A DNA stretch of 51,276 nt from Candidatus Kuenenia stuttgartensis (lineage in GTDB: Bacteria > Planctomycetota > Planctomycetia > Pirellulales > UBA1268), in NCBI GenBank assembly GCA_945873085.1, contig CAMCCR010000003.1:1-51276 (forward strand), given 5' to 3'. The first letter of the stretch is position 1; the number at the start of each line of letters is the position of its first letter. The position numbers and the translations under genes were made by a program. The notes under the pieces are model-generated. The model made no database searches. It saw only the letters and a list, made by a program, of their open reading frames with translations, and was not told where the DNA came from. Of the stretch, positions 1 to 51,276 are shown one piece after another.

Positions 1-2
1 GC

Positions 3-578
3 CTCCCACGGCGGGTCGGCGATCATCATCAGCGTGCCACTCGCCATGCAGGCCACGGCCAGCGTCATCATGATCGCGTAGACCCGCGCCGCGATCTGAC
101 CGCCCGGCGTCGCCCGCGTGCTCCACCAGGTGGGCAAAGCCGTCACCACCCAGGCGACGATGAGAACCAGCGGGTGGGCGGTGGAGACCAGCGCGAGGGT
201 CGTGGCCGCGCCGAGGAGGATCCGCACCGTTGCCGGGCCGTCGAGGAATCGCTTCGGCGCCACCATCACGATCGCCAGTTCAACAATCGCTACAAACGGC
301 AGGAGCACGGCGGTGAGCCCGTCGATGTGGACGAGGTAGCCACCGCCGAGCCGCTGGCCGAGCTCGAGGGTCACCTCCGGACCGCTCATCCAGAACCGGG
401 TGATCGTCAGGCCGGCGATCAACGACACCAGCAGGGCGATCATCGCCGGGGTGCGCGGGGCCGCAGGGCTCCCTCCGCGGTGGAGACCGCGGTGTATGTG
501 GAGCGCCGCTGCCAAGGGGGCAAGAATCGCCGCGGTCAGCGCCGCCACGAGCGGAATGTCATGGCCGTCGAGATTCAC
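3..578 (-). CDS. Proton-conducting transporter membrane subunit (NuoM/NuoL/MrpD-like), 3' partial, runs off the window start
   Basis: Not in the ORF track (no stop in window). GTG at 578 overlaps the upstream TGA (GTGA coupling). It translates as MNLDGHDIPLVAALTAAILAPL...YLVHIDGLTAVLLPFVAIVELAIVMV..., which is multi-TM with the DGL motif typical of the N-terminal part of these subunits. Confidence 0.65.
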   Translation of the reverse strand, partial: MNLDGHDIPLVAALTAAILAPLAAALHIHRGLHRGGSPAAPRTPAMIALLVSLIAGLTITRFWMSGPEVTLELGQRLGGGYLVHIDGLTAVLLPFVAIVELAIVMVAPKRFLDGPATVRILLGAATTLALVSTAHPLVLIVAWVVTALPTWWSTRATPGGQIAARVYAIMMTLAVACMASGTLMMIADPPWE

Positions 579-2017
579 CGCCGCCCCCCCTGCATCCGCC
601 GCCCGACGACTTCCCGTCTCCGGTCCTCAGGGCGCGTTCCGAGCCAGTCGATCCACGCCAGTTCAGCCCCCCCGAGTCGCTCGAGGAGCCTCCAAATGGG
701 CCCGATGACAAATCGCGACAGCACCATCTCCTCGAATCCGCGGTCGAGGGCCACCCGGTAAAGCCGGGACTGCATCCCCTCGGGAAGAAGCCGGACGACC
801 GACCACGACACCGCGCCGGGATGGCCGCCAAGGGCCGCCTCGAGCTCGTGACGATCATGGAGCGCTGAGGGAGAGCGGAGGATCTGAAGGCTGCGGAGGA
901 TCGCATGGCTGACGATGTGGACGAGGACCACGACCCGGAATCCGAGGCCGATCTCGACGAAGATGATCCCCGCCTGGGTCATCGAGGCGTAGGCGAGCAT
1001 GCTCTTGAGGTCGGTCTGGACGCGCCCGACGAGGGCCGCATGGATCGCCGTGAAGGCCCCGATGACGACAAGGACGATCCGGGCCAGCGGCGCCGCATCG
1101 AGGAGGGCCTCGCAGCGGAGGAGGACGTAGGCGCCGGCATGGATCGACAGGGCCCCGTAGAAGATGGCGCTCGACGGTGTCGGCCCCTCCATCGCCCGCG
1201 GCAGCCAGTTCGAAAACGGCACCTGCGCACTTTTTCCCATCGCCGCAAACACCAAGAGGAGCGACACGAGCGTGGCGGTGCCGGGGGAGACGAGGCAGTG
1301 GGCGTTGGGCCAGACGCCGTTGAAGAGCCGCTCGAAATCCCCCGAGCCGACGGCCCGATGAATCATCACGCCGGCGGTGAGCAGGCCGACGTCACAGATC
1401 CGGTAGGTGGTAAAGGCCCGCAGCGCCGCCTTGAGGGCGTTGGTGCGCTCGTGGAAGAAGCCGATCAGCATCGTCGAGGAGATGCCGAGAAACTCCCATC
1501 CCGCGAACAGGACATCGATGCTTCCGGCGAGGACCATGAGGTTCATCCCGGTGCCGAACAGCGTGAGGAGGACGAAGAACCGGGTGAAGCCCGGCTCGCG
1601 GTGGAGGTATTTCCCGGCAAACGCGTTGACCAGCGCGCACAGCCCGGTGGAGAAGCAGACATAGGGCACCGACAGCCCGTCAGCGACGAGATCGACCGTG
1701 GCGTCGTGGTGCCCGACCGCAAACCAGGTGCCGAGGTGGACCTGCTCGGGAGCGAAGCCGCGCATCGCGAGCACCGCCAGGGTGACAAGCCCCGCGAGGA
1801 AGGCGAGCGTGAACGCGCCGCCGACGAGCCTGGTGGTGGTCCGCTCGGCGAGGGGTCGATCGAGCAGCGCCGGCAGGCCGACGAGGACGAGGGTCAGGGC
1901 CGGGGCAGCGAGTTGGAGGACGACCAGCAGCGAAACGAAGGCATGGGTCGAGGCGGCCTGGGCCTCGAGCGCCCCCAACAGCTGGGCGACCGGTACGGCC
2001 GCCCCGGAAAACGTCAT
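575..2017 (-). CDS. NuoL/NdhF/DabB-like proton-conducting transporter subunit
   Basis: Motifs LFAGWEFLG, YRICDVG, AAMGKSAQVPFSNWLPRAMEGPTPSSA and QTDLKSMLAYASMTQ; many TM helices. Start set at ATG 2017, which has GGGAG upstream. Confidence 0.85.
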   Translation of the reverse strand: MTFSGAAVPVAQLLGALEAQAASTHAFVSLLVVLQLAAPALTLVLVGLPALLDRPLAERTTTRLVGGAFTLAFLAGLVTLAVLAMRGFAPEQVHLGTWFAVGHHDATVDLVADGLSVPYVCFSTGLCALVNAFAGKYLHREPGFTRFFVLLTLFGTGMNLMVLAGSIDVLFAGWEFLGISSTMLIGFFHERTNALKAALRAFTTYRICDVGLLTAGVMIHRAVGSGDFERLFNGVWPNAHCLVSPGTATLVSLLLVFAAMGKSAQVPFSNWLPRAMEGPTPSSAIFYGALSIHAGAYVLLRCEALLDAAPLARIVLVVIGAFTAIHAALVGRVQTDLKSMLAYASMTQAGIIFVEIGLGFRVVVLVHIVSHAILRSLQILRSPSALHDRHELEAALGGHPGAVSWSVVRLLPEGMQSRLYRVALDRGFEEMVLSRFVIGPIWRLLERLGGAELAWIDWLGTRPEDRRREVVGRRMQGGRR

Positions 2018-2232
2018 GTGCCCTGGCTCCCGTTGATGCTCCGCCGTCCGAAGTCGTTCCGGCGAGGCTCGCCGCCACCGATTTTCGTAGTATGCCACGA
2101 TTCAGCCGACCGGATGTCGAAGCCCATGTCGCCCCGGAGCGGAGCCGGGGGCGAGCGTCTTTTTTGGTAGGCTCACCCGGGCCGAACGGGCGCTGCCCGT
2201 CTCCCCGAGTCCGTGCTCAGCGAGTCGACGCC

Positions 2233-3456
2233 GTGGACGTCCCTCAGCCCCCACTTCGCCCCCCCGTCACGCTCTCCGCGACCACTCCGCGTCGCGGCGT
2301 GGTCCTGCTCGTCGATGACCAGCCGATCATCGGCGAGGCGATCCGACGCATGCTGTCCGGAGAGGAAGCCCTCGATTTCCATTACTGCCGCGATCCAGGC
2401 TCGGCCCTCACCGTGGCTGCCGATACGGCCCCGACCGTTGTCCTCCTCGATCTGGTGATGCCCGAGATCAACGGGCTCGAAGTCCTTCGCCAGCTACGGG
2501 CCGATGAACGCTTCCGGGAGCTGCCGATCATCGTCCTGTCGACGAAAGAGGAAGCGGCGGTGAAGGCCGAAGCTTTCGCGCTCGGGGCCAACGACTATCT
2601 CGTGAAGCTCCCCGACCGGGTCGAACTCGTCGCCCGCATCCGCCATCACTCCCGCGGCTACATCGCCCTGCTCGAACGGAACCTGGCCTTCGAAGAGCTG
2701 CGAATCAGTCGCGCGGTGCTCGCCGAGGACCTCGCCAGCGCCGCCCGCTACGTGCGCTCGCTCCTCCCCCCCCCGGGAGACCTGGCCGGAATCCGCGCCG
2801 ACTGGCGGTTCATCCCCTCGGCCGACCTGGGGGGCGACGCCTTCGGCTACCACCGCCTCGACGACGACCATGTCGCGATCTACCTCCTCGACGTCTGCGG
2901 CCACGGGGTCGGCGCGGCCCTCCTCAGCGTGTCGGCCCTCAACGCCGTCCGTGGCGAGTCGCTGCCGAACACCGACTTCCGCGATCCGGGGGCCGTCCTC
3001 ACGGCGCTCAACCGGGCGTTCCCCATGGAACGGCACAACGACATGTTCTTCACGATGTGGTACGGCGTTTACGACCGCCAACGCCGCTCGCTCCGGTGGG
3101 CTGGCGGCGGGCACCCCCCCGCCCTGCTTTTCCAACCAGGGTTGGCCGCAAACCTAAATCCGGCCACTCTCGACTCCGACAATCCCCTCCTGGGGGCCAT
3201 CGAAGGGCTCGACTTCTCCTCCCGGGAAGTCGAAGTCCCTCCCGAATCGACGCTCTACCTCTTCAGCGACGGAGCGTTCGAGATCACCCGGCCAGACGGC
3301 TCGATGGGGACGCTCGACCGGTTTCAAGAGCTACTCGCCTCCCGACCAGGAGGGGGGGAATCGGCACTCGACAGCGTTGTGGAACAGATCATGGCCCTCG
3401 CCGGGGGGGTCGACCTCGCCGATGATCTCTCGATTTTGGCGGTCACGCTCCGATGA
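2233..3456 (+). CDS. Response regulator receiver + PP2C/SpoIIE phosphatase (RsbU/RsbP-like)
   Basis: REC motifs LLVDD, LLDLVMP, LST, YLVK. PP2C motifs GGDAF, DVCGHG, FSDG, DDLS. Start codon uncertain. Confidence 0.9.
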   Translation: MDVPQPPLRPPVTLSATTPRRGVVLLVDDQPIIGEAIRRMLSGEEALDFHYCRDPGSALTVAADTAPTVVLLDLVMPEINGLEVLRQLRADERFRELPIIVLSTKEEAAVKAEAFALGANDYLVKLPDRVELVARIRHHSRGYIALLERNLAFEELRISRAVLAEDLASAARYVRSLLPPPGDLAGIRADWRFIPSADLGGDAFGYHRLDDDHVAIYLLDVCGHGVGAALLSVSALNAVRGESLPNTDFRDPGAVLTALNRAFPMERHNDMFFTMWYGVYDRQRRSLRWAGGGHPPALLFQPGLAANLNPATLDSDNPLLGAIEGLDFSSREVEVPPESTLYLFSDGAFEITRPDGSMGTLDRFQELLASRPGGGESALDSVVEQIMALAGGVDLADDLSILAVTLR

Positions 3457-3544
3457 AAAACGAGACAAAAGCGGGTTTTCAGCCCCTTTCTGCCTTCCTG
3501 CCAGCACGCTATCTCCGCTCCGGCCGATGTGTCGAGGGGCAGTC

Positions 3545-3572
3545 TTGCATGCGATTCCCGAATCCGTACACT
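3545..3572 (+). promoter_or_regulatory. Putative sigma70 promoter of the tRNA-tuf operon
   Basis: TTGCAT-N16-TACACT ending 28 nt upstream of tRNA-Thr. Confidence 0.55.
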
Positions 3573-3600
3573 CAAGGGTTTCCCGTCCCGGGACGGTCTG

Positions 3601-3673
3601 GCTAGCGTAGCTCAATTGGCAGAGTACCTGATTTGTAATCAGGTGGTTGCGGGTTCAACTCCCGCCGCTAGCT
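3601..3673 (+). tRNA. tRNA-Thr(TGT)
   Basis: Cloverleaf: acceptor GCTAGCG/CGCTAGC, anticodon arm CCTGA-TTTGTAA-TCAGG, T-loop TTCAACT. CCA not encoded. Confidence 0.97.
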
Positions 3674-3953
3674 CACTCCATATTCCGGGAGGGAGCGCTC
3701 GTCCGATCGTGGCAGGCGTCGTCCGGAAGCGTTTCAATCCCGTTGCGAACGCAACAGGCAGGAAATGGGCCGGTCGTTGTCTGGGTCGTCGACTCGACGT
3801 ACGTTTTGGGCTCTGCCCGCTTCGGAATGGCTGATTCGGAGCGGAGCCGGATCGAGGAAAATGGTGGCGCCGGTTCGAAAAAAGCGGTGGCGCTCCCGCG
3901 GCAGGTTTTGATTCGGGGAGATTTGGATCCGAACCGATATCACCAACACATGA

Positions 3954-4035
3954 GGGAAGTTTCCCGAGCGGTCAAAGGGGCTTGACTGTAAATCAAGTGG
4001 CTCTGCCTTCGCAGGTTCGAATCCTGCACTTCCCA
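3954..4035 (+). tRNA. tRNA-Tyr(GTA)
   Basis: Acceptor GGGAAGT/ACTTCCC, anticodon arm CTTGA-CTGTAAA-TCAAG, long variable arm, GTTCGAATC. Confidence 0.97.
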
Positions 4036-4052
4036 CTTCCAACCCCATGCCC

Positions 4053-4098
4053 CGATACCGACACTGAACTCGATACCGACACTGAGCCCGATACTGAG
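4053..4098 (+). repeat. Imperfect 18-bp tandem repeat (about 2.5 copies, hexamer-based)
   Basis: CGATACCGACACTGAACT / CGATACCGACACTGAGCC / CGATACTGAG just 3' of tRNA-Tyr. Confidence 0.7.
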
Positions 4099-4302
4099 GT
4101 AGATCGCGGCGATAAGCCGCAAAGGCTAAAAACGAAGCTAGCGACAAAGAAGTCTGTTTGAGCCCGACGTTAGAGCAACGCGTCTCGTTCCGTCCCCCCG
4201 ATTCCTCAGCCCCACCACGAAAAACACCCCAAACGAGCAGGGACCATCCAGCAGAGGCACACGCGGGCAGGCTCGGCTCATCACCGGCCTGCACGAACGC
4301 AT

Positions 4303-4373
4303 GCGGGTGTAGCTCAATGGTAGAGCAATAGCCTTCCAAGCTAAAGACGAGGGTTCGATTCCCTCTACCCGCT
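4303..4373 (+). tRNA. tRNA-Gly(TCC)
   Basis: Acceptor GCGGGTG/TACCCGC, anticodon loop CTTCCAA, T arm GAGGG-TTCGATT-CCCTC. Confidence 0.97.
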
Positions 4374-4540
4374 TTCCAGGCCGCAACTGTTCCTCAACGT
4401 CCTCTCCGCTCAACGACACCCCGACCACACCGTTTCCTTATTTCCACGGAGCGAACGCCGACACGACCGACCGATCCGCGTCCTCGCCGGGACAACGCCG
4501 CGCTCTCAAGCGCTCGTCCACCGAGGCCACGACGCACACC

Positions 4541-4613
<73 letters not shown>

Positions 4614-4833
4614 TCCCAGCGGTCGCCGTGACCACGTCGCCCCACACCCAAGATTCATCCTTCCGGCCTGCCGGAGGGACGCTCGTTACAAGATCGATCG
4701 ATGCTCCGCGTCAGACCTGGCCAGGCGGGGCATCGTCGATCGATCGGATAGTTTGATTTGATGCAGGATTTCAGGGACCAGGGCAGGCGCCGCCTGCAGC
4801 CACACACCAGAGAGGAAGATCGAGGGAGAAAGC

Positions 4834-6033
<1,200 letters not shown>

Positions 6034-6052
6034 TCACAGAACCTGTGTACCG

Positions 6053-6085
6053 TTCCAGGCGCCGGCTTACGGCCGGCGCCTGGAA
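6053..6085 (+). other. Perfect 14-bp hairpin between tuf and tRNA-Trp (probably protects or processes the mRNA 3' end)
   Basis: TTCCAGGCGCCGGC-TTACG-GCCGGCGCCTGGAA with no U-tract. Confidence 0.6.
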
Positions 6086-6089
6086 ACAC

Positions 6090-6162
6090 AGGGGCGTAGC
6101 TCAACTGGCAGAGCGCTGGTCTCCAAAACCAGAGGTTGCGAGTTCGATCCCCGCCGCCCCTG
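6090..6162 (+). tRNA. tRNA-Trp(CCA)
   Basis: Acceptor AGGGGCG/CGCCCCT, anticodon arm CTGGT-CTCCAAA-ACCAG, one A:C mismatch in the T stem. Canonical position before secE. Confidence 0.95.
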
Positions 6163-6334
6163 CTTCGCGGGATCTGGTCGCCCTGGCCACGTCCTCACGA
6201 GTCTGGATCGACAGCGTCGGTGTTTGGATCGAGGTTGAATAAGGCCGGTTGGGGAATGCCCCACCAGGAAACAGTCGCCCCCACAGACCGGGCTCATCAT
6301 TCAGACGGATCGCCCGAGCCGGACGGAACCGACC

Positions 6335-6817
6335 ATGGCAGGTATGCAAGAAAACCCAACCGCCCTCAGTTCGCTGGGGCGAGAATTGTTCAGCGCGGCC
6401 GTCTACAAGCGGAGCCAAGGGCGCGTCACCCGTCAGGTGACGTTTGTCGCCTTGGCTCTTGCCTGGGCGATTGCCGTCTGGAGGCTCGCTCAAATCCTAC
6501 CGGCGTGGATTTCTGCAGGCGGCCCGATGACTCCGGCGGTGAGCGCCGACGCTTATGGCTTGGTCCGGTTCGTGATTCCTTTCCTCGTTTTCCTTGCTGG
6601 TGCATGGCTCGCCTACCGGGCGGTGAATCTTCCCCGGTTCGCTGAGTTCTTGATCGGGGTTGAGTCGGAGATGGCAAAGGTGGCGTGGCCCACCCTCGGC
6701 GAAGTGGCCCGCAGTTCCGCCGTTGTGATCTTCATGATCTTCGCCTTGTCCTTCATCCTCGCGGCCTACGACTTGTTCTGGTGGTTCATTCTCCGGGCGA
6801 TTCAGGGATTTCGTTGA
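6335..6817 (+). CDS. secE: Preprotein translocase subunit SecE (3-TM form)
   Basis: FLIGVESEMAKVAWPT motif followed by a TM helix; located between tRNA-Trp and nusG. Confidence 0.95.
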   Translation: MAGMQENPTALSSLGRELFSAAVYKRSQGRVTRQVTFVALALAWAIAVWRLAQILPAWISAGGPMTPAVSADAYGLVRFVIPFLVFLAGAWLAYRAVNLPRFAEFLIGVESEMAKVAWPTLGEVARSSAVVIFMIFALSFILAAYDLFWWFILRAIQGFR

Positions 6818-6867
6818 ACGCGGTCGAGACCCAAGGGTCCGGGTGACACTCCCGGACATCCCCACGC

Positions 6868-7632
6868 ATGTCGAAGCACGATCATCCAACCGAGCCCCAG
6901 GCCGACGCGGTCGCGTCTCCCCCTGAGCACGCCACGCCCCAAGGCCATGCCGACGGAGCATCGCATGCAGGCCCCGGCACGCCGTCTGGAGAGGCCGACG
7001 ACGACGATGGCACCCCTGCCGAACTCGCCGATCCCTTTGCCGGTGGCGACAACGCCAAGCCCGTCGCCTCGGCAACCGACGAAGAGATCGCCCCGATCGG
7101 GGACAAGAAGTGGTACATCCTCAAGGTGCAAAGCAACCGCGAGGATTCGATCAGCGACACACTCGAGCGACGGATCCGGATGCAGGGACTCGACCGCTAC
7201 TTTGGCAAGGTCATCGTGCCGAAGGAGCAGGTCACCGAGTTTAAAAGCGGCAAAAAACGCGTTGTTTCTCGCAAGCTCTATCCTGGCTACATCCTTGTGA
7301 ACATGATTCTCAATGACGAGACGTGGTATCTCGTCAGGGAGACAGGCGGGATTGGCGATTTTACCGGGTCGGCCGGAAGGCCGAGCCCGATGCTCCAAGC
7401 CGACGTTGACAAACTGCTCAACAAGTCCGCGGTCAAGCCGGACGAGGCGCCGCGGCTGAAGATCAACTTCAAGAAGGGTGACCGGGTCAAGATCACCGAA
7501 GGTACGTTTGAGAACTTCGAGGGTGAGGTGGAGCAGATCGACGAGGCGAACGGACGAGTCACGGTGATGCTCAGCATCTTCGGTCGTTCGACCCCCGTCG
7601 ATATCGAGTACTGGCAGATTGAGGGGATTTGA
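6868..7632 (+). CDS. nusG: Transcription termination/antitermination factor NusG
   Basis: KWYILKVQSNRE, KLYPGYILV, KOW motif GDRVKITEGTFENFEG, IFGRSTPV. Confidence 0.97.
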   Translation: MSKHDHPTEPQADAVASPPEHATPQGHADGASHAGPGTPSGEADDDDGTPAELADPFAGGDNAKPVASATDEEIAPIGDKKWYILKVQSNREDSISDTLERRIRMQGLDRYFGKVIVPKEQVTEFKSGKKRVVSRKLYPGYILVNMILNDETWYLVRETGGIGDFTGSAGRPSPMLQADVDKLLNKSAVKPDEAPRLKINFKKGDRVKITEGTFENFEGEVEQIDEANGRVTVMLSIFGRSTPVDIEYWQIEGI

Positions 7633-7792
7633 ACCAAGTGTGCCGCCGTCCAAGACGGCTTGCTACGAACGATCATGCGTCCATCCTGCACGGACGCCGG
7701 GGCGCGCAGGGTAGGCCGGTAAGGCATCAAGCAGCAACGTTTCCAACACAACGCGTCCAAGCAGTCCCGCGGAAGGGGAAGAGGTCAGAGTC

Positions 7793-8218
7793 ATGGCGAA
7801 GCAGGTGGTCGGTCAAGCGAAGTTCCAGATTCCAGGCGGACAGGCCACACCGGCCCCCCCGGTCGGTACGTCGCTCGGCCGGTACGGCATCAACCTCGGA
7901 CAGTTCGTCCAGCAGTTCAACGACAAGACCCGCGAAGCCGCCGGTATGGCGATTCCGGTGGTTGTCACCGTCTACAACGATCGCTCTTTCGAGTTCTACA
8001 CGAAAAGCCCGCCGGCGGCCGCTCTTCTCAAGAAGGCAGCAGGCCTTGCGAAGGGCTCCGGGGTGCCGAACAAGGACAAGGTCGGCAAGGTCACCAAGGC
8101 ACAGCTCGACGAGATCGTCCGACTCAAGACCAACGATCTCAATGCCAGCGATGCCGATCATGCCCGTCGCATGATCGAAGGCACCGCCCGCAGCATGGGG
8201 ATTACGGTCGACAACTGA
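7793..8218 (+). CDS. rplK: 50S ribosomal protein L11
   Basis: [26 protein letters not shown]. Confidence 0.98.
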
Positions 8219-8284
8219 CCCCTTGATCCTCGGTCGTCACAACTTTTTCCCGATTTTCCCTCGAACACTTTCAGGACCGTAGCC

Positions 8285-8965
8285 GTGGCTGTTACCAAGC
8301 GCATGAAGGCGATGCTCGCCAAGTTGCCGAAGACCGAAGACCCTCTTCCCGTCGCCGATGCCGTCGCGCTCATCAAGAGCATGCCGCCGACGAAGTTTGA
8401 CCAGGCCTTTGAGATCCACATGCGTCTGGGCATCGATCCGAAGCAGGCCGATCAGATCGTCCGTGGCTCGATCGTGCTGCCGCACGGGATCGGCAAGTCG
8501 AAGCGAGTCGTCGTGTTCGCCAAGGGCAACATGGCAGACGAGGCCCGGGCTGCCGGGGCGGAAGAGGTCGGCTCCGATGATCTTGCCAAGAAGATCAAGG
8601 AAGGCTGGACCGATTTTGATGTCTGCATTGCGGCTCCCGACATGATGGGCCTGGTCGGCCCGCTCGGAAAGGTACTCGGTCCCCGTGGCCTGATGCCGAG
8701 TCCCCGTGCCGGCACCGTCACCGCCGACATCCGTAAGACCGTCAGCGAGTACAAGGCCGGAAAGGTCGAGTTCCGGAATGATCCGACCGGCATCGTCCAT
8801 GCGGTGGTCGGCAAGGCCAGTTTTGATGAGGCGAAGATCGTGGAAAACATCAAGGCCTTTATCGACCACATCATGTCGCTGCAGCCCAACAGCGTTCGTG
8901 GTCAGTACGTGAAGAGCATCTCGATCTCCGCCACGATGACCCCGGGCGTCATGATCGCCGCCTGA
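8285..8965 (+). CDS. rplA: 50S ribosomal protein L1
   Basis: [33 protein letters not shown]. Confidence 0.98.
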
Positions 8966-9109
8966 AGCCCGGAATGGCTCGCGCTTCCTTCCCGCTCAAG
9001 CCCCCTTTCCAGTTGACGATTCAAGTTCCTGTTTCCTCCATCCCGGCACGGTTCAGTCTCACTCGGCTACGTTGCCGCCCAAGCCGCCCGATCAGGGCCC
9101 AAATTCGCC

Positions 9110-9661
9110 ATGAGCAAGCTTGTCAAGAATCTCCTCGTCGATGACCTCAAGGGACGCCTGACGGGCGTCGGCGAGGTGATTGTTCTCAGCCTCGGTCGCC
9201 TCGACGGCACGAAGACCACGCAGCTCCGACAGACGCTGCGGAAGAAGAAGATCCACCTGCAACTGATCAAGAACAGCTTGGCGCGCCGGGCGACGCTCGA
9301 CACCCCACTGGCACCGGCTTTCGGCAAGACCGAAGGCATGCTCGCGATCGCCTGGGGCGGCGAAGACGTCGTCGATCTCGCGAAGGAACTCGATCGAGTT
9401 TCCGCCATCAAGGACTACGACGGTGTCGAGTTCCGCGGCGGTGCCCTCGACGGTGCTCGGCTCGAGCCAAGTGACGTCAAGAGCGTCGCCAAGTGGCCCT
9501 CCCGTGCCGAGCAACTCTCGATTCTGTCTGGCCAGATCAGCTCGATGGGCTCGACGCTCTCGGGACAGATCCTCGGGGCCGGAGGGACGCTGGCTGGCCA
9601 GATCAGCTCGCGGGTCGACGACCTCGAGAAGGCAGAAGCGCCGGAGGTTCCGGCGGCCTGA
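9110..9661 (+). CDS. rplJ: 50S ribosomal protein L10
   Basis: QLRQTLRK..LIKNSLARRA, AKWPSRAEQLS; synteny rplA-rplJ-rplL. Confidence 0.95.
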   Translation: MSKLVKNLLVDDLKGRLTGVGEVIVLSLGRLDGTKTTQLRQTLRKKKIHLQLIKNSLARRATLDTPLAPAFGKTEGMLAIAWGGEDVVDLAKELDRVSAIKDYDGVEFRGGALDGARLEPSDVKSVAKWPSRAEQLSILSGQISSMGSTLSGQILGAGGTLAGQISSRVDDLEKAEAPEVPAA

Positions 9662-9860
9662 GGCAGACTTTTCGGACCGACACCATGGCATGGGCTTCCC
9701 ATGGCCCGCGTTCATGGTATGACTATGGGTTCCCAATTTTCCAGAGGCGCCAGTCCCGGACGTGGTCCATACGGGGCAGGCGTGCACGACCGACCACCCA
9801 TGACACACAGCCGGCGGCATTCCCGCCGGCCTCATTCCTGAAGGGAAAGGATCTCGAGCG

Positions 9861-10283
9861 ATGGCAACGGCTGAAGCGACACGTGAATTCACCAATGAAA
9901 CGAAGGACCTCGGCGACAAGATCGTGTCCTTGACGCTCAAGGCCGCCAAGGAGCTCTCCGACTACCTCGACGAAGTCCACGGCATCAAGCCCGCTGCCGG
10001 TGGCGCGGTCATGATGGCCGCTCCGGGCGGAGCAGGTGCCGGTGGGGCTGCCGAGGCGGCGGCCGAGAAGACCGAGTTCGACGTCGTTCTCGAGAGCTAC
10101 CCGACCGAAGCGAAGATCGGCATCATCAAGGTCGTCCGCGCCGCGACGGGCCTGGGCCTCAAGGAGGCCAAGGATCTCGTCGAGAGCGCTCCGGCGAAGG
10201 TCAAGGAGGGCATCTCCAAGGCCGACGCTGAGAAGCTCAAGAAGGAGCTTGAAGAGGCCAAGGCGAAGGTCGCCGTCAAGTGA
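9861..10283 (+). CDS. rplL: 50S ribosomal protein L7/L12
   Basis: [30 protein letters not shown]. Confidence 0.98.
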
Positions 10284-10296
10284 TTTTTGCTTGATT

Positions 10297-10351
10297 TACC
10301 GAGGCAGCGGCCGGAGGCTTGGTCTTCCGGCCGCTGCCCGGTATAGTTTTT
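10297..10351 (+). terminator. Putative rplL-rpoB attenuator/terminator hairpin
   Basis: Long stem TACCGAGGCAGCGGCCGGAGGC / GTCTTCCGGCCGCTGCCCGGTA followed by TAGTTTTT. Confidence 0.6.
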
Positions 10352-10742
10352 GCATGTCGATTTCCCGACGGTCATCCATTCGACGGTGGTTCCGCGGGAA
10401 CGGCAAGCGCCTCCTCCTTCGTCAGCCCACGTCCACCGCATCCCTGCGGCGGAACGACTCCCATTCATTTCCTGGCTCTTCAGACGGATGGCCTGCTTCC
10501 GTGCAGCGGTCCCTTACCTATCCGTGGGTGGGTGGCCGAGCCGGTGCTGCTGTTCCTCCCGAGTCGGGTCGGGGGTGTGGGTTTGTTTTGTCTGTAGCGA
10601 CATCCGGTTCCTTTGCCAAGGTCGTCGGTAGAACGCAAGGCTTTCGTTCAAGGCCCTTGTTTTTCTGCTCTGTTGAGTTGTTTCTGTTTTTTAGTTTTTA
10701 GGTTTTGGTTTTCTTGCTTCGGTCTTCTTGGGAGATTCGCCC

Positions 10743-13700
10743 ATGGCCACACGCGCCGTCCGTCGCCTCCAGCCCACCCAGATCCGCCGTTACGGAAGCA
10801 GCCGCGCAAGCCACGCGATTCCTGACCTCACTGAAATCCAGACGCGCTTTTACGATCGCTTTCTCCAGTACGACACCCCGTCGTTGAAGCGCAAGGACGA
10901 GGGCATCGAGGGTGTTCTTCGGGAAATCTTCCCGATCGAGAGCTATGACCGCACCGTCAAGCTCGAGTACGTCCGCTACGAATTGGGAAAGCCCCGCTAC
11001 GATCCCGACGAATGCCGTCAACTCCGGCTCACGTACGGCCGCCCGCTGCGTGTCTGGCTGCGTTTGACGCGTGATCAGCCGGTCGAGGAAGAGGTCTATC
11101 TCGGCGACATCCCCATCATGCTCGGTGGCGGAGAGTTCATCATCAACGGTGCTGAGCGCGTCGTCGTCAGCCAGCTCCACCGTTCTCCTGGTATCGATTT
11201 CGTCGCCGACACCGAATCAACCGACCGCAAGACGCACAACTGCCGCATCATTCCGGAACGCGGCAGTTGGATCGAGCTCAATGTTTCCAAGAAAGACACG
11301 CTCCAGGTGCGGATCGACCAGAGCGGGAAGTTCTCCGCGCTGACGCTCCTCCGCGCGATGGACGAGAAGTACACCCACGACGCCGAGATCCTCAAGCTCT
11401 TCTACCAGCCGGAGAAGGTGAAGGCCGACGGCGGGCGCTACGTTCCTAAGATCGAGGGGCGGATCGCGGTCGACGACATCGTCTACCCGTCGAAGCACAA
11501 GGATGGGTCGCCGAACGAGCGAGCCGGTGAGATCATCATTGAGGCCGGCTGCAAGATCTCCCACGATCAGGCCGAACTGATCTGCACGTCAGGCCTGCCC
11601 GCGGTGGAGGTGATGGAGGAGCAAAAGGTGCCCCTCATCATGAACAGCCTCCGCGAGGACGCCGACGAGTCGAAGCGTCGCACCGGTGTCTCCCCCAGCC
11701 ATCAAGACGCCCTCGTCCGCATCTACCAGCGGCTTCGGCCGGGCAATCCTCCGGCCCTCGACAAGGCGCGGACGTTGTTCGACGAGAAGTTCAAGGACAC
11801 CAACCGCTATCGCTTGGGCCGCGTCGGCCGCTTCCGCATCAACCGCAAACTCGGATTGTCGGTCCCCGAGACCGAAATGACGCTCCGCCCCGACGACCTG
11901 ATCGCCGCGATCAAGTACATGCTCCTCCTCTCCGAGGGTGAGAACGAAGTCGAAGTGGACGACATCGACCACCTCGGTAATCGTCGCCTGCGGACGATCG
12001 ACGAACTCGCCAGCGATGAACTCCGCAAGGGGTTCCTCAAGCTCCGTCGCACCGTTCAGGAGCGGATGAGCCTCAAGGACGTCACGGAAATGACGCCCCG
12101 CTCGCTCATCAACCCCAAGAGCATCTCGGCCGCCATTGAGTACTTCTTCGGCCGTGGCGAGCTTTCGCAGGTCGTCGATCAGACCAACCCGCTCTCGATG
12201 CTCACCCACGAGCGCCGCCTCTCGGCACTCGGTCCCGGAGGTTTGAACCGTAAGCGTGCGGGATTCGAGGTGCGCGACGTGCACATCTCCCACTACGGCC
12301 GTATCTGCCCGATCGAGACGCCGGAAGGTACGAACATCGGCTTGATCTCGAGCCTGGCGATCTATTCTGGCGTCGATTCCTACGGCTTCCTCGTCACTCC
12401 CTACCGCAAGGTTTCGAAGTGCCGCCTCACCGACGACGTCGTCTGGCTGCGGGCCGATGAGGAGCACGAAGCGACGCTGGCGCCGGCCGACGCCCCTGTG
12501 GTGGATGGCAAGATCGAAGGGGACAACATCATCGCGCGCAATCGTGGTGACTTCGTCCTCGTCCGCGCCGACGAGGTCGGCTACATCGACGTTGCCCCCA
12601 GCCAGATGGTGGGCGTGTCGGCCGGGTTGATCCCGTTCCTCGAGCACGACGACGCAAACCGCGCGCTCATGGGCTCCAACATGCAGCGGCAGGCGGTGCC
12701 ACTCTTGGTGACCGAACCGCCCATCGTGGCGACCGGAATGGAGCGCGATGTGGCGGCCAACTCCGGCCTCATTGTGCGTGCGACCCGCAAGGGGACGGTG
12801 ACCTATTGCGACGCCGAGCGGATCGAGGTCTCGCCGGGCGGCGTTGTCGCCCCCGACATCTACCGCCTGCGGAAGTACGTTGGCCTCAACGAACGCACCT
12901 GCCAAAACCAGAAGCCGATCATCAGTCTCGGCCAGAAGGTCGAGAAGGGGGAGGTGCTGGCCGACGGTGCCGCGATCTACAAGGGGGAACTGGCCCTCGG
13001 GCGCAACGTCCTCGTCGGCTTCATGGCTTGGGACGGATTCAACTTCGAGGACGCGATCATCATCAGCGAGGAGCTGGTGGAGGACGACGTCTACACCTCG
13101 ATCCATATCGAGGAATACGACATCGAGATCCGTGACACGAAGCTCGGCCGTGAGGAGTTCACTCGCGATATTCCCAACGTCGGCGAGCGGGCCCTTCACA
13201 ACCTCGACGAAGGGGGGATCGTCAAGATCGGCACCTTCGTCCGCCCCGGCGACATCCTCGTCGGCAAGGTTTCACCGAAGAGCAAGACCGAACTGACCCC
13301 CGAGGAGAAGCTTCTCCACGCGATCTTCGGCAGGGCCGGCGAGGACGTGAAGAACGACTCGCTCGAGGTCCCGTCCGGCGTCGAGGGGATCGTCATCGCC
13401 ACCGAGAAGTTCTCGCGTCGCATGAGCCTCTCCGAGGATGAGCGCCGCGAGTTCGAGAAGCAGTTGAAGGAAGTCGAAAACGAGGGGAACGCCCGCGTTG
13501 CCGAAGCCTTCAGTGCCATGGTCGAAGAGATTGGCAAAGCGATCGGCAAGCCTCTGACGGCTGCCGACGGCGGCCCGCTCGTCCGCGATCAGGAGCACAA
13601 GGTGGTAGCCGAACGGGCTGCCGCCTTCCGCATCGAGGAACTCGATCTCCGCTCGCCGAAGGCCAAGCCCGAAGTGGAGAAGATCCACAAGGCGATGTGG

Positions 13701-14516
13701 CCCGCCGTCGAAGAGGCGATTGACTCTCGCGAGCGCAGGCTCAACAGCATGAAACGGGGTGATGAACTGCGCCCTGGCGTTCTCCAGATGGTAAAGGTGT
13801 ACGTCGCCGCGAAGCGGGCCATCAGCGTCGGCGACAAGATGGCCGGTCGTCACGGCAACAAGGGGGTGATCGCCAAGATCCTCCCCAAGGAAGACATGCC
13901 ATTCCTCGCCGACGGCACTCCCGTTCAGATCCTCCTCAACCCCCTCGGCGTGCCGAGCCGCATGAATGTCGGGCAGATCCTCGAGACCCACCTCGGGTGG
14001 GCCGGGAAGGTGCTCGGATTCCAGGCAATCACGCCGGTGTTCGACGGGGCGAGCGAGGAGGAGATCAACGACGTTCTCGAAGAGGCGAATCTCCCGCGGC
14101 ATGGTAAGGCCCAACTCTTCGACGGCCGCACCGGTGAGCAACTCGAGCAGGAGACGACGGTCGGCTACATCTACATGCTCAAACTCCACCACCTTGTCGA
14201 CGACAAGGTGCACGCCCGCTCCACCGGCCCCTACTCCCTCATCACCCAGCAACCGCTGGGCGGCAAGGCGAGGTTCGGAGGTCAGCGGTTCGGGGAGATG
14301 GAAGTCTGGGCTCTGGAGGCCTACGGTGCCGCCTACATTCTCCAGGAACTCCTCACCGTCAAGAGCGACGACGTCGAGGGGCGCACGAAGATCTACGAGA
14401 GCATGGTGAAGGGGGAGAACACCCTCGAAGCCGGCACCCCGGCGAGCTTCGACGTGCTCACCAACGAGATTCGTGGTCTGGCCCTCAACATGTCGCTCGA
14501 GAAGCGTCGACTCTGA
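10743..14516 (+). CDS. rpoB: DNA-directed RNA polymerase subunit beta
   Basis: [66 protein letters not shown]. Start set at the ATG after GGAG. Confidence 0.99.
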
Positions 14517-14658
14517 CCCTCGCTTCCAATCTGCCGATCCCGGTGGGTGATGCGACTGCGTCACCCACCGGCTTCCGTTCTTTCCCCACCGCATCCGATC
14601 CCGGCGACCGCAACGCCAGCCCCAACAGCCCATCAGGGTTCTTCCAAGGAGACGTCTC

Positions 14659-17600
14659 GTGAGCATCGGTGAATCCACCTACGATCGCGTCAACGACTAT
14701 TCCGCCGTGAAGATCAGCCTGGCGCGGCCCCATGACATCAAGAGTTGGTCGTTCGGCGAGGTGAAGAAGCCCGAGACGATCAACTACCGCACTTACCGTC
14801 CCGAGAAGGACGGACTGATGTGCGAGAAGATCTTCGGCCCGGAAAAAGACTGGGAGTGCTCCTGCGGCAAGTATCGCGGGATGAAGTACAAGGGGATGAT
14901 CTGCGACCGTTGCGGCGTGAAGGTCACCCACAGTCGTGTCCGTCGCAAGCGCATGGGCCACATCGAACTGGCCGCGCCGGTCGTTCACATCTGGTTCTTC
15001 AAGGCGATGCCGAGTCGGCTCGGGGCCCTGCTCGACATGAAGACGTCGAGCCTGGAGAAGGTGATCTACTTCCAGGATTACGTCGTCCTCGATCCCAAGG
15101 ACACCCCGCTGAAGCGTCAGCAACTCCTCACCGAGGAGGAATATCGCGAGGCGCGTGCCAACTACGGTGAAACCGGTTTTGACGCCGAGATGGGTGCCGA
15201 GGCGGTCCGCAAACTCCTCCTCGGGCTTGAACTTGTCAGCCTCTCCAAGGAACTCCGCGAGGAACTCCACACGACCGGCTCGAAGCAGAAGAAGAAGGAT
15301 CTCGTCAACCGACTCAAGATCGTCGAAGCCATCCGCGACAGCGAGAACAAGCCCGAGTGGATGGTCCTTGACGTCATCCCGGTGATCCCCCCTGATCTCC
15401 GTCCGCTCGTGATGCTCGATTCCGGCAACTTCGCCACGAGCGATCTCAACGACCTCTACCGCCGGATCATCAACCGGAACAATCGTCTCAAGAAGCTCGT
15501 TGACCTCAACGCTCCCGAGGTCATCATCCGCAATGAGAAGCGGATGCTGCAGCAGTCCGTTGACGCTCTGTTCGACAACAACCGCTGCAAGCGGCCGGTG
15601 CTCGCCTCGAGCAACCGCCCGCTCAAGAGCCTCACCGACATGATCAAGGGGAAGCAGGGCCGCTTCCGCGAGAACCTCCTCGGCAAACGTGTCGATTACT
15701 CGGCTCGAAGCGTGATCGTCGTCGGCCCGACCCTCCGGCTCCACCAGTGCGGACTGCCGAAGAAGATCGCGCTTGAGCTCTATCAGCCGTTCATCATCCG
15801 GCGGCTTAAGGAACTCGGCCACGCCGACACGATCAAGAGCGCCAAGAAGATGCTCGAGCGGAAGGACGCCGAGGTGTGGGACATCCTCGAAGAGGTGATC
15901 CGCAACCACCCGGTACTGCTCAACCGTGCCCCGACGCTCCACCGCATGGGCATCCAGGCGTTCGAGCCGATCCTCGTCGAGGGGAACGCGATCAAGCTCC
16001 ATCCGCTGGTTTGCAAGGGCTTCAATGCCGACTTCGACGGCGATCAGATGGCCGTCCACCTGCCGCTCTCGATCGAGGCCCAGGTCGAAGCCCACACGCT
16101 GATGCTGTCAACGAACAACATCTTCAGCCCCGCCAACGGCGCCCCGATCATCAGCCCTTCGCAGGACGTGGTGATGGGTTGCTACTACCTCACCATGCAA
16201 CTCCCTGGCCGCAAGGGGGAGGGAATGGTGTTTAAGGATGTCGAAGAGGTGGAAATGGCCCACTCGCTCGGCAAGGTGGAAACGCATGCCAAGATCCGGG
16301 TCAAACTCCCGTCGAAGCGTCGCCTCAAGATGGAGGACATGTCGCAATCGAAGCCCGGCGTCATCATCGAGACGACCGCTGGCCGCGTCCTCTTCAACTC
16401 CGTTCTTCCCGAAGGGATGCTCTTCTACAACATCCCGATGCGGTCGAGCGAGTTGGCCCGCGTGATTTCCGACTGCTATCAGGCTCTCGGACGACGTCGC
16501 ACGATCGACCTGCTCGACGACATGAACCGCACCGGCTTCAAGTGGAGCACGAAGAGCGGCCTGTCGTTCGCCACCGACGATCTCATCACCCCGACAGACA
16601 AGTCGAAGATCATCGGCGACGCCGAGAAGGAGGTCTTCAAGATCCTCAAGCGTTACCAGAAGGGCGTGATCACCGACGGCGAGCGGTACAACTCGGTGCT
16701 CGATGCGTGGACGCACGCCCGTGAGGAGATCACCAAGGGAATGATGGCCGCCCTCGAAAAGGACACGGCCAGCGAATCCCGGCATGACGGCTACGTCAAC
16801 CCGATTTACCTCATGGCCCACTCCGGTGCCCGTGGTGGTGTTGAGCAGATCCGTCAGCTCGCGGGGATGCGTGGCCTGATGGCCAAGCCGTCGGGAAAGA
16901 TCATCGAAACGCCAATCAAGGCGAACTTCCGCGAAGGACTGACCGTCCTCGAGTACTTCAGCTCGACGCACGGTGCCCGCAAGGGACTGGCCGACACCGC
17001 TCTCAAGACGGCCGACTCGGGCTACCTCACCCGCAAGCTAGCCGACGTCGCCCAGAATGTTGTCGTCACGATGCACGACTGCGGCACGCCGCAGGGGGTG
17101 CAGAAGGGGGTCATCTACCGCGGAGAGAAGGTCGAGGTTCGGCTCGCCGACAGCCTCCGTGGGCGCGTCAGCCGGGCAGAGATCTCCAACCCCATCAGCG
17201 GTGAAGTGATCGCCCACGAGGATGATCTGATCACGCCCAAAATCGCTCAGCAGATCGAGGAACTCGGGCTTGAGAAGGTGCAGGTCCGCAGCCCACTGAC
17301 CTGCGAGGCGCCGCTCGGCGTCTGCCGCCTCTGCTACGGCATGGATCTCTCGACCGGTTCGCTCGTCGAGGAGGGGATGGCCGTCGGCATCATCGCCGCC
17401 CAGAGCATCGGCGAGCCGGGCACGCAGTTGACGATGCGCACGTTCCACATCGGTGGCGTCGGTCAGCGTGCCCTCGAAGAGAACCAGAGCAAGACGAAGC
17501 GTGCCGGAACGGTGCGGTTTGCCCGGCTTCGGAGCGTGCCAGACGAGAACGGCCAACAGGTCGTGCTCGCCCGCAACGGTGAGATCACCATCAGCGACGC

Positions 17601-18999
17601 CAAGGGGAACGATCTCGAGAAGATCGACGTTCCGGCCGGTGCCATCCTCAAGGTCAAGGAAGGGGATGAGGTCAAGCCGGGCACCGTGCTCGTGCAGTGG
17701 GATCCGCACTCGATCCCGATTCTCTCGGAAGTTTCCGGAAAGGTTCGCTACGAGGACGTTATCGAGAACGAGACGGTTCGCATCGAGAAGGATCCCAGCG
17801 GCCACGTTCGCCGGATGATCATGGAGCACAAGGGTGTCTATCAGCCACAGATCGCGCTGCTTGATGATGACGGCAAGACGCTCGGCTTCTACTACCTCCC
17901 CGAGAAGGCCTACATCGAGGTCAACGAGGGCGAGATCGTCAAGGCGGGTCACATTCTCGCCAAGACTCCCCGCGAGGCTTCGGGGACCCAGGACATCACC
18001 GGTGGTTTGCCCCGCGTGACCGAGATCTTCGAGGCCCGCAAGCCGAAGGATCCCGCGATCATGGCCGAGATCAGCGGTCGCGTTGAGGTGAAGGGTGAGA
18101 AGCGGCGCGGCAAGCGGACCATCGTCGTCCGTAACGAATCGGGACGCGAGGAGGAGCATCTCGTCAGCCAAGGCAAGCACATGCGAGTGCACACCGGTGA
18201 CGAGGTCAAGGAGGGAGAGGCGCTCGTTGACGGGCCGCTGGTCCCCCATGACATCCTCCGCATCTCGGGCGAGGATGCCGTGCAGCAGTATCTCGTTCGC
18301 GAGATCCAAAACGTCTATCGCAGCCAGCGTGTCGATATCGATGATAAGCACATCGAGATCATCGTGTCGCAGATGCTGCGGAAGGTGAAGATCGAGTCCG
18401 TCGGTGACACGACCCTGCTCCCGGGGAGCGTCATGGACAGGTTCGAGTTCCAGCAGGCCAACAAGCAGATCGCTGAAAGCCTGCGGATCACCGACAAGGG
18501 AGACAGCGAGTTCGCGGTCGGTTCGGTCGTGCCGAAGGAAATCCTCGCCCAGGCCAATGCCCAGATCGAGACCCTCGGCGGCACGGCAGCCAAGGGCACC
18601 AAGCCGAAGCCGGCCACGGCGAGCACCCAACTGCTCGGGATCACCAAGGCGAGCGTTCAGAGTTCGAGTTTCATCTCGGCGGCCAGCTTCCAGGAAACGA
18701 CCAAGGTCCTCACCGAAGCCGCCTTGGCCGGCAAGGTCGACAACCTTGTCGGGCTCAAGGAGAACGTCATCCTCGGCCACCTCATCCCGGCCGGAACCGG
18801 CTTCAACACGTTCCAGAATTCGGAGGTCCGGGTTCGTCCCGAGGCCCTCAATTCGATGCGGCACGACCCAATCGGGAAAACGCTCGCCCAGCAGTTCCCC
18901 CTCCTCGAGGATTCGGCTCCGGGGAACGAGTCTCGGCTCGGCGGTGACTCCGACGTCGCCACCCTCCCAGAGACCGACCAGGCACGCGAACAACTCTGA
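14659..18999 (+). CDS. rpoC: DNA-directed RNA polymerase subunit beta'
   Basis: N-terminal Zn ribbon, catalytic [29 protein letters not shown]. Confidence 0.99.
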
Positions 19000-19205
19000 T
19001 CCACGGGCTTGGGCCCGGTCGGACGGATACCGGCCGATCGGGCCACAACACCACCAGTCGATGATGGCCTGAAACGGGCCGGCCGGGAATTGTCCGGCCG
19101 GTGGTGACGGTCGGTCCGTCGGTGCCGTGGAGAAGTGACGGTGTGCGGCTGGATGCACCGCAGCGCCGAAGGACCATGGAACGGCCTTCTCTCAGGAGCC
19201 ACTCC

Positions 19206-20150
19206 ATGCGTCCCTCCAAAGCCCCCCGCCACAGCCGGCTCGGCGATCCATCAACGGGATCGAGGGCGATTCTGGTCGGCCTGATGCTCGTCGTGGCTGG
19301 AAATGGCGACCTCCCAGTCGTGCGTGGACAGGTTGTCCCCTACAACCCCTACGCCGACAGCCAAGACCCTACGCCGCCGGTGCTCCCCGACGGAACGCTC
19401 CATTGGGGAAGCTTCTTCAAGTCGGCGGCGATTCAAAAAGCCTACGAGCGACTCTGGAACCTCGGTGCCTGCCGCAACACGAATAAGGCGATCACGATCC
19501 CCGTCGAGAACAACAAACTGTCGATCGACAGCCTCCCGGAGGACGAGTTCCGTGGGGTGGTGCAGGCGGTCACCGGCACCAACGCCGGCGGCGCCGTGGC
19601 TTTTCTCCAAACACCCAAGGACGGATCCGCAGGATTGGAGAGGGTCGCCCTCCTTCATCCGGCAGGGGTTTCACGCGTCGATGTCGCGGGGACTGCCGGA
19701 GTTTCTCTGCTCGCCCCCGGCATGGTCGTTCGCTTCCAGGCAAACGTCGACGCGAAGGGGAGAGGCACGGCCCCGATCCGTGTCCTTCATGTGGCCACTC
19801 CCTCGGCAGAAGCCAAACCGACCGCTGTCACGCCCGGGCTCGACGAGATGGTGATCGGGAAAGTCGTCCAAATGAAGCGGGGAATCCTCTCCGTCCGAGT
19901 CGATGCGGGGAAGATCCGCCGCCTGTCGCTGCCCCTGGCCGAGGACGCCGTCGTCGAGGTGGCAACGTCCCAGATCGGTCTGATCAGGCCCGGCGACGCC
20001 ATCGAAATCAAGGGAAGGCTTTGGACGGGTGAAGGGGCGCTCGGCGACGGCACCGTGTTTGCAGACCAACTCACCGTCACAAAGAAGGCCTCCGCGGCAG
20101 GCGGTGCCTCAGGGGAACATGCCGACGCCGCCGACCTCGGCGCACGCTGA
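19206..20150 (+). CDS. Hypothetical exported protein, beta-rich, possibly with tandem OB-like (DUF5666-like) repeats
   Basis: SD AGGAG before ATG 19206; hydrophobic AILVGLMLVVAG; two related segments LLAPGMVVRFQA and LIRPGDAIEIKG. Confidence 0.65.
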   Translation: MRPSKAPRHSRLGDPSTGSRAILVGLMLVVAGNGDLPVVRGQVVPYNPYADSQDPTPPVLPDGTLHWGSFFKSAAIQKAYERLWNLGACRNTNKAITIPVENNKLSIDSLPEDEFRGVVQAVTGTNAGGAVAFLQTPKDGSAGLERVALLHPAGVSRVDVAGTAGVSLLAPGMVVRFQANVDAKGRGTAPIRVLHVATPSAEAKPTAVTPGLDEMVIGKVVQMKRGILSVRVDAGKIRRLSLPLAEDAVVEVATSQIGLIRPGDAIEIKGRLWTGEGALGDGTVFADQLTVTKKASAAGGASGEHADAADLGAR

Positions 20151-20271
20151 ATGGAAGGCGGTAGGTGCGGGGGTGCTTCCCGAGGATGGACCGTTGTGAC
20201 AGACTTCGCAGGACGGGGCGTGCGGTCGCCACCCGAGGCTTCCCCCCGTCGATTCCCCGGAGTTCCGTCCC

Positions 20272-21402
20272 ATGGCGGTACGCCTTCCTGTCCCGCGTGG
20301 CATCCCCTTGCCGATCATCCTCGGACTCGGAACAGCGGCCGCCCTCGCCGGTGTCGTGCTCCTCGCCACCCGTGATGGCAGCGATCAGGGCGGTCGATTG
20401 TCCGTGAGGGGATTCGAGGCGACGCGGCCCGCCACCGCGTCTCCGCCGACCGCGCTGCCCGAGGGGATGGTCTGGATTCCGGGCGGGGAGTTCTCAATGG
20501 GGTGTGACGACCCCCGCGGCAAACCGTTCGGCGGCAAAGAGCCGATGCCGGATGCCAGGCCGGTGCATCGCGTCCATATCGACGGTTTCTGGATCGATTC
20601 CACGGAGGTGACCAACAACCAGTTCGCGGCGTTCGTGGCCGCCACCGGATACGTGACGGTAGCCGAGACCCCCCCCCGCGCCGAGGACTTTCCCGGCGCA
20701 CCTCGTGAAAACCTCGTGGCCGGCTCGATCGTTTTCTCCCCTCCCGACGGGCCCGTCTCCCTCGACAACCACTACCAATGGTGGGCCTACATCCCCGGCG
20801 CCAATTGGCGCCATCCCACCGGCCCCGACAGCTCCATCGAAGGTCACGGCACTCACCCGGTGGTGCAAATCGCCCACGACGACGCGGTGGCCTACGCGAC
20901 GTGGTCGGGCAAACGCCTGCCGACCGAGGCCGAATGGGAGTTCGCCGCCCGCGGAGGATTGACTGGCGCGATGTATCCCTGGGGAGACGAGTTCCAACCG
21001 GAAGGCAGGGAGGTGGCCAACACTTGGCAGGGTCCCTTTCCGACCCCCAACACTGCCGAGGATGGCTTCGTGTTCGCGGCTCCCGTCGCGACGTTCCCTG
21101 CCAACGGCTACGGCCTCTACGACATGTCGGGCAACGTCTGGGAGTGGTGTGCCGACTGGTACCGCCCCGACACCTACGCCCGCGATGCCCGTAGGCCGGG
21201 CCAGCCCGTGAGAAACCCACAGGGACCGGACACGAGCCACGATCCGCAGGAACCGGGACAGGCAAAACGGGTGCTCCGCGGCGGCTCGTTCCTCTGCACC
21301 GAACAGTACTGCTCCCGGTACATCGTCGGCACCCGGGGCAAGGGAGAGATGTCGAGCGGCGCCAACCACATCGGCTTCCGTTGCGTCCGGTCGCCGAACT
21401 GA
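20272..21402 (+). CDS. Formylglycine-generating enzyme (SUMF1/FGE, sulfatase-modifying)
   Basis: TEVTN, RLPTEAEWEFAARGG, GLYDMSGNVWEW, catalytic RGGSFLCTEQYCSRY (CxxxxC), HIGFRC; N-terminal hydrophobic segment. Confidence 0.92.
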   Translation: MAVRLPVPRGIPLPIILGLGTAAALAGVVLLATRDGSDQGGRLSVRGFEATRPATASPPTALPEGMVWIPGGEFSMGCDDPRGKPFGGKEPMPDARPVHRVHIDGFWIDSTEVTNNQFAAFVAATGYVTVAETPPRAEDFPGAPRENLVAGSIVFSPPDGPVSLDNHYQWWAYIPGANWRHPTGPDSSIEGHGTHPVVQIAHDDAVAYATWSGKRLPTEAEWEFAARGGLTGAMYPWGDEFQPEGREVANTWQGPFPTPNTAEDGFVFAAPVATFPANGYGLYDMSGNVWEWCADWYRPDTYARDARRPGQPVRNPQGPDTSHDPQEPGQAKRVLRGGSFLCTEQYCSRYIVGTRGKGEMSSGANHIGFRCVRSPN

Positions 21403-23160
21403 TCAGGTCGAGCGCGGCCCCAGCAGGTTGCGGAAATCGTTCCAGCCGAGGGCGTTGACGACGTCAACGCTGGTCAATCCGGCGCGGCGCGCCTGGAGCA
21501 CACCACACCGCATCACGCCGAGGCCTCGGACCGAATGGGCATCGGTTGAGATCACCATCCGCACCCCGGCCCGTCGCGCCGCAGCCGCGTGATGGTCGTC
21601 GAGATCGAGCCTGCTGGGATGGGCGTTGATTTCCAGGAAGGTTCCCGCAAGCGCAGCGGCCGCGATCACCGCCTCCATGTCGACGTCATAGGCGGGCCGA
21701 CGGTTGATGAGCCGGCCGGTGGGGTGTCCGATGACCCTCACGGCCGGGTGACGAATCGCCTCGAGGATCCGCTCCGTGATCCTCTCCCGGGGCTGGGATT
21801 GCCCGTAGTGCAGACTGGCCACGACCCAGTCCGCCCGAGCGAGGACGTGATCATGGAGATCGAGCCCGCCTCGCTCGAGCATGTCGACCTCGATCCCCTT
21901 GAGGACCACGATCGGTGCCGGCCCTTCGGCGGCGAGTGTCTCATTGAGCCGGTCGATGCGATCCCACTGCCGCAGGAGCCGCGTCTCGTCCAAGCCATGA
22001 GCCATCGAAACCCGCTGGCTGTGATCCGTGATCGCGATGTACTCGAGGCCACGCTCGCGGGCTCCCCGCACCATGTCGGTGAGCGTGTCCTCCCCGTCGG
22101 TGTCGGTGGTGTGCATGTGGAGATCACCACGGATATCTTGCTCCTCGACGAGGCGAGGGAGCCTCACCTCCGCGGCAAGCGCCAGTTCGTCACGGCCCTC
22201 GCGGAGTTCTGGGGGGATCCAGGCGAGCCCGAGGGCATGGTAAACCTCGGCCTCAGTCTCGGCAGTCGGCGGTTGCGCTGCAGCCGGGGGATCGACCGGT
22301 TGGAAGCCGTACTCATTGAGCGACCAGCCGTGTTCGCGGGCCCTCGAGCGGACGCGGATGTTGTGTTCCTTGGATCCGGTGAAGTAGAGCCAGGCCGCCC
22401 CGAAGGCTGCGGAGACGACAACCCGGAGATCGATCTGCATGCCACGCGGCCCGCGGATGCTCGACTTCGTCACCCCGGAGGCGATCACGTCGGTCGTGTG
22501 ATCCCAGCGGCGGAAGTGTTCCATGACCGCAACCGCATCGGTTGCCACGGCGACGAGGTCGATGTCGCCGACCGTCTCGCACCCCCGTCGCCAACTCCCG
22601 GCGGCCTCGATCCGCTCCACCGCCGGGCATCCCCGCATCCAGGCGAGGACTTCCGCCACGACCTGATCGGCATCCTCCCAGAGTTGTCGCTGTACGGCGG
22701 TGCCACGGACGAAGGCGAGGTTCTTGAGGATCGCGGCCTCCGTCTTCTCGCCGAAGCCCTTCACGCCCCGCACGCGTCCCCCGCGGCAGGCCTCCTCGAG
22801 TGAGTCGAGCGAATCGATGCCCAGCCCATCGACGAGTTGCCGGACCTTCTTCGGACCGAGGCCCGGAATCCGCAACAAATCGAACACGTCCGCCGGCACC
22901 TTCCCCGACAACTCATCGAGGAGCGGGAGCCGACCGGTGTCGAGGATCGTCCCGATCTTGGCGGCAAGATCCCGACCGATGCCCTCGAGATCGGTGAGGG
23001 ATCTCGTGTCATCGGCCCTGATCGCACCGAGCGACTCGATCTGGTCGGCGATGGTTCGGGCGGCAGCGCGGTACGCGCGGACCCTGAACGCGTTCTCCCC
23101 GTCATATTCGAGGAGATCGGCGAGACGATCGAAGAGGGCGGCGACGTCGGCGTTTGTCAC
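21403..23160 (-). CDS. polX: DNA polymerase X / PHP 3'-5' exonuclease
   Basis: ENAFRVRAY, HhH motifs IPGLGPKK and VKGFGEK, GSWRRG..GDIDL and QIDLR catalytic Asps, PHP motifs GDLHMHT, ITDHS, GHPTGR, STDAH. True start GTG 23160; the ORF-track extension is out-of-frame overlap with the upstream gene. Confidence 0.93.
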   Translation of the reverse strand: MTNADVAALFDRLADLLEYDGENAFRVRAYRAAARTIADQIESLGAIRADDTRSLTDLEGIGRDLAAKIGTILDTGRLPLLDELSGKVPADVFDLLRIPGLGPKKVRQLVDGLGIDSLDSLEEACRGGRVRGVKGFGEKTEAAILKNLAFVRGTAVQRQLWEDADQVVAEVLAWMRGCPAVERIEAAGSWRRGCETVGDIDLVAVATDAVAVMEHFRRWDHTTDVIASGVTKSSIRGPRGMQIDLRVVVSAAFGAAWLYFTGSKEHNIRVRSRAREHGWSLNEYGFQPVDPPAAAQPPTAETEAEVYHALGLAWIPPELREGRDELALAAEVRLPRLVEEQDIRGDLHMHTTDTDGEDTLTDMVRGARERGLEYIAITDHSQRVSMAHGLDETRLLRQWDRIDRLNETLAAEGPAPIVVLKGIEVDMLERGGLDLHDHVLARADWVVASLHYGQSQPRERITERILEAIRHPAVRVIGHPTGRLINRRPAYDVDMEAVIAAAALAGTFLEINAHPSRLDLDDHHAAAARRAGVRMVISTDAHSVRGLGVMRCGVLQARRAGLTSVDVVNALGWNDFRNLLGPRST

Positions 23161-23179
23161 GGACGATCCCGGGGGCGGC

Positions 23180-24454
23180 TCACTGCTGCGAACGCGAGGG
23201 GAGGGCAGCCGTGGGATAGGCCGCCGGACGGGGGGCGGCCGGCTGCCACGACGTGGTGTGGGCCGTCGGAGCCAGCAACCTGGGGAAGGCCCCGGTGGTC
23301 GTTCCCGGCCCGGGGCCCGGAACCGTTGGCATGCCGGGAGCCACGGCACGGGGAGCCGGAGAGGCAGGTGCGGCCGGAATCGGCACCAACCGTTGGGCGC
23401 CGGCCTGGGGAGCCTCTCCGGTGACCGGTGTGGCGACAGGGGCTTGGCCGGCGGCCGGCGCGTTCCCCGTCGCCGCAGGTGCCGTGGCACTGCTCCCGGC
23501 CGCAGCCGGAGCCGCGGTCGCAGCCGGCGCCGGGGCCGTCCCGGCCTGACCGACAGCGGGAGACTTCGGCAATTCCGGGATCGGCCGCAGCGCCGGGGTG
23601 GGGGTGAGTGTCGGAGGACTGATGGGCTGGAGCCCTGGCCCCTGCTGAAGCGTCGGTGCAAAGGAGCCACTCTGGGGAACGATCTGCGGCTGGTAGGTGG
23701 GCTGGGCGGCAGTTCCTCCCTGCTGGAGCGCCGGAGCCGAGATGCTGGTTTGACCGGGGACGATCTGCTGCGGGATATCGGCGCCGGCGGCACCCCACGC
23801 CTGCGGAGCGGTCTGCACCGGCGCGGCGAACGGGCTGGTTGCCGGGCCGGCCGGCCCGGGAGCGACGTTTGTCCCCGGGACCCACGCCGATGGGGCGGCG
23901 GCGGCTGGCGCCATCACGGGCGCCCCGACGGCCGGTTGTGTGTAAGCGGGCTGAGCGTAAGCGGGCTGGGTGTACGCCGGCTGGGCATAGCCCTGCTGGG
24001 GTTGCATCTGCACGTACTTCGTCGAGTAGACCGCCCGGTATTGGGTGACCGGCACGTTGACGGGCTGCTGGACGTAGTTCGTCACCTGCTCCATGCAATC
24101 GCGAGGGCAACCGGTGCAGGGATCGATTTCGCACGAAGGCTTGTAACTCGTCACCGGTACCGAGCGGTATTCAGTCCGATATGTCGTCTCGGGAACGTAG
24201 CTCACCTGCTGGACGGGAACGGTGACAGGGGGCGGCGGCGCGACAGGCACCGGCGCCATCATTGGGACCATGGACGGCGCCGCCACAGGGGCCACGACCG
24301 GCGCAATGGCGTAGGCCTGCGGGGCCTTGTAGAAGCAGGATTGGAACCCGGCGCACAGATTCGTGAGACAACACTGCGCCATCCCGACGCGTGGTCCTGC
24401 CACCATGAGCACTCCCGCCAGATTCAGCGTTACGATCATTCGCCGCACGTTCAT
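23180..24454 (-). CDS. Secreted Cys-, YTV-like- and Pro/Ala/Gln-rich envelope protein
   Basis: Signal-like N-terminus, Cys clusters (QCCLTNLC, CEIDPCTGCPRDC), VSYVPETTYRTEYRSVPVTSY-type repeats, long low-complexity tail. Confidence 0.7.
   Translation of the reverse strand: MNVRRMIVTLNLAGVLMVAGPRVGMAQCCLTNLCAGFQSCFYKAPQAYAIAPVVAPVAAPSMVPMMAPVPVAPPPPVTVPVQQVSYVPETTYRTEYRSVPVTSYKPSCEIDPCTGCPRDCMEQVTNYVQQPVNVPVTQYRAVYSTKYVQMQPQQGYAQPAYTQPAYAQPAYTQPAVGAPVMAPAAAAPSAWVPGTNVAPGPAGPATSPFAAPVQTAPQAWGAAGADIPQQIVPGQTSISAPALQQGGTAAQPTYQPQIVPQSGSFAPTLQQGPGLQPISPPTLTPTPALRPIPELPKSPAVGQAGTAPAPAATAAPAAAGSSATAPAATGNAPAAGQAPVATPVTGEAPQAGAQRLVPIPAAPASPAPRAVAPGMPTVPGPGPGTTTGAFPRLLAPTAHTTSWQPAAPRPAAYPTAALPSRSQQ
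23935..23998 (-). repeat. 15-bp coding repeat (QPAY[A/T], about 4 copies)
   Basis: Translation QQGYAQPAYTQPAYAQPAYTQ. Confidence 0.7.
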
Positions 24455-24726
24455 GACTCGCTCCTCGGAATCGACCCGACCCACTTCCGGCCAACCGCCC
24501 GCCGCGGAGCGCGGCCTTCGCGGCCGCGATCTCCTTCTCAATCCTGTCTAGCGTAGGTTGCCGGCAGGGGGGATTAGGGAAAGTATTTCATCCTCCGAAT
24601 CATGAATTCCCGTTGCGGTCCCGGCAGGATCGTCACGACTCGCACAGTCGGAACTTCCTGCCGCGGCGGGAAGGTTTCGGCGTCGCGCTGATCGCCAACT
24701 TCACCCGCCGTGGCGGCGAAACCGCG

Positions 24727-25371
24727 TCAACGGGGCGCTCCCGCACGGGATCGCTCGAAGCGGTCGTAGAGGAGGTCGAACGCCCTGCGCAGATCTTCCC
24801 CGGCTTCGACGATCGCCGCGTCCAGATCGGCCGGCATGATCGTCGTTCCGAACCACTCCCCATGGCCAGGGAGTTGGCTGACCAGCGCCTCGAGTAACGC
24901 CTTGCTTCCACGACAGGAAACGAGCGTGGGCAAGTCCGTCGGACCGTGGGAGGTCACCATCAATCCGATGCCGAGCCCCCGGGCCATGCACCGCACCATG
25001 GACCGGCCCACAGGTCCGAGAAGCTCCCAGCTATCGATGCAGGCCAGGCCGCCCCGGGGCGTTTGCCTCATCGACCGGAGGACGCCGAGCACGTCGCCCC
25101 GACTCCGCAGCCTGATCCTCACCACGGGCCGCGCTTCCGCAGCGACGACTTCCGACAGATGGAACAGCAGGGTCGACTTCCCTGTTCCGTGTGGACCTTC
25201 GATTGCGCCCGACCCACCGATGGTTCCGAGCCGCTCAACGATCATCGGGAGGTCGAGGACTCTCCCGCGACTGTCGCGCGGTACGAGACGGGCCGACGCA
25301 ACGTAACGGGTCGCGAACGGATTCCGACGATGGTGGAAGTGTTCGAAAAGCATGACGCAGCCTTGAGTCAT
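24727..25371 (-). CDS. Small P-loop (AAA+-like) ATPase
   Basis: NPF motif, Walker A GPHGTGKST, Walker B-like ACIDSWE, sensor-1-like VTSH, C-terminal DLRRAFDLLYD. Confidence 0.7.
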   Translation of the reverse strand: MTQGCVMLFEHFHHRRNPFATRYVASARLVPRDSRGRVLDLPMIVERLGTIGGSGAIEGPHGTGKSTLLFHLSEVVAAEARPVVRIRLRSRGDVLGVLRSMRQTPRGGLACIDSWELLGPVGRSMVRCMARGLGIGLMVTSHGPTDLPTLVSCRGSKALLEALVSQLPGHGEWFGTTIMPADLDAAIVEAGEDLRRAFDLLYDRFERSRAGAPR

Positions 25372-25375
25372 TGAC

Positions 25376-25822
25376 TCACGGCAGGATCGACGGGGGGACA
25401 CGACCGACGTTGAACACATGCTCCGAGACGTGGTCGCGCCCCAACTCGAAAAACACCCGCAGACGAATGCACCAGCGGATCTTCACGATCACCCCCTCGT
25501 AGGAGAGCGGGCTCGTCGGCAGTTGGATCGCGAACGTCCCTTCCGGCACGACACGGTCGATGGTGTCGGCCGTGGCAAATCGCTCGAAGGAATGCACCCC
25601 GAGGTCCTCTTCCCCCTTCCCTTCCGTGTACCAGAGGGCCGACCGCTCCAGCGCCCGGGGCCGCTCGCCGTTGAGACCTTCGATGCAATACTCGACCGTG
25701 ACCCACTCCCCCGGGTCGTAGCCCCGGCTCGGATGACCGAAACGGAGCTCGATCCGGGGAAACGGCTGGGCCGTACTGGCGGGAACATGGTCGTCGCCGT
25801 GCGAAGCGTCCGCGGTAGTCAT
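25376..25822 (-). CDS. Hypothetical protein, arrestin-N/SpoOM-like beta sandwich
   Basis: YDPGEWV, WYTEGKG, FAIQLPTSPLSYEGVIVKIRWCIRLRV; ATGA overlap with the upstream gene. Confidence 0.7.
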   Translation of the reverse strand: MTTADASHGDDHVPASTAQPFPRIELRFGHPSRGYDPGEWVTVEYCIEGLNGERPRALERSALWYTEGKGEEDLGVHSFERFATADTIDRVVPEGTFAIQLPTSPLSYEGVIVKIRWCIRLRVFFELGRDHVSEHVFNVGRVPPSILP

Positions 25823-26898
25823 TCCAGCGCCTCCACGGTTTCGGAGATAGCCGTCGTGACCAGCGCCTTCACCGGCAGCACGACCACGGGAAACACGCGG
25901 GTGAACTCAGGCCAGCGGTCAGGCAGGGCCCGAACCACGATTCGCCACTGGACGGCATTGTTCTCACTCGAGAAGGAGTGCATGGCATCGGCCGGGATCG
26001 TCACGGACACGCGGGCCTCGAAGCTCCCCCCCGGCACCGGTTGCACCCGCTGCCAGCGCGACACGGGAACCCTCCGCACAACGAGTCGCTGGGTTCTGGT
26101 GTCGGTACCCTGCCGGAAGGTGGCCGTCTCCTCCAATTCGAGCCCGAGATCGATCGACCTGAAAAGATGCGCACCTCCCTGCCCGAGCCGGACGTCATAC
26201 GACATGCCCGGGACGAGCGGGTGGTCGGAGATCTCGACATGCGTTGGCCCCACAGATGTGGAGAGGACGGTCGCCCTGACGAACAACACCACCCCGCCGA
26301 CGCCGACCGCGACGAACGGCACGAGCAAGCCGATCAGCAACCAATCGGTCGTCCCGCCAATGAGATCGGCCCCCACGCCGACGGCAAGCACCACGACCAC
26401 GGCGTTCCAGAGCAGCGCGAACAACCCGAACCCGACCAACGTCCAATTCTCCGGACTCTCGAGGGGAAGCCGGTACCTGAGCACGATGCCGGGCGAGTTC
26501 TCGAGGTTGTCGCACGAGGGCACCCCCGGATGCCCGGCCGCCGGGGAGGCGCCGGCAAGGCCTTGGAGGATCACCGTTCTCGACGCTGCGGCCCGATGTT
26601 CTTGCGACTTTCCCCAGGTTCGCACCACCCGAGCGAGCCCGGAGCCACCGAAGGCCAACAGCGCCACAGGAATGAGGAGCGTCAGCAGCCACATCCACCA
26701 TTCGTAGCCACGCTGGAGCACGACCGAGTCTGGATCAGCCGGCGCGTAGGATACGGCTCCGGTCACCAAGAGAAGTCCGAACACGACCCCAGCACCAAAC
26801 AGCAGCGCGTAAAAGAACCCCTCGGCGAACGATCCCCAGGCATGGGAATCGGTTCGTCGGTGGCCCCGCTTCTTCGTGAAGAACCGCGGAAATCTCAT
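25819..26898 (-). CDS. 4-TM membrane protein with C-terminal arrestin-like domain
   Basis: Two pairs of TM helices, then PLVPG...ETATFRQGTD...IPADAMHSFSSENNAVQWRIVV. Confidence 0.75.
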   Translation of the reverse strand: MRFPRFFTKKRGHRRTDSHAWGSFAEGFFYALLFGAGVVFGLLLVTGAVSYAPADPDSVVLQRGYEWWMWLLTLLIPVALLAFGGSGLARVVRTWGKSQEHRAAASRTVILQGLAGASPAAGHPGVPSCDNLENSPGIVLRYRLPLESPENWTLVGFGLFALLWNAVVVVLAVGVGADLIGGTTDWLLIGLLVPFVAVGVGGVVLFVRATVLSTSVGPTHVEISDHPLVPGMSYDVRLGQGGAHLFRSIDLGLELEETATFRQGTDTRTQRLVVRRVPVSRWQRVQPVPGGSFEARVSVTIPADAMHSFSSENNAVQWRIVVRALPDRWPEFTRVFPVVVLPVKALVTTAISETVEALE

Positions 26899-26974
26899 AG
26901 CCGGTCAACCCGTACGTGCGCCGGCCGGCGGTTCGCTCCGTCCTGCCGGATACCCCGGCCCATTCGTCCGGAGT

Positions 26975-27295
26975 TCAGTTTGGATCTTCGCTGGCAGCCC
27001 CGGACAATCCGCTCGTCCCCTGCAACGTCGCCTGGGGGGAGGATGACTGCGCCGAGCGGTAGAAGCCGATCTTCTCGAGGGCCCGATAAACCTCCTCGAG
27101 CGTCTTCTCACCGAAATTGGAAATGCCGAGGAGATCGGCTCGCTTGCACTTGAGGAGATCGTGGACGGTGAAGATGCCCTTCTCTTCAAGGCAGTTGGTC
27201 GTTCGAACCGAAAGACCGATCTCGGCCGTGCTCATGTCGAGCTTCTCCGCCATCTCGTCCGATTGCGTCAGATTTTTGTACGGAACGCGTGGCAT
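26975..27295 (-). CDS. Stand-alone RNA polymerase alpha C-terminal domain protein
   Basis: EIGLSVRTTNCLEEKGIFTVHDLL...LLGISNFGEKTLEEV aligns with alpha-CTD; no alpha-NTD; GGGAGGG upstream of ATG 27295. Confidence 0.88.
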   Translation of the reverse strand: MPRVPYKNLTQSDEMAEKLDMSTAEIGLSVRTTNCLEEKGIFTVHDLLKCKRADLLGISNFGEKTLEEVYRALEKIGFYRSAQSSSPQATLQGTSGLSGAASEDPN

Positions 27296-27645
27296 GGGTT
27301 CCCTCCCGTGCGGCGGACCGGGTTCCCGGTCCATGGGCGTCGTGTCCCGGGAATGTCCCGGGAATCGGAACCGTCTGTGACGGGGTACCATCGGGCATCC
27401 CTGCGCCGCCCTTGTGGGGCGACTCTTCATTGATCGTTCAGCACGCGTGGCGGGGGAAGGGGTTTTCCCCATCCAGCCACTGCGATGAACCAGATCCATG
27501 ATCCGATGGCACCGTCTTCCGACGGGGAAGAAATATACTCGGGATCAAGGGATTCCGACTACCTCCCGGTCGGCATCCACCTCTCTCCACCCAAACTACG
27601 CATCCCACCGGGGTTCACCGCCGCCGCGGGATCGATCAGGAACGC

Positions 27646-30036
27646 ATGCAACTCGACAACCTCAATGAGTCGCAGCGTCTGGCGGCCACACACATGGAAG
27701 GCCCGCTTCTGGTCCTCGCAGGGCCCGGCAGCGGCAAAACCCGTGTCGTCACTCACCGGATCGCCCACCTCATCTCGCAGGGCGTTCCGGCCAGGAACAT
27801 CGTCGCACTCTCCTTCACCAACAAAGCTGCCGACGAGATGCGCCGCCGCGTGACAGCACTCGTTGGTCCTCAGGCGGTGGAAATGGGAACGTTTCACCGG
27901 TTCGCGGCCCGGCTGCTCCGCACCCACGCCAGGATGGTCGGACTGACGAGCGATTATTCGATCCTCGACACCGATGACTCCGGATCAGTGATGAAGCGGG
28001 CGGCGAAGCGCCTCGGGCTGAACCTCACGCACACCCCAGTCGACCGTCTCGCGGGAATCATCAGCCGTGCCAAGAATGACCTCCGGACACCGGAGACCTT
28101 CGAGCCCGGTTGGGGACGGCCGGCCGACGAGGTCGCCGTGCGATTGTGGCCCGTCTATCAACAGATGATGCTCGAGTGCAACGCCGTCGACTTCGACGAC
28201 CTGCTCGTCCATGTGGCACGGTTGATCATCGACAACCCGGAACTCCGCAGCCAACTCGACGCCCGCCACCGCTGGATTCTCGTCGACGAATACCAGGACA
28301 CCAACGCCGCTCAGTATGCGATTCTCCGCGGCCTGTCGATCGATTATCCGAATCTCTCGGTGACGGGCGATCCCGACCAGGCGATCTATGGGTGGCGCGG
28401 GGCGAGCATCCGCAACATCCTGGAGTTCGAACGCGATTACCCCTCCGCAAGTGTTGTGAAACTCGAGCACAACTACCGCAGCACGGCCAACATCCTCGCG
28501 ACGGCCGACCGCCTCATCGCGCACAACACCCGGCGGAAGCAGAAACGCCTCCTCACCGATGCGCCTGACGGATCCCCGGTCCGCATCGTGCTCGATGCGT
28601 CAGGACACGAAGAGGCTGAACGGATCGCCGACGAAATCGCCATGTCGATCACGACGTCGGCTCGCTCCCCTCGCGATTTCGCGATCCTCTTCCGGACTAA
28701 TGCGCTCTCCCGTTCCCTCGAGGTCGCGCTTCGTTCCCGGGGCGTCCCTTATCAGCTTCTCCGCGGAGTCGAGTTCTTCAAGCGACGGGAAATCCGCGAC
28801 GTTGTCGCCTGGCTGCGGCTCCTGCGGAATCCGCGCGACGACGAAGCACTCCTCCGGGTCGTCAACGTTCCCGCACGCGGCATCGGTCGACAGTCGCTCG
28901 ATCTCCTCTCGGCGTGGGCCGCCGACCACCCCATGCCACTCCTCACCGCCTGTGGACGGGCGAAGTCGGTCCCTGGTCTGTCAGCACGGGCAGCGACGTC
29001 GATCGGTCGATTTGCCGCACTCCAGGCCTCGCTCGCCAGGGTCGCAGCGAGCGAACCGTCGGTAGCGGCGCTCCTCGAAGCAGTGCTCGAGCAGACTGGC
29101 TACCGCGCCATGCTGGCCGACGACGAGGACGAAGAGGGGGATGACCGTCTGGCGAACGTCGAGGAATTGATCACGGCGGCCAGGCAGGCCGATGCCGCGT
29201 ACGCGTCCGACCCGCAGGGACGCGAGGAAGACGAATCGCCGCTCGGCTCCTTCCTCGACACGACGGCTCTGGTGGCAGACACCGACGTCTGGGACCCTGC
29301 CGCCGACCGGGTGTCGCTGATGACGTTCCATGCCGCCAAAGGGCTCGAGTTCCCGGTCGTCTTTCTCGTGGCGATGGAGGACGGGATTCTTCCCCACCAA
29401 CGGAGCCTCGATCACCCCGATCAACTCGAGGAGGAACGGCGACTGGTGTTCGTGGGAATTACCCGCGGCATGGAACAGGTTCACGCCAGTTGTGCCCGGA
29501 TGCGCGACTACCGGGGAACCCGAAGGATCGGCTGCCCAAGCCTGTTTCTCGCCGAGATCACGGGCGCCGGAACGGAGGTGACCGGCAGCGAGGCGCCGGC
29601 AGGGAACGCACTCGGCGGACGGCGACCGGGCGCCGATGACGAATCCCAACTGCCCCCCGACTCCTGGGACGAAGATCAGGGCTGGGCAGCGCCGAGGGCC
29701 GACAGACGCCCTCCTGCGGTGAGGGATGACGGCTTGGTCATGGACCTCGATGACGAGGCCTCGCCACCGGTGCGTTCCAGGACGACCTCACGACAAGCCC
29801 GCCCAGCACCGGCGCTGGAGACAGCCGCCGATCTCGCCGAAAGGACAACCGGGCGGCAGCCCCCCACCCCCGTGATCCAAGGGCAGCGCGTGCGGCATGC
29901 CGAATACGGCGAGGGCACCGTCGCCGGCGTGAGCGGTACCGGCGTGCGGTCGGTCGCAACGGTGATCTTCGATGGCACCGCCGGGACACGACGCTTCATC
30001 CTCTCCCACGGCGCCCTCGAACCCATCGCGGACTGA
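27646..30036 (+). CDS. pcrA: ATP-dependent DNA helicase PcrA/UvrD
   Basis: AGPGSGKT, VDEYQD, GDPDQAIYGWRGA, NYRST, TFHAAKGLEF, EEERRL..VGITR, C-terminal Tudor-like GQRVRHAEYGEG. Confidence 0.93.
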   Translation: MQLDNLNESQRLAATHMEGPLLVLAGPGSGKTRVVTHRIAHLISQGVPARNIVALSFTNKAADEMRRRVTALVGPQAVEMGTFHRFAARLLRTHARMVGLTSDYSILDTDDSGSVMKRAAKRLGLNLTHTPVDRLAGIISRAKNDLRTPETFEPGWGRPADEVAVRLWPVYQQMMLECNAVDFDDLLVHVARLIIDNPELRSQLDARHRWILVDEYQDTNAAQYAILRGLSIDYPNLSVTGDPDQAIYGWRGASIRNILEFERDYPSASVVKLEHNYRSTANILATADRLIAHNTRRKQKRLLTDAPDGSPVRIVLDASGHEEAERIADEIAMSITTSARSPRDFAILFRTNALSRSLEVALRSRGVPYQLLRGVEFFKRREIRDVVAWLRLLRNPRDDEALLRVVNVPARGIGRQSLDLLSAWAADHPMPLLTACGRAKSVPGLSARAATSIGRFAALQASLARVAASEPSVAALLEAVLEQTGYRAMLADDEDEEGDDRLANVEELITAARQADAAYASDPQGREEDESPLGSFLDTTALVADTDVWDPAADRVSLMTFHAAKGLEFPVVFLVAMEDGILPHQRSLDHPDQLEEERRLVFVGITRGMEQVHASCARMRDYRGTRRIGCPSLFLAEITGAGTEVTGSEAPAGNALGGRRPGADDESQLPPDSWDEDQGWAAPRADRRPPAVRDDGLVMDLDDEASPPVRSRTTSRQARPAPALETAADLAERTTGRQPPTPVIQGQRVRHAEYGEGTVAGVSGTGVRSVATVIFDGTAGTRRFILSHGALEPIAD

Positions 30037-30053
30037 TCGTCCGGGGCCGCCGC

Positions 30054-30995
30054 TCATCCGCTCCGCTCGCGCCACCACTGGATTGTCTCCGCGAGCCCCT
30101 GATCAAAATCGCGGGTCGGGTGCCAATCGAGCAACTTCCGGGCGCGGGAGATGTCGAGGCCGCGACGGGGTTGACCATCCGGCTTCGATCGATCCCAGAC
30201 AATCCGCCCCCGATAGCCGCAGCCCTTCACCACCTTCGCCACGAGGTCACGGATCGCGATTTCTTCCCCGCCACCGAGATTGATCGGAAGCGGATCCTCG
30301 ATCCGCTCAGCCGCCCTCACCACCGCCTCCGCGGCGTCCTCGACATGGAGGAACTCCCGAGTGGCCATCCCCGATCCCCAGCAGACCATCTCGGGCATGC
30401 CGGCCCGGCGTGCCTCCTCACTCCTTCGGATCAACGCCGGAATGACATGGCTCGTGGCTGGATCGAAATCGTCGCCGGGCCCGTAGAGATTCACCGGCAC
30501 CACCACCGCCGAGCGGAGTCCGTACTGCCGCCGGTAGGCGTCGAGCATCACGAAGAGCGCCTTTTTAGCGATCCCGTAAGGGGCATTGGTGACCTCTGGG
30601 TAGCCGTTCCAGAGGTCGTCCTCCTGGAACGGAACAGCGCAGTCACGCGGATACGCGCAGACCGTGCCGGTGTGGACGAACTTCTCCACGCCGGCCCGTC
30701 GGGCGTGCTCGACGAGATGCAGCCCCATCGCCATGTTGGCGTAAAAGAAACGCCCCGGAGACGCCCGATTCGCGCCGATGCCACCGACCTCTGCAGCCAA
30801 GTGAATCACGACGTCGGGCCGGGCTGTGTCGTAGAGGCGGGCGACGGCCGATTCGACGGTGAGGTCGCAGGAGTCGCGCCGCGGCACGATCAGCTGATCA
30901 TCGGAAACACCGCGGGCGCGAAGCACACGACAGACTGCCGTCCCCAGGAATCCGGCACCACCGGTGAGAACGATCCGCTTGCTCGAAAGGTCCAT
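30054..30995 (-). CDS. fcl: GDP-L-fucose synthase
   Basis: TGGAGFLG, HLAAEVGGIGAN, CAYP, YGIAK, NLYGPGD, SHVIPALI, REFLHVED, KPDGQPRR. Confidence 0.93.
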   Translation of the reverse strand: MDLSSKRIVLTGGAGFLGTAVCRVLRARGVSDDQLIVPRRDSCDLTVESAVARLYDTARPDVVIHLAAEVGGIGANRASPGRFFYANMAMGLHLVEHARRAGVEKFVHTGTVCAYPRDCAVPFQEDDLWNGYPEVTNAPYGIAKKALFVMLDAYRRQYGLRSAVVVPVNLYGPGDDFDPATSHVIPALIRRSEEARRAGMPEMVCWGSGMATREFLHVEDAAEAVVRAAERIEDPLPINLGGGEEIAIRDLVAKVVKGCGYRGRIVWDRSKPDGQPRRGLDISRARKLLDWHPTRDFDQGLAETIQWWRERSG

Positions 30996-31077
30996 GCCTA
31001 AACCTTCGGGCCCCTCGACCACCGCTTGCCACGCTTTGTCTGCCGCCAGGAAGACGACCGCCCCGGTGGCTCCAGGA

Positions 31078-31860
31078 TCACGATGCGCCGCTTGAGGAAG
31101 GGCCAGAGGATCGTGTTCCCCGCTCAGCGGTTGTTGCCTCGGCGGGCGCCTCGTCAACGAAGATCACTCGATCGAACTCGGGGATCAGATCGGAGAGGAA
31201 CTGGAGGCCGGTTCGACTCCCCTCGCCACGCGGCATGGCCGTCTCGTCGATGATCGCGTAGATCTTGAACACTGAGGGGCTGTTGGCAAGTTCGATCCGG
31301 GCGATCTGGGGCGCGATCCACTTGCCAGTCACGGCGTAGGTCCAAAAAATACGCAGGCTTTCCCCCGGCTTCTTGAAGGAGCCCGAGAACGCCTCGGCCG
31401 TGGCGCCATCCTCGAGCGTGATCGTCTCCCGGTGTTCCTGTTCGGCGATCTCAAAGCCAGCGCTCGGATAACAGCGGTCCGGGGTGTGGCCTGAGGCATC
31501 GCTCGGAGTGGCGCAGACCACGAACACACCAACCCGGGCGCCGCTGTCAACGTTTTGATACTCGCGCGAGATGTGCCCAACCGCCCCGGCGACCTTGAGC
31601 TGTGCTGGGTCGGCATCAGTCTCGCCCACCATCCTCCACGGACCGAATTCCTTCGGAAACGACGCCTCCAGCCGCGTGGCATTCCGCTGGAGTTCCTCAC
31701 TGACGTTCTTTCCGGTCCAACGCCCCGTCAACACCCCCTGGGCAACCGTCACCCCAACCACGGCCACCAAGCCGAGGATCACCGGCGCCCACGTGGATAC
31801 GGTGGAGGCAGTGGATACGGTGGAGGCAGTGGATACGGTGGAGGCAGCGGTCGATTTCAT
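31078..31860 (-). CDS. Exosortase-associated EpsI-family protein
   Basis: N-terminal TM, FPKEFGPW, HTPDRCYPSAGF (EpsI HxPxxCY motif); downstream of an exosortase. Confidence 0.8.
   Translation of the reverse strand: MKSTAASTVSTASTVSTASTVSTWAPVILGLVAVVGVTVAQGVLTGRWTGKNVSEELQRNATRLEASFPKEFGPWRMVGETDADPAQLKVAGAVGHISREYQNVDSGARVGVFVVCATPSDASGHTPDRCYPSAGFEIAEQEHRETITLEDGATAEAFSGSFKKPGESLRIFWTYAVTGKWIAPQIARIELANSPSVFKIYAIIDETAMPRGEGSRTGLQFLSDLIPEFDRVIFVDEAPAEATTAERGTRSSGPSSSGAS
31793..31846. repeat. Perfect 18-bp tandem repeat x3 (in-frame VNTR)
   Basis: GTGGATACGGTGGAGGCA three times exactly; encodes (ASTVST)3 at the EpsI N-terminus. Confidence 0.95.
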
Positions 31861-31900
31861 CTGTTCTGCAATCCTGCTGGGTCAAACGATCGGCGGACGA

Positions 31901-34171
31901 TCACGCCGGAAACCGCTTCGCATTTCCAGTCCCTGAATCACTCACCCCGCTGAGCACGCAACCAGCGACACGGACACCGGCCGACCGGAGCCGATCAACC
32001 GCCGCGAGCGTCGCGGGGACACTGCTGAGGTCGCGCATGGTGGCGATGATGGCGATGTCGCTCTGCCGCCCCATGATGAGTGTGTCGGCGTATGCCAGCA
32101 CCGGACCTGCATCGATGACGACATGATCGAAGGAATCGCGGAATCCCTGGATGATCCGGGGGAAATCCTGCCGGGAGAGCGCGGTGATCGCGTCGTAGTC
32201 GACCGCGCCCGCGGTGACCGCGAACAACCCGTCGATTGCCGTCGGCTGCACAACCTCGTTGTTGGTGGTCTCTCCGCGGAGCAGTTCCGCCATCCCGGGA
32301 GTCGAAGCGTCGAGTTGGAGCGCCGCATGAACAGACGGATTCCGCAGACTCCCCTCGACCAGAAGGGTGCGGTGATCAGATCTGGCGATGCTGGCGGCGA
32401 GATTGGCCGCCAAAGACGACTTGCCCTCCCGATCCCCGGCACTGGTCACGAGAATGACCCGCGCCGATTCGCGGTTTCCCTGAAGGATGAGGGTGCGGAT
32501 ACTGTCAACGCTCTCTGCCAGACGGTACTCGTTGGCACGGCCGCGCCTCGACTTGCCAACCCACGGAATCGTTCCAATCACCCGGACGCCGATCCTTGAT
32601 GGGATCTCCTCGGCATCTCCGAGCCTGTTCCGCAGGTACTCGAGGGCCACGACCAGACCACCACCGAACGTCACCCCGGCAAGCCCGGCAATCGCAGCGA
32701 GCAGCAATCGCTTCAAGGTGTCGTTGCCACCGGGCACCACGGCTTCCTCGAGGAGCGTGACCCGCGGTGGGGCGGTGAGATCAAGCGACGTGGCTTCGAG
32801 TTGGAGTCCGATCTGGTCGGTAACGCGGGAGAGTTGCTCGATCTCTCCCTTGCGATTCTCGAGATCGGCGTTGGCATTACCGAGATCGACGACCTGTTTC
32901 GAGATGTCCTCGTAGGTCGCCCGCGCCTTCCCGATCGATTTGACAAGCGTTTGCCGACGGAGGGCAAGTTCACGGGGACTGACGGCCCCACCAGTCGCCC
33001 CCCCCCCCGACCCGATCACGCCGAGGATCTGAGGCCGGAGTTTCGTCTTCGTTGCCTCGATCTGGCGGAGGATCTGCTGCCGCCGGCCGACCATCCGCCT
33101 CACCGCCGGCTCGTTCATGCCGCGGGCGCTCCGTTCGGCCTGGCCGAGAATCGCGTTGGTCAGTTCGGCGATCTGGGATTCGAGCGCGCGGATCTCCGGC
33201 TCGCGGGAGAGCGCCGCTTCGATCATGTCATCCGATGCAAACGCCTCGTCCGCACCCTCCCCTTCGCCGGCACCAGCCTCCCCCTCGCCGGCAACAGCCT
33301 CCGCTGCCTCCCCTTTCCGGAGGTCATAGACAGCGATCTCGGACTCGAGTCTTTCCAGATCATTCTCGGCCTGCACCATCCGGTTTCTGGCGGTGCTGAG
33401 CTGATCCATGAGGAGACCGCGCTGCGTCGCCACTTCCTGACTGTCGCGCGTGCCGAGCGTTCGGGCGAGGTCGTTGAAGGTCTCGCGCCGGCTGCGCAAT
33501 TCCGTCTGGTTTTCCTTGAATTTCTTCTCGAGTTGATCACGGCGACCGAGCCGATCCTGGCGATCCTTGTTGACGATGTCGTCGAGGTAGCAAGAGGTAA
33601 TCGCATTGAGGATCTTGGCTGTTTCCTCGGCGACCGCCCCGCGGAACTTCAGTTGCATCACCTCCGAGTCGCCCTGCACCACCGGTTCGATCGTCCTGGC
33701 TAACCATGCCTGAGGATCGTCCTGCTCGGTGATCATCCGCAGCGAAGAGATACCCGGCTTCCGCAGGGCTGCATTGAGCACAACGGGGCTGCGGAGCAAC
33801 TGCAGTTGAGTCTTGCGATAGGCGTCGTACTCGGCGCTCCGCCCCTCGCTGAGGAGGGTCCCGCTGGAGCGAATCCGCAACCACACCACCGCCTCGTAGC
33901 CGCGGGGCATAAACAGCCAGACGGGAACCGCAACGGCGATCCCCGTCAAAAGCCCGAGCGCCAGGGCCGGCAGCCAGCGTCTCCGCAAGGCATGGAGCAG
34001 ACGTTTGGCGTCGAGCCCGCCGTCACCGGCCGCATCGGCCGGAGCAACAGGGAAGGCCATGCCGGGTGCACTGGGCATTGCCAGCGCCGTATCACGCACG
34101 GCAAGGGCCCCGACCGACGGCAGCGGCACCTTGGGCTCAGTCGCGACGGCAACAGCAGCAGTTTCGCTCAT
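31901..34171 (-). CDS. Polysaccharide co-polymerase / BY-kinase-like protein (Wzc/GumC family)
   Basis: LRRRW + TM1, coiled-coil periplasmic region, TM2, VIGTIP, AESVDSIRT, Walker A SAGDREGKSS, Walker B VVIDAGP. Confidence 0.88.
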   Translation of the reverse strand: MSETAAVAVATEPKVPLPSVGALAVRDTALAMPSAPGMAFPVAPADAAGDGGLDAKRLLHALRRRWLPALALGLLTGIAVAVPVWLFMPRGYEAVVWLRIRSSGTLLSEGRSAEYDAYRKTQLQLLRSPVVLNAALRKPGISSLRMITEQDDPQAWLARTIEPVVQGDSEVMQLKFRGAVAEETAKILNAITSCYLDDIVNKDRQDRLGRRDQLEKKFKENQTELRSRRETFNDLARTLGTRDSQEVATQRGLLMDQLSTARNRMVQAENDLERLESEIAVYDLRKGEAAEAVAGEGEAGAGEGEGADEAFASDDMIEAALSREPEIRALESQIAELTNAILGQAERSARGMNEPAVRRMVGRRQQILRQIEATKTKLRPQILGVIGSGGGATGGAVSPRELALRRQTLVKSIGKARATYEDISKQVVDLGNANADLENRKGEIEQLSRVTDQIGLQLEATSLDLTAPPRVTLLEEAVVPGGNDTLKRLLLAAIAGLAGVTFGGGLVVALEYLRNRLGDAEEIPSRIGVRVIGTIPWVGKSRRGRANEYRLAESVDSIRTLILQGNRESARVILVTSAGDREGKSSLAANLAASIARSDHRTLLVEGSLRNPSVHAALQLDASTPGMAELLRGETTNNEVVQPTAIDGLFAVTAGAVDYDAITALSRQDFPRIIQGFRDSFDHVVIDAGPVLAYADTLIMGRQSDIAIIATMRDLSSVPATLAAVDRLRSAGVRVAGCVLSGVSDSGTGNAKRFPA

Positions 34172-34243
34172 GGGGGCGATACCTGGGATCAGAAACGGGA
34201 TTCACCAACGAGAACCTTGCCAACAACCAGCCCGGCCACCGCG

Positions 34244-35482
34244 TCAGCCCTTCCTCTGCGGAAACCCGACCACGGGCCCCGCGTTCCCTGTGCTCTTGCC
34301 AGCGGCACTGCCGGTGGTCCTGGCAGCGATCGGGCCGAGGCCGAGAACGGCGGGAGTTGCGGCCGTCTTGGCCTTGCGACCAGCGGCCTCCGGAACCGCC
34401 GCAGCCGAGCGGCCCAGCACGGCAGGCCCTTCGAACTCCGCAAGGAAAACGTTCGAAAGGATGTACTGCTCGGCCCACAGCATGGCCATGGCCATCGGCA
34501 TCATCACCAGACCCGCCCAGTCGTGGAACACACGCTCCGCGAACTCGGTATCGGCGACCTGATAGAGGACTCCCGTGACCGTGATCCGGATCGAGTTGAC
34601 CGCCAGCGCAATCGGAATAGCACTGGCAAGAATGATGGCGTTTTCCCACCAAGAGCGGCGACCTACCATGACCAGCCCGACTGACAACGCGCAGAAAATC
34701 GTCAACATTCGCAGCCCGCTGCAGGCATCGACGACACCGAGGTGCATCTCGCCGATCACGATCTGATTACCTTCTCGGTACGCCTCGAGCCCCAGCGTCT
34801 GGAGGGCGAACGTACTGACCATCGTGGCGGTTGTCTGGAGCGGCCCGAGGAGGTAGCGGGTCGCTTCGTCGGGGAGCGGATACATGAAGATGAGAAACAT
34901 CAGCGGGGCCCACGCCCAGCGGAACACGCTCCAGCCACCGAGCAGAATGAAAACTCCGCAGATGGCGGGGACAAACGTGTACATGTCGATCGTCACGATC
35001 CGGTAGCTGGCCGCGAACAGCCGCAATCCAAACGCGGCGGCGAGGAGGAGCAACCCCGCCAGCCGAGCCGAAAGCGCCACCGGTGCCGCGATCGGCTGCC
35101 GCCACCAGAAGAGGAGGGCCGCTGAAAACAGCGGCACAATCCATCCGTGGGCATACTGGGGGTTGGCCCACGCGATGTAGGCGTTGGTGAGACCGGGCAG
35201 ATAGCTGTAGATGAGCAGGCCGGTGAAGATCGCGATCGTGGTCATCGTCGTGCGCTGAAACGGATCGCGCATGTCGACACGAAACTCAGACCACTTCCGC
35301 TTCAGCTGACTGAAAAACTCTTCCTCGTCGTCGCCAACGGCGGCCCTCGGCTGGGCGGAAAACTGTGGCCGAGCCGCGCTGATGGTGGGCGCGGCGCCCC
35401 CTGCGGCAGGCGATGCCTCCACCGCCAGAGCCGCTTCGCCACCGATCTCTTCTCCCGACGCTCCGGGATTCTGATCAGACAC
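34244..35482 (-). CDS. Exosortase (exosortase/archaeosortase family)
   Basis: YAHGWIVP, REGNQI, catalytic triad DACSGLR / NSIRI / FHDWAG, multi-TM. Start set at GTG with GGAG upstream (alternative ATG 35596). Confidence 0.92.
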   Translation of the reverse strand: MSDQNPGASGEEIGGEAALAVEASPAAGGAAPTISAARPQFSAQPRAAVGDDEEEFFSQLKRKWSEFRVDMRDPFQRTTMTTIAIFTGLLIYSYLPGLTNAYIAWANPQYAHGWIVPLFSAALLFWWRQPIAAPVALSARLAGLLLLAAAFGLRLFAASYRIVTIDMYTFVPAICGVFILLGGWSVFRWAWAPLMFLIFMYPLPDEATRYLLGPLQTTATMVSTFALQTLGLEAYREGNQIVIGEMHLGVVDACSGLRMLTIFCALSVGLVMVGRRSWWENAIILASAIPIALAVNSIRITVTGVLYQVADTEFAERVFHDWAGLVMMPMAMAMLWAEQYILSNVFLAEFEGPAVLGRSAAAVPEAAGRKAKTAATPAVLGLGPIAARTTGSAAGKSTGNAGPVVGFPQRKG

Positions 35483-35726
35483 CGCGACATCTCCGCCGGC
35501 AGCCGAAGGCTGGAGCACGGGGGGCTTGGCCCGGCTCGTGGCGGAAGCCGGGACGAGGGGAGCTTTGGGCCCGAGGCCGACGATGAGTGGTTTCATGCAA
35601 CACCCTAACCTGCGAGTCAGAACCTCTGATCCTCGGTCAAGAGTATACACGATCGTGGAGGCCGATCTCACGCGTTCGCGTCACAGCCCAAGGAGGCCAA
35701 AAACCGCCTTGGACGCTTTCCGGGGA

Positions 35727-36833
35727 TCATTCCGCCCCCGCCCGCCACAGCCATCGCCAGGCCAGCAGAAATGCCGCCGTTGCCACCATCAAATCCCCCC
35801 CCGGGAACTCCTGTCGCTGCAAATACAGGGCGATGGGATCGACCAGGCGGGCGAGAAACGGCCCCCGATCACAGGCCGTCTCCGGCCTTGAAACGGCGCC
35901 CGGCCCGGGCTCGGGGAGGGAGGATGATCCAGGATCGATCGATGATGGTAGTTCTCCTTCGAGTGACGCCAAAACTGATTGGATCGATTCCGAAAACTCT
36001 CCCGTCGTTCCATCGGCGTTTTTGCCATCCCCCGCAGGGGGGTCGGGAGGAACAAGCGACGCCAACATCGCCCGGAGCCAGCCGACGACTGGTCGCAACA
36101 GCGCGATGCACGCTGCGGCCTGCCACCCCAGGATGGCTCCGACGAGCATCAACCCCTGCCGCCCCGCGGGCGTGGAAGAGACCCCAAGCAAGGCGCCACA
36201 GGCCAGTCCGCAAGCGGCGATTCCGAGTCCACGCCCCGGCCCTTGGCCCATCCAAGCCGGTTCCTCGAGGCCGATACCGACCGGGAGCAGCGCGTTCCAG
36301 CCGACGACGATCGCCAGCGCGATACCGAGGGCCATGCGGCTCCAGCGGGCCGGCACGACGCGCCCGTCGGCCTCTACGGCTGCCCCGAGAAGAAGATTGA
36401 AGAGGAGCCAGCCGTGGAGGCCGGCGACGGCGATGAGGAGCGGGTCGGGACGGAGGAGGAGGTTGTCGGCGCCGGGGCGAACGACACCGAAGGCCGCCCC
36501 AGGAAGTGTGCGGCCCCCCGAAAGGAGTTCCGCGGCGGCAACCCCGCCGATGACAACCGCCCCGACCGCCTCCACCAGCGGATACCTGGCGGCAATCATC
36601 GCGCCGCAGTCACGACAACGGCCCCCCAACAGCAGCCACCCGAACACCGGGACGTTGTCATACCAGCGAATGGCCGATCCGCACGACGGGCAGTGGGATC
36701 CTCCGTGCACGACCGACTCGCCACGCGGCAGACGATGGACCACGACGTTGAGGAAACTGCCGAGATTGCCCCCGATCAAGAGGAGTAATCCGATCACCAC
36801 AAGGTCTGTCAGAGGAATGATCCACTCGACCAT
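35727..36833 (-). CDS. Prepilin peptidase (A24) family protein with a degenerate catalytic region
   Basis: [18 protein letters not shown]...WYDNVP...GRCRDC...RYPLVE (Zn N-domain); canonical catalytic Asp motifs not found in place. Confidence 0.82.
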
Positions 36834-37015
36834 CACGATCCCCGTCCTGTCGATGTCCTCACCGATCCGACACGGGCGGTGATCCAACTTGCCCGCCGCT
36901 CGATGCGGTGGTAGCTCTCCGGAAAAACCAGAGCTTTTCGGAATTGCCCCGGGCGAACGATGCCCTCGGATGGCTTTGTTCGAGGAAAGAATAGATTACT
37001 CGCTCGGCAACCTGA

Positions 37016-38113
37016 ATGAGTTCGAACTCCCCAACGGCCCCTTTCACTCCAGGGAAGAGACTGATGCCAGAACTTCCGGGACACTCCCCCGCCCCCGAGC
37101 CGGCTCCCAAGAGCACCGGCCGGGCACGGCGGGCCGTGGGAATGCTTCTCCGGATTGCGGGCACCGTCGCGCTCATGGCGCTGACGCTTCGCAACCTCGA
37201 TTGGCCCCGGCTCCTCGAACTGTTTGAGACCGTCGACTGGCGGTGGTGGGGGGCCGGTTTGGGGCTCGGGCTGGTCGTGCAGTGCCTGGCCGCCATCCGT
37301 TGGGCGGTGCTGGCTCGCCCGATCGGATTCCGGGAGCCAATAACCGTGTTCATCCGCCGATTCTTCGAGGGGCAATTCTTCAGCCTCTGCCTGCCGACAT
37401 CGATCGGCGGCGACGTGGTCAAGGCCTACCGTCTCTCCGCGACGACGCGCGGTCGGGTCCTGGCGGGCTGCACCGTTCTCGCCGACCGGCTCGCCGGCCT
37501 CTCGGCCCTAGGGGTGATCGCCATCACGGCCCTGATCAGCAACCAGGCATCCCTCTCACTTCTCCCCGCTCTGCTGGTCGGCGCTGGGCTGCTTGTCGCC
37601 GTGCTGTTGCCGGCCCGCCTGATCGTCGGCAATCTCGATGCCCTTGCGAAGTTCCTTCCGTCCAACCCCGCCGTGCAGGGCGTCGTGGCCGGCCTCCTTC
37701 CCTACCAACAGAGGCCGGGGTTGATCCTCTCGGCGGTCATCTGGAGCCTGTTTGTGCAGATGGGCGGGGCTCTGGTGGTCGACGCGGTGGGCAAGTCGAT
37801 CGGAACGGATCTCCCCGTCTCTTTCTGGTTCGCGGCCGTGCCGCTGGTGGCCCTGGCGATGGTCCTTCCCATCAGCATCAGCGGTGTCGGCATTCGCGAG
37901 GGGGGCCTGGCCGTCCTCCTCGCCCCCTACGGCGTCCCTCCCGAGAAGGCCGTGGCGATCGGACTGCTCTGGTTTCTCGTCACGATCGTCAGCGGCCTCG
38001 TTGGGGGAGTGATGTTCCTGGCCGACCGCCACCCGAGCCCCGCTTTCGATGCCGGCGGACGTGGCCTCTCCCCCTCACCGAAAGCGGAAGCCCCCGCCAC
38101 CGGCGTCCGCTGA
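37016..38113 (+). CDS. Lysylphosphatidylglycerol synthase TM-domain / flippase-like protein (UPF0104)
   Basis: IRW, LPTSIGGDVVK, ADRLAGL, LPISISGVGIREGG; multi-TM. Confidence 0.87.
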   Translation: MSSNSPTAPFTPGKRLMPELPGHSPAPEPAPKSTGRARRAVGMLLRIAGTVALMALTLRNLDWPRLLELFETVDWRWWGAGLGLGLVVQCLAAIRWAVLARPIGFREPITVFIRRFFEGQFFSLCLPTSIGGDVVKAYRLSATTRGRVLAGCTVLADRLAGLSALGVIAITALISNQASLSLLPALLVGAGLLVAVLLPARLIVGNLDALAKFLPSNPAVQGVVAGLLPYQQRPGLILSAVIWSLFVQMGGALVVDAVGKSIGTDLPVSFWFAAVPLVALAMVLPISISGVGIREGGLAVLLAPYGVPPEKAVAIGLLWFLVTIVSGLVGGVMFLADRHPSPAFDAGGRGLSPSPKAEAPATGVR

Positions 38114-38659
38114 TCGGCGGCCGAGGGCATCGACCAGCAACAAGCCGGCCACCGTCTTCGCGTCGTCGATCGCACCGTCCAGACACATCCCGATCGCCTC
38201 CTCCCAACGAACGATCTGGACCCGGATCTGTTCCCCTGGTTCAAGATTCTGTTCACCGGGCTCGAGCCCCTCGGCGATGAACAGGTGCATTCGTTCGCGG
38301 AGAATCCCCGGTGACATCCAGAACGCACCGGCCGCGGTGAGCCGGCGCGATCGGTAGCCGGTCTCCTCGGCGAGCTCCCGGGCGGCGGCAGACTCGAGCG
38401 ACTCGACCCGATCGAGGGTGCCGGCGGGCAACTCAAGGAGTGTCAGGCCGACCGCCACCCGGACGACCTCGACAAGACAGACCTCGACAGGCGAAAGGAG
38501 CGGCACGACGACGACGCTGCCCGGATGTTCGATCACGTCGCGCACCCGCCCCGCTCCGCCCGGCCCCGGTTCGCGACGACGGACGACGCGGAATCGCGTC
38601 GCCTCCAGCAGCACCTCGCCGGGCCCACCGGGCTCCATCCCCGCACGTGCTTCACTCAT
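38075..38659 (-). CDS. Nudix hydrolase (ADP-ribose pyrophosphatase-like)
   Basis: HPGSV, Nudix box AGTLDRVESLESAAARELAEETGY, SPG, DAKT; ATGA overlap with ygfZ. Confidence 0.9.
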   Translation of the reverse strand: MSEARAGMEPGGPGEVLLEATRFRVVRRREPGPGGAGRVRDVIEHPGSVVVVPLLSPVEVCLVEVVRVAVGLTLLELPAGTLDRVESLESAAARELAEETGYRSRRLTAAGAFWMSPGILRERMHLFIAEGLEPGEQNLEPGEQIRVQIVRWEEAIGMCLDGAIDDAKTVAGLLLVDALGRRSADAGGGGFRFR

Positions 38660-39759
38660 CCCACACCTCCCGATGCCCCTCGTGACAAAGGCAGCTCCAC
38701 CCACCGGGCGGGCACTCCCGCGACCTCCAACTCAACCCCCGCGGCCAAGGCCTGCGTCCGCATCAGGCCGAGCCCTAGCCATTCGCCGAGCCGGGGTGAC
38801 GAGCCAGCCGAGGTGATCGTACCGACGGCTTCCTGCGCGCCGCGGATCGTCACCGTCGCGCCTGCCCCCGCCGCAGGCCCCGCCGACACGTCGGCCGCCG
38901 TGACGATGCCCACGAAGCGACGGTTGACATGGCCGAGGGCATCGAGCCTGGCCACCGTCTCCTGCCCGAGATAGCACCCTTTCGTGAACGAGATCGCAGC
39001 ACCGTCGCGGCCGAACTCCTGGGGAAGCGCACGTGGCGGCACGTCGCACGGAGCCGGGCGCCCCTCTTCGCGCCGCACCGCCTCGAGGGCTGCGGCCGAT
39101 GCCTCGACGATCCCTTCGCCCCGCCATCGATCGACCAACCGCGTGGCGTCGTCGTGCGGCACGACCACGAGGAACGACCCCGGCCCCAGCCACTCTCCTT
39201 GGAGGATCGCCGCCGGGACCCCCGCGCACTGCCCCGGCAGGATACCGGCAGCAACGTCGGCCAGGCGGCCGTACTGGGGCGCGATGAGCGATTGAGGCAA
39301 TGCCTCCCGACCGGGCAAGTCTTCAGCGCTGCCGACCGGCAGGGACGCCTCGCGCTGGAGCCAGGCCCTCGCCGCCGGCCCGGCGAGGAACAGCGTGGCG
39401 AAGCGGTCGGACGCATCGACGATCTCCAACCGCTCGCGGATGTGGTAGCGGTCGAGGTGCGCCGCCAGCGACCATCCTTCGCCGTCGCCATCAAGGGGCG
39501 GGTCGGCGTCGATCCACAGGCCGTCGGCCATCCTCAAGATCGTGGCCCAGAGCTGCACCTGCCCCCGCGCATCAGGGAAGAAGGCCTCGGTGCCGGATCC
39601 GAGAGCGAGCCCCGCAAGCGATGCGGTGCAGAATCCGTCGACAAACCGCACGGCATCCTCCCCCGCCACGAGAACAATGCGGCGGCGGCCTGCATCCCCC
39701 CAAGCGAGATGATCGCGGAGGTCGCGGTAGCCGTCGGGAGCGATGCTGACAGGGTCCAT
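38656..39759 (-). CDS. ygfZ: YgfZ/Iba57-like folate-binding protein
   Basis: Signature SFTKGCYLGQETVAR; GEDAVRF. Confidence 0.9.
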   Translation of the reverse strand: MDPVSIAPDGYRDLRDHLAWGDAGRRRIVLVAGEDAVRFVDGFCTASLAGLALGSGTEAFFPDARGQVQLWATILRMADGLWIDADPPLDGDGEGWSLAAHLDRYHIRERLEIVDASDRFATLFLAGPAARAWLQREASLPVGSAEDLPGREALPQSLIAPQYGRLADVAAGILPGQCAGVPAAILQGEWLGPGSFLVVVPHDDATRLVDRWRGEGIVEASAAALEAVRREEGRPAPCDVPPRALPQEFGRDGAAISFTKGCYLGQETVARLDALGHVNRRFVGIVTAADVSAGPAAGAGATVTIRGAQEAVGTITSAGSSPRLGEWLGLGLMRTQALAAGVELEVAGVPARWVELPLSRGASGGVG

Positions 39760-40111
39760 GGCGTGGTCTCGGGGAATGCGAAGGGGTGGAGGGATCGGTG
39801 CCGGATCCGAAGCGGGCGTCTCGGCGGGAAAAAAAGTTCCTGTTCCGCGCGAACGAGCACGGCCCATCCGGCGTATTGGTTCCTGTCACACCCCCTGCGG
39901 GGCGTGGCCGGCGACGGACGGTCGGCACATCCGACTTGCCGCTGCCGGTAGAGTTATCCAGTCGGGTCCTCCTGGCAAGGCAGGATCCGGTTCTGGCGAG
40001 CGGCGTTCGCGCCGGCCCATGTCTTCCGTGCTCGCTGTACCCCCGTTCGATGGTCCGCGCTCCCGGTGCGCCTCCGCTTCGGGGGCCCCGGAACTGCAGG
40101 AGGATTCCACG

Positions 40112-40741
40112 ATGGCAACTGTCCACTACGAAACCGACTTCCAGGGTCGCTACGACGATCCCGAGGACGGGATGCAGCACCCCTTCGCGGTGGCCGACAG
40201 CGGTGTCTCCGACGCCGTCCGTGCCGAAGCCGACGCCTGTCTGGCTCACACTCCCGTCAAGCCGCGGACGGCGGCCCGGCAGCAGAAGCGTCTCCATCGA
40301 CTCTCAGACGTCCGCCAGCAACAGGGGGTGACGCTGCGGAACGTCGCCCGCCGGCTCGGTGTCGAGATTTCGGTTGTCCGTCGCCAGGAACAGGAAACCT
40401 GCGACCTGCGAATCTCCGACCTGCTCGGCTGGCAGGAAGTTCTCGAGGTGCCGATCGCCGAACTCCTCGTCGAAGCCGAAGGCCAGCTCTCCGGGCCGGT
40501 GCTCGAACGCTCGCGAATGGTGAAGCTGATGAAGACTGCCGCCGCCATTCGGGAGCAGACCGACGGCACGGCAACGCATCGCTTGGCAAACATGCTCATC
40601 GGCCAGATCCTCGAGATCATGCCCGAATTGCAGGATGTCTCGCCGTGGCACCATGCCGCGCAGCGCCGCACCCTCGACGACGTCGGTCGGGCGGCCCGAA
40701 ACGTTGTTTCCGACGACGTCTTCGGGCAACCGACCTCGTAG
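40112..40741 (+). CDS. XRE/Cro-type helix-turn-helix protein
   Basis: SD AGGAGG; RLSDVRQQQGVTLRNVARRLGV...DLRISDLLGWQEVLEVPIAELL. Confidence 0.8.
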   Translation: MATVHYETDFQGRYDDPEDGMQHPFAVADSGVSDAVRAEADACLAHTPVKPRTAARQQKRLHRLSDVRQQQGVTLRNVARRLGVEISVVRRQEQETCDLRISDLLGWQEVLEVPIAELLVEAEGQLSGPVLERSRMVKLMKTAAAIREQTDGTATHRLANMLIGQILEIMPELQDVSPWHHAAQRRTLDDVGRAARNVVSDDVFGQPTS

Positions 40742-40902
40742 GCCATCCGCTCCCCCCGGAAGCGGCTACGGACGCGTGTGAACGTCTTGTGGACGGCCGG
40801 GGCCATGCCTACGATGTCGTCGCGGCGGCGTGGGCCCCGGTCAGCGTTCAGACTGGGGCGGGTTCGACCGCCGTCACTCCCGGAAACCGGAGGGCTCGCG
40901 TC

Positions 40903-40989
40903 GTGTTTTCTCTGCTCGGTGTCGTGGGGATCGCGTTGATCCTGTTCGTGGTGGTCGCCGCCACGGCAGCGGTCGTGTTCGGCAAGTGA
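40903..40989 (+). CDS. Putative 28-aa single-TM small protein
   Basis: GGAGGG 8 nt before GTG; MFSLLGVVGIALILFVVVAATAAVVFGK. Confidence 0.5.
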   Translation: MFSLLGVVGIALILFVVVAATAAVVFGK

Positions 40990-41039
40990 TCGGCGAGCCG
41001 TGCGCGGACGGAGCCGTCGTCGCTTTCAGCCCGCACGCT

Positions 41040-41480
41040 TCAGCCTCCTTCGTCCAGCCGATCCTTCTTCGGTTCGCGGCCACCGCTCGCCCCCACGATC
41101 ATCATCCCGAGAAAGCCGCCGAGGGTTCCGGCGAGGACCACCCAGGCGATGATCGCCAAGGGGAGATAGTCGCGTAGCCACACCCGGATCGGTGGCTCCA
41201 CGCTCTTGGGAACCTTTCGAAGCACCGGGCCCACCGGTCCCTCCGCGCCCGACTCGGCCCGCATGGCGCTGCGGAACTCTTCCCAGTTCTCCTGAGCTGC
41301 CGGGGCTTCCAGGCTTGCCAACCAGGCCGTGCGGTTGGCGACGAGATAGAGCGGGGGCACGATCATCAGCGTCCCCCATGCCAGGACGACAAGACGAGCC
41401 ACCCAGCGACGGCGCCCGGATCCGCTCCCCGGGGAAACTTCGGCCTGCCGAGGGCTGAGGGGGAAGTCATCAGGGGGCAT
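41040..41480 (-). CDS. Hypothetical 2-TM membrane protein
   Basis: SD CGGAGGA before ATG 41480; two hydrophobic helices flanking a WEEFR...PKSVEPP loop. Confidence 0.7.
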   Translation of the reverse strand: MPPDDFPLSPRQAEVSPGSGSGRRRWVARLVVLAWGTLMIVPPLYLVANRTAWLASLEAPAAQENWEEFRSAMRAESGAEGPVGPVLRKVPKSVEPPIRVWLRDYLPLAIIAWVVLAGTLGGFLGMMIVGASGGREPKKDRLDEGG

Positions 41481-41730
41481 GGCGGAATCCTCCGACGACG
41501 TGCAGGCTGTGGACGACACCTCAGAAAACAGCGCCGTTTTGAGGGGTTTTCCCGGGGGAACAAAGCCCCTGGATGGCCCTGTCCGCGGACTCGGGCGCCG
41601 GGGAGAGCGAGTCATTGTCCGCTGCCGCCTCCCCACTGACAACCGGTCTGGCATGACCCCGGGGTCGTTGCTACCCTCCGCGCCTCCTTCGTTTCCCAGG
41701 CCCACTCGACTCCGCCAAGGAACCGTTCGC

Positions 41731-42816
41731 GTGAAACCGGTGACCTTCCCGAACGCCCCCGCCTGGCTTTTGGCCGCCATCTGCCTTCTTACCGCGGCCG
41801 CCCCCGAAGCCCGCGCTCAGAGTGGCTGGCTCCCAACTTCATGGTTCAGCCAGGCGGAAGTTGATTCCAAATCGATGTATCCGCTCGCGGAACGCGACGG
41901 CCCGTGGCTCGTGCTTGCCACCACCTTCCGCGGCGAAGGGGCGAGGGACGACGCCCGGCGTCTCGTCCAGGAGTTGCGTCGCACCAACAAAATCAAGGCC
42001 TACACGCACGAGAAGTCGTTCGACTACACCGGCAGCCAACCCGGCCTCGGCCTCAACCCGGACGGTAGCCCGAAAAAGATGCGCTACGCCAATGCCGAGC
42101 AGGTCGTGGAGGTCGCCGTCCTCGTCGGTGACTTCGCGTCGTTCGACGATCCGCGCGGTCAGAAGATGCTCGCGAAAGTGAAGTCACTCAGCCCTGAAGC
42201 CCTCACCGGCAACAGTGGCAAGAGCCAGTCGTTCTCCGACTTCCGCAAGATGATCGGCCTCGAACGGACGGCCGGAAAGGGCCCGATGCACCTCGCCTTC
42301 GTGATCCCCAACCCGCTCCTGCCCGAAGACTACTTCTCCCGCCAGCAGGTCGACCGCTTCGTCCTCGACATGAACGCCGATGTGACCCACTCGCTCCTCG
42401 ACTGCCCCGGCCTCTATTCCGTGCGTGTGGCGACGTTCACCGGCTCCGGCACGTTCGATCAGAAGGCAATTGCCGCCGGCGAGGACGATGTCGAACTTGA
42501 GGGCCGGCTCGTGGAGGCGGCGGAGAAGGCCCACCGCCTCACCGCCTCGCTCCGCAAGGCGGGCTGGGAGGCCTGGGAATACCACGACCGCGAGTCGAGC
42601 ATCGTCTGCATCGGCAGCCTCGATTCCAAGACCGTTCCCGGCGCTCAGGGCGTGCCTACCATCCATCCGGAAATCGCTCGGATCGTCCGCGAACTCGGCC
42701 CCGATCCCACGCGCCTCGCCACCGGCGTGGTGCTGCCGCGAACCGTCGACGGGGTCATGCTCGACGTCCAGCCGGCGCCGATCCAGGTCCCGCGGGCCCC
42801 GGAAGGCTGGCACTGA
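41731..42816 (+). CDS. Exported protein with two SPOR-like repeats
   Basis: Signal peptide ending ARA; PWLVLATTF..ARRLVQELRR and YSVRVATF..AHRLTASLRKAGWEA..SIVCIGS. Confidence 0.7.
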   Translation: MKPVTFPNAPAWLLAAICLLTAAAPEARAQSGWLPTSWFSQAEVDSKSMYPLAERDGPWLVLATTFRGEGARDDARRLVQELRRTNKIKAYTHEKSFDYTGSQPGLGLNPDGSPKKMRYANAEQVVEVAVLVGDFASFDDPRGQKMLAKVKSLSPEALTGNSGKSQSFSDFRKMIGLERTAGKGPMHLAFVIPNPLLPEDYFSRQQVDRFVLDMNADVTHSLLDCPGLYSVRVATFTGSGTFDQKAIAAGEDDVELEGRLVEAAEKAHRLTASLRKAGWEAWEYHDRESSIVCIGSLDSKTVPGAQGVPTIHPEIARIVRELGPDPTRLATGVVLPRTVDGVMLDVQPAPIQVPRAPEGWH

Positions 42817-42834
42817 TCACCCGGGGACCGCTCG

Positions 42835-43434
42835 ATGCACGAGGAACTCGTTCTCGGGACGACCAATGCTGGAAAAGTGAGGGAACTCGCGGCACTCCTC
42901 GAGCCCCACGGCATCCGGGTCATCTCCCTGCGGGAATGCCAAGGAGCGGTGTCGGTTGATGAGACCGGGACGACCTTCGCGGCAAACGCTGACCTCAAGG
43001 CCAGCCAGCAGGCGTCCGCCCTCTCCCGTTGGGTGCTCGCCGAGGACAGCGGCCTGTGCGTCGACGCCCTTGGCGGTGCGCCGGGAATCCACTCCGCCCG
43101 CTTCTCCACTGGCGGTGACGACGCCAACAACAGCCTGCTCCTCGAGCGCCTCAAAGCATTGCCTGCCAGCGCTCGCGGAGCCCACTACGCCTGCCATGCG
43201 GCACTGGCCGATCCGCGCGGCGCCATCGTCGCTCGCTCCCAGGGCAGCTGTCACGGGAGCATTGCCACGGTGCCCGGCGGTAGCGGAGGCTTCGGGTACG
43301 ACCCGCTGTTCATCGTGCCGGAATACCATCGCAGCTTCGGAGAACTTGCCCCCGAAGTGAAGGGGGTGATCAGCCACCGGGCCCGGGCGATGCGTGCCAT
43401 CCTTCCGGCGATCCTCCGTCACCTCGCCCGCTGA
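42835..43434 (+). CDS. rdgB: Non-canonical purine NTP pyrophosphatase (RdgB/HAM1)
   Basis: TTNAGKVRE, ETGTTFAANA..K, AEDSGL, PGIHSAR, GFGYDPLF, SHRARA. Confidence 0.95.
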   Translation: MHEELVLGTTNAGKVRELAALLEPHGIRVISLRECQGAVSVDETGTTFAANADLKASQQASALSRWVLAEDSGLCVDALGGAPGIHSARFSTGGDDANNSLLLERLKALPASARGAHYACHAALADPRGAIVARSQGSCHGSIATVPGGSGGFGYDPLFIVPEYHRSFGELAPEVKGVISHRARAMRAILPAILRHLAR

Positions 43435-44563
43435 TGGCCTGCTGGTCCGAACCTGCCTTTGGAGCGGGCGCGCGATCGGAGACATCTGGCCGGGAAAGCC
43501 GATGGCGAAGGACCTCGAGCACCTCGCCGGTGCCATCCATCCTCCCTGCGACGGCGGCCAGAGCCGGCCGAAATCGGTCGAGCCCGGCGACAAACGCCTT
43601 GATCCGTTCTGCCGTCGTCTCCTCGAGAAGGCAGAAATCGCCACAGTTCATCGTGGCGAGGAAGTGCGCATTCATGAGTTGCTCGGCGTGGGCGCTCTCG
43701 GGAAGCACGAGCATCGGCTTGCCAAGTTGGAGGGCCTCACCGATCAACTGATTGCCGGCGGCGGCGACCAGCGCCCGGCATCCGATGAGGTCTTCGACAA
43801 ATCGGCTGCCGTCGATCGCATGGAACGACAACGCTCCGAACGACTCCCGTTCGCCGAGCCCGTAGACCCGCACCGGCAGTCCACAATCGGCCAGGCTCGC
43901 CAGCGTGGCAAATGGCGTATGGCGACGCAGGTAGCTGACGAGGTACCCGCGATCGTCAGGCGCCGCGCCGAGCAGATCCCGGCGCAGCAGCGGGCCGACC
44001 TGGACGACATGCTCCCACCCGCGGCGGAGGGGCGGACGGAAGAACGCCGAGACGACGGTGTCGGAGGCACCGACGGTGCACACCCACACCGCATGCCCCA
44101 TCAGCCACGCATGCCACTGGAGCGACCAGGGGAGGACGCCGAGATCGTACGCGAGGAGGAAATGCTGGTGATCGATACTCAGCAGCGGGATCCCTTGGCG
44201 AGCACAGGCCCTCGGCAGGGCAGGCTCGAAATCGGTGATCCCGAGATCGGCGCCAAAGGCCTCGAGTTCGGCCATCAGGCGATCGGTGAGCGGTCCGAGC
44301 GTCCGCGCCTGGTACTCGAGCCCCGCCGTGATCGATCGGACGACATCGAGGCGCCCTCCCGTGTACTGGAACACGAGGCCCGGGATCTCCCGCACCTCGA
44401 CATTCCCGGCCCCGGGCGGATGACGAAGCCTCAGAAACGCCAACGCATCGGCGGAGGTGTAGACAAGGATCTCGTGCTCGTCGGCCAAGTGCTCGATGAG
44501 CGTGCAGATCCGCGTCGCGTGCCCGCGTCCCTCGCCGCACAAACTGATCGCGATCCGTGCCAT
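43370..44563 (-). CDS. GT-B glycosyltransferase (MJ1255/GT28-like)
   Basis: CGEGRGHATR, ITDFEP, SIDHQH, AAAGNQLIGEALQLGKP, HAEQLMNA. Confidence 0.87.
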   Translation of the reverse strand: MARIAISLCGEGRGHATRICTLIEHLADEHEILVYTSADALAFLRLRHPPGAGNVEVREIPGLVFQYTGGRLDVVRSITAGLEYQARTLGPLTDRLMAELEAFGADLGITDFEPALPRACARQGIPLLSIDHQHFLLAYDLGVLPWSLQWHAWLMGHAVWVCTVGASDTVVSAFFRPPLRRGWEHVVQVGPLLRRDLLGAAPDDRGYLVSYLRRHTPFATLASLADCGLPVRVYGLGERESFGALSFHAIDGSRFVEDLIGCRALVAAAGNQLIGEALQLGKPMLVLPESAHAEQLMNAHFLATMNCGDFCLLEETTAERIKAFVAGLDRFRPALAAVAGRMDGTGEVLEVLRHRLSRPDVSDRAPAPKAGSDQQAISGRGDGGSPEGWHASPGPGG

Positions 44564-44797
44564 GCCGTGGCGCCTCCAACCATCCGTCCTCGTCGCGCTT
44601 CCTCCAGCCCCTCCGGAGCCGCACCACCCGACGATTGTGCCGCCCAGCCTGTCCGGAGGCCAGTTGAACGCAAGGCGGTGCCGCAACCGGGCCCGCGCTT
44701 CTGAGGCGGGACACGATCCGATACGATGGATCCCGGGGTCGGCCGGGACCCAGCCGCGCGATGCCCAGACACGATATGGTCCCATCATGAGGGGGCG

Positions 44798-45847
44798 ATG
44801 AACACCCTGCGCACGCAGAACCTCCGACGGCTGCGGTCGGTGCCGATCCTTCTCCTCCTCCTTGGCGTGCTGACCGCACTCGCTGGCCCGAACGCCTCGA
44901 GCCAGGACACCGAACCAACCGCTGCAGAAGAGACTGAACCGGCAGCTGAATCGGAGGCCAAGACCGAGGTCATCGCCACCGTGGGGACCACCCGGCTGAC
45001 CCGTGCCGACCTCGAGCAGGCGGTGCGGCGACGGAGCGGTGGACGTCCGGTCCCCGCCGAACAGCAAGACCGTCTCCAGGCCCTAGCCGTGGGAGACCTC
45101 GTGGAACAGGCGCTTCTTCGGGCAGAGATCGAGCGCCGCCAGGTCGAGGTGACCGATGGCGAGATCAATGATCAGATCGCCCAGCTCTCCACGGAACTCA
45201 CCGCCCGGCAGTCGAGTCTCGATGCGTTCCTCGCCGGCGCCGGTCTCGACCACGAGGGCCTGCGTGAACAGGTGCGTTTCGATATCGCCGTGCCGAAAGT
45301 CATCCTCCCGATGATCACGGAGGATGTCATGCGGCAGGTCCTCGCGATGCACCGCTATGACTTCGACGGCACCCGCGTCCGCGCCAGCCACATCATCCTC
45401 CGCCCCGAGGCGAGTTCTGGCCCGAATGCCATCACCGCGGTGCTCGCCCGAGCCGAACGGATTCGCGCCGATATCCTCGCCGAAGAACTCACCTTCGCCG
45501 AAGCGGCCGAGCGGTATTCCGCCGGCCCGAGTCGGCATCGGGGGGGAGATCTCGGCTTCCTGCCGCGGCATGGCCTGCTCTCCGAGGAGTTCGCGGCCCA
45601 GGTGTTCAAGCTCACCAAGGGGGAGGTTTCGAAGCCGTTCGTGACCCCGTTGGGAGTTCATGTGGCCAAGGTCACCGACGTCGATCCTGGCACAGTCGCG
45701 CCGGAGACGTTCCGCAAGCCCCTGGAGCAACTCGCCTTCCAGAAGGTCCTCCAGGCATTCGTCATCCATTGCCGTCAGCAAACCCCGATCGAACTCAAGC
45801 CCGGGATCGTGGCCGCCGATCCCCGCGCCCCCGGGCCCCGTCCTTAG
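44798..45847 (+). CDS. PpiC-type peptidyl-prolyl isomerase (SurA/PrsA-like)
   Basis: Signal peptide, SurA-N-like helices, VRASHII, FAEAAERYS, GGDLGF, GEVSKPFVTPLGVH. Confidence 0.9.
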   Translation: MNTLRTQNLRRLRSVPILLLLLGVLTALAGPNASSQDTEPTAAEETEPAAESEAKTEVIATVGTTRLTRADLEQAVRRRSGGRPVPAEQQDRLQALAVGDLVEQALLRAEIERRQVEVTDGEINDQIAQLSTELTARQSSLDAFLAGAGLDHEGLREQVRFDIAVPKVILPMITEDVMRQVLAMHRYDFDGTRVRASHIILRPEASSGPNAITAVLARAERIRADILAEELTFAEAAERYSAGPSRHRGGDLGFLPRHGLLSEEFAAQVFKLTKGEVSKPFVTPLGVHVAKVTDVDPGTVAPETFRKPLEQLAFQKVLQAFVIHCRQQTPIELKPGIVAADPRAPGPRP

Positions 45848-46066
45848 CTGGCGGAGGGAGGGAGCCCCCTTGGTCTTTTTCCCGAGGCCGGGCTTTGCCA
45901 GCCTGTCAGACCGCACGGAACCCCGCCCCATTCAGGATTGTCCCGATCGGGCGGCCGGACTACCTTCCCTCCCCCGACACCCCACCGGCAGGCCTGAGCT
46001 GAAGAGCGGCCTCTTCACTGGTCAGCCCACCCCGGGAACCTCCGTCGTTCGGACGCCGATCCCGTC

Positions 46067-46741
46067 ATGAAGCTCCGTTCCGCCTTGCTGATCGCGTGCC
46101 TGATCGTGGTGCCTCTGCTGGCCATGTTCTCGCACAAAGTCCCGACCGCGACCCGGGCAGCGATCCGGGAACGCTTCTGGGACCCGATGATCAGGCCACT
46201 GGCGTCGGCCCTCGGCTTGGGTGCCACTTCCCCAACCAGCCCCGCCCCCCGGCAAGCCGCCGCCTCTCCGGTGGAGGAAGCCTTCCCGGGCCCACCGAGA
46301 GCGTTTGCCAGCAGCGGATCGGCTTCGACCGATATCGGGCCAGCGGCGGCCGATCCCCTCCAGCCTCTCCAAGCAACTCGGGCGACGGGCCTGCGCGAGC
46401 CCGATACGGCCATCGCTGGCAACACCCCGCCGCCGGCGATCCTCCTCGGCTCGGACGACTCGCTGCCGATCGGCGGGGCGACGGGCCGGGAATCGCTCGA
46501 GGCCCGCCTCCGGGCCCTCGGGGCCACAAGGATCGACTGGACACCGGGTCAGGGGGGCGACGGTCTCCATCGCTGCAGCTGCCGCATTCCCGCTGAACCT
46601 TCGGGTCAGCTTCACCGCATCTTCCAGGCAGCCGCCACCGACCCAGTGGCCGCGCTCGACAATCTCGTTGGCCAGGTCACGGCTTGGTCGATGCGGAGCG
46701 GGGGCACCGCAGCGAGCCCGGCGATGCCCCTGCAGCGCTGA
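46067..46741 (+). CDS. Hypothetical membrane-anchored protein with Pro/Ala linker and small C-terminal domain
   Basis: N-terminal TM LLIACLIVVPLLAMF; low-complexity linker; globular C-terminus. Confidence 0.7.
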   Translation: MKLRSALLIACLIVVPLLAMFSHKVPTATRAAIRERFWDPMIRPLASALGLGATSPTSPAPRQAAASPVEEAFPGPPRAFASSGSASTDIGPAAADPLQPLQATRATGLREPDTAIAGNTPPPAILLGSDDSLPIGGATGRESLEARLRALGATRIDWTPGQGGDGLHRCSCRIPAEPSGQLHRIFQAAATDPVAALDNLVGQVTAWSMRSGGTAASPAMPLQR

Positions 46742-46758
46742 TCGGGGGAGATCTCGCC

Positions 46759-47529
46759 ATGCTGCTCCAACGTCGGGCTTCGAATCGACTCCCCGACCTT
46801 TTCCAACGCCGAGCGGCATCCGGCCGGGGGCCTCGGCCCTGCCTCGCCCCCATCCGAAGGCAGCGTCTACTGACGACTCCCACCAGGCCCCCCGTGGGGC
46901 TGGCAGAGGCCGAACCGGGGCCTCACGCCCGTTCGGAGGAGCTGGCCCGTCTGGAGGCGGCCTTGTTCATCGCCCGCGAGCCGCTCTCCACACGACGGCT
47001 GGCAAAAATCGCCCGGCTCTCCGACGGCACCCGTGCCCGGGCACTCCTCCGGGAACTGGCTGCCGTTCAGGACGCCAGCGGCAGCGCCATCCGGGTCGAG
47101 CCGATCGCCGGCGGCTTCCAACTCCTCACCCGCTCACCGTTCGGCCCGTGGGTCCGCAGACTCCTGACGACACCGGCGGAAAACCGGCTGTCGGCGGCGG
47201 CACTCGAGACGCTGGCGATCGTGGCCTACCGTCAGCCGGTGACCCGGGCGGAAATCGAAGCCATTCGCGGGGTCGGGTGCGAGGAGATGCTGCGTCAACT
47301 CATGGAAAGGGATCTGGTCGCGGTCGGAGGGAGGAGCGAGGAACTTGGTCGTCCCAACGTCTACCAGACCACGAAGCGATTTCTGCGGGCCTTTGGGCTG
47401 TCCCGCATCGAGGATCTGCCCGACATTGGCCCGGTCACGACGCTCGACCCGACCGTCTCCCCTAACCCCGGCGGTCAGGAGCCCCCCGGCCCACCGGCAC
47501 CCGGCTCCCCCTCGTCCGAGCGCTCTTGA
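46759..47529 (+). CDS. scpB: SMC-Scp complex subunit ScpB
   Basis: LEAALFI, IAGGFQLLT, LSAAALETLAIVAYRQPVTRAEIEAIRGV, GRPNVYQTTKRFLRAFGL. Confidence 0.95.
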   Translation: MLLQRRASNRLPDLFQRRAASGRGPRPCLAPIRRQRLLTTPTRPPVGLAEAEPGPHARSEELARLEAALFIAREPLSTRRLAKIARLSDGTRARALLRELAAVQDASGSAIRVEPIAGGFQLLTRSPFGPWVRRLLTTPAENRLSAAALETLAIVAYRQPVTRAEIEAIRGVGCEEMLRQLMERDLVAVGGRSEELGRPNVYQTTKRFLRAFGLSRIEDLPDIGPVTTLDPTVSPNPGGQEPPGPPAPGSPSSERS

Positions 47530-47555
47530 GCAATTTTTCATGCCCCTCGCCCCGC

Positions 47556-47584
47556 TTGCACTCCATCGAACCTGCGGCGACACT
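47556..47584 (+). promoter_or_regulatory. Putative sigma70 promoter
   Basis: TTGCAC-N17-GACACT, similar to the promoter upstream of the tRNA operon. Confidence 0.45.
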
Positions 47585-47900
47585 TTCCCGGTCCCGCGAC
47601 CGTGCTTCGGAAGCCCAGCCGTCCCCGGTTCACGAATTTTTTTCCGAAGGTTGGATGATTCCGCACGATCGGGTACAGAATTGTGCGAAGGAATCTGCCG
47701 ATACTCGGACGACTGCCCGGCAACATGCCCGATCCAACGCTTCTCACGGCGGGAAGCCCATCCGGGAATCATCGACGATTCACACCAACGGATACGCAGC
47801 GATGATGGCATCAACACCGACAACTCAACGTGGATCGTTATCGTCTGACCGTTCACCGTCCGTCGCAGGGCCTGTGAACAGACTCGAGGGAGGTTTTTCA

Positions 47901-48326
47901 GTGACCAGCGTTGCGAGCCCCAGGGGATCCCGAAGCGTGTTGAACTCCGACGTGTTTTGCTGGGATGAACTTCCCGATTTGCTCGCCGCCGAGGAGCTCT
48001 TCGAGATTGCCGGCAACCGCAACTCGACGTCGCCGATCGTCGGCAAGCAGGATGACGACGAGGACGATGACGACCTCGAGGATGACGACGACGATGATGA
48101 CGATGACGAGGAAGAAGACGATCTCGAGGACGACGACTGGGAAGAGGTTGAGGACGAGGACGAAGAAGAGGACGACGAAGAAGAGGAAGAGGACGAGGAA
48201 GAAGACGACGAAGAGGATGAAGAAGAAGGGGACGATGACGAGGAGTGGGAAGACGACGACGAAGAGTGGGATGACGAGGACGAAGAGGACGAAGACGAAG
48301 ACGAGGAAGAAGACGACGACGACTGA
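47901..48326 (+). CDS. Hyper-acidic protein (141 aa; last 91 aa are 84 Asp/Glu)
   Basis: Strong SD GAGGGAGG before GTG 47901; mixed GAC/GAT/GAA/GAG codons; intrinsic terminator downstream. Confidence 0.75.
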   Translation: MTSVASPRGSRSVLNSDVFCWDELPDLLAAEELFEIAGNRNSTSPIVGKQDDDEDDDDLEDDDDDDDDDEEEDDLEDDDWEEVEDEDEEEDDEEEEEDEEEDDEEDEEEGDDDEEWEDDDEEWDDEDEEDEDEDEEEDDDD

Positions 48327-48392
48327 CTTCCGCCACGCCTGATTCCGCCGTCATCCGCTCAAATATCGCGCGGTATCGCCGCCACAGCATTC

Positions 48393-48437
48393 AAGCGACC
48401 CTGGAGACGCTCAGCGTGTCTCCGGGGTCGCTTTTTT
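48393..48437 (+). terminator. Rho-independent terminator
   Basis: AAGCGACCCTGGAGACGC / GTGTCTCCGGGGTCGCTT stem running into a T6 tract. Confidence 0.85.
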
Positions 48438-48554
48438 AATATTCTGGCGGAAGCGGGTACGGCTAAGGGCTGCGGCCACGGGCTGTCGTCGGGCCGGCCT
48501 CAAACCGGAGTAGGCCCCGTCATTTCGTGGCCTTTCTTCCCATCGGCCGCAACC

Positions 48555-49904
48555 TCATGGCACCCGAGCCGGTTCGGTGCCAGCCGCGGGTGCCGCGGGC
48601 CCCTCATCCCCCGTCGACGCAGGTGTCTCCCCGCTGACAACCTGGACCTCGAGGATTCGCCCGGCGCGGTCGATCTGCAGCGTCAGGGCATCGCTTGCCG
48701 ACGCCATCCGCTGGAGCATCGTTGCCTGCGTGGCGAACGGCTCTCCATCGATGGCGATGATCCGGTCACCACAGCGCAGGCCGGCACGCTCGAGGGGGGA
48801 TTCAGGCACGACACGAACGACGATCGGTGCCGACGGATCGCCGGCATCGGACCGGGTGCTCATGCCCCACCGCACGCGCTGCTCCACTGGCGCCGCCGGG
48901 AGAACGCGTTCGAGCGCGTCACGGTGGGCATTCTTCTCCCGGCGACTGGCGTCACGGAAGCCGGCCAGCGTCCCCGGCCGGTCAGCCACGGCCATCACCA
49001 CACCCATGGCCAGCCGCGCCACCGTCTCGACCCCCGCGGTGTTCACCAGTTGCACATCGTCACTGGGGCGGTGGTACTCGTCATGGAGCCCGGTGTGGAG
49101 CATGACGGTGGGCACGCGGGATTCGATGAACGGGAAGTGGTCGGAATCGTCGACGATGTCCCAGTCGAAGATGAGTTCCAGCCCCGCCTCCCGATTCGTC
49201 TCGGTGAGAATCCTCCGCAGGCCGGTCATGGTTCTGCCGCCGTAGATCTCGACACGCTCGCCGCGAAGCCGGCCGATCATATCGAGGTTGACCACGAACA
49301 CCGGCCGCAGGTCACGGAGTGGCTGAGGACGGACACGGACGAAGTGCCACGAGCCGAGCAGTCCCTTCTCCTCCCCGTCCCAGAAGGCGAGGAGCACCGG
49401 CCGCCGCGGCTTGGCAGGCATCGCCTGAAGCACCTCGGCGATCTCGAGCACCCCGGCGACCCCCGAAGCGTTGTCGTCGGCGCCGTTGTGGATCAGTCCC
49501 GTCGGGCCGTAGCTGTTGGCGGCCGTGCCGTAGCCGACGTGATCGTAATGGGCCCCCACGACGACCAACTCCCGTGCGCAGGCTGGGTCGCTGCCCGGCA
49601 CCAGGGCGAGGATGTTCCGCATCGTCCCGAACCGCTGGTAGTAGGTTCCCTCGTCCCCGGCCGGCCGGAGGCCGGCGTTGCGGAGCGTCTCGACGATGTA
49701 GGCGCCGGCGGCCCGCCCTCCTCGGCTCCCCCCCTCGCGTCCCTCGAGGGCGTCATCGGCGAGGGCGGCCACATGACGGCCGGCCCCCGCGGCGTCGATC
49801 ACCGACACCGCTTCCGCAGCGTGGCCCCGTTCCCCTCCGAGCAGGCCAGCCGACAGAATGAACCATCCCAAGGCAATCGCCGGGAAAACCGTCCGCACGT
49901 CCAT
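48555..49904 (-). CDS. M28 family metallopeptidase with C-terminal PDZ domain
   Basis: Signal peptide, GAHYDH, GADDNASG, GEEKGLLGS, NLDMIG, SDH, YHRPSD, PDZ SPLERAGLRCGDRIIAIDG. Confidence 0.92.
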   Translation of the reverse strand: MDVRTVFPAIALGWFILSAGLLGGERGHAAEAVSVIDAAGAGRHVAALADDALEGREGGSRGGRAAGAYIVETLRNAGLRPAGDEGTYYQRFGTMRNILALVPGSDPACARELVVVGAHYDHVGYGTAANSYGPTGLIHNGADDNASGVAGVLEIAEVLQAMPAKPRRPVLLAFWDGEEKGLLGSWHFVRVRPQPLRDLRPVFVVNLDMIGRLRGERVEIYGGRTMTGLRRILTETNREAGLELIFDWDIVDDSDHFPFIESRVPTVMLHTGLHDEYHRPSDDVQLVNTAGVETVARLAMGVVMAVADRPGTLAGFRDASRREKNAHRDALERVLPAAPVEQRVRWGMSTRSDAGDPSAPIVVRVVPESPLERAGLRCGDRIIAIDGEPFATQATMLQRMASASDALTLQIDRAGRILEVQVVSGETPASTGDEGPAAPAAGTEPARVP

Positions 49905-50090
49905 GATCCAGGCACTCCGAATGACCGCCCCGGCCCCCTTCGACAACACCCCCCACACGGGAGGGGTTTCGGAGGAACGCCCCGCGACCCACAATGGCCC
50001 CTCCAGTGGACTTCGCTCCCAGAGCGACGGCAAGGTGAGTCCGGTGATCATCCGGGCATCCTGGCCGGGCTCTTCGCGGTCCTTGGGTGA

Positions 50091-50180
50091 GGAGAGGTGG
50101 CAGAGCGGTCGAATGCGCGTCTTTGCTAAAGACGTGTCCGGTCAAAAGCTGGACCGCGGGTTCGAATCCCGCCCTCTCCG
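50091..50180 (+). tRNA. tRNA-Ser(GCT)
   Basis: Acceptor GGAGAGG/CCTCTCC + G73, anticodon arm CGTCT-TTGCTAA-AGACG, long variable arm, GTTCGAATC. Confidence 0.96.
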
Positions 50181-50957
50181 TTTGGTGAAGAACGTCGAAG
50201 CGAATATGCCCTGTTTCCAGGGCTTCTTGAAAAGCGAGTCATTGTTGACCTCCGTGACTTTGCTGATCAACCACCAGCCCCGCGACCGCCGCGGGGTGAC
50301 TTTGCTGAAACTTTGCTGATGCCCCGCCGCCCCCGGGCGGGTTTGGCGGCACGCCTGGCGGCTCTCGGCCAACTGCTGTTTGGTCACCTGGGCCTCTTTG
50401 TCCGCGATGTGGACGTAATTTTTGAGCGCCTCCTCGTCGATGTGGCCGCCCCAGCGACGGAGGGTGAAAAAGTTCACCCCGCTGAGGACGGCGATCGTGC
50501 AGAAGGAGTGCCGGAACTTGTGGTTGGTGTCCTCGAGGCCGAGCTTCGCGAGCACGGTCGTAAGATAGGCCAGGATGTGGCGGTCGTTGGCGGGCTGGTT
50601 CGCGGTGGCGGCGGTGCCGTTCATCCGGTCGATCACCCATCGGCGGCGGCGGGGTAGGCCCCGAAGCATGGCGACGGCTCGGGGCGAGAGCGGCACGGCC
50701 CGCTGCTCGCCGTTCTTGGGCCCCCAGGGCCGGGCACCGGGCACAACCTCCTTCGGCCGGATATGGACGACGGGCGTTGGCCCGTCCAGGGTCAGATCGT
50801 CGTGCGTCAGGTGGACGACCTCGCCGATCCGCATGCCGGTCTCGGCCATCAGCAGGAACGCGGCCTTGTAGGGGCCCCTGGCTGCCTCCACGATCGCGTC
50901 GAGCTGCGCAAGCGTGGCGAGAGTCCCGCCCAGAAACGGCAGGGCCCAGGCCGACAC
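50142..50957 (-). pseudogene. Tyrosine recombinase/integrase, catalytic domain only (N-terminally truncated)
   Basis: TGMRIGE (R), PKNG (K), HKFRH, GH, NYVH (Y). No core-binding domain; the frame is closed by TGA at 51084-51086 with no upstream start. Confidence 0.75.
50254..50319. repeat. Three direct copies of ACTTTGCTGA (putative integrase arm-type sites)
   Basis: 50257-50266, 50299-50308, 50310-50319; the first two extend to GTGACTTTGCTGA. Confidence 0.7.
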
Positions 50958-51123
50958 GAGGAGGAAGGCAATGCCCGCAATGGCCGCCGCGCAGCAAACG
51001 GGCAGGCAGGATGCCGGAGAAGCCGCTCGAGATGGTGGAGACGCATGTTCGGCACGGGAGAGGTCGGGCGGTGTCGCAACGGGTCACTTGTGCATGACCA
51101 ATGATCGCGGATTTCATTTTTAT

Positions 51124-51138
51124 TGCAACTGAGTTGCA
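51124..51138. promoter_or_regulatory. Perfect 7-1-7 palindrome, putative Fur-family-type operator
   Basis: TGCAACT-G-AGTTGCA in an AT-rich intergenic patch. Confidence 0.5.
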
Positions 51139-51204
51139 CCTACAATCGTTTCGCGTTACCATGACGCCAACGTGTTCGTGTTCAGCCCACTCTGGAGCCT
51201 CGTC

Positions 51205-51276
51205 ATGCCCCTGTTCGCGCACCATGTGGAAATCAACCTCTTCGACCTGATCGTCATCGAGCCGGAGACCATGCCC
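51205..51276 (+). CDS. 5' end of a hypothetical ORF running off the window
   Basis: GGAG upstream; MPLFAHHVEINLFDLIVIEPETMP..., open to the end. Confidence 0.35.
   Translation, partial: MPLFAHHVEINLFDLIVIEPETMP

Follow-up and report, generated by a model that had tools for sequence, protein, structure and literature searches.

The window analyzed here, meaning the whole stretch of 51,276 nucleotides, contains a gene for a 141-aa hyperacidic protein that lies downstream of scpB and is followed by a convergent gene for an M28-PDZ peptidase (48555-50051), as summarized in Table 1. The reading frame and its extreme composition had been proposed in an initial annotation made from the letters alone, and the same coordinates and residue counts were recovered exactly. 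The upstream gene encodes a genuine ScpB, scoring 175.8 bits with PF04079 and 119.3 bits with the equivalog model TIGR00281 (cut-off 89.2). Directly upstream of scpB, throughout the family to which the window belongs, there is also a gene for a 224-aa protein (46067-46741 on the forward strand) with a hydrophobic segment at its N-terminal end and no match in Pfam; the gene overlaps the long 5′ open frame of scpB and is detectable upstream in several other families, and its product matched unnamed Planctomycetota clusters in the ESM Atlas. Further along the window, a tRNA-Ser(gct) gene (50091-50180, forward strand) overlaps the 3′ end of a tyrosine-recombinase (phage integrase) ORF (50142-50957, reverse strand), which is probably a tRNA-linked integration site, and integrase fragments follow the M28 peptidase at loci L019, L038, L044, L060, L062 and L064. 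Five tRNA genes (Thr, Tyr, Gly, Thr and Trp) are clustered at 3601-6163.

Table 1. Features at the scpB-hyperacidic gene locus of the window. A1, full-length protein alignment (n=21); A2, alignment of heads (n=44).
Feature	Position	Strand	Remarks
ScpB, winged-helix core (exact start codon uncertain)	46948..47529	+	Core from 46948; stop at 47527-47529
Promoter-like element TTGGAT-17 nt-TACAGA	47651..47679	+	T-run just upstream; from alignment of upstream regions
Shine-Dalgarno motif GGAGG	47889..47893	+	7 nt 5′ of the GTG
CDS of the 141-aa hyperacidic protein	47901..48326	+	GTG start, TGA stop; start conserved in 21 and 45 loci
Head, 50 aa	47901..48050	+	Holds FCWDELPDLLAAEELFEI; alignments A1, A2
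Helical part of the conserved amphipathic head motif	47961-48005	+	Residues 21-35 predicted helical; A1, A2, AlphaFold2
Asp/Glu tract, 91 aa	48051..48323	+	84 of 91 residues Asp/Glu; predicted disordered
WEEV island, residues 80-83	48138..48149	+	Invariant in A1; most conserved feature of the module order-wide
W-acidic-W island WEDDDEEW, residues 116-123	48246..48269	+	In A1, W116 and D118 invariant, W123 at least 90%
Intrinsic-terminator-like hairpin	48393..48433	+	18 pairs, 11 of them G-C; T-run after

The tract is made up of 45 Asp, 39 Glu, 3 Trp, 2 Leu, 1 Val and 1 Gly, with neither Lys, Arg nor His, and has a net charge of about -87. The 3.63-Mb assembly has no second hyperacidic ORF: the best 40 residues of this one include 37 Asp/Glu, compared with 24 of 40 in the runner-up. 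AlphaFold2 modeling of the 141-aa protein returned a mean pLDDT of 57 and a pTM of 0.17, with helices at residues 21-29 and 31-35 and little else, and the head carries neither a signal peptide nor a membrane anchor. The protein is an intrinsically disordered polyanion with three conserved islands of hydrophobic or aromatic residues, these being the head helix, WEEV and the W-acidic-W segment. With carboxylate side chains on 84 of 91 residues, such a protein might be taken to bind or store divalent cations (Mg2+ or Ca2+) in the manner of calsequestrin, unrelated to condensin. We find this very unlikely, as the protein is small and the sole ORF of its kind in the genome, its head has no signal peptide or membrane anchor, and the order-wide fusion to ScpB described below would not be expected of a general ion buffer.

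The claim that the gene has its own Shine-Dalgarno motif and terminator held, with GGAGG 7 nt from the GTG and an 18-pair hairpin followed by a T-run, and related loci have a GGAG-type motif 7-9 nt upstream of the start. The promoter-like element was kept across genera of the family at varying distance to the start codon, and we infer from this sequence pattern that it may serve as a promoter. No consensus structure emerged when RNAalifold was applied to 24 loci over the 83 nt that precede the start, and a GTTCAC/GTGAAC hairpin seen by eye in close relatives was dropped. An Rfam search over 47400-48560 returned snoRNA/miRNA noise alone, all of it sub-threshold with E values of at least 0.25. 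Several competing reading frames were rejected. One of them, a 266-aa ORF starting from TTG at 47526, was judged from a search using a query consisting of the head plus 34 upstream codons; matches in distant relatives began at query residues 28-34, which is the Shine-Dalgarno/GTG region and thus favors the short ORF. The part of the 266-aa ORF upstream of the GTG is conserved as nucleotides regardless of frame, and its Pfam match to Mpp10, at 18.6 bits, falls below the cut-off of 29.9 and is an artefact of low complexity. An ORF on the opposite strand (47134-48390) and another in the +2 frame (47965-48342) are by-products of the GA-rich tract.

When 41 related genomes were searched with that same query, the window's family was represented by 25 genomes, of which 22 gave a head match at E ≤ 4e-5; the 16 genomes from other families of the order gave none. 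In one of the remaining family genomes (G017) the gene follows scpB with a divergent head and an intact WEEV, and in the other two (G003 and G010) the contigs stop 21 and 347 nt past scpB, before the gene could start. This confirmed, at the level of sequence, that all assessable genomes of the family carry the hyperacidic gene. A head match in genome G025 (E 0.002, locus L024) was spurious, having neither ScpB nor an acidic tract nearby. The ORF begins at the same GTG, preceded by a GGAG-type Shine-Dalgarno motif, in all 21 loci that were fetched, and the same start and motif were found in 45 loci of species-representative MAGs, a set that largely overlaps the first and belongs to Planctomycetota/Pirellulales except for a few evident mislabels. 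Three of the 45 are imperfect: L043 is N-masked, L067 is truncated where its contig ends, and the C-terminus of L056 is aberrant. In the last of these (L056:3959-4678), a Lys/Pro-rich sequence and a hydrophobic segment replace the acidic tract after WEEV, which may reflect a frameshift, a misassembly or a real variant.

Alignment of the full-length proteins (A1) revealed F19, W21, E23, L24, L27, L33, F34, W80-E81-E82-V83, W116 and D118 to be invariant, and among the 44 heads (A2) F19, W21, L27 and L33 were invariant with E23, L24, P25, A30 and F34 at 90% or above. Between these fixed positions the length of the tract and the order of its Asp and Glu residues vary freely, with indels that keep the frame. 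That the islands are fixed while tract length and Asp/Glu order vary argues for selection on the protein rather than for slippage. Within the tract of the window, Asp and Glu are encoded by four codons (GAC 35, GAT 10, GAA 21 and GAG 18), and Tandem Repeats Finder found imperfect arrays only, with 67-72% matches, so that the tract is not a clean microsatellite. The initial reading of protein-level selection rather than a microsatellite was supported. Over the wider order WEEV is present in 92 of 97 modules, namely 43 of 44 from the family and 49 of 53 from other Pirellulales, with W.EV in 2 more, and a W-(D/E)2-8-W segment is found in the C-terminal half of 37 of 44 family loci and 20 of 53 others; tract length across modules ranges from 74 to 149 aa. 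The window protein contains all of the V-T/K-I/S start region, the amphipathic W/L-x-E-L helix and the tract, and outside the family the start region and helix are recognizable though looser.

The tract could also be followed in DNA and RNA sequencing runs. At least 0.80 of the sampled words of 47530-48460 were present in 14 DNA runs from 10 studies, and the tract is thus reproducibly assembled and not an assembly accident. Six metatranscriptome runs contained 0.26-0.49 of the sampled words, and contig cover was examined in four of these, one for each of four studies, counting contigs with 0-1 other letters. The leader and head were covered in all four (47766-48013, 47843-48137, 47847-48094 and 47881-48058) and the 3′ end in three (48245-48349, 48245-48379 and 48245-48289). 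These RNA-library contigs are consistent with transcription of the gene, without being proof of it; the cover included none over scpB (46600-47735) or past 48379, gaps that carry no weight in either direction. Short RNA pieces of high depth within the tract were discarded, being only 90-95% alike and coming from GA repeats of other organisms. A GA-rich low-complexity expansion that is open merely by chance could be suspected from the repetitive nature of the region and from the high G+C content, which leaves many frames open. Such a non-coding origin is exceedingly improbable, considering that different genera and families share the start, the Shine-Dalgarno motif, the head motif and the Trp islands, that Trp, Val and Leu stay fixed while Asp and Glu swap, that indels keep the frame and that RNA-library contigs from four studies cover the gene.

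Database searches gave no named family for the protein. Neither Pfam (E ≤ 0.01) nor NCBIfam returned a family, a word-indexed search matched 5 unnamed proteins, and the ESM Atlas held unnamed Planctomycetota clusters only. A profile built from the 44 heads and run against 1.84 billion representative proteins yielded 40 matches at E ≤ 0.001, of which 38 were retained; the two weakest were set aside, P0043 being a WD40 repeat protein on inspection and P0044, with 11 short matched stretches, being counted likewise as WD40-type. All 13 of the 38 that were inspected consisted of a head and an acidic tail of Planctomycetota type, with no other fused domain apart from mis-called starts. Searching PDB sequences with the head profile gave no solved chain below E = 0.16. 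Long Asp/Glu tracts are otherwise known from the RNAP delta subunit (RpoE) of Firmicutes, prothymosin-alpha and nucleoplasmin, polyanions that act on nucleic-acid-binding machinery. The initial annotation had listed these as analogies, and taken as family membership they failed: at E ≤ 0.01 the 141-aa protein had no Pfam match to the N-terminal HARE-HTH domain of RpoE or to a prothymosin or nucleoplasmin signature, and the inspected profile matches were all of the Planctomycetota-type head-plus-tail kind. These proteins come from other taxa than the module, and we know of none that has been linked to SMC complexes.

The position next to scpB was more informative. An scpB gene lies upstream of the hyperacidic gene at 21 of 21 loci and at 43 of 45 in the overlapping second set, the other two lacking upstream DNA, so the proposed synteny with scpB was borne out. 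Within the window's family the order of the surrounding five genes is also kept, and adjacency there consequently proves little; the argument rests instead on fusions. An ScpB ortholog was found in all 61 sampled Pirellulales genomes, representing 30 families, and 58 of the scpB loci were examined, one per genome, with the other three genomes giving partial or paralog-level matches. A Trp-punctuated hyperacidic tract follows the ScpB winged-helix core at 57 of these 58 loci, and at the last (L138) the contig ends 203 nt past the core, as an acidic run begins. At 28 of the 57 loci the two are fused, with the ScpB frame being free of stops to the end of the tract, and ScpB must there carry the module; counted from the start of the core, 26 of these ORFs run to completion over 274-334 aa, and two leave the contig inside the tract. 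At the remaining 29 loci, four of them from the window's family, the two are split, either with the tract in another frame (18 loci) or in the same frame behind 1-4 stops (11 loci). A single in-frame stop separates them in L071, L073, L125, L136 and L144 (TGA in three and TAG in two), which could represent recent fission, sequencing error or stop-codon read-through. Both states occur within families f9, f19, f24 and f28, and genus g36 is itself mixed, with L146 fused and L144 having one TGA, which indicates repeated fusion or fission. ScpB was the only protein found fused to the module.

By these comparisons of gene structure, the gene in the window was shown to be a separately encoded form of a Pirellulales-wide ScpB module. 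The link to scpB, initially guessed from adjacency, is hence stronger than had been supposed, and the description of the protein as stand-alone is correct for the window genome but not for the module generally. The 141-aa protein (P0001) has no tandem winged-helix ScpB domain by Pfam or NCBIfam; it is not itself a ScpB but a tail or partner of one. Neither of the two ScpB models spans the tail, with TIGR00281 covering residues 3-161 of one 323-aa fused protein, and no description of an acidic ScpB tail was found in the literature searched, subscription-only papers lying outside its coverage. The module probably represents an accessory component of bacterial condensin that has so far escaped description. 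Within the window's family the gene has come to lie about 370 bp away from scpB and has gained a promoter-like element and a terminator of its own, so that co-expression with scpB is not implied; the promoter-like element at this distance from scpB suggests independent control of dosage. Many of the fused ORFs keep the V-T/K-I region and have an EE-S/T-x peptide before it, corresponding to GAGGAG, a pattern that would fit an internal ribosome-binding site and start having been retained inside the fused frame. Genomes with a fused gene may thereby produce both an ScpB-tail protein and a free tail, through internal initiation.

Outside the order the tract was not seen. None of 20 ScpB loci from other Planctomycetota had a hyperacidic tract, these being taken from 81 phylum-wide ScpB matches and including four from the same class and one locus with about 320 nt of downstream DNA. 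Judged from the genomes searched, the module thus appears as a feature of Pirellulales. The ScpB proteins of the same class outside the order have short and mildly acidic C-terminal tails, and the module probably grew from such an acidic ScpB C-terminus. A different kind of ScpB tail is found at L118 and L122 (family f47, outside the order), where the C-terminus of ScpB is prolonged by low-complexity sequence, 255 aa and at least 367 aa long, that is moderately acidic only and lacks WEEV. Most Pirellulales and same-class genomes encode two ScpB paralogs and one ScpA. The divergent second ScpB of the window genome (G000 C16:27795-28271; L102:1123-1998) scores 88.6 bits with PF04079, is about 33% identical to the ScpB of the window, lies directly after an N6_N4 DNA methylase gene and has no acidic tail.

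Smc-ScpAB is the main chromosome-organizing motor of most bacteria, with ScpB as its KITE subunit, and the gating of its DNA loading is under active study. Our preferred reading, in which we have moderate confidence, is that the disordered and detachable polyanionic module works with or on Smc-ScpAB, gating or tuning DNA loading and release. The acidic chain would transiently sit on basic DNA-binding surfaces, either of the ScpB core or of the Smc head/kleisin DNA clamp, and would there compete with DNA. The Trp/Val islands and the head helix would provide specific anchor points, and as a free protein with its own promoter the module could be adjusted in amount separately from ScpB. The mean net charge of the ScpB core is +6.8 in the order (3 to 10, n=57) and +1.4 outside it (-3 to 6, n=20), a contrast that amounts to one lineage, and hence a single evolutionary event, and not to a statistical correlation. 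AlphaFold2 modeling of a fused protein gave a pLDDT of 85-98 for the ScpB core and below 55 for linker and tail, with the tail not docked on the core, a result that is weakly informative for a fuzzy complex.

The same observations bear on a passive role, in which the tail would act as an entropic bristle that neutralizes or solubilizes a basic ScpB core, or limits the stickiness of condensin, with no specific regulatory site. The core is indeed more basic in the order bearing the module, the tail is predicted to be disordered and both its length (74-149 aa) and the order of its acidic residues are free to vary. A pure bristle would not, however, need WEEV in 92 of 97 modules or a conserved head helix and W-acidic-W segment, and its effect would be lost once it is detached from ScpB and given its own promoter, as in the window genome; we therefore regard it as unlikely.

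Another possibility, raised in the initial annotation, is that of a chaperone or sink for basic nucleoid proteins. Eukaryotic acidic histone chaperones bind, buffer or evict basic DNA-binding proteins, and an extremely negative chain with conserved aromatic islands as anchors might do likewise, the tie to ScpB serving only to deliver it to the chromosome by placing the module on DNA-bound condensin. Contigs C21, C42 and C369 of the window genome contain small ORFs whose tails are rich in Lys (12-15 per 40 residues), possibly encoding basic nucleoid proteins as far as their composition tells. No basic partner was however linked to the module through synteny, fusion or co-occurrence, and its only fusion partner is ScpB. 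The chaperone idea thus gained no direct support, is less economical than a role inside Smc-ScpAB, and strikes us as rather improbable.

For a role inside Smc-ScpAB there are partial precedents. According to PMC7617805, T7 gp5.9 is an acidic DNA mimic that occupies the DNA-capture cleft of the MukBEF KITE subunit, MukE, and prevents the loading of DNA. The likeness lies in an acidic protein acting in trans on a KITE subunit, which for the module is our proposal. While gp5.9 is a viral, folded coiled-coil dimer inhibiting both MukBEF and RecBCD, the module is encoded by the host, inherited vertically along with scpB, disordered by prediction and without similarity to solved chains. Classical DNA mimics such as Ocr and gp5.9 are rigid folded proteins, and the rigid fold of that class (Ocr, gp5.9, ArdA) is not seen here, where the mean pLDDT is 57 and only a 15-residue helix is predicted. 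Another precedent is that of disordered acidic tails tethered to a basic core, an arrangement that the module shares in the 28 fused loci and that is untethered in the window genome. In Hfq, the acidic tip of the C-terminal domain imitates nucleic acid, competing with RNA and DNA and auto-regulating the basic core (PMC5606850), and acidic tails of HMG-box proteins, such as HMGB1 or HMG-D, are reported to occlude the DNA-binding faces (PMC4207994). At 91 aa and 92% Asp/Glu, the module by far exceeds these tails in length and acidity; it also differs from them in its head helix and conserved Trp islands, in belonging to an accessory subunit of an SMC complex and in that a separate gene can encode it. 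We rated the module, by analogy, as resembling known acidic auto-regulatory tails and as an undescribed accessory of a known complex; the DNA-mimicking gate action would likewise be an extension of these analogies. Nucleic-acid mimicry, which the initial annotation had also suggested, is accordingly a plausible way in which the module might act.

A bolder version of the condensin role, put forward here as a tentative possibility, is that the Pirellulales condensin has a built-in and genetically detachable DNA-mimic subunit that gates DNA capture from the basic DNA-binding surfaces of ScpB or the Smc head, with lineages switching repeatedly between a tethered form and a titratable one, the latter made from a separate gene with its own promoter as in the window. 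If true, no DNA mimic encoded by the host itself would have been known before to regulate a bacterial SMC complex, and the concept of acidic tails that mimic nucleic acid, familiar from Hfq and HMGB, would be carried over to condensin. On the practical side, about 38 clusters now labeled 'hypothetical protein', as well as the long 'ScpB' ORFs of Pirellulales, could be given consistent names. Cultured Pirellulales exist, making the idea testable, and the natural occurrence of tethered and free forms within the order offers ready comparisons for tail-mediated auto-regulation of an SMC complex.
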